Shown here piece by piece: positions 1 to 51,994 of a stretch of DNA of 51,994 bases. The stretch spans positions 1 through 51,994 of the forward strand of contig CAYTSP010000070.1 of the NCBI GenBank assembly GCA_964440505.1, written 5' to 3'. Origin of the DNA: an uncultured Nitrospinaceae bacterium. GTDB lineage: Bacteria > UBA8248. Positions within the stretch are counted from its first letter, which is position 1. The number at the start of each line of letters is the position of its first letter. A program made the translations under genes and the position numbers. The notes under the pieces are model-generated. The model saw nothing but the letters and a program-made list of their open reading frames with translations. It made no database searches and was not told the origin of the DNA.

Positions 1-363
1 GTCCTGCGCGAGATGTCCGACCCGCAGCCGGTGGAAAAAGAGCCCGCGTTCCGGCACTACCTCATGCGGTATCTTGAATCCGACGACCCGAACTACGAGC
101 CGGTGCTCCGGGACATACTCGAACACGAACACGAGGCCTACGACGCCATCACGGCGAGCGAAGAAACGGATTTTCAGCGCGGCGACCACGGTACGCTCGC
201 CTGGCAGGCGGTCCATGGCCAACTCTCGAAAGTCGCCTCACCCGAGCAGATCAAAAAGCTTTTCGAAAAGCTGGAAAGGGATTTCTCGGCCACATGCGCG
301 CTTTTCCACGAGATGGCCGAGGCGGAAAAACTCATACAGGAAGAAGAAGGCGGGCCCGGCTAG
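1..363 (+). CDS. Hypothetical protein, probably 5'-truncated by the window edge (acidic, helical)
   Basis: Frame 1 is open from base 1 (gtc ctg cgc gag atg...) to TAG at 361-363, with GC3-rich codon usage like its neighbours. No recognisable motif. Confidence 0.6.
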   Translation, partial: VLREMSDPQPVEKEPAFRHYLMRYLESDDPNYEPVLRDILEHEHEAYDAITASEETDFQRGDHGTLAWQAVHGQLSKVASPEQIKKLFEKLERDFSATCALFHEMAEAEKLIQEEEGGPG

Positions 364-380
364 GCCTGGTTTCAAGCCCC

Positions 381-409
381 TTGCCACTCCCGGCCTCAAT
401 CCTTACAAT
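381..409 (+). promoter_or_regulatory. Sigma70-type promoter for the VOC gene
   Basis: TTGCCA (381-386), 17 nt spacer, TACAAT (404-409), about 80 nt upstream of ATG 489. Confidence 0.6.
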
Positions 410-488
410 CCAAGGCTAATCAAGCCAATAGACAACCATACACGTCATCAAACCCGAGGTTCACTTCTTATCGAGAGGGGATTCCCGC

Positions 489-875
489 ATGGCCAAATAT
501 TCATACGACCATCTTCACTTCAGAAGCGAAGACCCGCACGCCGCCCGCGATTTCTGGATCGACATGTTCGGCGCCACCGTCCTGGAGGAAAGAAAGCTGG
601 GTGGCGCGCCCTCGTTCAACATGGACCTGAACGGCATGGTGTTCCTCGTCTCGGGCCGAGCGGAGGGAGAAGACCCCGTGCGCACGGGCTCGGACCCCCG
701 CTACGGGCTGGATCATTTCGGGCTCCTGGTCGACGACATGGATGAGGCGCAAAAAGAGCTGACCGAAAAGGGTGCGGAGTGGATTTGCGAACCCTGGGAA
801 ATACGCCCGGGAGTGAAAATCGCCTTCATCAAGGGACCCGACAACATCAGCATCGAGATGGCCCAGCGCGGCTGA
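489..875 (+). CDS. VOC (glyoxalase/bleomycin-resistance/extradiol dioxygenase fold) family protein
   Basis: Metal-ligand pattern YDHLHF...GLDHFGLLVDDM...AFIKGPDNISIE; GAGAGGG SD upstream. Confidence 0.88.
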   Translation: MAKYSYDHLHFRSEDPHAARDFWIDMFGATVLEERKLGGAPSFNMDLNGMVFLVSGRAEGEDPVRTGSDPRYGLDHFGLLVDDMDEAQKELTEKGAEWICEPWEIRPGVKIAFIKGPDNISIEMAQRG

Positions 876-993
876 TTTCGTTTTCTCCGCAATGAGGCGC
901 GCCGGGGAAGTGAATGTGCCGGAAAGCCTGTATTTTCAAGCACTCTCGCGCCAGCGGTGAGGTAACGCTCTGGCAGGTATATGGCGCGTGAAT

Positions 994-1032
994 TTCCAGC
1001 GCTGGAACCTTCCTGCCCTGAAATGGTAATCT
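994..1032 (+). promoter_or_regulatory. Perfect 14-bp palindrome (possible operator) upstream of an extended -10 element
   Basis: TTCCAGCGCTGGAA at 994-1007; TGgTAATCT at 1024-1032; ATG at 1072. Confidence 0.35.
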
Positions 1033-1071
1033 TTTCCAAGAAGCTTCGCCCCGCCGCCAGAGAATTTCGCC

Positions 1072-1761
1072 ATGAGAAAATGGAACAGACGAGAACTGCT
1101 GAAAAACTCCCTGCTCGGCCTGACCGCGCTCGGCACGGGGGCCTTCGCGCTTCGGGAAACCCTCGCCCCCACACCCGCATATGGAGAGTTGGGGGAATTC
1201 GGGAAATTCCTGATCGCGCAAGGCGAAACACCGGATGAGGCGCCGTCCAATGCGCGTAAGCCGACCGCTTCGGACTCCATGGGACCCTTCTACAAGGAAG
1301 GGGCTCCTTATCGCGGCTATTTGATGCCCAGGGATGCACAGGGCACGCCGATGCTCATCCGCGGCCGCGTCTATGGGCATGACACCCGGAAAACGCTCGA
1401 GGGCGCGACTATCGACGTATGGCAGGCGGATGACAGCGGCAGCTACCACGGCATGGACGAGAAGGAGAATTATCTCTACAGAGCGCGTATGCGCACCTCA
1501 CGGCGCGGCCTTTATCAGTTCGAAACCGTGCATCCGGGACGTTACGGCTTCGGCATCTGGGCGAGGCCGTCACACATTCATTTCTACATCCGCCATCCCG
1601 ATTACCAGCCCCTGGTGACGCAACTATATTTTCAGGGCGACCCCAGATTGGGCGACCATGAACGCGCCAGACCCTCTTTGATCATTGCGCTCAAAAAGGT
1701 TTCCTGGGGAAAAACGTATGAGTTGGGTAATTTCAATATCGTTTTGGTACGGAAATCATAA
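1072..1761 (+). CDS. Intradiol ring-cleavage dioxygenase-like protein (protocatechuate 3,4-dioxygenase beta/Dioxygenase_C fold) with twin-arginine signal peptide
   Basis: N-terminal NRRELLK followed by a hydrophobic stretch; motifs MGPFY, IDVWQAD..GSY, PGRY, RPSHIHF, LVTQLYF (Tyr/Tyr/His/His Fe ligands present). Confidence 0.85.
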   Translation: MRKWNRRELLKNSLLGLTALGTGAFALRETLAPTPAYGELGEFGKFLIAQGETPDEAPSNARKPTASDSMGPFYKEGAPYRGYLMPRDAQGTPMLIRGRVYGHDTRKTLEGATIDVWQADDSGSYHGMDEKENYLYRARMRTSRRGLYQFETVHPGRYGFGIWARPSHIHFYIRHPDYQPLVTQLYFQGDPRLGDHERARPSLIIALKKVSWGKTYELGNFNIVLVRKS

Positions 1762-1781
1762 AAACCCGAAAGGTTCGGCAC

Positions 1782-3098
1782 TCAGTCATAGAGCGCCGTT
1801 TGAAGCTGCTCACGCATTTTTTCAGGCGCCACTCCGAAGGCGCGCAGTGTGTCCTCCGCCTCCTGAATAACCCGGTCGATATCCTCATAGATTTTATACG
1901 TCTTCGTGTAGTCGGGATACTCGAAACCCATGGCTTGCCCTAGAATCGTCATGAAATTCTCGATTTCAAAAAATTCACCCTTTTCCAGACCGCATAGTTC
2001 ACGGTGACAACTGTGATAAACGGTTAGTAAAGAGTCGACCCGAGCGCGGCGCGCCGAGTCGAAAAGTTTCTCGCGCATCGCCGCTTTCGCCTCCGGAATG
2101 ACGAGCGTGGGGCACTGATAGGCATGATCCGATAGCTGTTCAATCTCCACGAACTCGAGCCCGGGAACCGCCCGGAGAATTTTCAATACGTTTTCCTCTA
2201 CGCCATCTGTCCCGCCGTGTAGATGCACGGCCACGCGCTTTTCCACTTTTTGCGTGAATTCTCCCCGCAAGGTTTCCAGATTATCCGCCAGATATTGCGT
2301 GATGTGGACAAACGGCAGGATTTCCTCCTCGCTATTTTTCGAATCACCCGCCATGGGGAGAACCGGCTTTCCGGTGTAGAGGTGTTGATATTCGGAGTAC
2401 TGCATCTGGCAAGTGGGGCAAAATGTAATGACTTTCTCAGGCGCATATGATTTGAAATACTCCAGGGATCGCGCGCCCATCGCCGCTCCTGCATCCAGAT
2501 CCCCACGCCTGATGTGGTTGATGCCGCAACAATGGCCCACGCCGCCGGCGACCTCATAGTCCAGACCAAGACGGTCGAAAACATCGATGCAGGAGAGCAG
2601 GATGTGAGGCGTCTGGAGAATGTTGCATCCAAAGTAAAACACCGCATCTGCTTTGTTTGCCTCCGAGCCCCGAACGGCGGTGAGATTCCTGAACAGCTCG
2701 GGCTCGAGCTGGAGTGCGGCCATGAAGCGAATCTTCCGGCTTAGTTCCTGAAAATACGACCTGCCGGCCTCTTGAATCTCAGACTCTTCTATTTCGATAT
2801 TCTGAAGCTTGAGCTTGGCGTAGGAGAGCATTTCACGCGGGTTGACGTCCTCCGGGCAGGCCTCGATGCAAATTCCGCTTTTTTGACAGGCTTTGGCCCA
2901 AAGCGCCCCTTCCGGCTCATGAGGACGATCGTTGATGATGTCCACAACGGATTTCGTCACCCGTTCGGGCTCCGCACCTTTGGCTTGTGAATACTCGACC
3001 ATCGGGCAGACTTCATAACATTTCCCGCAATGCGTACAGGCTTCGGTGATATGAGAGATTCTCTCTTCCATAAAACTCTGGTAGGCCGTAGTTTCCAT
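1782..3098 (-). CDS. (Fe-S)-binding protein, HdrD/GlpC-like: N-terminal 4Fe-4S dicluster plus CCG domain(s)
   Basis: CTHCGKCYEVCP, CQKSGICIEACP, YFGC...HCCG...FCPTC. Start moved to ATG 3098, which follows an AAGGAG SD. Confidence 0.85.
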   Translation of the reverse strand: METTAYQSFMEERISHITEACTHCGKCYEVCPMVEYSQAKGAEPERVTKSVVDIINDRPHEPEGALWAKACQKSGICIEACPEDVNPREMLSYAKLKLQNIEIEESEIQEAGRSYFQELSRKIRFMAALQLEPELFRNLTAVRGSEANKADAVFYFGCNILQTPHILLSCIDVFDRLGLDYEVAGGVGHCCGINHIRRGDLDAGAAMGARSLEYFKSYAPEKVITFCPTCQMQYSEYQHLYTGKPVLPMAGDSKNSEEEILPFVHITQYLADNLETLRGEFTQKVEKRVAVHLHGGTDGVEENVLKILRAVPGLEFVEIEQLSDHAYQCPTLVIPEAKAAMREKLFDSARRARVDSLLTVYHSCHRELCGLEKGEFFEIENFMTILGQAMGFEYPDYTKTYKIYEDIDRVIQEAEDTLRAFGVAPEKMREQLQTALYD

Positions 3099-3378
3099 GG
3101 TTCTCCTTAATGAAAGTGAGGAGAAAATTCTATGGGAGCCGACCGGCATGGTCAACCAATCAGATGTCGGCAGGATACACGTTTCCGGAAGTAGCACGAT
3201 GCCGTGAATAGCCGTCTTATCCCGGGAGTTTTTGACCCGGCCCCGTCATTATGCTAGTTAAGAGCCAGTTTTCCTGACTTTCGGATTTGATGGATAACCC
3301 CCGTGGAATTGGCCTCATCCCTAAATCCGTACAAGCGCGAGTCGCCTGGAACAGACGGCTTCGAGGAGGTTTTGAGAA

Positions 3379-4887
3379 ATGTCGAATGCCACAGATAAAT
3401 ACGATGTCGTCGTCGTGGGCTGCGGAAACGCTGCACTTTGCGCATCGCTTGCGGCGAGAGATCAGGGGGCGAAGGTTCTGGTGCTCGAAAAAGCGCCCGA
3501 GGCATGGCGCGGCGGCAATTCGGCTTTTTCAGGCGGTCTTTTTCGCTTCGCCTTCCATAGCATCGAGGACATCTACTCACTCGTGCCCGATCTTTCCGAC
3601 GCCGAGAAAGAAAACATCGAGATCGACCCCTATACATCGGAAAAATTCTTTGACGACCTCGCCCTGTTGACCGAATACCAGACGGACGGCGACCTCGCTT
3701 CCGTCCTCATCCACGAGTCGTTTCCGACACTGAAATGGATGCAGTCAAAGGGTTTGCGACTGATCCTGGCAAGCGGCCGACAAGCATTCAAGGTAGACGG
3801 CAAGATGCGATTCTGGGGTGGTCTGGTTCTCGAGATTGTCGGCGGCGGGCGCGGCCTCATCGATTCACTCCTTGATGCCGCAAACAATGCCGGAGTCGAG
3901 ATTCGCTACGCATCGAAGGCGATGCGCCTGCTCACGGACCCCATGGGCGGCGTAACGGGTGTCGAAGTCAAAGGTCCTGATGGGCCTTACGAAGTCGAGA
4001 CGCACGGAGTCGTTCTGGCATCTGGTGGCTTCGAGGCGAACGCCGAGATGCGCTGCCGGTACCTGGGTCCGGGCTGGGAACTCGCAAAAGTCCGCGGCAC
4101 CCCTTACAACACGGGGGACGGCATCAAGATGGCGCTCGATATCGGTGCGCAGCCATACGGGAACTGGAGCGGCTGTCACGCGGTCGCCTGGGATTTGAAC
4201 GCCCCCCCCTTCGGCGACCTCACGGTTGGAGAATCCTACCAGAAACACTCTTATCCGTTCGGCATCATCGTGAACATAGAGGGCAATCGCTTCGTGGATG
4301 AGGGTGCCGATTTCAGAAACTACACTTACGCCAAATACGGCCGGAACATCCTCCAGCAACCCCAGCGGGCCGCCTTTCAGATATTCGATCAGAAAACGGT
4401 CCATATGCTGCGCGACGAATATCGCATCCGTGAAGTCACCAAGGCCGAGGCCAGCACGCTGGAAGAACTAGCAAAACAACTCGAGATCGATGTCGATGAA
4501 TTCGTCAAAACCGTTCAGGAATACAACGCCGCCGTTCAGCCGGGCGAATACAATCCGGCCATCAAAGACGGCAAATGCACGAAGGGCATCGACCCCCCGA
4601 AATCGAACTGGGCGCTGCCCATCGACGAACCGCCCTACCTCGGCTTCGCCGTCACTACGGGAATCACTTTCACCTTCGGCGGCATCCGTGTGACGCCCAA
4701 AGCGGAAGTCATGAACACCGAAAACGAAATCATCCCCGGGTTGTTCGCTGCGGGCGAACTTGTGGGCGGCGTCTACTATTTCAACTACCCGGGAGGCGCA
4801 GGGCTGACTTTGGGCTCCGTCTACGGCAAGCTGGCGGGTACTGCCGCAGGGCAGCGCGCCGCTCAGGCGAAGACTGCATCCGCCTGA
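3379..4887 (+). CDS. tcuA: FAD-dependent tricarballylate dehydrogenase TcuA-like flavoprotein (FAD_binding_2 family)
   Basis: DVVVVGCGNAAL FAD loop, RGGNSAFSGG, LASGGFEAN, RGTPYNTGDG, RFVDEGAD...YTYAKYG, GITFTFGG, AAGELVGG..YFNYPGGAGL; GAGGAGG SD. Confidence 0.85.
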   Translation: MSNATDKYDVVVVGCGNAALCASLAARDQGAKVLVLEKAPEAWRGGNSAFSGGLFRFAFHSIEDIYSLVPDLSDAEKENIEIDPYTSEKFFDDLALLTEYQTDGDLASVLIHESFPTLKWMQSKGLRLILASGRQAFKVDGKMRFWGGLVLEIVGGGRGLIDSLLDAANNAGVEIRYASKAMRLLTDPMGGVTGVEVKGPDGPYEVETHGVVLASGGFEANAEMRCRYLGPGWELAKVRGTPYNTGDGIKMALDIGAQPYGNWSGCHAVAWDLNAPPFGDLTVGESYQKHSYPFGIIVNIEGNRFVDEGADFRNYTYAKYGRNILQQPQRAAFQIFDQKTVHMLRDEYRIREVTKAEASTLEELAKQLEIDVDEFVKTVQEYNAAVQPGEYNPAIKDGKCTKGIDPPKSNWALPIDEPPYLGFAVTTGITFTFGGIRVTPKAEVMNTENEIIPGLFAAGELVGGVYYFNYPGGAGLTLGSVYGKLAGTAAGQRAAQAKTASA

Positions 4888-4990
4888 TTCTTCCATTTCA
4901 GGGAAGACGTGGTAGTCCAATCAGGTTCAAGTGACTAGCACGCACAAACCGCAGCGGTGATGGCCTGTCTCAAGTCGTGAACAAGGCGTT

Positions 4991-5569
4991 TCATGCCGTA
5001 ACGCCGCTCAAAGAGATCGATTCGCCGTTCAGGCTCACGGTGCTTTTCAGAGGAACGGCGGCCGTCACCATTTGTTCGGCGAAGCATCCTTGCTTCGCAT
5101 TCCTGATGACCGCCAGAATTTTCTCCGCCGATTCATCGGATTCCACCTCGAAATGCGTGCGAACCTCGTTGCAGCCGGCATTCACCGTGCCCTTGAGAAC
5201 GGAGCCCCCTAAAAAGTAATCGAAATCCACGTGCACCCTGGCGTGCGTGAAGGACACTTTCATCATGTGCGCGTACCGCGCAAGCTGGGTGAGGAGTCAG
5301 AATCCGACTCCCATGGCAATGTAGCAAAGCGGTTGGGGGTAGGAATCCTCCCCGCCGATGCGGGGCGGCTCATCACAATACACCTCGAAGTGTCTGTGCG
5401 TCCCCAGCTTGAGCTGGCCTTTTCCCTCTATCGTTTCGGTGTCGGCGGACATGGTGAAAGCATAGCCCTGCTTGGGGAGTTCGGGCTTGTCAATGGCACG
5501 CTCACCGGGAATGACGCTGTCTTTACGCGGGTCGAGAGGTTCCACTTGTCTTGTCTCCTTTGGTGTCAT
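4991..5569 (-). CDS. OsmC/Ohr-family protein with in-frame UGA (codon 91, nt 5297-5299), probable selenoprotein, 192 aa
   Basis: ORFs 5297-5569 and 4991-5266 are in the same frame, joined by TGA CTC CTC ACC CAG CTT GCG CGG TAC GCG CAC. The joined product reads DEPPRIGGEDSYPQPLCYIAMGVGF-U-LLTQLARYAHMMKV...AKQGCFAEQ, which places U at the first OsmC catalytic Cys. Confidence 0.85.
5268..5282 (-). promoter_or_regulatory. Bacterial SECIS-like hairpin (apical stem-loop)
   Basis: mRNA UGCGCG-GUA-CGCGCA is a perfect 6-bp stem. The G-initiated loop starts 21 nt after the UGA, consistent with bacterial SECIS spacing. Confidence 0.7.
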
Positions 5570-5663
5570 AAGAATGGCATAAGAAAAACGCTATTATGCA
5601 CGCAGGGGCGGTGCAAGAGAACCGCCGGGCATTCATTTTCTCGTGATCAAAAGGGGCTATTTC

Positions 5664-6623
5664 GTGAACCGAATCGCCGTACCAGATGACTACCCTTCCG
5701 TTTTCATGGGCAGCGCTGCTGAAACCCGGCTACGCGAAATCGGGGATGCGGAAATCCATACCTCGAACCCGCAAACGTCCGAAGAACTGCTGAGACGCGT
5801 TTCCGGAGCCGATGGAATCATCAACATCCGGGCTTTTTGCAAATTCGACGCGGATTTTTTCTCGAATTGCTGCGATCTCAAGGTACTTTCGATCTGGGGC
5901 ACAGGGACGGACCACGTCGATTTGAAGGCAGCCGAGAATGCAGGCGTCATCGTATCGAACACGCCGGGCGTGGCCGCCGTCTCCGTCGCTGAACACACCC
6001 TGGCCCTGATGATGGCGGCGGCGCGCCAGATACCCGGAAACGATTCCGCCATGCGGGCGGGCGAGTGGCCTCGGGGACAGATGACGCAATTGAACGGAAA
6101 AACGCTCGGCCTCATCGGTCTTGGCGCCATCGGCCGCCAGACGGCCCGCATCGCCGCCGGCATCGGAATGAAGCTCATCGCCTGGACGTTTCATCCGGAC
6201 AATGATTTCGCTGCGGAAGTAGGACTTGAGTTCGTCGATTTGAACACTTTGTATGAACGGGCCGATGTCGTCTCGATACACGTACGGCAATCGGCGGACA
6301 CAATCGGCATGGTCGGTGCCGAGGCGTTCTCCCAAATGGGTCCAAACACAATTTTGGTGAACACCGCCCGTGGACCCATAGTAGATGAAGCGGCGCTCTT
6401 ATCGGCTTTGGAAGATGGCGCCCTGGCTGCAGCTGGTCTCGACGTATTCGATCAGGAGCCTTTGCCCCCGAACCATCCGATCGGAAAACTGAACAACGTG
6501 GTTCTCTCCCCGCATAATGCGGGTATCACGCCCGAGGTCACGGAAGCAGGACTTCTGATGTCGGTGGAAAACATTGCCGCCGCACTCTCGGGCAATCCGC
6601 AAAATGTGGTGCATCCATCATGA
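5664..6623 (+). CDS. D-isomer-specific 2-hydroxyacid dehydrogenase (SerA/GhrB-like, no ACT domain)
   Basis: GTGTDHVD, NTPG, VAEH, GLIGLGAIG, NTARGPIVDE, GLDVFDQEP, SPHNAG. GTG start at 5664 follows AAGGGG. Confidence 0.9.
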   Translation: MNRIAVPDDYPSVFMGSAAETRLREIGDAEIHTSNPQTSEELLRRVSGADGIINIRAFCKFDADFFSNCCDLKVLSIWGTGTDHVDLKAAENAGVIVSNTPGVAAVSVAEHTLALMMAAARQIPGNDSAMRAGEWPRGQMTQLNGKTLGLIGLGAIGRQTARIAAGIGMKLIAWTFHPDNDFAAEVGLEFVDLNTLYERADVVSIHVRQSADTIGMVGAEAFSQMGPNTILVNTARGPIVDEAALLSALEDGALAAAGLDVFDQEPLPPNHPIGKLNNVVLSPHNAGITPEVTEAGLLMSVENIAAALSGNPQNVVHPS

Positions 6624-6625
6624 TT

Positions 6626-6634
6626 TGCTATAAT
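6626..6634 (+). promoter_or_regulatory. Extended -10 promoter element for the aquaporin gene
   Basis: Perfect TGcTATAAT just after the dehydrogenase stop, about 110 nt upstream of ATG 6742. Confidence 0.55.
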
Positions 6635-6741
6635 GAGGCATATAGATAGACTGTTATTTTCGCTTGGAGTCCTTCAAATCGCATCAATAGCGGCATGAAT
6701 TTTCCTCCAATTCTTTCGCCCGAACGAATAAGGAGAAGAAA

Positions 6742-7422
6742 ATGAGTCCTACAGGAAGGGCCTGCGTAGCGGAAGCCATCGGCACGTTTGCGCTGTGCTT
6801 TATCGGCGCGGGCGCCATCATCTTGAATCAGAAAACGGGCGGAGCCGTGGGCCTCATTGGCATCGCCCTGGCCCATGGGCTGATCCTCTCGGTCATGATT
6901 TCCGCGATGGGACACGTCTCGGGAGGTCATTTCAATCCGGCCGTGACTATCGGCTTTATGGTGACCAAGAAGACAGACGGCGGTACGGGAATTTCCTACA
7001 TCATCAGCCAACTCGTGGGTGGAACCGTGGCCGGTATCCTGTTGAGAATTATCTTTGCCGCCGACGTCTGGCAAAAGGTGAATCTGGGAACACCGACCCT
7101 GGCGAGTGACGTGAGCTTCGGCATGGGGATACTGATCGAAATCATCCTCACGTTCTTCCTCGTCACCGCTATCTGGGGCTCCGCCGTGGATGACAGACAC
7201 CCCGACGTAGGCGGTTTCGCGATCGGCCTCACCATTGCTGCAGATATTTTGATGGGAGGTCCACTCACGGGAGCATCCATGAATCCGGCGCGAACATTCG
7301 GCCCAGCCCTGGCCGGAGGCGGTTTCGACGGCATCAACCATCTCGTCTACTGGATAGGGCCCATCATCGGCGCCGTGGCGGCGGCCCTGGTGTACAACAA
7401 CATATTGATCAAAAAAGAATAA
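6742..7422 (+). CDS. MIP-family channel (aquaporin)
   Basis: SGGHFNPAVT and GASMNPART NPA boxes, six hydrophobic segments, YWIGPIIG; AAGGAG SD. Confidence 0.95.
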   Translation: MSPTGRACVAEAIGTFALCFIGAGAIILNQKTGGAVGLIGIALAHGLILSVMISAMGHVSGGHFNPAVTIGFMVTKKTDGGTGISYIISQLVGGTVAGILLRIIFAADVWQKVNLGTPTLASDVSFGMGILIEIILTFFLVTAIWGSAVDDRHPDVGGFAIGLTIAADILMGGPLTGASMNPARTFGPALAGGGFDGINHLVYWIGPIIGAVAAALVYNNILIKKE

Positions 7423-7429
7423 GTCTAAA

Positions 7430-7466
7430 AAATAGCCTCGGTACGTGTAGACGGCCGGGGCTATTT
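7430..7466. terminator. Intrinsic terminator between convergent genes (probably bidirectional)
   Basis: AAATAGCCTCGGT...GCCGGGGCTATTT inverted repeat flanked by A/T tracts. Confidence 0.7.
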
Positions 7467-7477
7467 CGCGTGGTTGC

Positions 7478-8440
7478 TTACGCGTTTTCTTTGACGATAT
7501 TCGTAGGCGCACCCCTCAAAAACGCTTCGACGTTCGCTACCGGCACGTCGCGGAACCTCGCATACGTGCCGTCTGTAATCCACGCTGAATGCGGCGTGAT
7601 GATGACGTTATCCAGAGAACGGTATATCGATTCCTTCGGCAAGGGCTCGAAAGGTTCGAAAACATCGAGGCCGGCACCGGCGATGCGCCGGTTTCTCAAG
7701 GCGTCCAGCAGCGCATCCTCATCCACAATCTGAGCGCGCGCCGTGTTGATGAAAAACGCCGTCTCTTTCATCTGCGCGAATTTCTCTCTCGTCATGAAGG
7801 GTGCTGCGCCCGCCGGTAAATGAAGATGAAGCGACACCACGTCGGACGCGAGACATTCCTCGACGGAGGCCGCTGCCGCCCCATCCGCCTGCGCGCGTTC
7901 GGGCGTCATCGAACGAGAGCATGTGATGACCCGCATACCGAAACCCAAGGCCATGCGGCAAACCAGGCGAGCTATGTGGCCGAAACCGATGAGTCCCAGA
8001 GTCTTCCCGGCAAGTTCGACCCCTAGATCCTGTGGCCAGCCGCCCTCTTTCATGGCGGGGAACATGAGCGGCACTCTTTTCGCCAGAGCGAGAATCAGCA
8101 TCATCGTGTGCTCGGCCACCGAAGAGGCGCTCGCCGCAGGCGTAATGCTCACCACGATCCCGCGTTCGCTGGCGCGATCCATGTCGATCATGCGCGGGCG
8201 CGTTCCCATCACGGAAATCATCTTGAGGTGAGGAATGTGATCCAGCAAATCGGTTGCCTTGAAGTCGGTCTGATATCTGGTCGTCAGGATGATTTCCGCG
8301 TCTTTCAGGCGCTCGCGGAGCAATTCTTCGCTTTCGGCGTTTTCGGTGTAGTAATGCACGTCGCCCAGGGCGCGCAATCGCCCAAGGGCTTCTGAATCTT
8401 CAAACAAACGGAAACAATCGTCTGGAATAACGATTTGCAT
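7478..8440 (-). CDS. D-isomer-specific 2-hydroxyacid dehydrogenase, last gene of the ABC operon
   Basis: VAEH, GKTLGLIGFGHIA, INTARAQIVDE, GLDVFE, ITPHSAW. Confidence 0.88.
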   Translation of the reverse strand: MQIVIPDDCFRLFEDSEALGRLRALGDVHYYTENAESEELLRERLKDAEIILTTRYQTDFKATDLLDHIPHLKMISVMGTRPRMIDMDRASERGIVVSITPAASASSVAEHTMMLILALAKRVPLMFPAMKEGGWPQDLGVELAGKTLGLIGFGHIARLVCRMALGFGMRVITCSRSMTPERAQADGAAAASVEECLASDVVSLHLHLPAGAAPFMTREKFAQMKETAFFINTARAQIVDEDALLDALRNRRIAGAGLDVFEPFEPLPKESIYRSLDNVIITPHSAWITDGTYARFRDVPVANVEAFLRGAPTNIVKENA

Positions 8441-8450
8441 CGATGAGGCT

Positions 8451-9530
8451 TTAACTGTCGCTCACGAGAATGACCGCCGCTTTGTCGATGGTCAACCGGA
8501 CCTTGCTGCCCACGCCAAAGAACTGGTGCGGGTCGCCGATGACACGAAGCGGCTCTTCCAGGCCCGGCACCTTAACGAGATAATCGACCGTGCTGCCGAA
8601 ATAATATCCGCGCGTCACCTCGCCATCGAGCACGTTCTGGGCATCGGAGCCACCAACGTCGGCATTCTCGGAATGAACATGAATGCGGTGGGGCCTTATT
8701 GATACCAGTTCTCCCGTTTTCCCGCCGTCTGCGTTCATCATGAATTTTGCGCCGTCGTTGGCCTCGAAAAGTTCCGGAGAACTAATCTTTCCTGGAATCG
8801 AGTTCGTCACGCCGACGAATTCGGCCACGAACTTCGTCGCAGGGATATCGTATATATCAGACGGCTTGCCCACTTGCTCGATCTTCCCGCTGTTCATGAC
8901 GCAGATTCTGTCACTGGTGACCATGGCCTCTGCCTGATCGTGGGTAACGTAAATGCTCGTAATGTTGAATTCATCGTGCAGACGCCTGATCTCGAAACGC
9001 ATTTCCTCGCGCAGGTTGGCGTCGAGGTTCGAGAGCGGCTCATCCAGCAGCAATACGGCAGGCTCGACCACGAGTGCGCGGGCCAAGGCTACGCGCTGCT
9101 GCTGGCCGCCTGAGAGTTCTGCCGGATAGCGGGCCCCAAGATGATCCATTTGCACGACGGAAAGCAGGCTTTTCACGCGCTTATCCGCCTCAGCGCCCGT
9201 AATCCCGCGGAATTTCAACCCGTAGCCGACATTCTGGGACACCGTCTTGTGCGGCCAGATGGCGTAGCTCTGAAAAATCATGCTCATGTTGCGACGCTCG
9301 GGCGGAATGACGCTGTTGGCGTTCGATACGACATCCCCATCCATGACGATTTCCCCGGCGTTCGGATCGATGAAACCCGCTACGAGGCGCAATGTGGTTG
9401 TCTTGCCGCAACCAGAAGGCCCCAAAAGAGAAATCAACTCTCCATGTTCGATATGCAGATCGATTTCATCCACTGCCCGAACGTCGGTGCCGAATATCTT
9501 CAACAGGCCTTTTAAGTCTAAAACAGCCAA
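8451..9530 (-). CDS. ABC importer ATP-binding subunit (FbpC/PotA class, TOBE domain)
   Basis: GPSGCGKTT, LSGGQQQRVALARAL, LLLDEPLSNLD, VTHDQ. TTG start follows AAGGGAG. Confidence 0.93.
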   Translation of the reverse strand: MAVLDLKGLLKIFGTDVRAVDEIDLHIEHGELISLLGPSGCGKTTTLRLVAGFIDPNAGEIVMDGDVVSNANSVIPPERRNMSMIFQSYAIWPHKTVSQNVGYGLKFRGITGAEADKRVKSLLSVVQMDHLGARYPAELSGGQQQRVALARALVVEPAVLLLDEPLSNLDANLREEMRFEIRRLHDEFNITSIYVTHDQAEAMVTSDRICVMNSGKIEQVGKPSDIYDIPATKFVAEFVGVTNSIPGKISSPELFEANDGAKFMMNADGGKTGELVSIRPHRIHVHSENADVGGSDAQNVLDGEVTRGYYFGSTVDYLVKVPGLEEPLRVIGDPHQFFGVGSKVRLTIDKAAVILVSDS

Positions 9531-9546
9531 CGTGAATCTCCCTTAA

Positions 9547-11292
9547 CTATCCAGCGGAACGCATGAAGTCCCTACCCACCAGGCGGAAACCGACCGCAAT
9601 CGCCACCAAAGTGATGAGCAAGAGCAAAACTCCCAGGGCCGATATGGGGCCCAACAGCGTTTCTTCATAGAAATCGACGATGACCACCGAGATGACCTTC
9701 GTGTTCGTCGTCCAAAGCAGAACCGAGGCGCTCAATTCCCTGAGTGAGGGCATGAACACCAATATCCATGACGCGATAACGGCCGTTTTGAACAAGGGCA
9801 CCGTCACGTCCTTGAAAACCTGAAGCCGATTCGCCCCCATGATGCGGCAACTCTCCTCGAGTTCGGGATGAATGCTCGAGAGACCCGCATTCGACGTCTG
9901 ATACGCAAGGGGCAGGTATTTGGTGAGATAGGCCAGGAACATGATCCAAAGCGTCCCGTACAGCACGAAGGGCTGTTTCGTATAGGCCGCGAAGAGACCC
10001 ACCGCCAGGACGATACCGGGAATTCCGATGGGCGCGGTCGCCATGAATCCAATATATTCATGGCCCTTGATGAGCTTGCGCTGTGCGATGAAAGCGGAAA
10101 TCGCGGCCACGATCGTGGCGCCGGTCGCCGCCATGATGGCCAGGAGAATCGTATTGTATATCGACACTCTTACCGCATCATTCGTCAAAATGAAATGATA
10201 ATTCCATAAGGTGAGGTTTGACCATTCCAATCCGCCGCCCAGGTTCTTCATGAACGACGTGGTCAGCAAAGCGAGCGCAGGCAACACGATAGCGCAAACG
10301 AGCGGAATCATGCAGAGCACGAATATCGGGAGCCGCCAAACGCCCAGCTTTTGCGGCCGCCTCTGTCCTCCCTTTCCGCCGACGGTGGCGTAACCCCTGC
10401 GTCCCAGCACAATGCCTCGAGTCCAGACCATGCCGATCGCCAGAATGAGCATGGGCATCGCGTAGGCGGAGGCCAAACCGAGCAGGTCGTCTTCCGATAC
10501 CATGAAAGCGCGGAGTTGGGTCGTCATCGTATGCTGGCCCGCAGGTATCGCCAATACGGCCGGGATTCCGAAAAGAATCATCGCTTCGAGCGCCGCCAGA
10601 ATGAAACCCGCGAACAGGGAGGGCGCCACGAGCGGCAAAGTGATGCTGAACATGGTGTGGAACGTTCCGCCGCCCGCCACATTGGCCGCGTCTTCCACGT
10701 CCGAGGAAATATTGTTCAGGCCTGCTAAAACGACGATGAAAACGAGTGGAAACGTGTAGAGCGACATGGCGAACACGACGCCCTTCATTGTAAATATATC
10801 GAACAGATAAAACTCATCACTCAACTGAAAAATCCCGCGAATCCATTTATTCAGCCACCCCTCGTTTCTTCCCGCCAGGAATATCCAGGCGATGGCTCCC
10901 AGAAAAGGAGGCGTCACGAAAGAGGCCAGGATGCCGTTCCTGATTAAATTCGGAAAAGGGATGTCCGTTCGGCTGACCACCCAGGCCATCACGGCCCCCA
11001 CCACCAGCGATATGGAGCCCACGGAGATGGCAAGCATCATCGTGATGTACATCGGCTTGTAGTATTCATCGGTTTCGAAAGCGTCGATATAGTTCTTGAA
11101 GGTGAATCCGCCGGCCTCATCTTCGGAAACGAAAAAGCTCTCCTTGAATAGCTGGAAGATGGGATTCGCCACCAGGATGACCAGCAGGATAAACAGCACT
11201 ACCCAGACGATGACCGTATAGTCGAATTTCTTGGTGGCTGAGGGCTCGCCTCCCGAGATCGCTCCGGGAAGCTGTTGTGCATCTTGCGTCAT
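9547..11292 (-). CDS. ABC importer fused double permease (FbpB/ThiP class)
   Basis: Two EAA-like loops (VEDAANVAGG, LEESCRIMGA) and many TM segments. Start moved to ATG 11292. Confidence 0.9.
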   Translation of the reverse strand: MTQDAQQLPGAISGGEPSATKKFDYTVIVWVVLFILLVILVANPIFQLFKESFFVSEDEAGGFTFKNYIDAFETDEYYKPMYITMMLAISVGSISLVVGAVMAWVVSRTDIPFPNLIRNGILASFVTPPFLGAIAWIFLAGRNEGWLNKWIRGIFQLSDEFYLFDIFTMKGVVFAMSLYTFPLVFIVVLAGLNNISSDVEDAANVAGGGTFHTMFSITLPLVAPSLFAGFILAALEAMILFGIPAVLAIPAGQHTMTTQLRAFMVSEDDLLGLASAYAMPMLILAIGMVWTRGIVLGRRGYATVGGKGGQRRPQKLGVWRLPIFVLCMIPLVCAIVLPALALLTTSFMKNLGGGLEWSNLTLWNYHFILTNDAVRVSIYNTILLAIMAATGATIVAAISAFIAQRKLIKGHEYIGFMATAPIGIPGIVLAVGLFAAYTKQPFVLYGTLWIMFLAYLTKYLPLAYQTSNAGLSSIHPELEESCRIMGANRLQVFKDVTVPLFKTAVIASWILVFMPSLRELSASVLLWTTNTKVISVVIVDFYEETLLGPISALGVLLLLITLVAIAVGFRLVGRDFMRSAG

Positions 11293-11355
11293 ATCCGCAT
11301 GTGTCCTTCTAGGCGCTAAGTGATTCTCAGGCCAATACAACCAACAAAACAACGA

Positions 11356-11399
11356 AGCGGGAGCGATTCCTCGATATCAAGCAAGAAACCGCTCCCGCT
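11356..11399 (-). terminator. Long intercistronic stem-loop after the binding-protein gene (partial terminator or mRNA stabiliser)
   Basis: Minus-strand AGCGGGAGCGGTTTCTT...GAGGAATCGCTCCCGCT, followed by TCGTTGTTTTGTT. Confidence 0.65.
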
Positions 11400-11409
11400 C
11401 ATACTTGAT

Positions 11410-12423
11410 TTACACGCCGAAGAGCTTCTTGAACATCTTGCGCGTCGGCTTGTTTTTCTTCTTCAGTTCCGCACCGCCAATAGCCATCAAGTTGATTTTG
11501 TTGAGTGGCGGCAACGCCTTGGGATACTTCACATCGGGATTGCCCACGTAGAGGAAGTAATCCGCCAGAAGCTGCATGGTTTCCATGCTGAACAGGTAAT
11601 CGGTGAACACGCGCGCGGCGTTGGGGTTCGGCGCTTTCGTGAATACGCCGTTCGGCGAAGTCACCAATGCCAGGCCTGCCGGAGGAACGATGGGCTTGAG
11701 CGGCTCGCCTTTCTCGATTAGCTTGAGCAGCGAATATGAGGTCGTGCCCGCTCCCAGCCAAGCTTCCCCGCGCGCTACGAGAGGAATGCCGCCGGCCGCC
11801 GATTGCACGATTTTAGGCTTTTGCTTGGCCATTGCCTTATAATAATCCCAACCGAACTTGTTCACGATATTGATCATGCCGTTCGTGACGAACCCGCTGT
11901 AGCTCGGGTGCGAGTGAACGATTTTGCCCTTCCACTTGGGGTCGAGAAAATCCGCGTATGTCTTGGGCGCATCCTTCGCGCTGATTTTCTTGGTGTTGTA
12001 GAAAGGCATCAACACACCCGCGCGAAGAATCGTCCAGTAATTGTCCTTGGTCACGAACTTCTCGTTGAAGTTGTCCGTTCCGGCGGGTTTGTAGGGCGTG
12101 ATGATTTTCTTGGCTTTGAGGTTCAGGAAATGTCCCAGGTTCGATGTGTGGACCACGTCGGCGACGTAAATGCCGCCCTTGCGCTCTTGCAGATAACGAC
12201 GGTAGAGCTTTCCCGAGCCGTCACGGTGGAGGACACACTGAACGCCCATTTTTTTCTTGTTGAAACGGTTGCAAATATCTTGTGCGATATTCAGCGTGAT
12301 AGAGGAATACCAGGTTACTTTCCCCTCTTTCTTGGCAGCGCGCATGGTCGCCTCGTCCGCCGCAAACACAGGTGCGCTCAGAAGAGCCACCGCCAACAGA
12401 CCAGCAATAATTCCTTTCAGCAT
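11410..12423 (-). CDS. ABC importer periplasmic solute-binding protein (AfuA/FbpA/thiamine-type class)
   Basis: Signal peptide ending VFA, AAKKEGKVTWYSS, PKTYADFLDPKWKGKI, APNPNAARVFTDYLFS; GAGGAG SD. Confidence 0.9.
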   Translation of the reverse strand: MLKGIIAGLLAVALLSAPVFAADEATMRAAKKEGKVTWYSSITLNIAQDICNRFNKKKMGVQCVLHRDGSGKLYRRYLQERKGGIYVADVVHTSNLGHFLNLKAKKIITPYKPAGTDNFNEKFVTKDNYWTILRAGVLMPFYNTKKISAKDAPKTYADFLDPKWKGKIVHSHPSYSGFVTNGMINIVNKFGWDYYKAMAKQKPKIVQSAAGGIPLVARGEAWLGAGTTSYSLLKLIEKGEPLKPIVPPAGLALVTSPNGVFTKAPNPNAARVFTDYLFSMETMQLLADYFLYVGNPDVKYPKALPPLNKINLMAIGGAELKKKNKPTRKMFKKLFGV

Positions 12424-12551
12424 TTTGATTCTCCTCTGCTCGTTAAGTAGCAGTTCAAAATAGTTCGAAGAAACTATATTTCAAGTGTCTTCGGCGTACG
12501 TTCTATCCACGTGCCAGTTAAAATGTAAGATGCTTTCAAAAGATGAGGCAA

Positions 12552-12579
12552 ATCATATCAAAATTGACCGCATCGTCAA
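12552..12579 (-). promoter_or_regulatory. Sigma70 promoter of the ABC operon with an overlapping TTGAC-N6-GTCAA inverted repeat
   Basis: Minus strand TTGACG, 16 nt spacer, TATGAT with extended TG. Plus strand 12564-12579 reads TTGACcgcatcGTCAA. Confidence 0.55.
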
Positions 12580-12628
12580 GCAGACGAAACCGTAGGATAG
12601 AACCGCATGACGAGCGTATCGTATAGGG

Positions 12629-13897
12629 TCATGGCCGCGAAGTCTCTGCCCTATCTTCTTGCGAATATATCCCGGAGATAAAACGCCGTGCGACGAAAAT
12701 TGTAGCAACCGCTCCCAGTATAGCTACGACTCCCGGCCCGATGAACGCCCAATCCCAGTTCACGGGTAGAGCGTCACCTGTCGAATCGTTGCTCATGTCC
12801 AGGAATTTCCCCACCACCATGGGCGCGAGTGATCCCAGCAGAAAGCCCAACCCCGATTGAATGCCCAATGCGGAACCGAGGTGGCGTCTGGGCGTGAGTT
12901 CCGTGGTCAAGACCACTAGCACGGGAGCGTCCACGTGCATCACGATCACCCAAATCAGGCAAAGTACCTGTAGAATAGAGAAAGGCGCCCCGAAAGCGAG
13001 CCCGATGGAAACTGAAATCAGTCCGCTCAGAAACAGGCTCGCGATAATCGTGGGCGGCCTGCCGATACGGTCGGCAAACCAGCCACCGATCAGCTTCGAG
13101 ACGGCGCTCAAGCCGATGATCAGGGCGGCGGATGAGGATGCGACCTGGAGGGCGCTCTCACGCGTTTCCGCTCCCGTCATCACCAAAGACGCAGCCAGGA
13201 AGGTAACTATCCAGCCCCTGAATGCGAACACCTCCCACCTGTGCGCACCCACGACGCCCATGAGTACCCAAACGGGAGTTGGCAGCCTGGGGAATTCAAA
13301 CCCGGCGTCTCTATCCCTCCTCGGCGAAGGCAGGGAGGGAAGGAGAAACACCATGGCCAGGAAACCGGCGGCAGGTCCCAGAGACGTCAACGCGAACGCC
13401 GTGCGCCACTCGAAGTTCGCAACGAGCACACCCGTCACATAGATTGATGTAGCGACGCCCACGGTATAAAAAAACGTATAAATCCCCACCATCCGGGCGC
13501 GTCTCCCCTCCGGGGCATACTCCGCCACCAGCCTCAAGGCGGGCGCATACGTGCCGGCCAGCCCCACGCCCGTGAGACCCCGAAACACCGATGCGCTGAT
13601 GAAACCATCCGCCAGGAGCGGGAACATGAGATTCAGGAGAACCAGCCAGAGGCTCGAGGCCAGATATATTTTTTTCGCGCTCATGTAGTCCGTTGCGGTC
13701 GCCAGCACGGCCGAGGCGAGGATGTAGCCCACATAAAACGCCGTATAAATCGTGCCGGCCTGCACGTTCGTGAGGTTCCATTCAGCCTTGAACAGCGGAA
13801 GCGCCGCCACGTAATTCGCATAGACGAACATCATCGGCACCTGCGCTGCGCAAATCGCCCAAAGCCAACGGGTTGATGTTCCGTCGCGTTTCGCCAT
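12629..13897 (-). CDS. MFS transporter
   Basis: About 12 TM segments, motif-A-like GWFADRIGR, FRGLTGVGLAG. Start moved to ATG 13897, which follows GGGG. Confidence 0.88.
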   Translation of the reverse strand: MAKRDGTSTRWLWAICAAQVPMMFVYANYVAALPLFKAEWNLTNVQAGTIYTAFYVGYILASAVLATATDYMSAKKIYLASSLWLVLLNLMFPLLADGFISASVFRGLTGVGLAGTYAPALRLVAEYAPEGRRARMVGIYTFFYTVGVATSIYVTGVLVANFEWRTAFALTSLGPAAGFLAMVFLLPSLPSPRRDRDAGFEFPRLPTPVWVLMGVVGAHRWEVFAFRGWIVTFLAASLVMTGAETRESALQVASSSAALIIGLSAVSKLIGGWFADRIGRPPTIIASLFLSGLISVSIGLAFGAPFSILQVLCLIWVIVMHVDAPVLVVLTTELTPRRHLGSALGIQSGLGFLLGSLAPMVVGKFLDMSNDSTGDALPVNWDWAFIGPGVVAILGAVATIFVARRFISGIYSQEDRAETSRP

Positions 13898-14044
13898 GGA
13901 AATTCCCCAGTCTAAAATGAAAATGAGGATAAAGGATTCGATTCCCTCTGGCGAGGGAGCGGGCGTTTTCTTCTCCTGACTATCCGAAAGCGACCATCCT
14001 GATATATTCTCCGCTTTGTGGTTCAAATTTTCTGGAGATTGCAA

Positions 14045-14920
14045 ATGTCTACACCCATCGTTGATTTCAGGGTCTCATGCCCCATTCCCGAGGGTCTGGA
14101 TAGATATCTGAAGCCGACCGGCCGCTTAGAGGATTACGCCAAACATTATGGGGGCAGGGTTTTTGGCAATACGGAAGAACACCGCTACATGAAGCCGGAT
14201 GAGTTCGTCGCCTTTTTGGATGAACAAGGGGTGGATAAAGCCGTGATCAAGACTTCCGACATGTCGACGATCTCGGGCACGAAATTTCCCGCCGACGTTT
14301 TGCACGATTACATCAAGGATTATCCGGACCGCCTCATCGGAACGGCCGGGTGCGACCCTTTTCGCGGCATGGACGCGCTGCGTGATCTGGAGCGCGACGT
14401 GAAGGAGTATGGACTCCGGGGCGTCAACATGGGGCCATGGGAGCTCGGCCTTCACGCGAACGACAAGAAGTTCTATCCCGTTTACGCCAAATGCGTGGAG
14501 TTGGATATCCCCGTTTTGCTTCACACATCCATGAACCTCTCAAGCTCGAATCTGCTCGATTTCGGGCGTCCGATATACCTGGACGAAGTGGCGAGAGATT
14601 TTCCCGAGCTTCGCATCGTGGCGGTGCATGGAGGCTGGCCGTGGATATTGGAGATGATCGCCGTGAGTTGGCGGCACCCCAATCTATATATCGAAGTCAG
14701 CGGCACGATGCCCAAATACATCGCCACGCCCGACACAGGCTGGGAGCCCCTGATTCGCTACGGAAGCACGGTGCTCAAGAACAAGATTCTCTGGGCCTCG
14801 AACTGGCCGATGATCAGCCCCCAGGAAAGTCTGTCCGAGTTCGACAAGTTCCCGCTGAAAGACAACGTGAAACGACTCTGGTTCGGCGGAAACGCGCTCA
14901 AGGTCCTGGGGCTGGAATGA
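14045..14920 (+). CDS. Amidohydrolase family (Amidohydro_2-like TIM-barrel) protein
   Basis: YPVYAKCVELDIPVLLHT, DEVARDFPELRIVAVHGGWPW, HPNLYIEVS, ILWASNWP, GGNALKVL. ATG 14045 follows GGAG. Confidence 0.87.
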   Translation: MSTPIVDFRVSCPIPEGLDRYLKPTGRLEDYAKHYGGRVFGNTEEHRYMKPDEFVAFLDEQGVDKAVIKTSDMSTISGTKFPADVLHDYIKDYPDRLIGTAGCDPFRGMDALRDLERDVKEYGLRGVNMGPWELGLHANDKKFYPVYAKCVELDIPVLLHTSMNLSSSNLLDFGRPIYLDEVARDFPELRIVAVHGGWPWILEMIAVSWRHPNLYIEVSGTMPKYIATPDTGWEPLIRYGSTVLKNKILWASNWPMISPQESLSEFDKFPLKDNVKRLWFGGNALKVLGLE

Positions 14921-14935
14921 CAAGCTTCTAAAAAA

Positions 14936-14971
14936 GAAAAAAGCGGGAGCTTTGGCCACTCCCGCTTTTTC
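14936..14971. terminator. Bidirectional intrinsic terminator between amidohydrolase and dapA
   Basis: GAAAAAAGCGGGAG-ctttggcca-CTCCCGCTTTTTC. Confidence 0.85.
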
Positions 14972-14998
14972 ATTCCGATGTTGCCGTTCTGTTTAGTT

Positions 14999-15892
14999 TT
15001 ACGTCGCCGCCACCGCTTCTTCGACCAGACCGTATTCCCTTGCGAACGCCTCGAGCTTTCTCATGTTGGCGTCAGACGGCGCGCAAAGCGGCAGCCGGTA
15101 TTCCAGCGCAATCCGCCCCATGATGGCCAGGGTCGCTTTCGCTGGAATCGGGTTCGTCTCGCAGAACATCATGTGGTTGAGTTCCCACATCTTGTAATGC
15201 AACGCTCTCGCCGCGGCGTAATCTCCATCGAGCTGGGCCTGACACATTTGAGCTACATCCGCGGGCGCCACGTTCGCCGTAACCGAAATCGTGCCCACGC
15301 CACCCATCGCCATCATCGGCAGCGTGACGAAATCATCTCCTGAAAGCACGATGAAATCGTCCGGCACGCGGGATATGATGTCGCAGCAATTCGCCAGATT
15401 CCCGGTCGCCTCCTTGATGCCCACGATGTTGGGAATCTCCGAGAGGCGCGCCACCGTGTCGGGCGCTATCTGCACCACCGTTCGGCCCGGCACGTTGTAG
15501 AGAACGATCGGGATGTCAGCGGATTCCGCAATTGCCCGGAAATGTTGATAAAGGCCTTCCTGCGTAGGCTTGTTGTAGTAAGGAGCCACGAGGAGCGCGC
15601 CATCCGCGCCGGCCCGCATGGCGTACTGGGTGCGCTGAACGGCCTCTGCGGTGCTGTTCGAACCGGAGCCCGCGATGACCGGAATCCTTCCGTTTACCTG
15701 CTCGATCACCAACTCTACGACCCGGTCGTGCTCTTCATGGCTCAGCGTGGCGGACTCTCCCGTGGTTCCACACGCCACAATCCCATGCGTTCCATTTTCA
15801 ACATGAAATTCCACCAGAGAGCGAATGCCCTCTTCGTCGAGCTTTCCGTCGCGGAACGGCGTCACCATCGCGACATAAGAACCCTTAAACAT
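14999..15892 (-). CDS. dapA: 4-hydroxy-tetrahydrodipicolinate synthase
   Basis: VTPF, GTTGESATL, PYYNKP, LYNVPGRT, GIKEA (Schiff-base Lys), SGDD, ETNPIPAK; AAGGAGG SD. Confidence 0.95.
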   Translation of the reverse strand: MFKGSYVAMVTPFRDGKLDEEGIRSLVEFHVENGTHGIVACGTTGESATLSHEEHDRVVELVIEQVNGRIPVIAGSGSNSTAEAVQRTQYAMRAGADGALLVAPYYNKPTQEGLYQHFRAIAESADIPIVLYNVPGRTVVQIAPDTVARLSEIPNIVGIKEATGNLANCCDIISRVPDDFIVLSGDDFVTLPMMAMGGVGTISVTANVAPADVAQMCQAQLDGDYAAARALHYKMWELNHMMFCETNPIPAKATLAIMGRIALEYRLPLCAPSDANMRKLEAFAREYGLVEEAVAAT

Positions 15893-16154
15893 GAGAAGAC
15901 CTCCTTCTCCTTCCGCCTATGCGGCAAAAAAGAATGTCATACCCCATTTTCATACAGGGCACGCTTGACGTGTGTCTCCATTGTGAACCGAGGATTCGAT
16001 TCCATACCCCTTTGGTAGCGCAAATCCTATCAGAGCAACCTAACAGACGCAAGAAATGGAATTTAAGGATGCCGCTCGAACTGAATAACCGCCATCAAAA
16101 GCTGAGATACACTCACATCATGGGACTTCCCTGGTACCCCGTCCTCTTTCCACT

Positions 16155-16183
16155 TTGACAAGCACATGGAAAACGTCTTTAAT
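16155..16183 (+). promoter_or_regulatory. Sigma70 promoter of the D,D-carboxypeptidase gene
   Basis: TTGACA (16155-16160), 17 nt spacer, TTTAAT (16178-16183). Confidence 0.7.
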
Positions 16184-16265
16184 TGTTTCAAATTCAAGGG
16201 GATCATCTATTACCCTTGGAGCTTTTTCCAACCCACCCGCATCGCCTGGAATGTAAGGAAAGCGC

Positions 16266-17450
16266 ATGTTGCTCGCTCTGGACCGTCGGCGGCGATTCCG
16301 CTTGTCCATCATCGTATTCCCGCTGCTTTTGTTCATATGTTTTCTGACGCTCGACGTCGATTCCGCTTCCGCGCGCCGAAAACGCTCCCGTAAAGCGGTC
16401 ATCCCCTATCGCTCGACTCTGTTGATTGAAGCGAATACGGGCAGAGTCCTGAAAGCAAAAAACGAGCGGCTTCCCACCAAACCCGCCTCCATCGTGAAAA
16501 TGATGACCGCTTTAATCGCCATGGAACAAATTAACAGAAACATCATCCATCTCGATGAGATCATCACCACCAGCAGACGCGCCTCCCGTATCGGAGGCCA
16601 GCAAGTCTATTTGAAGCAAGGAGAAAAATTCTCTCTGAGAGATTTGATGAAATCCATCATCATCAGTTCCGCAAACGACTCCTCTTACGCCGTGGCGGAA
16701 CACATTGCCGGAGACGCCGAAGCCTTCGTCGAGTTGATGAACCAGCGCGCAAAAGAACTTGGCATGACGAACACCCGTTTCGTTAACGTCAACGGGCTTC
16801 CCCCCGGCAGAAACAAGCCGAACAACCAGATGAGTGCGCGAGATGCCGGCATTCTTGCCCGCGAGTTGATAAAATATCCACTCATCATGAAGTGGAGCGC
16901 CACCAAGAATGCCCCTTTCCGGAACGGGAGCTTCATCCTGACCAACACGAACACTCTTCTGGGGCGGTTTCGCGGAATGGATGGTCTGAAAACAGGCTAC
17001 CACCGAAAAGCCGGGTTCAGCATCGTCGCCACGGCCAAACGCAAAAACCTAAGACTCATCGCCGTCGTGATGGGCTCGAGTCATTCCAGGCGCCGATTCA
17101 AAGAGGCCAAGCGCTTGCTCGCATGGGGGTTCACCCAATACCGCTGGGTTGATTTGGACCAAATCAAAAAACCGAAACGCCGCCAGATCAAGGTCCTGAA
17201 CGGGCAGAAGCGGACAGTCCGCATCCGGCTGAAAGAAAGTGTCGAGGCATTGATAAGGAGGGGCGACGGAAAGCGTATATCCATGAAAGTAGAGCTGCCT
17301 CCGGAGATATCAGCACCCATCCGCAACGGTCAAAAAGTGGGCCGCATCACATATGAATTGAGAGGCGACAAACTCGGCGGGGTTGATCTCGTAGCCGCTG
17401 AGCCGGTCAAAAAATTAGGCTTTTTCCAATCCTTGATACGCTTCCGGTAA
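16266..17450 (+). CDS. D-alanyl-D-alanine carboxypeptidase (PBP5/6, peptidase S11 with C-terminal domain)
   Basis: SxxK (ASIVK), SxN (SAND) and KTG motifs; N-terminal hydrophobic signal; PBP5_C-like APIRNGQKVG. Confidence 0.93.
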   Translation: MLLALDRRRRFRLSIIVFPLLLFICFLTLDVDSASARRKRSRKAVIPYRSTLLIEANTGRVLKAKNERLPTKPASIVKMMTALIAMEQINRNIIHLDEIITTSRRASRIGGQQVYLKQGEKFSLRDLMKSIIISSANDSSYAVAEHIAGDAEAFVELMNQRAKELGMTNTRFVNVNGLPPGRNKPNNQMSARDAGILARELIKYPLIMKWSATKNAPFRNGSFILTNTNTLLGRFRGMDGLKTGYHRKAGFSIVATAKRKNLRLIAVVMGSSHSRRRFKEAKRLLAWGFTQYRWVDLDQIKKPKRRQIKVLNGQKRTVRIRLKESVEALIRRGDGKRISMKVELPPEISAPIRNGQKVGRITYELRGDKLGGVDLVAAEPVKKLGFFQSLIRFR

Positions 17451-17469
17451 GCCTGCAACGCAAATCGAA

Positions 17470-18690
17470 TTATCCCGAATGAACTTCGTTCGTCCCGCCT
17501 ATGAATGGCAGAGCGATCACCATAAACATGAGCATCACTACCTCGGAATCACCGAAGTTGTATTCGAACATCCCGGCGCTTAAGAACCCTGCGGCTACGG
17601 CCAAACCGCCTATCATGCGAAACCGCGTCCCGAAAGGCGCGTCTCTCGAATCCCGAATTCGCTGAATCACCAGGACGAAATATCCGACCCAGGCCCAAAT
17701 CCAAGCGCCCAGAGCAAAAACTCCCCGCTCGGCCGCCAAGTGAATGATATTGTTGTGCAAATGGGACGGAGGTTTCGAGGTCGCGTCGGGGTTCGCATAG
17801 TGAGCATAATTGTATTTGATTTGCCCGGGGCCAAAACCCAGAAGTTTTTTGTCCATGAACATTTTGATGCCGCCCTTCCACATGTTGATCCGCTCCACTG
17901 CCGTCTTGTCCCGGGGATTCATCATGCTCTTCACGCGCTGGCGGATGGCATGAGGCGCCATGAAAATCGCCAGCGCCACCGCCAGCGCCAAACACAAACT
18001 CGCTATCTTGCGCCTGCTCGCAACTGCGACAGCCGCCACCCCGATGACAAGGCCTACCCAGGCGCTGCGACTCAAAGTCGTGATCAACGCAGTGAGTATC
18101 AGGAGGGCCGACGCATAGACCCACTTGCTCTTGCGTTCCCGAGTCGGCACCAGGAGGTATGTGAACGCCAAAAGACCGACTACCAGCAGAAAACCGCCGA
18201 ACGTCATGTATATGCTGAAAAAGCCCGACGGGCGATTCGCCAGAGATAATACTCCCTGCAGCGAAACTCCCAAGGCGTACAAAGCGGCCACGCTCGCGGC
18301 CACGAAGAGCGCTTTCACCAACCAAAGCGCTTCCCAGTCGTCCTGGACGACGTTCATGGCCAAATAAAAAATCATGATTTGCGTCAATTCCCTCGACTTG
18401 ATCAGGCTGGTAAGCGAATCTGGCGCGTGAAAGGAGCTGGCGAGAGTAAACAGCGCGAAAAGGAGCCAGGCACCCCACAAAGGAAATTTCTGCGTCAGCA
18501 AGGGCGCCGCCTTGGTCATGGAAGCCAGCCATGCCACCACGGCGGTAAACACGCAAATTTGAGCGATTGATATCGAGAAAGGCGCACTGACGACAAAACC
18601 CAAAAGCCCGCCGAACGCCACCAGAGAGACAGTTGAGCGTCTCTTGAGGCGCCCGCCCAATTCTATGAAAGAGCCTTTTAACTCATTCAT
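17470..18690 (-). CDS. O-antigen ligase (WaaL/Wzy_C) family membrane protein
   Basis: TLSRSAW, ERINMW, GFGPG, HLHNN..HLAAERG; polytopic; last gene of the LPS operon. Start uncertain. Confidence 0.85.
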   Translation of the reverse strand: MNELKGSFIELGGRLKRRSTVSLVAFGGLLGFVVSAPFSISIAQICVFTAVVAWLASMTKAAPLLTQKFPLWGAWLLFALFTLASSFHAPDSLTSLIKSRELTQIMIFYLAMNVVQDDWEALWLVKALFVAASVAALYALGVSLQGVLSLANRPSGFFSIYMTFGGFLLVVGLLAFTYLLVPTRERKSKWVYASALLILTALITTLSRSAWVGLVIGVAAVAVASRRKIASLCLALAVALAIFMAPHAIRQRVKSMMNPRDKTAVERINMWKGGIKMFMDKKLLGFGPGQIKYNYAHYANPDATSKPPSHLHNNIIHLAAERGVFALGAWIWAWVGYFVLVIQRIRDSRDAPFGTRFRMIGGLAVAAGFLSAGMFEYNFGDSEVVMLMFMVIALPFIGGTNEVHSG

Positions 18691-18910
18691 CAAGTTGCTC
18701 TCTCGCCTCAGCACCAAAAGAACCTGGCCGCTTTTTCCGGGCAAAACAATACCCGCTTTCTTTGGGATAATATATGGAATCAAGGCGAGCAGGTAGAAAT
18801 TCAGAATAAGGATGCATAGCTGATGTCTAAATAGAACTTTTCAGCCCAAAAGCCAGTTTGGGACGTGGGAGATTTTTTCACCCGATTACATGAACCACCG
18901 TGCAAACGAC

Positions 18911-20698
18911 TTACGATATATTCCCACCATTCGTTGCACTGTTGATTTCACCGGAAAGGGACATTTCCTCATTCGCGAACTGCATTTCGTAGAGTCTATG
19001 GTACAAGCCTCCCCTCTTCATCAACTCATCGTGCGTCCCCCTTTCCACAATTCGTCCCCCATCAAGTACGACGATTAAATCAGCGTTTCGGACGGTGGAG
19101 AGCCTGTGAGCCACCACGAACGTGGTGCGGCCCTTCATCAAAGGCTCCAGAGCCTCCTGAATCAACTGCTCGCTTTCCGTGTCGAGCGCGCTCGTGGCTT
19201 CATCGAGCAGCAAAATAGAAGGATCCCTCAAAATCGCGCGTGCAATGGCGATGCGCTGGCGCTCACCGCCGGAAAGGCGTACTCCCTCTTCACCCAGCAT
19301 GGTCTCATACCCATTTTCAAGCTCCATAATAAAATCATGGGCATTGGCCGCTTTGGCCGCCGAGATTACTTCTTCTCGGCTGACAGGACTCTTCACACCA
19401 TAGGCGATATTGTTTTCCGCCGTATCATTAAACAAAATTACCTGCTGGGTTACCACGGCGATCTGGGCGCGCAAGCTGCTCAGTGAATATTCAGACGCTT
19501 CTTTCCCATCGAAGGAAATACTTCCCCGGCTGGGCAAATAAAAGCGCGGAATCAAATCCAGCATCGTACTTTTTCCCGCACCACTCATTCCTACAACGGC
19601 CAGGATGCAACCTGCCGGCACCTCGACATCGATTTCCTCCAGCGTAACTTCATCCGTGTAGGAAAAGTGCACACCCTCGAATCGAACATGCTGGGAAAGC
19701 CGCTCCATCTTTTCGCCATCGGGATTCTTGTTCTCTGGAACATGCTCGTCCATGATCTCAAAAACCGACTGGCCGCCCGCAATCCCTTCCACCAGGTTAT
19801 GAAACACTCGAGTGAAGGATTTCAGCGGGCCATAGGCCATGCCAAGAGCGACCGCGAAACTCGTGAGTTTGCCCGGATCCATACTCCCCTGGATGACTGC
19901 CCTTGCCCCGAACCACAAAATTCCCGCACCCAGAATACCGCTGATGATCTCCACCATCGGAGGTGCGAGCGAGCGAACCCGCATGGCCCGCATTACAGTG
20001 TCAAAAAAGGAGCGTGTGGCCTGCGCAAAACGGCTTCTTTCCTCACTTTCCGTTCCAAACGCTTTGACGACGCGAATGCCCACATAGGTTTCTTTCATCA
20101 AGTTGCTCATGTCGCCCATCCGCTCCTGGCTTCTCCGCGTGATTCGGCGAATCTTCTCTCCCATCGTCAAGACCAAAAACGCCACCAGGGGAACGATCAG
20201 GATGAATACCACCGCCATTTTGGGACTCTGGTAAATGGCCACGCCAAGCAAAGCGATAAAGGTAAAGCCATACCGGAGCAAATCCCGCACGGAGTCTGTC
20301 GCCGCATGTTGCATCAAAGAGATGTCATAAATGACTTTCGACATCAGTTCCCCGGTTGTCTTCACCTCAAAAAACCGAAGCGGCAAATTAAGAAGATGCC
20401 GATGAAGCTCATTCCGGATATCCATCACCACATGTTGACCAACCCAGTGCATGAAATAAGTCTGGAAATAAGCCGCAATACCTTTTGCCAGATAAACGAC
20501 AACGAGAGACAGACAAATCAACAGGACGATGTCGGCTCGTTTCGAAATCAGAATATCATTGATGACATGCTGAACGAGGTACGCGGGATAAGCATTCAGA
20601 CCGCCCATAACGATTGTGCAGGCGACTGCGATGCCGAACCGAAAACGGTACGGACGCAAATATTTCAGGAGCCTAAGATAAACCCGGGTGCGACTCAT
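18911..20698 (-). CDS. msbA: Lipid A export ABC transporter (TMD+NBD)
   Basis: ABC membrane domain plus GMSGAGKST, LSGGERQRIAIARA, LLLDEATSALD, VAHRLST; LPS operon context. Confidence 0.85.
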   Translation of the reverse strand: MSRTRVYLRLLKYLRPYRFRFGIAVACTIVMGGLNAYPAYLVQHVINDILISKRADIVLLICLSLVVVYLAKGIAAYFQTYFMHWVGQHVVMDIRNELHRHLLNLPLRFFEVKTTGELMSKVIYDISLMQHAATDSVRDLLRYGFTFIALLGVAIYQSPKMAVVFILIVPLVAFLVLTMGEKIRRITRRSQERMGDMSNLMKETYVGIRVVKAFGTESEERSRFAQATRSFFDTVMRAMRVRSLAPPMVEIISGILGAGILWFGARAVIQGSMDPGKLTSFAVALGMAYGPLKSFTRVFHNLVEGIAGGQSVFEIMDEHVPENKNPDGEKMERLSQHVRFEGVHFSYTDEVTLEEIDVEVPAGCILAVVGMSGAGKSTMLDLIPRFYLPSRGSISFDGKEASEYSLSSLRAQIAVVTQQVILFNDTAENNIAYGVKSPVSREEVISAAKAANAHDFIMELENGYETMLGEEGVRLSGGERQRIAIARAILRDPSILLLDEATSALDTESEQLIQEALEPLMKGRTTFVVAHRLSTVRNADLIVVLDGGRIVERGTHDELMKRGGLYHRLYEMQFANEEMSLSGEINSATNGGNIS

Positions 20699-20910
20699 CC
20701 CGGATTCCCTTCAAGATAGAACTCTGGTGTCGTCCAAGCCGGCTCAAAAGCCACACCTGCTTCAGTGGTCTTTAATTCGCCGTTCGGCCTCCCGGTTGGC
20801 AGAACCTTGCGCCCGCATTCGATATGAGCAGTGGGCCCCAAGAGAATTCTTTTCCCCCTTCCGCCCATTACCGGGGAGGCTTCTGTATCCGCAACACTAA
20901 GAGCGTTCAC
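20695..20910 (-). CDS. Small hypothetical protein (~71 aa) overlapping both neighbours
   Basis: Fills the whole GT2-msbA gap. GTG start lies inside the GT2 3' end and TGA overlaps the msbA ATG (ATGA). No motif; start uncertain. Confidence 0.4.
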   Translation of the reverse strand: MNALSVADTEASPVMGGRGKRILLGPTAHIECGRKVLPTGRPNGELKTTEAGVAFEPAWTTPEFYLEGNPG

Positions 20911-21721
20911 GTTCCCGACATAACTCCCATAAAAAGGCGGCGCGCATGAACACATAACAGGCGGAGCCGGCTGATACCCAGAATCCGTTCATACCATCCC
21001 GAAGGCCCATTCTCAGGATATAGCTCTTGAAAAAACGCCAAAGTGGACGGATGACAAAATCACCTATTCCAGGCCTCGCTCCCCTGGAAAACAGGTCTTC
21101 CGCCGATAACCTGGCGTATTTCACCTGTCTTTGGAAAAAATCGAAAAGTGAATCATAGCTGTAGTGTTCCAGGGGGGATGAAAATACATCGACTCGCCCT
21201 TGAACCACCACGGACTCGTGAACGCTTTTCTCTCTGAACACTCCCGCATCGCGCCGGAACAATCGTATCTGATAGTCCGGCCAAAGATCGCCATGGCGGA
21301 GCCAGCGGCCGAAGAATATGTTTTTCCGGGGTATCCGATACCCCGAAACAGGAGCATCGTCAGACAAAACGGAGAGAATTTCTTTTGCAAGCTCAGGACT
21401 TACGCATTCATCCGCATCCAGACTCAATATCCAGGAATGACTCGCTTTCGAGATAGCGAAATTTTTTTGTGCCGCATAGCCTTGCCAGGGATGTTGAAGG
21501 ACCAACGCTCCACGTTTTTGGCATATCTCCCGAGTACCATCCGTACTACCTGCATCTATCACAATAATTTCATCCGCCCAGGAAACGCTGTCGATGCATG
21601 CACGGATGCGTTTCGCTTCATTGTGGGCAACAACCGTGACGCTAACCGGTTTCCTTGTCGATCCAGAGGCAAGCTTCCTTTCCGTGCCGGCTTCGGCAGA
21701 TGTTTCCGCCAAGCCAGACAT
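20897..21721 (-). CDS. Glycosyltransferase family 2 (WaaE/KdtX-like LPS core beta-glucosyltransferase)
   Basis: VVAHNEAKRI, IDAGSTDGT, WQGYAAQKN, WILSLDADE, WPDYQIRLF, VHE. Start moved to ATG 21721. Confidence 0.9.
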   Translation of the reverse strand: MSGLAETSAEAGTERKLASGSTRKPVSVTVVAHNEAKRIRACIDSVSWADEIIVIDAGSTDGTREICQKRGALVLQHPWQGYAAQKNFAISKASHSWILSLDADECVSPELAKEILSVLSDDAPVSGYRIPRKNIFFGRWLRHGDLWPDYQIRLFRRDAGVFREKSVHESVVVQGRVDVFSSPLEHYSYDSLFDFFQRQVKYARLSAEDLFSRGARPGIGDFVIRPLWRFFKSYILRMGLRDGMNGFWVSAGSACYVFMRAAFLWELCRERERS

Positions 21722-21725
21722 CTTT

Positions 21726-21923
21726 CTAACCTTTCCCTTGGGCTTTCTCCCACTCATCGAGCGGGATGGCTTCGTCCACCAGCATGATGGGGATGCCATC
21801 TTCGATTTTGTAAACCAAACCCGATTCCCGGGCGATTAAAAAATTTCCATCTCCGCTTAATTCAAGCGGGGTCTTGGTGACAGGACACGCCAAAATCTCC
21901 AACAACTCTTTATCCACGCTCAT
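21726..21923 (-). CDS. Trm112/YcaR (UPF0434) family protein
   Basis: LLEILACPVTKTPL...GLVYKIEDGIPIMLVDEA. ATG 21923 follows GGAG. Confidence 0.92.
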   Translation of the reverse strand: MSVDKELLEILACPVTKTPLELSGDGNFLIARESGLVYKIEDGIPIMLVDEAIPLDEWEKAQGKG

Positions 21924-22025
21924 CTTACGCTTATCTCCAATTTTCAAACGAACTCCAGAAACGACATCCACGCCTCGAAGTCGTTGGTTACATCACTACG
22001 AAAACTGATACACCGACCGCTTCTT

Positions 22026-23114
22026 TCAATAAACTCGGTTAGTTTCGCATATCTCGCCATGTTTTTCATGGGCCAGGCATAGTCGGTTTAGCCCGTCTAC
22101 CGCCTCTACGATTCTCACGCGTTCCAGACACTCGATATCAGGACATTTTCTCGCATAACAACCACTACAAGCGAGTCGATGATGTAAAACCAAATGCCCT
22201 GCGCCCCATGGGCCGTTTCTCACAGGTTCCGTTGGCCCCATGATCGCCAGACACCGAACCCCCATAGCGGCAGCCAGGTGCAAGGGACCCGAGTCGCCTC
22301 CCACAAAACAAGAACCACGCCGAATCAAGGCCATCATTTCACGAATGCCCGTCGCAGGCGAAACATGAGGCTGCGTTTTCATGGCATCCATCACCTCTTC
22401 CACAATCTTTTCCTCTCCCGGGCCCCATATCAGCAGAACGTCCCCCTTGCCATTCACATGCCAATCATCGGCGAGTTGCGCGAAACGAGCCGGGTCCCAG
22501 CGTTTTGTCACCCACCCGCCCCCGGGATGGATCACCAGAAGCTGACACCCGTCCCGCTGGCCCACGCTCTCAAAATACTTTTCCGCCTGCTCCCTCTCCT
22601 GCTGCGTTTCATGAAGAGGAAAGCGGTATTGCTCTTTCAACGGAATCGGCAAATCCAATGGATCGAGAAGAGATAAATTCTTCTCCACCACGTGGTGGGG
22701 GTTTTGCGGGGGCAGCACCTGATGCGTCGTGAATAGAACGTTCATTCCTTCTTTGCAAAAACGATGCTCAAATCCTATGCGAACGGGCGCTCCCGACGCC
22801 CATGCCAGAAAACCGCTTTTCAGCAGCCCCTGGGCATCCAGCGCTACGTCGGCGCCTGCATTCCTTACGGCGAGCAGGTCGCGTCTAAGAGCGGAGAATC
22901 CGCCGGAAAACAGGTTTTTCCGCCACCTCTTTGTGTCAATGGTCAAGATTTCATCTATATCCGGATTTCCGAGCAGAACCTCTCGCGGGGCCGGCTCGAC
23001 CGCCCATGTGATATGGGAATCAGGCCGCGCATCCTTGATGGCCGACGCCAGGGGCAGCGTATGGACGATATCACCAATTGCGCCCAAGCGAATGATGAGG
23101 ATTCGCTCACCCAT
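22026..23114 (-). CDS. waaC: LPS heptosyltransferase I (GT9)
   Basis: ILIIRLGAIGDIVH, DAQGLLKS, HPGGGWVTKRW, GGDSGPLHLAAA, GPT. Confidence 0.85.
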   Translation of the reverse strand: MGERILIIRLGAIGDIVHTLPLASAIKDARPDSHITWAVEPAPREVLLGNPDIDEILTIDTKRWRKNLFSGGFSALRRDLLAVRNAGADVALDAQGLLKSGFLAWASGAPVRIGFEHRFCKEGMNVLFTTHQVLPPQNPHHVVEKNLSLLDPLDLPIPLKEQYRFPLHETQQEREQAEKYFESVGQRDGCQLLVIHPGGGWVTKRWDPARFAQLADDWHVNGKGDVLLIWGPGEEKIVEEVMDAMKTQPHVSPATGIREMMALIRRGSCFVGGDSGPLHLAAAMGVRCLAIMGPTEPVRNGPWGAGHLVLHHRLACSGCYARKCPDIECLERVRIVEAVDGLNRLCLAHEKHGEICETNRVY

Positions 23115-23226
23115 CCGCGACCGCTCTCCCGATGCGCCTGCCGTTTTCGCTCCATTTCTCCGAAACCGGGCTCAGGAAATTCACCCGCATCCATTTCCGC
23201 CGACAAGCCTTTTCCCGGATGCTCAC
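23107..23226 (-). pseudogene. 39-codon ORF between hldA and waaC; possible remnant of ADP-heptose adenylyltransferase (HldC/RfaE domain II) or a coupling peptide
   Basis: GTG overlaps the hldA stop (GTGA) after a GAGAGGGGGG SD, and its TGA lies just inside the waaC start (ATGGGTGA). Product MSIREKACRRKWMRVNFLSPVSEKWSENGRRIGRAVADG. Confidence 0.4.
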
Positions 23227-24215
23227 GCGCCCCCCCTCTCGAACGTCGCCAGAAGCTCCCGGGGTTCCACGACCGTCGTTCCCGCCTTCATCACCACCAA
23301 CCCCGCCGCTCGATTCGCGAGTTCCGCCGCCTCGCGCATCGAGGCGCCCGCAGCCAGGGAGAGTGTGAACGTCGCGATCACCGTATCCCCCGCCCCGGTC
23401 ACGTCGAGTACCTGATCCGACCCGTAGACAGGAATATCCGTCCTTGGAGTATCTCTTTCAAAGAGACTCATGCCCTCGTCTCCCCGGGTGAGCAATATCG
23501 CCCGGGCCCCCGTTTTTTCGAGTAAAGATGCTCCCGCTTCATCGAGACGCTCTTCATCGGGCCAATAACCCAGAAGACCTGCCATTTCCTCCTCATTGGG
23601 CGTAACAGCCGTGACCCCCGGAAACGAATCTCCCGCATAGCGGCTGTCCACCGTGACGATGAGTTCGGTGGATAATTCCCGAATCGCCTCTTTGACCCCT
23701 TTCGTAATGACGCCCAGGCCGTAGTCTGAAATCAACAGAGCATCCAGGCCGTCTTTCGCCAACCTCTCGATTTCACGGATGAACTGGGATTCGAGCGTCT
23801 CGCTCGAATCCAGCTTCATTTCGTGATCCACCCGAATCACCTGCTGGCGCTTGGTGTTTCTGCCTCCCGCCATCACACGCGTCTTCGTGGGCGTGACACG
23901 CTCGGAATCTTCAAATAACAGTCTGGTATCTATTCCGTGTTTCCTCATCGTACGGCGGAGTTCCTCGCCCGCTTCATCGGTCCCCAACGCGCCGATGGCC
24001 GTAACGTTTCCGCCCAGGGCCGCCGCGTTCATCGCCGCATTGCCCCCGCCGCCGGGAACGACCTCACGACGGATGAAATCCAGAACAAGAACCGGCGCTT
24101 CCCGGCTGATGCGAGAAGTAGCGCCGTGAATGAATTCATCCGCGATGAAATCGCCAATCACCGCCACATGGACAGACGAGAATCCTTGAATATATTTCTC
24201 CAGCGATGAATTCAT
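23223..24215 (-). CDS. hldA: D-glycero-beta-D-manno-heptose-7-phosphate kinase (HldA/RfaE domain I, PfkB family, stand-alone)
   Basis: VIGDFIADEF, RISREAPV, PGGGGNAA, TPTKTR, ISDYGLG, TPNEEE, DVTGAGDT. No C-terminal cytidylyltransferase domain. Confidence 0.88.
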   Translation of the reverse strand: MNSSLEKYIQGFSSVHVAVIGDFIADEFIHGATSRISREAPVLVLDFIRREVVPGGGGNAAMNAAALGGNVTAIGALGTDEAGEELRRTMRKHGIDTRLLFEDSERVTPTKTRVMAGGRNTKRQQVIRVDHEMKLDSSETLESQFIREIERLAKDGLDALLISDYGLGVITKGVKEAIRELSTELIVTVDSRYAGDSFPGVTAVTPNEEEMAGLLGYWPDEERLDEAGASLLEKTGARAILLTRGDEGMSLFERDTPRTDIPVYGSDQVLDVTGAGDTVIATFTLSLAAGASMREAAELANRAAGLVVMKAGTTVVEPRELLATFERGGA

Positions 24216-24216
24216 A

Positions 24217-24819
24217 TTAGTGCTTCCCGCTCTCGTTCAAGATGATTTCCACCGCATGATAGGCGTCTTGCGCCACGAAATCGGGCTGGCGGGGCCACTG
24301 TTCTCCACGAAGCTCTCTTTCTCCCCGCCCGTACCCTGTGAGCACAAGGCCCGCCCTGCAACCCGCACGCCAGCCCGCTTCCAAGTCGGAATACTTGTCT
24401 CCCAGCAAGACGGATTTTCCCAAATCGACGCTGTGCTCCGCCGCCGCCTTCAGAATCATGCCGGGAAAGGGTTTCCGCATCTTGCAGTCAATCGCATATT
24501 CGGGATTGTCTCCGTTCGGAACGTGCGGACAATAGTAGATGGCGTCGAGGCGCGCGCCTTTGCCGCCCAGTTCATCCTGAAGCTTGCGATGCACCTTTTC
24601 CAGCATGGATTCCGGGAAATAGCCCCTGGCCACCCCTGCTTGGTTCGTGATCAGGATGGCGAGCCACCCGGCTTCGTTCACCTTGCGGACGGCCGCCGCC
24701 GCCCTGGGAAGGAGCTCATACACGTCGAGGTGAGTGACATAGCCCACGTCACGATTCAGGGTTCCGTCCCTGTCAAAAAATACCGCCGGCCTCTTCGCGG
24801 CGCTTTTCTCAGTTTCCAT
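24217..24819 (-). CDS. gmhB: D-glycero-D-manno-heptose 1,7-bisphosphate phosphatase (HAD IIIA)
   Basis: FFDRDGTL, ITNQAGVARG, YYCPH, RKPFPGM, GDKYSD. Confidence 0.92.
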   Translation of the reverse strand: METEKSAAKRPAVFFDRDGTLNRDVGYVTHLDVYELLPRAAAAVRKVNEAGWLAILITNQAGVARGYFPESMLEKVHRKLQDELGGKGARLDAIYYCPHVPNGDNPEYAIDCKMRKPFPGMILKAAAEHSVDLGKSVLLGDKYSDLEAGWRAGCRAGLVLTGYGRGERELRGEQWPRQPDFVAQDAYHAVEIILNESGKH

Positions 24820-25891
24820 TTTTGCCGATCCCCGGTTTTTTGTTCAGCAACTCAATGACTTCGCTTACCACTTCTTCGGGCGTAATCTGCTTCATGCAGT
24901 TGTGATGACGGAGAGGACACTTTCTCGCGAAGCACGGGCTGCAATCGAGATCCTTATGAACAGTCCGGTTCCAAGGGCCTCTTGGCGCCGTTCGACGATA
25001 GTCAGTGGAACCGAACAGCGCAATCGTCGCGGTCCCGGCGAGCGCCGCTATATGAAGCGGACCCGTATCGCCGGAGATGAAAACATCCAGCCGGGACAGC
25101 AAGGCGGGCAGCGTCTCCAAAGTATCTTTTCCGGCCAGATTCACCGCTCGTCCCCCGGACATCTGAGCCAATTTCCCCGTCAGCGCCAGTTCATGCGGCC
25201 CGCCCAATATGAAAACCTGTGCCCCCTCGCGACCCGCGAGCCGGTGAATGAGTTTTTTGAAGTATTCCAGCGGCCACGTCTTGGATTCACCGAAAAAGGC
25301 CCCGGGATGAACTCCCACCAAAGGCGCATTTTTCCTCGCGTGATGCGCTATCAATAAATTCTCCGCGAATTGTTGCGCCTCTGGTCTGATGAAGTAATCA
25401 TCAACCCGAACCCGGGTTTGATGTCCTTCCGCCTGAAGAAGGTAAAGATACCGATCCACCAGATGAGAAACATCTCTCGGAAGAGCCACACGGTTGCTCA
25501 AAAGCCAGCCCCGGCTATCGCTCCCATATCCGACTTGCCGCCTTGCTCCTATCCATTTCGCCATGAGGGCCGCACGAAAACTGTTGGGCAGAATCCACGC
25601 ATAATCTACCGACTCGTTTCTTAACATTCTCCTCAAAGAAAAGAAGCTGCTCCATTTCCCCGCATCGAGAGACAAGACCCGATCGATCCAGGGAAAACTG
25701 CGGAGCAGCCCGGAAGTCCAGGGACCTGCCGCCGCCATCACTCTCGCCCCAGGGTGTGCTCGCCTCAAGGATGAAAAAAAAGGAGCGGACATCGCCGTAT
25801 CACCTATCCATGTGGGCGCCACTACAAGGTGCAACTCCTCTCGATCGGCATCGCCGGACAAATTCCATTCCTCCCCGATGCGTCTCCGCAC
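24809..25891 (-). CDS. waaF: LPS heptosyltransferase II (GT9)
   Basis: APTWIGDTAMS, LPNSFRAA, HPGAFFGESKTWP, SGDTGPLHIAA, CSPCFARKCP..HHNCM. Start may be TTG 25861. Confidence 0.9.
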   Translation of the reverse strand: MRRRIGEEWNLSGDADREELHLVVAPTWIGDTAMSAPFFSSLRRAHPGARVMAAAGPWTSGLLRSFPWIDRVLSLDAGKWSSFFSLRRMLRNESVDYAWILPNSFRAALMAKWIGARRQVGYGSDSRGWLLSNRVALPRDVSHLVDRYLYLLQAEGHQTRVRVDDYFIRPEAQQFAENLLIAHHARKNAPLVGVHPGAFFGESKTWPLEYFKKLIHRLAGREGAQVFILGGPHELALTGKLAQMSGGRAVNLAGKDTLETLPALLSRLDVFISGDTGPLHIAALAGTATIALFGSTDYRRTAPRGPWNRTVHKDLDCSPCFARKCPLRHHNCMKQITPEEVVSEVIELLNKKPGIGKNGN

Positions 25892-25933
25892 CTTGAGTCA
25901 CGGGGAAAAGCAACCAAAACCGCCCTTTTTTCA

Positions 25934-25962
25934 ACGCTATCAACCGATGTCATGGGCGTCAA
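25934..25962 (-). promoter_or_regulatory. Candidate sigma70 promoter for the waaF-msbA-waaL operon (divergent from lptFG)
   Basis: Minus strand TTGACG, 17 nt spacer, TAGCGT with extended TG. Confidence 0.4.
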
Positions 25963-26050
25963 TGAGCATGAAAACACGTTTTGCAATCCAGCAAACCCTC
26001 ATATAGTGTGATGCAAGAGCATTGAGTACCCATCTCCCAGAGGATTACCC

Positions 26051-27268
26051 TTGAAAACTTTGCACCGATATATCCTGGGTGAATTGGTGTCCTATCTCCT
26101 CATCACCTTGTTTTTCCTTACATTCATACTCCTGCTTCATAAAATGCTCCAATTCACGGATTTGGTGGTTAACCGCGGAATTCCACTATCAATCGTGGCG
26201 CAATTTCTTTTCGCCGCCTTGCCCGTTCTTCTCCTTATTACCTTGCCGATGTCCACCCTGATTTCGAGCATCATGGTGTTCAGCCGCCTCTCGAGCGACA
26301 GCGAATCCTTGGCGATGACCGCTTCAGGCATGACCTTCTATTCTCAACTCATCCCCGTGGGAGTGGTGGCAGTAGCCACCGCCCTCCTGAGCGGTTTCCT
26401 CATGATGTTCGGGCTTCCCTGGAGTCAAAACACCACTTTGGAAGTCCGCCAACAGATGCTTCACAGTCGAGTCGCTACATTCGACCTTCAAGAGCAGGTT
26501 TTTCATGACGATTTCGATGGAATCATGTTCTATGTGCGTGAAATCGAATCGTCGGGCAAGGCAATGAAAGGCATCATGGTTTCAGACATGAGAGAGGCCG
26601 GGAATAACCGGGTCATCTTTGCCGATCGTGGCATGCTGATCAAATCCACCACATCCGCCAAAGTATGGCTGCGTCTCACCAGAGGAACCATCCACACGAT
26701 CAGCGAGCCCGAGAAGGTCTCAACCAGGAAAACCGGCGGACATGACGACTCTTCTCCCTCCAGAAACAATTATCAAATCGCGCGCTTCGGAAACTACGAT
26801 CTCAATTTTGATCTCACGAAAACCATCGGGAAAACGAAAGCGCTTCGGAGAAGCCTGCGGTCTTTCCCATTACATGAACTCAGAAACAAACTAAAAGAAC
26901 ACGAGCCGGGAACCAGCAGGTACAACGCCATTCTTGTGGAGTTATACAAGAAATTCGCGGTACCATTCACCTGCCTCATTTTAGCGTTTCTGGGGGCGCC
27001 TCTTGGCGTTCAGAACAAGCGCTCGGGACGTCACGGCGGCTTCGCCCTGAGCCTGGGCGTTCTGATCCTCTATTACCTGCTCGTTACCTTCACCGAGGGA
27101 ATGGCGGAAAGCGGACAAATCAGCGTTGCCGTCGCCGTCTGGAGCCCGAACGTATTATTGGCCCTGCTTGCGGGATACCTGGTACGAACCGCAGGATTGC
27201 GCAACACCATCGACATCCGGGGTCTGTTCCTCAAACCTTTTTCCCCCTTCAGCCGAAGCAAATCATAA
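26051..27268 (+). CDS. lptF: LPS export ABC transporter permease
   Basis: YjgP/Q layout: LHRYIL, TLPMS..S, RLSSDSE..AM.ASG, periplasmic beta domain, GAPLG, WSPNV; tandem with lptG. Confidence 0.88.
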   Translation: MKTLHRYILGELVSYLLITLFFLTFILLLHKMLQFTDLVVNRGIPLSIVAQFLFAALPVLLLITLPMSTLISSIMVFSRLSSDSESLAMTASGMTFYSQLIPVGVVAVATALLSGFLMMFGLPWSQNTTLEVRQQMLHSRVATFDLQEQVFHDDFDGIMFYVREIESSGKAMKGIMVSDMREAGNNRVIFADRGMLIKSTTSAKVWLRLTRGTIHTISEPEKVSTRKTGGHDDSSPSRNNYQIARFGNYDLNFDLTKTIGKTKALRRSLRSFPLHELRNKLKEHEPGTSRYNAILVELYKKFAVPFTCLILAFLGAPLGVQNKRSGRHGGFALSLGVLILYYLLVTFTEGMAESGQISVAVAVWSPNVLLALLAGYLVRTAGLRNTIDIRGLFLKPFSPFSRSKS

Positions 27269-27277
27269 ATTCCCGCC

Positions 27278-28366
27278 ATGACCATACTGAGCCGCTATGT
27301 CCTGAAACAGTTTTTAAGAATGGTGTTTCTTTGTCAGTCGGGAGCCATCACCCTTTTTCTGATAGCGGAGTTTATCGAGCGAATTGATGATTTTCTCGAA
27401 GCGAACGCGACCCTGACCGACGCGGCCCTGTATTTTCTGTACAAGATACCCCATCTCGTTTTTCTCTCCATACCGCTCACCACTCTGCTTGCGAGCACGT
27501 TCACGCTGATTCTTTTCGCGAGAGAAAACCAGGTTCTCGCCATGCGCGCAGGGGGCCTGAGTCTCTACCGAATCATTGCGCCCATCCTCATCGCCAGCCT
27601 GGGAATCAGCATCCTCACCTTCTTGGCGAATGAATACATCGTTCCACTCGCCAACAAGCGCGGAGAATACATCCGGCGGGTCAAGATCCAAAAAATTGGT
27701 TTGCGAACGCATATCCAGAGAGACAAAGTCTGGTATCGCTCGGAAAACAACACCATCTGGCACATTACACACTATGACCCATCTTCAGAGAAAATGAGAG
27801 GCGTTACTCTGTACCGAATGGACCCGCACAACCGCTTAACGCAACGCATTGACGCGGTTGAGGTGGTTTGGGCGCCCTTGAACAAGCATTGGGAATTCCG
27901 CAAAGGCGTAATCCATGACTTTTCTGAAGAGGGGAAAATCAACCGTGAAATTTTTGAGAAAAAAATTTTTGCGCTTGAGGAAAAACCCAATGATTTCAAA
28001 AAAACAGGCAGAAACCCGGAGACGATGAATTACCAGGAACTCACTCGCTATATTAAAAGCCTGAGTAAAAATGGCGTGGACCCGACCCGCTACATCGTAG
28101 ATATGTGGGCAAAAATTTCTGCTCCATTCATCAGTTTCGTATTGGCCTTCGTGGGTGTTTCTTTCTGCATTCGAAACAGCAGAAGCGGAGGAGTCGCTCT
28201 GGGAGTTGCCACCGCAATCGGAATCGGCGCCATATATCTCGTTTTCTTCCATGCAAGTCTTTCGTTCGGACATGCCGGACGCTTGCCACCCATCCTGGCG
28301 GCCTGGGGACCCAATGCGATTTTTCTCGCGGGAGGGACTTACTTTCTCGCCTCCATCAGGGGATAA
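27278..28366 (+). CDS. lptG: LPS export ABC transporter permease
   Basis: ILSRYVLK, ENQVLAMRAGGLS, NEYIVP, LPPILAAWGPN. Confidence 0.88.
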   Translation: MTILSRYVLKQFLRMVFLCQSGAITLFLIAEFIERIDDFLEANATLTDAALYFLYKIPHLVFLSIPLTTLLASTFTLILFARENQVLAMRAGGLSLYRIIAPILIASLGISILTFLANEYIVPLANKRGEYIRRVKIQKIGLRTHIQRDKVWYRSENNTIWHITHYDPSSEKMRGVTLYRMDPHNRLTQRIDAVEVVWAPLNKHWEFRKGVIHDFSEEGKINREIFEKKIFALEEKPNDFKKTGRNPETMNYQELTRYIKSLSKNGVDPTRYIVDMWAKISAPFISFVLAFVGVSFCIRNSRSGGVALGVATAIGIGAIYLVFFHASLSFGHAGRLPPILAAWGPNAIFLAGGTYFLASIRG

Positions 28367-28375
28367 CGCGCCAAC

Positions 28376-29461
28376 TCAAGACGAAAATGCTTTCTTTTCG
28401 ATCAAACCAGCCAAATTCATCTCATCATCAATCTTCATCACCACGCGCAGGACGCGAAGCGGCGCTTTACTCAACAAAGGAGACAGCTTCGCCGCATCCT
28501 TCTCCGTAGTGAGAATGAAATCGGCCCCGGTCTTCTGCAGCGACGAAACGAGCCGCACGCCATCCGCCAAAGCGTAATGGGCATGATCCGGATACCCGTG
28601 ATGCACAATGATCTCGACATCCAGCGATTCAAGCATTTTCTCGAAACCATGCGGATTGCCCAGGCCGCTGACAGCAACGACCCCGGCGCCTTTCAATTCA
28701 TCCGGTGAGCCTATTTTCTCGCCCCGTGAATCCAGGAGCGCATCGGGCTCAAGGTGGCCTGTGGACACCGGAATATCCGGCACAAGAGACTGAATTTCCC
28801 GTCTCGTTCGGTCGGCGCATTCGCCCGTCACCAAAACGGCGTCGGCACGCTTCAGGGCCGAAACCGACTCCCTGAGGACACCCGCCGGGATCACCCGGCC
28901 ATTTCCAAAAGGACAATCCCCGCGCAAGACCACCACATCCATATCCCGGTGAAGAGCCAGATGCTGAAACCCATCGTCGAGGACAACAACATCCGCTCCG
29001 AATTCCTCTACCGCCTTTTTCGCAACGAACGAACGGTCCGCACCGGTTAAAACGAGGAGGTCGGGATAGCGGCGGGCAAGCATCGCCGCCTCATCGGCGG
29101 CCGGCGGCGCGGCCATCAGGCTTCCCTTCCCGTCGCCCACAACCATCACATCCTTGGGCCTCCCGCCATAACCCCTGCTCACGACAGCGGGCTTCCGGCC
29201 TCCCAAGGTCAGTTTTTCCACGAGCCAGGCGACTGTGGGCGTCTTTCCCGTCCCCCCAAGCGTGAGGTTCCCGATCGAAATGACAGGTACTGGATTTTTC
29301 GAGACACCGGCCTTCCCGGATTCATAACGCCGGCGTCGATGCGCCATTGCAGCGCCATAGAGACTTCCCAGGGGACCGAGGCTCTTCGTCAATACACGAG
29401 ACCATGCAGGAGATGAAGGATTGCCCTCCCAGGCCTGCAGGATTCCGCGCCGAAAACTCAT
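28376..29461 (-). CDS. lpxK: Tetraacyldisaccharide 4'-kinase
   Basis: PVISIGNLTLGGTGKTP, VSRGYG, DEA, LDDGFQH, TTEKDAAK. Confidence 0.95.
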   Translation of the reverse strand: MSFRRGILQAWEGNPSSPAWSRVLTKSLGPLGSLYGAAMAHRRRRYESGKAGVSKNPVPVISIGNLTLGGTGKTPTVAWLVEKLTLGGRKPAVVSRGYGGRPKDVMVVGDGKGSLMAAPPAADEAAMLARRYPDLLVLTGADRSFVAKKAVEEFGADVVVLDDGFQHLALHRDMDVVVLRGDCPFGNGRVIPAGVLRESVSALKRADAVLVTGECADRTRREIQSLVPDIPVSTGHLEPDALLDSRGEKIGSPDELKGAGVVAVSGLGNPHGFEKMLESLDVEIIVHHGYPDHAHYALADGVRLVSSLQKTGADFILTTEKDAAKLSPLLSKAPLRVLRVVMKIDDEMNLAGLIEKKAFSS

Positions 29462-30729
29462 GCGGCGCCCCTGTCCGAACCCGCCAGAACCTGGACGATG
29501 TATTCCGCGGTTCGCTCGGAGGCGCCCTGGTTGCTCTGCACTACCCGGCGGGCCGCTTCACCTGCCCTGCTCCGCGATTCCGGATCGTCCAGCCATTTCA
29601 TGACGGCGCCCTCCAGATTCTCCCGCCCGTTCAGTTGAATCGCGCCGCCTTGTCTGACCATCTCGCACATGACCTCGGCGAAATTCTCCATGTGGGGGCC
29701 GCACAGGCATGGCACCGCCCAGCGCGCCGCTTCTATCGGGTTCTGACCGCCATGGGGAATGAAACTTCCACCGATGATCGCCATCGCCGCGCACCCATAG
29801 GCGTCCGCGAGCTCTCCCATCACATCCAGAATGACCACTTGATGCTCGCCGCCCGTATCTTGAATCTGGCTCCACCTCACGGGAGAAATGCCTGCGTTTC
29901 GCAAGTCCGCTTCTGCCTGGGCCACCCTCTCCATATGGCGGGGCGCGAGGAGGAGACCCACTTCCGGCATTTTCCGATGAATAGATGCCATCACCTCTCC
30001 AATCAGTTTCTCTTCTCCAGGGTGCGTGCTGCCGGCCACGATGACGTGCCGACACGCGCCCAGGCCATACGCCCCATACGGGGGTTCCTGAAGCGGCACA
30101 GGCGCGTCGAATTTGATGTTCCCTGCAACCCGCACGGAAGTCGCGCCCAAAGCCAGAAACCTTTCGGCGTCCGCTTCCCCACGCACCAGCACGTCCGTGA
30201 AACACCCGAGAACCGAAGAGAAAAAAAACTGAAAGCGTTTGTAACGATGATACGAACGCTCGGAGAGCCTCCCGTTGACAATGGATACCGGTATCTTCCC
30301 CCTTGCGGCCTCCGCCACGAGATTCGGCCATATCTCCGTCTCTATGAGCGCGATCATCGACGGCCGGATGCGCTTCAGGGCGGAACGGACTATCAAAGGG
30401 AAATCCAAGGGCAAGTAAATGAGATGCTCCAGGCCTGAGATTTTTCCGGCCTCGTTTCTGCCTGTCTGGGTCACCGTGGAAAGAACGATTTTGAGCTTCG
30501 GCTTCTTTTTCAAAAGCGCAGGTATCAAGACGGCAGCCACACCCACTTCCCCCACAGAGACGGCATGCAGCCAAAGACGCCCTCCCCCCGCATCGGGCAA
30601 TTCGGGCAGAAACCCGAACCTTTCACGTACAGCCCTGAGATCAAACCCCCGAAACCACAGGCGAATCAAAAAATACACGAGCAATGCGGGCGAGATGAGA
30701 AGAATGACGACATTGTAGAAAAACAACAT
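29458..30729 (-). CDS. waaA: Kdo transferase
   Basis: LWLHAVSVGEV, YLPLD, ETEIWPN, NGRLS, GNIKFD, AGSTH, APRH, GGQNPIE. Confidence 0.95.
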   Translation of the reverse strand: MLFFYNVVILLISPALLVYFLIRLWFRGFDLRAVRERFGFLPELPDAGGGRLWLHAVSVGEVGVAAVLIPALLKKKPKLKIVLSTVTQTGRNEAGKISGLEHLIYLPLDFPLIVRSALKRIRPSMIALIETEIWPNLVAEAARGKIPVSIVNGRLSERSYHRYKRFQFFFSSVLGCFTDVLVRGEADAERFLALGATSVRVAGNIKFDAPVPLQEPPYGAYGLGACRHVIVAGSTHPGEEKLIGEVMASIHRKMPEVGLLLAPRHMERVAQAEADLRNAGISPVRWSQIQDTGGEHQVVILDVMGELADAYGCAAMAIIGGSFIPHGGQNPIEAARWAVPCLCGPHMENFAEVMCEMVRQGGAIQLNGRENLEGAVMKWLDDPESRSRAGEAARRVVQSNQGASERTAEYIVQVLAGSDRGAA

Positions 30730-30736
30730 GAGCGGC

Positions 30737-31468
30737 TTATTTCCCCTCCATGTTCTTCAGGTAGTACTGCGCCTCCTCATTCGCATTGATGAGCCGCTTT
30801 TCGATTTCTGCGCGCTTTGCCTCCAATTCCCCCTTGTCCCGGGTTCGCGGCACTTCCAGAGGCTCTCCACAACAAACAGCGATTCTCCCGAACGGCAAAG
30901 GGAAAATCGTCTTGTCCCATGTGGGGATGGTGAAGAAGCGCGATGCCGAAAAGGCGACCGGGCAAATCGGATATCCTGTGAGGCTCGCCAAAGATATGAT
31001 CCCCATCTTAACCCTCTGCGGAGGACCCTTCGGGCCGTCAGGCGTGATGACGAGTTGGTGCTCCCCTTGTTTCGCCACTCTGACCATCTGCCGAACCGCG
31101 GCGGCTCCGCCTTTATCCGTCCCATCAAAAGAAGAGGAAGAGCCTCTCACGCATCGGGTATTGAACCGCGACAACACCTGGGCGAGTAATTCTCCGTCAC
31201 GGCTTCGACTCGCCATACACGTGAGGTGATAGTTATTCGGATTAATAAAGGCGGGCAGCCCCAAATGATGATGCCAGAGCGCCCAGATGAATTTTTCATG
31301 GAGCTTGCGGCTCATTTTTTCATTCGATTCCGTTTTCGGCACAATTGTCGACGAAGTGGCATAGACCGCTTTCAGATAACCCGCGATGACCACGCCGCCC
31401 AGCCACGCAGAAAGCGGCGCGTCGGGATTCCTGCCCCATTCATCATAAGCGATTGAATCTTCACTCAT
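30737..31468 (-). CDS. DUF374/lysophospholipid acyltransferase family protein (LpxJ-like lipid A late acyltransferase candidate)
   Basis: ALWH, ASRSRDGE, VRGSS, ITPDGPKGP, WDK..FPLPFG; located between lpxB and waaA. Start moved to ATG 31468. Confidence 0.85.
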   Translation of the reverse strand: MSEDSIAYDEWGRNPDAPLSAWLGGVVIAGYLKAVYATSSTIVPKTESNEKMSRKLHEKFIWALWHHHLGLPAFINPNNYHLTCMASRSRDGELLAQVLSRFNTRCVRGSSSSFDGTDKGGAAAVRQMVRVAKQGEHQLVITPDGPKGPPQRVKMGIISLASLTGYPICPVAFSASRFFTIPTWDKTIFPLPFGRIAVCCGEPLEVPRTRDKGELEAKRAEIEKRLINANEEAQYYLKNMEGK

Positions 31469-31469
31469 G

Positions 31470-32666
31470 CTACCCGTCCTGCGCTTCAAAACCGAGTTCC
31501 GCCGCGATGTGCGCCGCGGCGCATTCATAGGGGTTCATCCCTTCCAGGGCGTTTTGAATCCTCTCGAAAACACCGACCTGCCTCGCTCGCACCTCATCAT
31601 TCAGAAGCACTTCCCTCAAGGCGTTTGCAACAGGCTGCGCGCGCACCTGGTTTTGACACAACTCGGGAACCGCCTCATGGCCGGACAATAAATTCACCAG
31701 GCTCGCATAATCCACCTGAATCAAAAAATACTTGATCAGCGTATACGAAAGAATATCCGCGGCATACAGAACAACCATCGGTACACCCAGGAGAGCCGTC
31801 TCGAGAGAAGCCGTGCCGCTCGCTACGACTACGGCGTCGGCTGCGCGAATCACTTTTTTTGAATCACCCCTGACAGGCCGTATTTCCAACCCAGATGGTT
31901 TCAAGCGGTTCGAAACGTACCCTTCAGGCAACGAAATCGCCTCTGAAATCAAAAAGCGCAATCCCGGCGTTTCCGCATGGATTATCTTTACCGCATCTAT
32001 CATGGCATCCACGTGAGAGTCGATTTCCTTGAGGCGACTGCCCGGGAGAAGCGAAATCACCTTGTCGTCCATCGGTATGCCCAGCGTGCGTCTGGCCGTT
32101 TCTTTCGAAGGCGCATCTCGAAGTTCATAGGCGATGGGGTTACCAATGAACACGGCTTTCCCGCCCAAGTCGTTAAAAATACGAGGTTCGAACGGAAATA
32201 TGTTCAAGGCCAGATCAAAATCATTCGCAATGGTACGAGCGCGGCCTTTCCACCAGGCCCATACCTGTGGCGTGATGAAATATATGCATTTTGGCGTTTG
32301 CGGCAGTTTGCGCACAGAACGCGCGCACGAAAGATTGAATCCCGGATAATCTACAAAAATGACTGCTTTCGGCTTTTGATTCGAGATCCTGCTCAGTAGA
32401 TTTTTCTTGATTTTTCGCAGCTTGGGATAGATTCGGGGAATGCCGGCGAAACCAACGATAGATATATCACCGATGTCCTGAAATAACTCCACACCCGCCT
32501 CGGCCATCAATTGCCCACCCATTCCGGATAGTTGGAGGTCGGGTATCCTGGCGGCAAGCGCTTTCACTAAATTCGCGGCGTGAACATCTCCAGATGCCTC
32601 TCCGGCGACAACAATGACGTCGTTTGTCGAACGTTCATCCCTGTTCATTTTCCGACCAGCCGACAA
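31470..32666 (-). CDS. lpxB: Lipid-A-disaccharide synthase
   Basis: VAGEASGD, VDYPGFN, PQVWAW, IFPFE, GNP, LLPGSR..E, ASGTASLE. Start may be 32648. Confidence 0.95.
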   Translation of the reverse strand: MSAGRKMNRDERSTNDVIVVAGEASGDVHAANLVKALAARIPDLQLSGMGGQLMAEAGVELFQDIGDISIVGFAGIPRIYPKLRKIKKNLLSRISNQKPKAVIFVDYPGFNLSCARSVRKLPQTPKCIYFITPQVWAWWKGRARTIANDFDLALNIFPFEPRIFNDLGGKAVFIGNPIAYELRDAPSKETARRTLGIPMDDKVISLLPGSRLKEIDSHVDAMIDAVKIIHAETPGLRFLISEAISLPEGYVSNRLKPSGLEIRPVRGDSKKVIRAADAVVVASGTASLETALLGVPMVVLYAADILSYTLIKYFLIQVDYASLVNLLSGHEAVPELCQNQVRAQPVANALREVLLNDEVRARQVGVFERIQNALEGMNPYECAAAHIAAELGFEAQDG

Positions 32667-33465
32667 CGATGATGCCCGTTGCGTCGGCTTCCCGTATCAA
32701 GCGCTCGCGATCGATGAGAAATGTTCGCTCCGCTTCCAGAATCAATGCCGAAACGCCACCTTCGCGCATCACTTGCAGGGTCTCGGGTCCCACTGCAGGA
32801 ACGTCATAGCGCATATCCTGCTTCGGACGGGCCACCTTGCAAACAACAACCCCTTTCCCGGCGAGAGCGCATCCCCTTCGAATCGCCTCATTCGTACCTT
32901 CGACACCTTCCACGGCAACCACCGTCCCCTTGTGGACCACCACGGTCTGGCCGATATCCAGCGCCGCAACGCTCCGGGCCATCTGAAACGCATATTCGGC
33001 GTCTTTTCGCTGATTCTGGCGCAACTTCTTTTTCGTTATACCCCCTGACGGGGTAATGAGATGCTCGAGATATTTTGTTTGGGCTATCACCTTCATTCCG
33101 TTTTCTTCCACAAACTCAATAACGGCATCCATGATCGTTGCATCGGCCGTATTCTTGGCGCTTTTCATGAAGCGCAAAACGGTCAAATCGAAGCGCAAAG
33201 ATTGAAATAAAATGCTTTTCTCCACCTTTCCGACGAGCCCTATTTCTTCAACACCCTCATCACTGAAAAACCGGATGATTTTATTCGGCTGGGTGGGAGG
33301 GATGTGAATTACGGAATCCGCCTCAGATGACAGCGTTTCCTCGATTTCAGCGGACAACGCCACAACGGACACATGCTTGCCCTGTTTTTTCGCGCAGGAA
33401 ACAAACTCGGAAGACAAACCGCCCGAACCTGCAACGAGGCCAATTCTCTCTGGGGAATCCGACAT
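32635..33465 (-). CDS. lpxI: UDP-2,3-diacylglucosamine pyrophosphatase LpxI
   Basis: IGLVAGSG.L, LDIGQTVVV, AVEGVEGTNE.IRR, KVARPKQDMRYDVPAVG. Confidence 0.92.
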   Translation of the reverse strand: MSDSPERIGLVAGSGGLSSEFVSCAKKQGKHVSVVALSAEIEETLSSEADSVIHIPPTQPNKIIRFFSDEGVEEIGLVGKVEKSILFQSLRFDLTVLRFMKSAKNTADATIMDAVIEFVEENGMKVIAQTKYLEHLITPSGGITKKKLRQNQRKDAEYAFQMARSVAALDIGQTVVVHKGTVVAVEGVEGTNEAIRRGCALAGKGVVVCKVARPKQDMRYDVPAVGPETLQVMREGGVSALILEAERTFLIDRERLIREADATGIIVVGWSENEQG

Positions 33466-33473
33466 GGGAAGTG

Positions 33474-34445
33474 TTAGTGAGTCGAGGGCATCGTGCTTTT
33501 CAGCATCTCTACGACACGAAGGGCAACCTCCAAAGACCGTAATTCTTTTTCCGGATCAGAAACAACATCCAGGAGCTGCACCGATTGCAAGAAATGCCGC
33601 AATTCCAGCTTGAGCGGATTGCCTTTATGAACAAATACCCTTTCCACTTGAAATTGTTCGCGATATTTGAGTTCCTCACGGGTCAATTGGTGTTCGCTCA
33701 TCGCTTGACGGTGAATTCTGAGTTCCTGGTCCGCATAATCAAGCGTAATAAACGCGTCCGGTTGAGATACGGAAAGCGTCCTGATCTTGTTCTGCGTCAT
33801 CCGGCTTGCTGTCAGGTTCGCCAGACATCCATTGGCAAAGCAAATCTGCACATTCGCCACGTCATCCCGATCAGAGAAAACACTCGCGCCGGCTGCCGAG
33901 AGCAAATCGATCTCCTCATCCACCAGCCTTAAAACGATGTCGAGATCGTGAATCATCAAGTCGAGCACAACTCCATCTTCCCGTACTCTCGGCGAGAAGG
34001 GCCCTAACCTGCGGCATTCAATCAGGGTGGGAGCATCTACAATGTTACCCAACTCCTGAACGGCCCCGTTGAACCGTTCCACATGTCCGATATGAAGAAC
34101 CAGATTGTTTTTGGTGGCCATGTCGAACAGTCTGCGAGCATCATCCATCGTTGTACAAATGGGCTTCTCTACCAATACATGAATGTGATTTTCAAGGAAT
34201 ATCCGGGACACCTCAAAATGCTGCAAGGTGGGAACAGCGATAGCAACCGCATCCACACGACCGATCAGATCGACGGGATCAGAAAACGCTTCCGCTCCAT
34301 ATCTATCAGCCAGTTCTCGGGCGCGACTGGGAACCAAGTCACAAACAGCCACCAAATTCACGTCCAACAGCTCGGAAAGCGCAGCCACATGATAGCTGCC
34401 CATATGGCCAACACCAACGACGCCAACTCGCAGAGAATCCAGCAT
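33474..34445 (-). CDS. Gfo/Idh/MocA oxidoreductase, GnnA-like (UDP-GlcNAc 3-dehydrogenase candidate)
   Basis: VGVGHMGSYH, AVPT..H, VEKP, GHVERFN, VVLDLMIHDLD, ASR; located between lpxA and lpxI/lpxB. Confidence 0.85.
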   Translation of the reverse strand: MLDSLRVGVVGVGHMGSYHVAALSELLDVNLVAVCDLVPSRARELADRYGAEAFSDPVDLIGRVDAVAIAVPTLQHFEVSRIFLENHIHVLVEKPICTTMDDARRLFDMATKNNLVLHIGHVERFNGAVQELGNIVDAPTLIECRRLGPFSPRVREDGVVLDLMIHDLDIVLRLVDEEIDLLSAAGASVFSDRDDVANVQICFANGCLANLTASRMTQNKIRTLSVSQPDAFITLDYADQELRIHRQAMSEHQLTREELKYREQFQVERVFVHKGNPLKLELRHFLQSVQLLDVVSDPEKELRSLEVALRVVEMLKSTMPSTH

Positions 34446-34474
34446 GGGCTTTTAACCTCTTAAAAAACCTGCCC

Positions 34475-35257
34475 TTATACGCGACCTTGATAGATGCCGT
34501 TCTTCGAATTGCGCACGAATTCTACCACGGATTGAATTTCCGCTCCTAATGGCGCTTGCGCTTCTATTATTTCTATTTTTTGCGCCATTGTACCGGTTTC
34601 GTTGAAAAGGATTTTATACGCCCTCTTGATGTCCGCTCTCACTTCAGCCGAAACGCCTCTTCTGCGCAAACCGACCACATTCAGTCCAACCACACGAAAA
34701 GGAGTGCCCGCCATTTTAACGAACGGAGGCACGTCTTTCCTCACCGCAATGGGACCTACCAGAATCGAACCCTCACCGACCTGCATACGCTGATGCACGC
34801 CGATGAAATTGGATATGAAACATTTTTCCCCGACTTCCACATGCCCTCCCAGGGAGCAATGATTCACCAGGACCGTCTCATCACCCACGCGGCAATCGTG
34901 ACCCACATGCGCACCGACCATGATGTAGCATTTTCCGCCTATTACCGTGTTTTGGCCCTGATACATAGAACGGTGGATTGTCGCCGTTTCACGGACAACC
35001 GTACCCGCTCCGATTTCGACCCCGCCTGAATCCTGTGGCAAATCGACAATTTGCGCTTCCAGGCCGATAACGGCATTCGGAAAAATCCGGCACCCCTCAC
35101 CTATAACGGCAGGTCCTTGAATGGTCGCGTTCGGCCCGATTTCACATCCATCCCCAAGAATCACGTTTGCGCCCACAAAAGCCCCCGGAGCGATTTTCAA
35201 ACCATTCCCGAGTTGTGCTTCCGGGTCGATATGAGAAGTGGGGGCTATAGCGTTCAA
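34475..35257 (-). CDS. lpxA: Acyl-ACP--UDP-N-acetylglucosamine acyltransferase
   Basis: Hexapeptide repeats, RETATIHR, AHVGHDC (catalytic His), GGHV, VHQ, KDVPPF, GLNVVGLRRRG; TTG start. Confidence 0.93.
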   Translation of the reverse strand: MNAIAPTSHIDPEAQLGNGLKIAPGAFVGANVILGDGCEIGPNATIQGPAVIGEGCRIFPNAVIGLEAQIVDLPQDSGGVEIGAGTVVRETATIHRSMYQGQNTVIGGKCYIMVGAHVGHDCRVGDETVLVNHCSLGGHVEVGEKCFISNFIGVHQRMQVGEGSILVGPIAVRKDVPPFVKMAGTPFRVVGLNVVGLRRRGVSAEVRADIKRAYKILFNETGTMAQKIEIIEAQAPLGAEIQSVVEFVRNSKNGIYQGRV

Positions 35258-35260
35258 TGT

Positions 35261-35701
35261 CTATCGAGGGCGGGGAGTAGCATAGGCGGTGAAAAGACCT
35301 TCGGCGGCGATTTGCTCCCCTACAAACGCCCGTCCTTCAAATTTCCATATAGCCCGTTTGTTTTTCAGGAGTTTTGCGTGCAGCTGCAACAAATCACCCG
35401 GGACAACCGGACGCCTGAATTTTACCTGCTCGATACCAGTGAAGAAAAAGTCACCGCCCGGATCAATCAATTTCAACTCGAACAGGCATATCAAACCGGT
35501 CTGCGCCAACGCTTCGATGAGCAATACACCCGGCATGATGGGATTGCCCGGGAAGTGACCATCCAGACATGGTTCATCTTTCGTGATTTTTTTCTGGGCT
35601 ACAACAGAAATTTCTTCCGGGTCGAGTGCCGTCACCTGATCGACGAAAAGAAACGGGTCCCGGTGCGGGATTAACTCTTGTATTCGCCGGCTATCCATCA
35701 T
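35261..35701 (-). CDS. fabZ: 3-hydroxyacyl-ACP dehydratase
   Basis: [42 protein letters not shown]. Confidence 0.95.
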
Positions 35702-36705
35702 GATTCTAATTCACCAATCCTTTTTTCGAGTTCATTCACTCTCTCCGACAACCTCGGCAAATTCCTCAAAACCGCGATTCGCCTGCGCGCATCACGAATT
35801 TCCGTCGCAGGAGTGTGCAGATACATTTTCCCGCCCTCCAGACTCTTCAGCACGCCGGTATCGGCTCCCAGTTTCGCCCCATCACCAATTTCGAGATGAT
35901 CCGCTACCCCGGCACGGCCGCCCATCATGACGCCCCGCCCAATTTTCACGCTACCCGAGATACCGACCTGGCTCGCTAATATACAATCCTCCCCAATCAC
36001 AACATTGTGCGCAATTTGCACCAGATTGTCGATTTTCGTGCCGCGTCCGATTCTCGTTTCCCTCAACGTAGCGCGGTCAATCGTGCTGTTCGCGCCGATC
36101 TCCACGTCGTCTTCAATGACGACCCTGCCCGTTTGCGGGTATTTGAAAATACGTCCCTCCTCATCGGGAATATAACCAAACCCATCTGCTCCGACGACGA
36201 CTCCCGCATGGAGGATCACCCGGGACCCTATCTCTACATCAGCGTACAAAACACAATTCGGGTATATATGACATTCAGAGCCTATCCTCACATTTTGGTC
36301 GATATGGACACCCGGCCCGACATAGGAACCGTCCCCTACCACAGCACCACCGGCAAGAGATGCAAATGGCCCTACATACACACCATCTCCCACACAGGCC
36401 GTTTCGGAGATACTGGCGCTGGCGTCAATTCCCGGCTGGAATTTTCGGGGTGGTCGAAACAGTGAAACCGCGCGAGCGAAAAACAAACGAGGATTTTTCG
36501 TAGAAATACCTGGACGGCCAATTTCCACACCCTGAGGAACGATGAGGGCGCCCGCATCAGAATGCGTGTTCAGTTTTTTCGCCGACTCCACATAACTCAA
36601 ATCTGTCGGTGAGGCCTCTTCATAAGCAGCTACATCTTGCAGATCTACGTTCCCGTCACCGATCAATTCCCCGCCAAGCAGATTTGCGATGTCTGCGAGA
36701 AGCAT
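35698..36705 (-). CDS. lpxD: UDP-3-O-(3-hydroxyacyl)glucosamine N-acyltransferase
   Basis: [42 protein letters not shown]. Confidence 0.95.
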
Positions 36706-36706
36706 T

Positions 36707-37285
36707 TTATTTCTTCTTCTGGTCGTATAGCTTGATCACCCTCTCTGTGAGATCTACTCTCGGGTTGACGAACAAAACGCCGCCGGATGCATTGTCCACA
36801 ATGACATCCAAATCTTCTTTCTTCCCGATCTCCTCAACAATGCTGCGAACTTCTTTCAAAACCTTCTCCGTGGCTATTCTTCGGCGATCTTGCAGGTCTC
36901 GCTCGCTCTCTCGCACCAATCGCCTCAAATTGTCCTGCTCGCGCGCGAGCTCCCTTCTTTGGGAACGCAAATCGAACGACTTGCGCTCTTTTTCCTCCTG
37001 GCGCCAAACCCCGCTTTTCTGCTCGATCTCCACCTGCAAATCCCGCGCCTTGTTCGCAAGTATGCTCAATTCGTCGCGCCTTTTCCGAATCGCGCTTTGA
37101 AGCCTGTTCCTCTCCCTTTCCAAAGACGAGCTCGCGGCGCGTCCGCCTCTTGAAGTCTGTAATACGCGCTGAATATTGACGACGCCGTATTTCACACTTG
37201 CCGATTCCACATGGCCTACATGTGCAAATGTGAAAAATACCGAAAGGAGCAAAATAGATGGGCCATGCCGCCTCACGTCAAACAT
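36707..37285 (-). CDS. skp: Periplasmic chaperone Skp/OmpH
   Basis: Signal peptide, [11 protein letters not shown], long coiled coil, [15 protein letters not shown]; located between bamA and lpxD. Start may be GTG 37276. Confidence 0.88.
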
Positions 37286-37335
37286 CCTCCATCCCTAAGA
37301 CAATATCGACTCAAATGCTGCTAACTCGAATACTG

Positions 37336-39651
37336 CTAAAACGCAGCACCGATCCCCAGATGCGCTTCTCTTCTGCGCTCGTTCTCTTTTCTGTCCAGCT
37401 TGTATCCGATATCGAGCCGCATGGGGCCGATTGGCGTCACGATGCGCAAACCGATTCCGGCGCCGTATCTCAATTCTCCGAAATCGAAGGCCTTATCCTC
37501 ATCCCAGATGTTTCCCATATCAAAGAAAACCGCGACTTGAGTCGGGCCGATGAAAGGATGCGTCAATTCAACAGAGCCGAGAGCGGCGGAAAATCCACCT
37601 ATGGCTTCGCCCTGCATATCCTTCGGCCCCAGGTCGCTGGAAGTGAAACCCCGAACGGTATGCTTTCTGGTGGCGTACAAACGGCGGAACGCGGGAACTT
37701 CGCCCTTGAGTGAGTCGACGTAGCGGACAGTACCCCTCAAACTCAAAACCAAATCCCGTAAAATGCGGATCCGGAAACGCTCCCCGATGTTATGATATTG
37801 CCTGAACTCTGCTTCTGCGGTGAGAACGTCGACGTTTCCGCCCAACACCGACGAAGAAATCGTGGAGGCGATGCTCCAGTAAGTGCCATCCGTCGGGAAA
37901 ACGGGTCTGTTCAGGCTATCGTAGACCAGCCTCGGAATGATGCTGCTTTCGAGAAAAGTTTCTCCTTCCTGCTCGAGAATCGTGGTTATCGCATTGTCGG
38001 AAACGTTGCTGATTTCCGATTCCGCAATCTCATAAGAGATGAATGCTCTCAAGAACTCCTGAAATTCCTTGCCAACCGTTATTCGGCCACCCTGTCTTTG
38101 GTTATCAAAAGTTTCATATTCCTGATCGACAAAAAACAGGCTTCCCCCAAGCGAGTATCCTGAATCCCTGAAATTGGGATCAAAGAATTCCGTTATCAAA
38201 TCAAAGCGATCGGAAGAAATTCTGGTGAATATTGAAGCAACCAAACCCTTACCGAATAAATTCGACTCTCTTAATTCAGCTTGCCCGTAAACACCCTCGT
38301 CGCTGTTGATACCGACACCACCTGTAATGGAGCCGGTCGGTTTCTCCTTCACCTCAATCTCGACGTCGAGTATTTCATCGCTCCCAGGGCGACGTTTTTC
38401 AACGACTTTCACCGTTTCAAAATAATTCTTCCGAACGAGCCGCTTGCGTGTTAAATCCAATCCTCTCTTGCTGTACAGAGACCCCTCGATAACGCGAACA
38501 TCTCGACGAATTACATTCTCACGAGTGCGGGTGTTGCCTTTTACCCCCACTTTTCCAATGTATACTCTACGCCCTTTATTGATTCGTACAGTAAGGTCGA
38601 CCGTTTTCTTATTGTCGTCTGTTTTCGTGAAACTATTGACATCTACGAACGCATAGCCACGGTTCGAAAATTGATTCGTTATCGCTTGCACATCAGAGAG
38701 CAAGCGGGTTTTATTGAAAACATCGCCGACAAAAAGAAGCATCTTCTTTCTTATCTCTTCCTGGGGGATAACATCCTCTCCACCGCGTATATCAATTTTC
38801 GCGATTCTGTAGCGCAAACCTTCGCTAATGGGGATCGTTATATATATCCGGCCTCTTTCTCGCTCCTCGCGAATAACGGGCTGCCCGACCTGAACTTTTG
38901 CGTATCCGCGACTCTCATACAATAAGCGAATTCGCACCAAATCCCTTTGTAGTTCATCCTCGTTAAAAATCCCCGAGCTTGTAATAAAAGAGAAAATACC
39001 CTTTTCGCTGGTTTCCATGGCTTTGAGCAAATCCCTTTTCGAGACATTTTCGTTGCCTTCAAAATTGATTGCTCCGATGCTTACGCTTTCACCCTCATCT
39101 ATCACGAACGTGACGGCCACCGTGTTCTGGCCGCTTTCTTTCAGAACAGCTTCTATGCGTGCGAAATAATAGCCGCTTTCCTGATATAGTTTTCGGATAT
39201 TCCGGACAGTTTCTTTAAGGATGGACTCGCTGACAATGGTTTGAACTTTGACTGTGATACGCTCGCGGATTTTTTCGAGGTCTAATTTGCTGTTTCCAAT
39301 GATCTCAATCTGGTTGATCGTGGGTTTTTCGCTGAGTTGATAAATAACGCGGAGCCCCCCTTCAAGAGACTCCACCTGAACTTTCACATCCCGGAAAAAT
39401 CCCAGTTTGTATATGGCTCGGACATCCGCGCGGGTTTGCTTGACCAATTCTGTGTTGGTGTAGTTTTGTCCCTCTTTCAGCCGAACGTAAAAAAGAACCG
39501 TGGAACGATCAACCCGGCGATTCCCCTTAACTTCAATAGCCCGTACCGTGATGGCCGGTGAAGCCGACTGCCCTATCGCCTCATGAGAAGCGGCAACAAG
39601 AAACAGGAAGGCCAAAACGGCGCAGGCCGACACCTTCGCCGCACAACGCAT
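37336..39651 (-). CDS. bamA: Outer membrane protein assembly factor BamA
   Basis: Repeated POTRA motifs (IEVKGN, IEIIGN, INFEGN, GNTRTRENVIRR), EKPTGS, VRGF, TPIGPMRLD, C-terminal Phe. Start moved to ATG 39651. Confidence 0.95.
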   Translation of the reverse strand: MRCAAKVSACAVLAFLFLVAASHEAIGQSASPAITVRAIEVKGNRRVDRSTVLFYVRLKEGQNYTNTELVKQTRADVRAIYKLGFFRDVKVQVESLEGGLRVIYQLSEKPTINQIEIIGNSKLDLEKIRERITVKVQTIVSESILKETVRNIRKLYQESGYYFARIEAVLKESGQNTVAVTFVIDEGESVSIGAINFEGNENVSKRDLLKAMETSEKGIFSFITSSGIFNEDELQRDLVRIRLLYESRGYAKVQVGQPVIREERERGRIYITIPISEGLRYRIAKIDIRGGEDVIPQEEIRKKMLLFVGDVFNKTRLLSDVQAITNQFSNRGYAFVDVNSFTKTDDNKKTVDLTVRINKGRRVYIGKVGVKGNTRTRENVIRRDVRVIEGSLYSKRGLDLTRKRLVRKNYFETVKVVEKRRPGSDEILDVEIEVKEKPTGSITGGVGINSDEGVYGQAELRESNLFGKGLVASIFTRISSDRFDLITEFFDPNFRDSGYSLGGSLFFVDQEYETFDNQRQGGRITVGKEFQEFLRAFISYEIAESEISNVSDNAITTILEQEGETFLESSIIPRLVYDSLNRPVFPTDGTYWSIASTISSSVLGGNVDVLTAEAEFRQYHNIGERFRIRILRDLVLSLRGTVRYVDSLKGEVPAFRRLYATRKHTVRGFTSSDLGPKDMQGEAIGGFSAALGSVELTHPFIGPTQVAVFFDMGNIWDEDKAFDFGELRYGAGIGLRIVTPIGPMRLDIGYKLDRKENERRREAHLGIGAAF

Positions 39652-39706
39652 AAGACCACCCCCTGAGAAAAAAGGGGAAACAAGTTTCAATTTTTTTTCA
39701 ATGAAA

Positions 39707-42151
39707 CTATAGGTCTTGGACACTGAGCACTTCCGTGTCTTCTTTCAGTTCGAATACCAATTCATCCCCAGCCAACTTCGCCAGGATCGTTCCCCCATCC
39801 TGGAATTTACCATGCAGAACTTCTTCGCTGAGGGTATCTTCTATGTGTCTTTGGATGACGCGACGCAGAGGCCTCGCCCCATAAGCCGGCTCAAACCCCT
39901 GTTTGGCAAGCCAGTCCTTGGCTTCGTCGCTCAGTTCAATCGTCATTTCCTTTTCGCTCAGCGTCTCGTTGACTTTGGCTATTTCGATATCCACGATTTT
40001 CAGGATGTCTTCATGGGTCAATGGCCGGAAGATGATGACGTCATCAATCCGGTTCAGAAACTCAGGATTGAAGGTGCGCTTCAACTCATCACGAATACTG
40101 TCCTTCATCTTGTCGAATCCGAGGCCCGTGTCCACCTTCTGGAAGCCGAGGGATGTCCCTTTCTCGATGGCACGCGCCGCCAAATTCGAAGTCATGATGA
40201 TGATGGTGTTCTTGAAGTCTATGTTGCGGCCATAGCTGTCCGTGAGGAGACCATCGTCCATCACTTGCAGCAAGACGTGGTAGACATCGGGGTGCGCCTT
40301 CTCGATTTCATCGAGCAGCACGACGGAATAAGGCTTTCTGCGAACACGCTCGGTGAGTTGTCCGCCCTCTTCATAACCGACATATCCAGGAGGCGCTCCG
40401 GTGAGGCGGGAGACGTTGAATCTCTCCATGTATTCGCTCATATCAATGCGAATGAGGGCGCCGGGGTCGCCGAACATGAACTGAGCGAGCATTCTGGCCA
40501 TTTCGGTCTTGCCCACACCCGTGGGACCCAGGAACAAGAAACTGCCGATCGGGCGTTTCGGCCCCTTCAGGCCCGCTCGCGCCCGGCGAACCGCCTTCGT
40601 CAAGACACGCGTGGCTTCTTCTTGCCCGATGATGTGGCCATTCAACTCCTCTTCCATCCGAAGAAGACGTTCGTTCTCCACTTCTCCGATACGCTGCAGC
40701 GGAATCCCGGTCATCCGGCTGACCACATAGGCCACATCCTCGTCGGTGACAAACGGTTCTTCATCCGTTTGACCCGCTTCCCATTCCGTTTTCAACTCGT
40801 CGAGTCTGCTCCTGTCCTGCTCTTCCTGATCGCGCAACTCGACGGCCTTTTCAAAATCCTGTTTCTCGATCATGTCTTTTTTGGTGCGAACCGTTTCTTC
40901 AATTTGGCGCTGAAGATCCCGAATGTTGGTCGGGAAAGTTTCTTTCTCGAGACGAACCTTGCTGCACGCCTCATCAATGACGTCTATCGCCTTATCCGGC
41001 AAGAAGCGATCCGATACGTATTGGGACGACAAGCGAACGGCGGAGACAAGCGCGTCATCCGTCAATTGCGCGCGATGGTGTTTTTCATACTTGTCTCTCA
41101 GGCCCTTCAGTATGCTGACCGTATCATCCACGGACGGCGGATCCACCATGACAGTCTGGAAGCGACGCTCCAGAGCGCCGTTTTTCTCGATGTACTTTCG
41201 ATACTCATCAAGCGTGGTGGCGCCGATGCACTGGACTTCACCGCGGCTGAGTGCGGGCTTCAGCATGTTTGAAGCATCAATCGAGCCTTCCGCCGCGCCC
41301 GCGCCCACCAATGTATGCAACTCATCGATGAAGATAATCACATCCTGGCTCTGCGTGATCTCCTTCATGATGGCTTTCAGGCGCGCCTCGAACTGTCCGC
41401 GGTATTTCGTTCCCGCCACCAAAGCGCCCAGATCAAGCTGAACCACGCGCTTGTTGTACAAAATCTGGGGAACTTCCTTGGACATAATCGATTGAGCCAA
41501 ACCCTCGACGATCGCCGTTTTTCCGACGCCGGGCTCTCCAATCAGGACGGGGTTGTTTTTCGTCCTTCTCGCGAGAATCTGTATGACGCGCTCTATCTCC
41601 TGCTCCCGCCCGATGACGGGATCGAGTTTCCCCTCATCCGCGAACTCCGTGAGGTCACGTCCAAATTCATCGAGCGCGGGCGTCTTGCTCTTCTCGCGAG
41701 AACGGGCAGCCACCGGTTCCCTGAGGAGATTGATGGTCTGCTCTCGCGTTTGCTGGAGCTTCACGCCAAAGCTGGCCAGAATTTTCGCCGCCAATCCGTC
41801 TTTCTCTCTGACGATACCCAACAACAGATGTTCGGTGCCGATATAGTTGTGGCCCATCAGCCGGGCCTCTTCGACGGCGTATTCAAGTACTTTTTTCGCC
41901 TTCGGGGTAAACGGAATATCCCCTTCCACGGGGCCGCTCAAACTCTTGGGCAAGTTGCGTTCAAGTTCCAGGCGAAGCTGTTTGGGGTCAACCCCCAGCT
42001 TCTGCAAAACGGCGATGGCGATTCCGCCTCCGTCCTTCAGCACGCCGAGCAGTATGTGTTCGGTTCCCAGATATTCGTGCCGGTAGTGTTCCGCTTCTTC
42101 TCTGGCCAGGATAATGACTTTACGGGCGCGCTCGGTGAATCGCTTGAACAT
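39707..42151 (-). CDS. clpC: ATP-dependent Clp protease ATPase ClpC
   Basis: Double N-terminal repeat (FTERARKV...GTEH twice), two AAA+ modules ([16 protein letters not shown]), short UVR middle domain ([13 protein letters not shown]), LGF ClpP-docking loop. Confidence 0.93.
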
Positions 42152-42161
42152 ACGGCCCTCC

Positions 42162-42896
42162 TTACTTTTTATGAGCTATTTTTCCGTCCACCACGGCGAT
42201 CACACGATCCATTCTTTCCGCCATCGAACTATTGTGCGTCGCCACCAAAATCGTTTGTCTGCTTCTCTCGTTAATTTCTCGAAGCAATTCAAAGATCGTT
42301 TCCGCGGTCGATGAATCCAGATTCCCCGTTGGTTCATCCGCCAGCACCACAGAAGGATTGTTAATTAACGCGCGGGCAATAGCAACCCTTTGTTGCTCAC
42401 CGCCTGAAAGTTCTCCAGGCCGATGATTCCATCTATCGGCCAACCCTATCCGGCTCAACAATTCCTTCGCCTGCTCCTCCACCTCTTTTTTCCGGGCGCC
42501 ATGAAGCAACCCGGGTATCATAACATTTTCCAGCCCGGAAAACTCCGGCAGCAAGTGATGAAACTGGAACACAAAACCCACATACTGATTTCTCAATCGG
42601 GCCAATTCGGCTTCTGAACAATCAGAGAGGCTTTTGCCCTCCAGAATCACTTCGCCTTTCGTCGGTCTGTCGAGCGCTCCCAATAGATGGAGCAAGGTGG
42701 TTTTCCCCGCTCCGGAAACCCCCATGACGGCCACCATCTCCCCATGACCAACTTCGAGATCGACCCCGCTCAGAGCCATCACCACGCCGCTGCCCATGGG
42801 GTATGATTTTTCCAGTCCCCTGGTGACGATGACCTGCGGCAACACACCCTCTGGTGAAGCAGACTCACTCATCTCCAATGTGCCCGAATCAACCAT
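42162..42896 (-). CDS. lolD: Lipoprotein-releasing ABC transporter ATPase
   Basis: GVSGAGKTT, GFVFQFHHLLPEF, LSGGEQQRVAIARAL, ADEPTGNLD; follows lolC/E. Confidence 0.92.
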   Translation of the reverse strand: MVDSGTLEMSESASPEGVLPQVIVTRGLEKSYPMGSGVVMALSGVDLEVGHGEMVAVMGVSGAGKTTLLHLLGALDRPTKGEVILEGKSLSDCSEAELARLRNQYVGFVFQFHHLLPEFSGLENVMIPGLLHGARKKEVEEQAKELLSRIGLADRWNHRPGELSGGEQQRVAIARALINNPSVVLADEPTGNLDSSTAETIFELLREINERSRQTILVATHNSSMAERMDRVIAVVDGKIAHKK

Positions 42897-44151
42897 AACG
42901 GAGATTTTCTACCGGATCGACGCGAGAAGCTCGCCATGCTGGATAAAGTGTCGCCGCCAAACAGATAATGAAAGCAACCACTGCAGTAACAGATACATCA
43001 AATGGCGTCATCTGCACCGGTAATTTCTCTATATGGTAAACGCTGGGCGGTAGTATGTCCAGACCAAAGACGCGTTCCAGGAAATCCTCAACGATATGGA
43101 GATTCCACCCCAGAACGAGTCCTCCGCCGGTTCCCAAAACAGCGCCCAACAGACCTATGAAAGCGCCTTGAACGAAGAATATCCTTAGGATTGCGCCGCT
43201 CGTAGCCCCCATCGACTTCAAGATCGCGATTTCACGCCCTTTCTCCATCACCACCATGACCAGAGAACCGATGATGTTGAAAGCGGCCACAACCACGACG
43301 AGGAGGAGAAGGATGGTGAGCGTGGTTTTTTCCGTTTTCAGCGCGGAAAACAGGTTGCGATTCATTTCCTGCCAGGAGCGCGACAAATACGCCCCCGAAA
43401 GCGTTCCCTGAATTTTGCGGGCAATGCGCTCTGCCGAGAAAATGTCCTTCACGCGCAGATGCACCCCCGTCACGGATTTGCCGAATCCGAAGAATGCCTG
43501 GCTTTCTTTCATCGAGATAAACGAGAGTCCGGCATCGTACTGATAAAAACCGCTGCGGAAGATTCCCACTATCTGAAACTTTTTCGTCCGGGGCACCAGG
43601 CCCATCGGCGTAACCACCCCCACGGGGCTGACCATCGTCACCGTGTCACCCTCTTTGAGGTGCAAGTTCTTCGCGAGTTCGGCCCCGATGATGATGCCGG
43701 GCCTGCCCCCGCTGTTTTTCTCCAGAATCTTTTTCAACGCACCATCCTTCAGGTATCTTCTGATGTCCGTCACGTCGATTTCCCGATCCGGAACGATGCC
43801 GCGCACCACCGCACCCAACACACGGTTCTTGAACGAGAACATCGCCTGCCCATAAACGAAAGGACTCGCCGCCACCACGCCCTCATGATCGCGCGCCTTC
43901 TGCAAGACATCGCGCCATTCGCGCATCAGGGTAGCGCCTGACCTCGTGATGACGATATGACTCTGCGTGCCCAGTATCTTGTCGCGGAATTCGCGCTGAA
44001 ACCCGGTCATCACTCCCACGACGACGATGAGGGTGGCCACGCCAAGCGCGATGCCCAGCACGGATATCCAGGTGGTGAGCGAGACAAAGGCGAGTTTGCT
44101 CCGCGAGCGCAAATGCCTGAAGCCGATGAACAGTTCCGTGGAATAAGACAT
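42889..44151 (-). CDS. Lipoprotein-releasing ABC transporter permease (single LolC/E, LolF-type arrangement)
   Basis: ISVLGIALGVATLIVV..VMTGF, SW..MNRNLF.AL..EK, VAAFNI, EIAILKSMGA, ATLYPAWRAS. Confidence 0.92.
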   Translation of the reverse strand: MSYSTELFIGFRHLRSRSKLAFVSLTTWISVLGIALGVATLIVVVGVMTGFQREFRDKILGTQSHIVITRSGATLMREWRDVLQKARDHEGVVAASPFVYGQAMFSFKNRVLGAVVRGIVPDREIDVTDIRRYLKDGALKKILEKNSGGRPGIIIGAELAKNLHLKEGDTVTMVSPVGVVTPMGLVPRTKKFQIVGIFRSGFYQYDAGLSFISMKESQAFFGFGKSVTGVHLRVKDIFSAERIARKIQGTLSGAYLSRSWQEMNRNLFSALKTEKTTLTILLLLVVVVAAFNIIGSLVMVVMEKGREIAILKSMGATSGAILRIFFVQGAFIGLLGAVLGTGGGLVLGWNLHIVEDFLERVFGLDILPPSVYHIEKLPVQMTPFDVSVTAVVAFIICLAATLYPAWRASRVDPVENLRYG

Positions 44152-44153
44152 TT

Positions 44154-45740
44154 TCAGTCCTGGTGTTTGCGCAGCAGGGGGAAAAGGATGACGTCCCGGA
44201 TCGAATGCGTATTCGTCAGCAGCATCGCGAGCCTGTCGATCCCGATCCCCTCGCCGGCCGTAGGCGGCAGGCCGTATTCCAGGGCCGTCAGATAGTCCCA
44301 GTCGATCTCATGGGCTTCCTCGTCGCCGGCCTCTCTCTTCGCGTCTTGCTGCTCGAATCGCGCGCGCTGATCGTCCGGATCATTCAACTCCGTATAGGCG
44401 TTGGCGATCTCGCGCCCGGCGATGATGAGTTCAAACCGCTCTACGATATCAGGGTCGTCTTCCCTGCTCTTGGACAACGGTGAAAGGGCTTTGGGGAAAT
44501 CATAGACGAACGTGGGCTGCCTGAGCTTCGGCTCCACCAGTTCCTCGAACAGATACTCCAGGATGTGCACGTGGCTCATATCATCCGGTATGGGATACCC
44601 CTTGGGTTCAGCGATTTTCCTCGCGAAAAGGCGGGCTTTCCCCTGGTCTTCCAATACGTCGTCCGGCGCCCCGCCTACCGCCACGATGGAGTCATGCCAT
44701 TCATACCGCGCCCAGGGCGGCTGAAACGAGATTTCCTCGTCCCCGTATTTCAAGGCGTCATCACCCAAAATCTCCCGGGCCAGCGACGCCAGCATCTTTT
44801 CCGTCAAAGCCATCAAGTCGTTATAGTCCGCATACGCCATATAGAATTCCAGCATGGTGAATTCGGGGTTGTGCTGTGTGGATATGCCTTCATTCCTGAA
44901 ATTGCGGTTGATTTCGTAGACGCGATCCATCCCTCCCACAACCAGGCGCTTGAGGTAGAGCTCGGGCGCCACGCGGAGAAACAAAGGCATTTCCAGGGTA
45001 TTGTGGTAGGTGGTGAACGGTCTGGCCGTCGCCCCGCCGGCGATGGCCTGCATCATCGGGGTTTCGACCTCGATAAAATTCAGATCATCCAGAAAGCGGC
45101 GCATCGACTGAATCATCCGGGTGCGCACCCGGAACACTTCGACCACCTCCGGGTTTGCGATCAAATCCACATACCGCTGCCGGTAGCGGGCCTCCACGTT
45201 TCTCAGACCATGCCACTTTTCCGGCAAGGGCCGCAAACTTTTCGTCAGGAGGCTTATCCGGCGGACCCAGATGGAAAGCTCGCCCATCCTCGTTCGGAAC
45301 ACCCCGCCCTCCGCCCCGACGATATCGCCGATGTCGAGATCCCTGGCGGATTGAAAAGCCTCCTCGCCGATCTCGTTCATCCGGATGAACAGCTGGATCT
45401 GTCCCGTACCGTCCCGCAGATCGACAAAGGCGACTTTCCCCTGAACCCGCTTGGCGATGATCCTCCCCGCCACGGAAAAGTTCGCCTCTTTCGCTTCATC
45501 GAACCCATCCGCCGGCACATCACGGAATTCCCCGACGATGACGCCAATCTGGTGCGTCGTCGAAAACCGGTTCACGAAGGGATTGGCTCCTGACGCGCGA
45601 ATCCCTTCGAGCTTCTTTCTCCGCTGCTGCGTCAGAATGTTTTCATCGGCCCGCTCATCCGGCGGCGATGACGTTTCATCCGCCACGGGGGTGTTCCTCC
45701 CATGCTCTCTTTCTGCGTTCATAGAACGTGATTTCCCCAT
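44154..45740 (-). CDS. lysS: Lysine--tRNA ligase (class II)
   Basis: [43 protein letters not shown]...[15 protein letters not shown]. Confidence 0.97.
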
Positions 45741-45769
45741 TCGCTTCCATCTGGTTCAGCCGGCGGCGA

Positions 45770-46892
45770 TTACGCGCGCGCATTCGCCTTCTCCTGTATC
45801 AATGTGAGGAGATAGGCGTCAATGAACTCGTCGATATTCCCGTCCAATACGGCGTTCACGTCCGAGCGTTCCACGTCCGTTCGGTGATCCTTCACCATCC
45901 GGTACGGGTGCAGGGTATAGGAACGAATCTGGCTCCCGAACCCGATGGTTTTCTTCATTGCGTGCTGCGCTTCTTTTTCCTCGTCCCGCTTTCGTTTCTC
46001 CATTTCGTACAACTGGCCGCGCAGCAGCTTCATGGCCGTCGCGCGATTCTTGTGCTGGCTTCTCTCGTTCTGGCATGAGACCACGATGCCCGTGGGCATG
46101 TGCGTAATCCTTACCGCGGAATCCGTGGTGTTCACATGCTGGCCGCCGGCGCCCGAACTCCTGAACACGTCGATGCGCAAATCGTTCTCATCGATCTCGA
46201 TTTCCACGTCATCCGACACCTCGGGAACGACGTCCACGGAAGCGAAAGAGGTGTGCCTCTTCGCACTGGCGTCGAAAGGTGAAATCCGTATCAAGCGATG
46301 CACGCCGACTTCCGCCCGGAGATACCCGTAGGCATAGTCCCCCTGGATGATCAGGGTAGCGTTTTTGATGCCGGCCTCATCCCCTCCGAGTATGGAAACG
46401 AGGCGCGCCTGATATCCCTTCTCCTCCGCCCATCTCGTGTACATGCGAAAGAGCATTTCGGCCCAATCCTGGCTTTCGACGCCGCCTGCCCCTGCATTCA
46501 CGGAGAGAATGGCACCTGCCCTGTCTTCCTCGGAATCCATGACCAAATGGAACTCCAGACGCTCTATCTCCCTGAAAAGAGAGGAAAGAGCATTTTCGAT
46601 TTCGCTCAGGAGTTCCGATTCGGACGTTTCTTCCATCTGGATAATCTGGAGAAGCTCTTTCTGCTCGTTGAGTCTCCCGTTGAGGTTCTCCCAGTTGCGG
46701 ATCGTTTTTTCCAGCGAAGCGCGCCTTCTCAGCGTGTTTTGCGCGGCTTCAGGGTCGTTCCAGAAATCCTCTTCTCCGGCGAGTTTATCGAGTTTGGCGC
46801 ACTCCGCCTCCAATCGATCGAGGTCAAAGCCGCCCTCGCAGTTCAAGGAGGCGTGCCTCCAGTTGCTCACATTTCCTGCACAATTCTTCCAT
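45770..46892 (-). CDS. prfB: Peptide chain release factor 2, with programmed +1 frameshift at CTT-TGA-C (46823-46829)
   Basis: ATG 46892 after GGAG gives MEELCRKCEQLEARLLELRGRL-TGA. The +1 frame continues DLDRLEAEC... with the SPF (RISPFD) and GGQ motifs. SD-like GAGGG lies just before CTT TGA C. Confidence 0.95.
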
Positions 46893-46963
46893 CTACATCT
46901 CCAATCTTTCGAAATCGAACTTCATGACCTGCCGGCATGGAGTCCACCCGGGCGGTTCCGGCT

Positions 46964-46972
46964 ATCATATCA
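46964..46972 (-). promoter_or_regulatory. Candidate internal extended -10 promoter for prfB-lysS
   Basis: TGaTATGAT at the lnt stop codon, about 70 nt upstream of the prfB ATG. No consensus -35. Confidence 0.35.
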
Positions 46973-48508
46973 CATTCGGGAGCTCCGTCTGGAGCGGAAC
47001 AACAAAACCGCCGCCACGGAAAAGAAAACACAGATATAGGCAAACATATCCCCTATCCGCGCATAAATGCTGGGGCCGCCTTTTTTCAGGGAAATGACAT
47101 CTGCGTGTATCCAGTCCTCGAAAAGGGGGCTTCTTACCCGAATCGCTCCGGTGGGATCGATGAGCGCGCTGATGCCCGTATTGGCCGAGCGGACGATCGG
47201 CACCCTGAATTCCACCGCCCGGAACGCCACCATCGAGAGGTGCTGTTCGGAAGCCGCCGTTTCGCCGAACCACGCATCGTTCGTGATGTTTACGAGAAAT
47301 TGCACGTTCTTCATACGACGCACAACGCGGGGAAAAATGACTTCAAAACAAATCAAAACGCCAAATTTCCCCTTGGCAGCGTCAAATATCTCAGGCTTAT
47401 CCCCGGGCTTGAACGCCCCAATCACGGGCACGAGTTTTTTCACGAAAAACAACAACCTGGCGAGCGGGACATATTCGCCGAAGGGCAGCAGGTGCATCTT
47501 GTCGTACCGGCCGGTTTCCTTGCCGTCCGGGCCGAGGAGATAGGCCGAATTCGTCAATTTGGGGCCTTGTTTCACCTCACGCCTCCCGAGGACGCCGAAC
47601 AACAGATAGGAATCCGCATCCTTTGCGATTTGGTGGAGATATTTTCTTTCGGAAGCGTGGCGTTGGTAAACGAGGGGCGCCGCCGCCTCCGGCCAGACGA
47701 TGAGGGGGGGCTCGGTCGATTCAGCTTTCGGGAAACGCTCTCGCAAATCCTTCGTCAGCTTCCCCATCTTCTCGAGAATGCCCTTTCGCCACTTGGGGGA
47801 CCATTTCACGGACTGATCGACGTTGCCCTGAACGATGCCGACCGCGCGCGTCTCGCCTCGCGTTTCGATGGGTACTTCATGGAGCCGCAGATAGCCATAA
47901 CCCCAAACGAACGCCGCCACGAGCGAAACGACGATGACGAGCGCATAGGGTGCCTTTCGGGGAAAACGGAAGAAATGCCAGATCGCCGCGTTGACGAACA
48001 CGATGAAGAACGAAACGCCGTACACGCCCACCAGATCGGCGATCTGGATGACGTACAGGTAGCGGTACTGGCTATAGCCCAGCAGCGCCCACGGAAAGCC
48101 GGACATGAAATAGGCGCGCACGAGTTCAAGCGTTACCCACAGCGGCGCCGCCATGAGAAAAGTGAGAACGGAGCCTCCCGCATGGATGCGCACCATGAAA
48201 AATGCGAACAGCGCCGGGTAGAGCGCCAGGTAGAGCGCGAGTACGGCGGTAATCAGCCATGCGAGCGACGCCGGCAGTCCCCCGTAGGTGGCCATCGAAA
48301 TCTTCACCCACCATATGATGATTCCGAAAGAAACCAGGCCGCTCACCAGCCCCAGCATGAACGCATGGTGCGGTTTCTTGCCTTCAAGCACCCAAAGGAG
48401 GGGAACGAGCGCGATCCAGGCCAGGATCTCGAACTGAAACGGCGGATACAAGGACCCCACCAAAAGGCCCGAGAAAATGGAATAGCCCAGGTCCTTCGCT
48501 TTCAACAT
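46970..48508 (-). CDS. lnt: Apolipoprotein N-acyltransferase
   Basis: GFPWALLGYSQ, VQGN, WPE, YDKMHLLPFGEY, ICFE, TNDAWFG, RSANTGIS (E-K-C triad). Confidence 0.95.
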   Translation of the reverse strand: MLKAKDLGYSIFSGLLVGSLYPPFQFEILAWIALVPLLWVLEGKKPHHAFMLGLVSGLVSFGIIIWWVKISMATYGGLPASLAWLITAVLALYLALYPALFAFFMVRIHAGGSVLTFLMAAPLWVTLELVRAYFMSGFPWALLGYSQYRYLYVIQIADLVGVYGVSFFIVFVNAAIWHFFRFPRKAPYALVIVVSLVAAFVWGYGYLRLHEVPIETRGETRAVGIVQGNVDQSVKWSPKWRKGILEKMGKLTKDLRERFPKAESTEPPLIVWPEAAAPLVYQRHASERKYLHQIAKDADSYLLFGVLGRREVKQGPKLTNSAYLLGPDGKETGRYDKMHLLPFGEYVPLARLLFFVKKLVPVIGAFKPGDKPEIFDAAKGKFGVLICFEVIFPRVVRRMKNVQFLVNITNDAWFGETAASEQHLSMVAFRAVEFRVPIVRSANTGISALIDPTGAIRVRSPLFEDWIHADVISLKKGGPSIYARIGDMFAYICVFFSVAAVLLFRSRRSSRM

Positions 48509-50415
48509 TCGCTCCCCGGGGAATCGCTCTTTACAGGTTCTTCGGTAAATGCGCCCTCGCCGCCTAGTTTTTCCCGCAAGGCGGCCACGAGTTTCGGCGT
48601 GATGCCCTCCACTTCCAGGAGCTTGGGATCACTCGCCTCCAAAACCCCCCGCAGGCTCCCGAAGATTCTCAGAAGCGCGCGCCTGCGCTTGGGGCCGAGA
48701 CCGGGCACATCATCGAGGCCGCTCTTGATTCCGGTGCGTCTGCGCCGCGCCCGGTGGAACGTCAGGACGAAGCGATGCACCTCGTCGCGGATTTTCTGGA
48801 GCATGAGCTTCGGCGCGCTCCCCTCCTGGAGCCTGATGGGGTCCGACTGACCGGGAAGAAAAATCACGTCTTGCGATTCGGGGTTCTCGGAACTCCTCCC
48901 CTTCGCAATCGCGCAGAGCGCCACATCCGCAAGCCCAAGTTCTTCCAAAGCCGAGGCAGCCGATGAGAGCTGCCCCTTCCCGCCGTCGATCAGCAGAAGA
49001 TCGGGCATCTCGCCGCCCTCGTTCACCAGGCGCTCCATGCGCCTGAAAACAATCTCGCGCATTGAGGAATAATCATCCGGCGATTCCGCCACGCTCCTCA
49101 CCTTGTAGCGGCGGTAGCCGTCCTTCAGCGGGCGCCCCTCCTGGAACATGACGCTGGCGCCGACGATGTTGCTTCCCTGCAGATTCGATACGTCGAACGC
49201 CTCTATGCGCACCGGCAACTCCTCGAGTCCAAGCGCATGGCGAATCTCTTCCAGCGTTTGCTGTTCCTTGCTGAGCTGGGCGTTTTCCTGCTCCTGGGCG
49301 TGCGATGCGTTCTCGCTCGCCATCTCGACCAGTCGGCGCTTGTTTCCCCGTCGGGGATGAAAAACGGACACCTTTTTGCCACGTCTTTCAGACAGCCAAT
49401 CTCCGATGAGCGAAGCATCGCCCACGGCGGAAGGCAGGAGCACCTCATCGGGGAAAAACGTCTTGCCTGCGTAATACTGCTTCACGAACGCGGATACGAC
49501 TTCTCCGTCGGGAACGCCTTCGCGGGCGGCCACATGGAATCCCTGGTCTCCCAGCAGCCTGCCGCCCCGAATGAAAAACAGGCGAAACGTCGCTTTCTCT
49601 TCCTCCCGGTGGCAGCCGAGCACATCCTGATCGCCCCCCTTCACCGAAAGCATGGTCTGCCGCTCGGTGACGTGCTCGATGCCTTGAATCTGATCCCTCA
49701 CCTTGGCGGCGGCTTCGTATTGCAATTCCCCGGAGTATTCCTGCATCTGCTTCCTGAGCCTTCGAACCAGCTCCCGGTTTTTTCCCTTCAGGAAATCCAG
49801 AGCGTCACCGACGCCGCTCCGATACGATTCGCGGCTTTGATAATCATCACACGGCCCCAGGCACTGGCCCATCTGAAAATAGATGCACCGCTTCGCCGTC
49901 TTGTCTTCCAGGCCGCCCGTGCAGGGCCTGATGTGAAACGTTTTTTGCAAGAAGCGAATCGTGCGCCTCAGGCTGCTCGCCGAGGGGAAGGGCCCCAGGT
50001 AGGAATCCCCGTCTCCCGCTGGGCGGCGAACGATGCTCAGGCGGGGGTAGTCCTCACTCGTGCTCAGCTTCATGTATGGGAAATGCTTGTCGTCGCGCAG
50101 GAGCACGTTGTGGCGGGGCTTGTGTTTTTTGACATAATTGCTCTCTAAAATGAGCGCCTCGATTTCATTGGCCGTCACGATGTGCTCAATCGTGGATGAT
50201 TCCTCCACCATCTTCTGGATCCAGGGACCCCGGCCCGCCCTTTTTGCGAAGTAGCTGCGCACCCTGCTTCTCAAGCGCAAGGCCTTGCCGACGTAGAGCA
50301 CGTCCCCCGCCCGGTTCCTGAAAATGTATATCCCCGGTTTTTCGGGCAAGGATTTCAAAAACGAGCGATCCTCGCCCAGGGAAACAGAGCTGGGGGAAAG
50401 GGCAGAATCGCTCAT
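48502..50415 (-). CDS. uvrC: Excinuclease ABC subunit C
   Basis: GIY-YIG (PGIYIF..YVGKA..LRSRV), LRDDKHFPY, UVR domain, RIEAFDVS, LLIDGGKGQ, IRDEVHRF, HhH motif. Confidence 0.96.
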   Translation of the reverse strand: MSDSALSPSSVSLGEDRSFLKSLPEKPGIYIFRNRAGDVLYVGKALRLRSRVRSYFAKRAGRGPWIQKMVEESSTIEHIVTANEIEALILESNYVKKHKPRHNVLLRDDKHFPYMKLSTSEDYPRLSIVRRPAGDGDSYLGPFPSASSLRRTIRFLQKTFHIRPCTGGLEDKTAKRCIYFQMGQCLGPCDDYQSRESYRSGVGDALDFLKGKNRELVRRLRKQMQEYSGELQYEAAAKVRDQIQGIEHVTERQTMLSVKGGDQDVLGCHREEEKATFRLFFIRGGRLLGDQGFHVAAREGVPDGEVVSAFVKQYYAGKTFFPDEVLLPSAVGDASLIGDWLSERRGKKVSVFHPRRGNKRRLVEMASENASHAQEQENAQLSKEQQTLEEIRHALGLEELPVRIEAFDVSNLQGSNIVGASVMFQEGRPLKDGYRRYKVRSVAESPDDYSSMREIVFRRMERLVNEGGEMPDLLLIDGGKGQLSSAASALEELGLADVALCAIAKGRSSENPESQDVIFLPGQSDPIRLQEGSAPKLMLQKIRDEVHRFVLTFHRARRRRTGIKSGLDDVPGLGPKRRRALLRIFGSLRGVLEASDPKLLEVEGITPKLVAALREKLGGEGAFTEEPVKSDSPGSEC

Positions 50416-51994
50416 GTCGCGATTCTGGAGGGCTTGAGGCCAAGCTGGCGACGCTCGATGGCGAGAATCTTGTCGCGAATCCCGGCGGCCTTTTCAAATT
50501 CAAGCTTCTGGGCCGCCTCGTGCATCCGGGCGCGAAGCTCATCGAGCGTCGCCGCGTCGAGTTCCGAGAATTCCGGCGCATCCACCTCATCCCACGGGTA
50601 GGCGTCGCCGTCACCCTGCACGGCGGTGGCTTCGAGGAGCTCGTCCATCCTGCGGCTGATGGAGCGGGGGACAACCCCGTTCGCCTCGTTGTAGGCGATC
50701 TGGATGCTCCTTCTTCTGTCCATCTCATCCAGCGAGCGGCGCATGCTGTCGGTGACGCGATCCGCATACATGATGACCCGGCCGTTTATGTGCCTCGCCG
50801 CGCGGCCCGAAGTCTGGATCAGGGAAGTTTCCGAGCGCAGGAAACCCTCCTTGTCCGCATCGAATATGGCGACGAGAGCGACTTCGGGCAAATCCAGCCC
50901 TTCCCGCAGCAGATTGATGCCGATCAGCACGTCAAAAACGCCCGAGCGCAGGTCGCGGATGATCCGCACCCGCTCGAGCGCGTCGATGTCGCTGTGCATG
51001 TAACGAACCCTGACTCCCAAATCCTCATAGTATTCCGTCAAATCCTCGGAGAATCTCTTCGTCAGGGTGGTGACGAGCACGCGATCCTCCATCGCCGCCA
51101 CCTTGCGCACTTCGGCCAGCAGGTCATCCACCTGCCCCTGCACAGGCCGGACCTCCACCGGGGGGTCGACCAGGCCGGTGGGCCTCAGCAACTGCTCCAC
51201 CACGACGCCTTCGCTTTTCTCCAGTTCATAAGGTCCGGGAGTCGCCGAAACGTAGATCGTGTTCTTGAGATTCGCCTCGAACTCTTTCATTTCAAGCGGG
51301 CGATTATCCAAAGCCGACGGCAGCCTGAAGCCATACGACACCAGGGTTTCCTTGCGCGAGCGGTCGCCCCGGTACATTCCCCTGAGCTGGGGAATGCTCT
51401 GGTGGCTCTCGTCTATCACCACCAGGTGATCCCGGGAAAAATACGAGAACAGGGTCGCGGGCGGCTCGCCCGTCAAGCGCCCGTCGAGATGCAGACTGTA
51501 GTTCTCCACCCCGTGGCAGTAGCCGACCTCCCGGAGCATCTCGATGTCCTGCAAGGTTCGCTGCTGAAGGCGCTGCGCTTCATAAGACTTGCCTTGCGCA
51601 TTGAGCTCCGCCACGTGCTCCCACAATTCCTTCTGAATGGCTTCGATGGCGGTCGAGAGCCTCTCCTCGGGGGTGATGTAGTGGCTGTTGGGATAAATCT
51701 CCACCCGATCGAGTTTTCTCAAAGCGACTCCCCGCAACGGTTCTATCTCCGTGATGCCGTCGATTTCTTCTCCAAAGAATTCGACGCGAATCGCCTGTTC
51801 TTCTTCGTGGGCGGGTATTATTTCGACGACGTCCCCGCGCGCGCGAAAAGAAGCGCGGCGCAAAGCCGCATCCGAACGCCGGTACTGAATCCTCACCAGC
51901 TGCGTGAGCAATTCCTCACGGTCCATCTCCATGCCGACGGAAATATCGATGTGCAGATCGAAATAATCGGCCGGCGAGCCCAGCCCGTAGATGG
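50412..51994 (-). CDS. uvrB: Excinuclease ABC subunit B (5' part outside the window)
   Basis: Frame open to the edge (IYGLGSP...), DESH, GFRLPSALDNRPL, SATPG, GINLLREGLD, QTSGRAAR, C-terminal UVR LEFEKAAGIRD. Confidence 0.97.
   Translation of the reverse strand, partial: IYGLGSPADYFDLHIDISVGMEMDREELLTQLVRIQYRRSDAALRRASFRARGDVVEIIPAHEEEQAIRVEFFGEEIDGITEIEPLRGVALRKLDRVEIYPNSHYITPEERLSTAIEAIQKELWEHVAELNAQGKSYEAQRLQQRTLQDIEMLREVGYCHGVENYSLHLDGRLTGEPPATLFSYFSRDHLVVIDESHQSIPQLRGMYRGDRSRKETLVSYGFRLPSALDNRPLEMKEFEANLKNTIYVSATPGPYELEKSEGVVVEQLLRPTGLVDPPVEVRPVQGQVDDLLAEVRKVAAMEDRVLVTTLTKRFSEDLTEYYEDLGVRVRYMHSDIDALERVRIIRDLRSGVFDVLIGINLLREGLDLPEVALVAIFDADKEGFLRSETSLIQTSGRAARHINGRVIMYADRVTDSMRRSLDEMDRRRSIQIAYNEANGVVPRSISRRMDELLEATAVQGDGDAYPWDEVDAPEFSELDAATLDELRARMHEAAQKLEFEKAAGIRDKILAIERRQLGLKPSRIAT

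What the first reader, a model, noticed from the sequence alone, without database searches (positions are those of the whole stretch)
4991..5569. Hidden selenoprotein: OsmC/Ohr-fold protein with an in-frame UGA at the catalytic cysteine
Seen in sequence: the two separately called ORFs (90 aa and 91 aa) are in one frame, separated only by TGA plus 10 sense codons, giving a 192-aa product. The UGA follows the OsmC signature DEP..GG.D..P.P (DEPPRIGGEDSYPQPLCYIAMGVGF-U), and the second family Cys is intact (AKQGCFAEQ). The downstream half has no evident SD for independent initiation. Established knowledge: OsmC/Ohr proteins use a two-Cys redox pair, and OsmC-like proteins are a known but sparsely sampled bacterial selenoprotein family. 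Inference: this is a Sec/Cys oxidoreductase that standard annotation would split into two hypothetical genes. It has a ~35-aa N-terminal extension, three extra Cys (YCDE, PLCY, AGCN) and an organic-acid catabolic neighbourhood, so it may be an uncharacterised subfamily.
Basis: partly seen in the sequence, partly recalled or inferred. Interest (0 to 1): 0.85.

Follow-up and report, generated by a model that had tools for sequence, protein, structure and literature searches.

The report
Known-family OsmC-like selenoprotein gene
The two short "genes" are really one gene for a small redox protein whose internal TGA stop codon is read as the rare amino acid selenocysteine, but this protein family was already known, so it is a correct yet ordinary catch.

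Summary
On the minus strand, ORFs 5297..5569 and 4991..5266 share one frame, split by TGA (5297-5299) plus 10 sense codons.

The joined protein matches the curated NCBIfam model NF041052, "OsmC-related (seleno)protein", at 181.7 bits (cut-off 95), and the match runs across the TGA.

- **Active-site position:** the TGA aligns with the first conserved Cys of solved OsmC-like structures, in the published UxxT motif. The second family Cys is intact.
- **Decoding machinery:** the genome has tRNA-Sec (anticodon TCA), selA, selB and selD.
- **Conservation:** the TGA is kept in 84 of 84 homologous genes in 80 public contigs, and in every listed match in 61 genomes searched (the window's own and 60 relatives). 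Rare homologs carry Cys instead.
- **SECIS:** a 6-bp hairpin 14 nt after the TGA shows compensatory changes, as a bacterial SECIS element should.

So this is a real selenoprotein, but of a family described since 2005, in a clade already listed as selenoprotein-rich.

- The true start is probably GTG 5545, giving 184 aa with Sec at residue 83.
- The N-terminal segment is a family-wide feature.
- The three extra Cys are not conserved.

The biochemical function (probably a selenol/thiol peroxidase) is inferred, not shown. Interest is low to moderate.

The parts
4991..5569 (-).
4994..5545 (-). Most probable coding sequence: GTG 5545 to the last sense codon, 184 aa, Sec at residue 83, OsmC-related selenoprotein
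   Evidence: NF041052 at 181.7 bits against cut-off 95. Pfam OsmC at 47.6 bits. AlphaFold model with pLDDT 95.6 and OsmC/Ohr fold matches. Start-site comparison.
5555..5560 (-). AAGGAG Shine-Dalgarno-like hexamer, 9 nt upstream of GTG 5545
   Evidence: Sequence. More distant orthologs L089-L099 show the same layout, with a GGAG-type site a few nt before a start codon that lies 0-3 codons ahead of the (E)xPLDPRK motif.
5543..5545 (-). Probable GTG start codon
   Evidence: L082 has an in-frame TGA in the stretch between ATG and GTG, and L086 has no in-frame ATG there. The G017 ortholog (L040) also has an in-frame TGA there, and the G027 ortholog (L039) has one two codons before its GTG.
5297..5299 (-). 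In-frame TGA read as selenocysteine (U91 in ATG numbering, U83 in GTG numbering), first residue of the UxxT motif
   Evidence: Aligns with the first conserved Cys of 3cje, 2opl, 2onf and 9wo1. TGA in 84 of 84 homologous genes and in all listed rows. Cys in P0002, P0005 and P0006.
5268..5282 (-). SECIS-like hairpin UGCGCG-GUA-CGCGCA: 6 bp, small G/U-containing loop, beginning 14 nt after the UGA
   Evidence: Across 28 sequences, 93.5% of cells are paired and 3 of 6 pairs show compensatory changes in 18 cells. 0 of 500 shuffles reach the observed values. RNAalifold predicts the same helix.
5084..5086 (-). TGC codon of the second, invariant family Cys (C162 in ATG numbering, C154 in GTG numbering), in AKQGCFAEQ
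   Evidence: Invariant in 41 of 41 sequences. Aligns with the second Cys of 3cje and 2onf.
4991..4993 (-). Terminal stop codon, also TGA. Many orthologs end at the same place with a non-TGA stop.

Best explanation
Window 4994-5545 (minus strand) is a single gene. It encodes a 184-aa selenoprotein (192 aa if the upstream ATG is used) of the OsmC-related (seleno)protein family, NCBIfam NF041052, within the OsmC/Ohr fold.

**Decoding.** The internal UGA (5297-5299) is decoded as selenocysteine by the genome's own SelA/SelB/SelD/tRNA-Sec system. SelB is presumably recruited by a short hairpin (5268-5282) that starts 14 nt after the UGA.

**Active site.** Sec sits at the position of the first, peroxidatic-type Cys in the long central helix (motif U-L-L-T-Q). 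It is paired with the invariant second Cys (GCFAE).

**Shown here:**
- one gene rather than two;
- family membership;
- Sec-decoding capacity in the genome;
- conservation of the UGA;
- a covarying hairpin after the UGA;
- the OsmC/Ohr fold.

**Inferred from the OsmC/Ohr family (my estimate about 50-60%):** the selenolate attacks a hydroperoxide or a similar oxidant. The resulting selenenic acid is resolved by the second Cys to a selenenyl-sulfide. A thiol or lipoyl-type donor then re-reduces it.
For: - **Frame and motifs:**
- **Family:** NF041052 at 181.7 bits against cut-off 95, covering residues 40-182 across the TGA. Pfam OsmC at 47.6 bits against 27.5.
- **Position of Sec:** U aligns with the first conserved Cys of four solved OsmC-like chains. 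C162 aligns with the second Cys of 3cje and 2onf.
- **Fold:** AlphaFold model with pLDDT 95.6 and pTM 0.87. Foldseek finds 64 PDB matches at E<=0.001, and every row listed is an OsmC/Ohr-type or unnamed structural-genomics entry (2onf_A E 2.2e-9).
- **Sec machinery in the same genome:**
  - tRNA-Sec at 75.9 bits, and ARAGORN calls tRNA-SeC with anticodon tca;
  - selA at 578 bits;
  - selB at 382 bits;
  - selD at 334 bits, itself containing one in-frame TGA.
- **Conservation of the TGA:**
  - three paralogs over the cut-off in the own genome, each with exactly one TGA;
  - all rows listed are over the cut-off and have exactly one TGA, and 43 of 61 genomes are over the cut-off;
  - 84 of 84 genes in 80 public contigs have TGA at the column, down to 49% identity, in Nitrospinota-, Tectomicrobia- and Betaproteobacteria-labelled MAGs.
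- **Cys forms:** P0002, P0005 and P0006 read GFCLLTQ.
- **Hairpin:** 93.5% paired, 18 doubly changed cells in 3 of 6 pairs, 0 of 500 shuffles reach this, slid controls give 9-73% paired. RNAalifold gives the same helix.
- **Independent DNA:** contigs X2 record 6 and X6 record 9 span the stretch with no change at 5297-5299.
- **Literature:** OsmC-like selenoprotein family with the UxxT motif (passages read).
Against: - No experiment shows selenium in this protein or in any member of the family. The papers I saw only list the family.
- The hairpin is small. Single-sequence folding energy is no better than shuffles (z -0.01 for 76 nt, z -0.38 for 45 nt).
- A longer lower stem predicted for the window sequence has no covariation support: 17 of 28 and 10 of 28 sequences are unpaired at two of its pairs.
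- No Rfam family matches the region.
- One of the 28 aligned sequences (G032b) does not fit the helix register as aligned.
- The hairpin lies in strongly conserved coding sequence (ARYAH), so part of its conservation is protein-level.
- The peroxidase chemistry is inferred by homology only. The acidic residue that aligns nine residues before the Cys in 2opl is Cys/Thr/Ala/Ser and others in this family. The classical Ohr-type catalytic set may therefore not be present.
Confidence: 0.93

Rival explanations
1. The protein is a genuine selenoprotein of this family but not a hydroperoxide peroxidase. The Sec/Cys pair would serve another redox or carrier role tied to carboxylic-acid metabolism, for example as a partner of neighbouring dehydrogenases. 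Alternatively it would handle sulfur or selenium.
For: - Neighbours of this ortholog are TcuA (583.9 bits), a TcuB-like CCG/4Fe-4S protein, two 2-hydroxyacid dehydrogenases and a MIP channel.
- These neighbours are kept in almost all of the 22 close orthologs (TcuA in 22 of 22). The divergent dehydrogenase and/or the MIP channel is kept in 6 of 10 more distant orthologs.
- Other family members sit beside TctC, CoA-transferase III, Iso_dh, SDR, acyl-CoA synthetase and MR/MLE genes.
- The paralog on C167 lies directly upstream of a HypE/SelD/ThiL-like AIR-synthase-type gene.
- The Glu position of other OsmC-like proteins is not conserved in this family.
Against: - The fold and the two-Cys geometry are those of OsmC/Ohr peroxidases.
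- Contexts of the paralogs are heterogeneous, with an ABC ATPase and a HAD hydrolase among them.
- TctC genes are very numerous in Betaproteobacteria (recalled), so adjacency to them may be chance.
- The neighbours are convergent or divergent, not co-oriented operon partners.
Confidence: 0.3
2. The UGA is read as another amino acid (Trp, Gly or Cys by reassignment or near-cognate read-through) rather than as Sec.
For: One database homolog, P0004, is printed with W at the column, presumably because a gene caller read TGA as Trp.
Against: - The gene itself ends in TGA and neighbouring genes use TGA as stop, so TGA is not reassigned genome-wide.
- The complete Sec machinery is present.
- The column is Cys in the non-TGA homologs, the classic Sec/Cys pair.
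- A covarying hairpin follows the UGA.
Confidence: 0.02
3. The region holds two independent small genes, or a pseudogene broken by a nonsense mutation.
For: Table-11 ORF calling gives two ORFs. The downstream piece begins with ATG ATG.
Against: - One HMM and one predicted domain span both halves.
- Neither half alone contains a complete OsmC fold.
- The TGA is conserved at 84 of 84 genes across phyla with both halves intact, which a decaying pseudogene would not show.
Confidence: 0.01
4. The TGA is an assembly or sequencing error for TGC or TGT.
For: None found.
Against: - Independent contigs from other runs and studies (X2 record 6, X6 record 9) carry no difference at 5297-5299.
- All orthologs and paralogs examined have TGA.
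Confidence: 0.005

Closest known systems
NCBIfam NF041052, OsmC_like_Se, 'OsmC-related (seleno)protein'
   Same: The whole core (residues 40-182 of the 192-aa reading) matches at 181.7 bits against a cut-off of 95, with Sec at the model's Cys/Sec column. Paralogs and orthologs score 120-178 bits.
   Different: The conserved N-terminal PLDPRK...PGERxIDKPELP segment lies outside the 144-position model. Otherwise nothing differs, and I file this gene as a member.
'OsmC-like protein' selenoprotein family of Zhang, Fomenko and Gladyshev 2005 (PMC1088965), also listed in PMC1976440, PMC2398784, PMC9312934 and PMC13188914
   Same: OsmC fold (pfam02566 / COG1765 in those tables). Redox motif UxxT, which here reads U-L-L-T. 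A bacterial SECIS with a small G-containing apical loop (passages read).
   Different: I could not fetch the papers' example sequences, so identity of the subfamily rests on the motif and on NF041052. Those surveys counted many more Cys than Sec homologs (5 Sec against 161 Cys in the ocean survey). The clade sampled here is almost entirely Sec.
Ohr / OsmC organic-hydroperoxide peroxidases (for example 1n2f, 1zb9, 6ebc, 1nye, 1vla)
   Same: Same fold (Foldseek E 1e-7 to 5e-6, TM to target 0.55-0.71). Two conserved redox residues sit at the equivalent helix positions.
   Different: - Only 11-21% sequence identity.
- Sec replaces the first Cys.
- About 30-40 extra N-terminal residues.
- The acidic residue upstream of the first Cys is not conserved.
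- Activity is untested.
3cje_A, OsmC-like protein (closest solved structure by sequence)
   Same: E 8.4e-8 over residues 59-175. It shares DE...GG...P.PL, GC..TQ and AKxGCF.EQ.
   Different: It has Cys, not Sec. No function is named for it in the entry title.
Escherichia coli fdhF-type bacterial SECIS (recalled, not tested here)
   Same: A hairpin just downstream of the UGA within the coding sequence, with G/U in a small apical loop.
   Different: Here only a 6-bp helix with a 3-nt (or 5-nt) loop has support. No bulged U and no extended lower stem are supported.

Membership tests
NCBIfam NF041052 OsmC-related (seleno)protein | Whole-protein HMM score over the curated cut-off (95 bits) | tested here: met
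   181.7 bits, residues 40-182 on model positions 2-144. 173.6 bits in the six-frame genome search.
NCBIfam NF041052 OsmC-related (seleno)protein | Sec or Cys at the first redox position, with the second Cys present | tested here: met
   U in GFULLTQ and C in GCFAE. Both columns are invariant in 41 of 41 sequences, with U read as C.
Bacterial selenoprotein (general criteria) | In-frame UGA aligned with Cys in homologs, with conserved flanks on both sides | tested here: met
   Cys in P0002, P0005 and P0006 and in PDB homologs. TGA in 84 of 84 genes.
Bacterial selenoprotein (general criteria) | SECIS stem-loop shortly downstream of the UGA, with a small G-containing apical loop | tested here: met
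   6-bp helix at +15 to +29 after the UGA, loop GUA closed by G-C, with covariation in 3 of 6 pairs. Caveat: the folding energy is not distinguishable from shuffles. bSECISearch was not available.
Bacterial selenoprotein (general criteria) | Genome encodes selA, selB, selC (tRNA-Sec) and selD | tested here: met
   All four are over their curated cut-offs. The tRNA-SeC anticodon is tca.
Bacterial selenoprotein (general criteria) | Selenium incorporation demonstrated (75Se labelling or mass spectrometry) | not testable with these tools
   Needs an experiment. RNA-library contigs from one study span the gene, but they do not prove transcription, let alone translation.
OsmC/Ohr superfamily (Pfam PF02566) | Pfam score over the gathering cut-off, and the OsmC fold | tested here: met
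   47.6 bits against 27.5. Model pLDDT 95.6, and every Foldseek row listed is an OsmC/Ohr-type or unnamed structural-genomics entry.
OsmC/Ohr superfamily (Pfam PF02566) | Catalytic Arg and Glu that activate the peroxidatic Cys in Ohr/OsmC (feature recalled from the literature) | tested here: inconclusive
   The Glu of 2opl, nine residues before the Cys, aligns with a variable column here (C/T/A/S/D/N/G). I made no alignment to a biochemically characterised Ohr.
OsmC/Ohr superfamily (Pfam PF02566) | Thiol-dependent hydroperoxide reductase activity | not testable with these tools
   Needs an enzyme assay.
Published 'OsmC-like protein' selenoprotein family (2005) | UxxT redox motif | tested here: met
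   U-L-L-T in the window. T is invariant in 41 of 41 sequences. The motif is as tabulated in PMC1088965, PMC2398784 and PMC13188914.

The most novel reading that the evidence does not exclude
The NF041052 clade is an almost obligately Sec-using, multi-copy family. The window's genome has three copies, and one relative (G035) has at least ten among the listed matches. In this reading its members are not general peroxide scavengers. They would be dedicated selenol redox partners of carboxylic-acid-oxidising enzymes (TcuA/TcuB, 2-hydroxyacid dehydrogenases, tartrate/isocitrate-type dehydrogenases, CoA-transferases) in sponge-associated Nitrospinota-like bacteria and in Betaproteobacteria. The conserved N-terminal PGERxIDKPELP segment would act as the docking element.
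Probability: 0.12. Interest if true: 0.55.

Novelty: new member of a known kind. Interest (0 to 1): 0.25.

Why it matters
- **Annotation:** plain gene callers cut this gene in two. Public databases do contain such fragments, and even a chimera of two neighbouring copies (P0003). The correct call is one selenoprotein, probably starting at GTG 5545.
- **Biology:** the gene adds a well-supported member, with a covariation-supported SECIS, to a family that has been listed for twenty years but, in the papers I could search, never characterised biochemically.
- **Possible follow-up:** relatives of this genome carry many Sec-containing copies and almost no Cys forms. That makes the clade a reasonable model for asking why some redox families insist on selenium.
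- **Limits:** it does not open a new category of system.

Tried and rejected
- **Rfam:** a scan of 5150-5400 at E<=10 gave only three chance-level hits (mir-666, a frameshift site, Xist). No SECIS family matched.
- **Folding energy:** single-sequence folding of the region after the UGA is no better than shuffles, so energy alone cannot support the SECIS.
- **Lower stem:** an extended lower stem from the 45-nt fold was tested on the alignment and rejected, because it shows no covariation and many broken cells.
- **Context clustering:** the first attempt was confounded by antisense shadow ORFs of the conserved gene. I redid it with greedy non-overlapping ORFs.
- **Other split ORFs:** a scan of the whole window for other same-frame ORF pairs split by one TGA gave 71 candidates. 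By eye, none besides this gene looked like a real gene, and none was followed up.
- **RNA-library contigs:** contigs of X15 and X16 (one study, about 91% identical relatives) cover the gene across the TGA. The tool warns that DNA can be present in such libraries. Not all of their differences were listed, so I make no claim of expression or of their codon at the Sec site.
- **Not run:** Complex prediction, the search of protein representatives, the protein-atlas search, and the 'shorter' and 'longer' length searches of the search for homologous proteins. No claim depends on them.
- **Supplements:** supplementary tables of the selenoproteome papers were not consulted. They may list this very clade.

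Full report
**Observation.** On the minus strand the window holds two table-11 ORFs, 5297..5569 (90 aa) and 4991..5266 (91 aa).
- They share one frame and are separated by TGA (5297-5299) and ten sense codons.
- Reading TGA as U gives 192 residues, with U91 in ...PLCYIAMGVGFULLTQLARYAH... and a second Cys in ...AKQGCFAEQ....
- The gene's own terminator is also TGA (4991-4993).

**What the protein is.**
- *Family models.* Pfam gives OsmC (PF02566, 47.6 bits against 27.5). NCBIfam gives NF041052, "OsmC-related (seleno)protein", at 181.7 bits against a cut-off of 95. That match covers residues 40-182 and so runs straight across the TGA.
- *Solved structures by sequence.* A phmmer search of solved structures aligns U91 with the first conserved Cys of 3cje, 2opl, 2onf and 9wo1. 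It aligns Cys162 with the second Cys of 3cje and 2onf.
- *Predicted structure.* An AlphaFold model built on a 41-sequence alignment is confident (pLDDT 95.6, pTM 0.87).
  - Sec lies in the long central helix.
  - The second Cys lies at the junction of the two C-terminal helices.
- *Fold search.* Foldseek finds 64 PDB matches at E<=0.001. Every row listed is an OsmC/Ohr-type or unnamed structural-genomics entry (2onf_A 2.2e-9, 1lql, Ohr from several species, E. coli OsmC).

**Can the organism read UGA as Sec?** The genome is 92% complete in 354 contigs. It has:
- tRNA-Sec at 75.9 bits against 47, which ARAGORN calls tRNA-SeC with anticodon tca;
- selA at 578 bits;
- selB at 382 bits, on the same contig as selA;
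- selD at 334 bits, itself with one in-frame TGA.

**Is the TGA conserved?**
- *Own genome.* Three genes are over the NF041052 cut-off (C70, which is this one, C229 and C167). Each has exactly one in-frame TGA.
- *Own genome plus 60 relatives (61 genomes).* 48 have a match at E<=0.001 and 43 are over the cut-off. All 36 relatives of the same family have a match. Every row listed is over the cut-off and carries exactly one TGA. A further 161 weaker matches were not listed.
- *Public contigs.* A scan of species-representative genomes kept 80 loci at 95-49% identity. Their records are labelled Nitrospinota, Nitrospinaceae, Tectomicrobia, Betaproteobacteria/Burkholderiales/Nitrosomonadales, and a few others. 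In these loci 84 of 84 family genes have TGA at the column. The pattern I used accepted any residue there.
- *Cys forms.* They exist but are rare. The 5.8-billion-protein collection gave 7 hits in the near-length range.
  - P0002, P0005 and P0006 read GFCLLTQ.
  - P0004 reads W, most likely TGA translated as Trp.
  - P0007 and P0008 are C-terminal halves.
  - P0003, named "hypothetical protein" by its source, is the C-terminal half of one copy fused to the N-terminal half of the next tandem copy.

**SECIS.**
- Fourteen nucleotides after the UGA lies UGCGCG-GUA-CGCGCA (5268-5282).
- I aligned 28 non-identical family members from UGA to +51: the window, two own paralogs and 25 from relatives. 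These were chosen from 39 family sites extracted, dropping the near-identical close orthologs.
- *Pairing.* 93.5% of cells pair.
- *Compensatory changes.* Three of six pairs show them, in 18 cells: UA to GC, GC to AU, CG to AU. They often arise through an amino-acid change on one arm and a synonymous change on the other.
  - GCG..GCG (Ala..Ala) against GGG..GCC (Gly..Ala).
  - AAG..GCU UCC (Lys..Ala-Ser).
- *Controls.* 0 of 500 shuffles reach the observed pairing or covariation. Slid controls give 9-73% paired.
- RNAalifold independently predicts the same helix.
- The loop G and U are at least 90% conserved or invariant. [quoted passage not shown]
- *Points against.*
  - The folding energy is not better than shuffles.
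  - A longer lower stem is not supported.
  - One sequence (G032b) keeps a hairpin only in a register shifted by one base, by my reading.
  - Rfam has no matching family.

**Start codon.**
- The ATG at 5569 has no ribosome-binding site.
- The in-frame GTG at 5545 follows AAGGAG (5555-5560) by 9 nt.
- More distant orthologs (L089-L099) all show a GGAG-type site, a short spacer, and then ATG, GTG or TTG 0-3 codons before the conserved xPLDPRK motif.
- L082 has an in-frame TGA inside the "MTPKETRQ" stretch, and L086 has no in-frame ATG.
- Relatives G017 and G027 show the same thing.
- One ortholog (L088) lacks the GTG and would need its ATG.
- I therefore take GTG 5545 as the likely start, giving 184 aa with Sec83 and Cys154.

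**Independent DNA.**
- Contigs from other public runs span 4900-5700. X2 record 6 has 1 differing letter, at 4949. X6 record 9 has 15 differing letters, and the 14 substitutions reported for the run are all listed.
- Neither contig differs at 5297-5299, so an assembly error is excluded.
- The runs holding half or more of the sampled words are all labelled sponge metagenome. There are five such runs from two studies, one of which may be the source.

- *N-terminal segment.*
  - It is not special to this gene. PGERxIDKPELPxxG is conserved across most of the 41 aligned sequences, although it lies outside the NCBIfam model.
  - A minority (L048, L049, L051, L053, L060, L061) have different N-termini.
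- *Extra Cys.* Invariant columns in GTG numbering are D58, E59, G65, P72, U83, L85, T86, Q87, A92, G114, S115, A150, C154 and G174.
  - The three "extra" Cys (C57, C74, C125) are not invariant.
  - C57 is the majority residue at its column. The other two columns vary freely.
- *Neighbourhood.* It is indeed organic-acid metabolism:
  - TcuA tricarballylate dehydrogenase at 3379-4887 (583.9 bits against 369);
  - a TcuB-like CCG/4Fe-4S protein at 1788-3098 on the minus strand;
  - 2-hydroxyacid dehydrogenases at 5643-6623 and 7478-8440;
  - a MIP channel at 6742-7422.
- *How far that neighbourhood extends.*
  - The block is kept in almost all of the 22 close orthologs (TcuA in 22 of 22).
  - It is only partly kept in 10 more distant orthologs, and not beside the paralogs.
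  - Other family members sit beside TctC, CoA-transferase III, Iso_dh, SDR, acyl-CoA synthetase and MR/MLE genes.
  - The genome's own paralogs sit beside an ABC ATPase, a HAD hydrolase and a HypE/SelD/ThiL-like protein.
  - So there is a hint of a link to carboxylic-acid metabolism, but no consistent operon.

**Mechanism.**
- *Shown:* one gene, the OsmC/Ohr fold, Sec and Cys at the two family redox positions, and the decoding apparatus with its signal.
- *Inferred from the OsmC/Ohr family (established knowledge, recalled):* the selenolate reduces a hydroperoxide. The selenenic acid is trapped by Cys154 as a selenenyl-sulfide. A thiol or lipoyl donor then regenerates it.
- I put this chemistry at roughly 50-60%.
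  - No member has been assayed in the papers I could find. Searches found only survey tables, in 8 and 4 papers.
  - The acidic residue seen upstream of the Cys in 2opl is not conserved here.

**Comparison with what is known.**
- OsmC-like selenoproteins with a UxxT motif were described from the Sargasso Sea in 2005 (PMC1088965).
- They were counted again in worm symbionts (PMC1976440) and in an ocean survey (PMC2398784).
- They are tabulated in reviews of 2022 and 2026.
- A 2026 database paper lists Nitrospinota-labelled MAGs of GTDB group UBA8248 among the ten most selenoprotein-rich bacteria. One of them appears among my loci L092, L105 and L142.
- For all these papers I read only the search listings and the passages returned by 'find'. 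Supplements were closed.

**Verdict.** The gene is a new member of a known kind. It is a correct and well-supported selenoprotein call, of practical value for annotation, and not a new system.

Noticed in passing
L028 (G000:C329), minus-strand ORF within 1462..2292: A fourth OsmC-superfamily gene in the same genome has an in-frame TGA at the first-Cys position (...AGHAGUGLYTLLG..., second Cys in ...ENCPIHNT...). It scores only 51.7-60.9 bits on NF041052, below the cut-off. It is therefore a likely selenoprotein of a different OsmC subfamily.
   Followed up: partly
L019 (G000:C69:7351-8313): The genome's selD has one in-frame TGA inside the match, so SelD is itself a selenoprotein here.
   Followed up: no
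L020 1252-2265 (-), directly downstream of the C167 paralog (about 2580-2981): An AIR-synthase-type protein lies next to a Sec-containing OsmC-related paralog. It resembles HypE (101 bits), SelD (97 bits) and ThiL (82 bits) about equally, and all three scores are below their cut-offs.
   Followed up: partly
window 1788-3098 (-) and 3379-4887 (+): A divergent TcuB-like (CCG + 4Fe-4S) and TcuA (FAD tricarballylate dehydrogenase, 583.9 bits) pair lies next to the selenoprotein gene. The pair is conserved in the close orthologs.
   Followed up: partly
window 6742-7422 (+): A MIP/aquaporin-family channel (190.9 bits) stays near the ortholog even in more distant relatives (L089, L092, L097, L098). 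Some aquaporins pass H2O2 (recalled), so a link to a peroxidase-like protein is conceivable but untested.
   Followed up: no
L030, L092, L096, L098 (two copies each); L117 (three copies); L128 (two copies): Family genes often occur as tandem or clustered copies, each with its own TGA and hairpin. One relative (G035) has at least ten copies over the cut-off among the listed rows.
   Followed up: partly
P0003, P0004, P0007, P0008: Public protein collections hold mis-called forms of this family:
- C-terminal halves (P0007, P0008);
- a chimera of two neighbouring copies, named 'hypothetical protein' (P0003);
- one entry with W at the Sec column (P0004).
   Followed up: partly
window 5258-5305: In contigs from other runs, the only pieces of paralogous or foreign contigs that align at the nucleotide level are 5258-5305 (UGA plus hairpin) and about 5472-5509 (the PGERxIDKPELP segment). 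These are therefore the most DNA-conserved parts of the family (tables 5, 7 and 8).
   Followed up: no
L082 and L040, 5' leader of the orthologs: Two orthologs carry TGA inside the 'MTPKETRQ' stretch upstream of the GTG. This is what first suggested that the stretch is untranslated leader holding the ribosome-binding site.
   Followed up: yes
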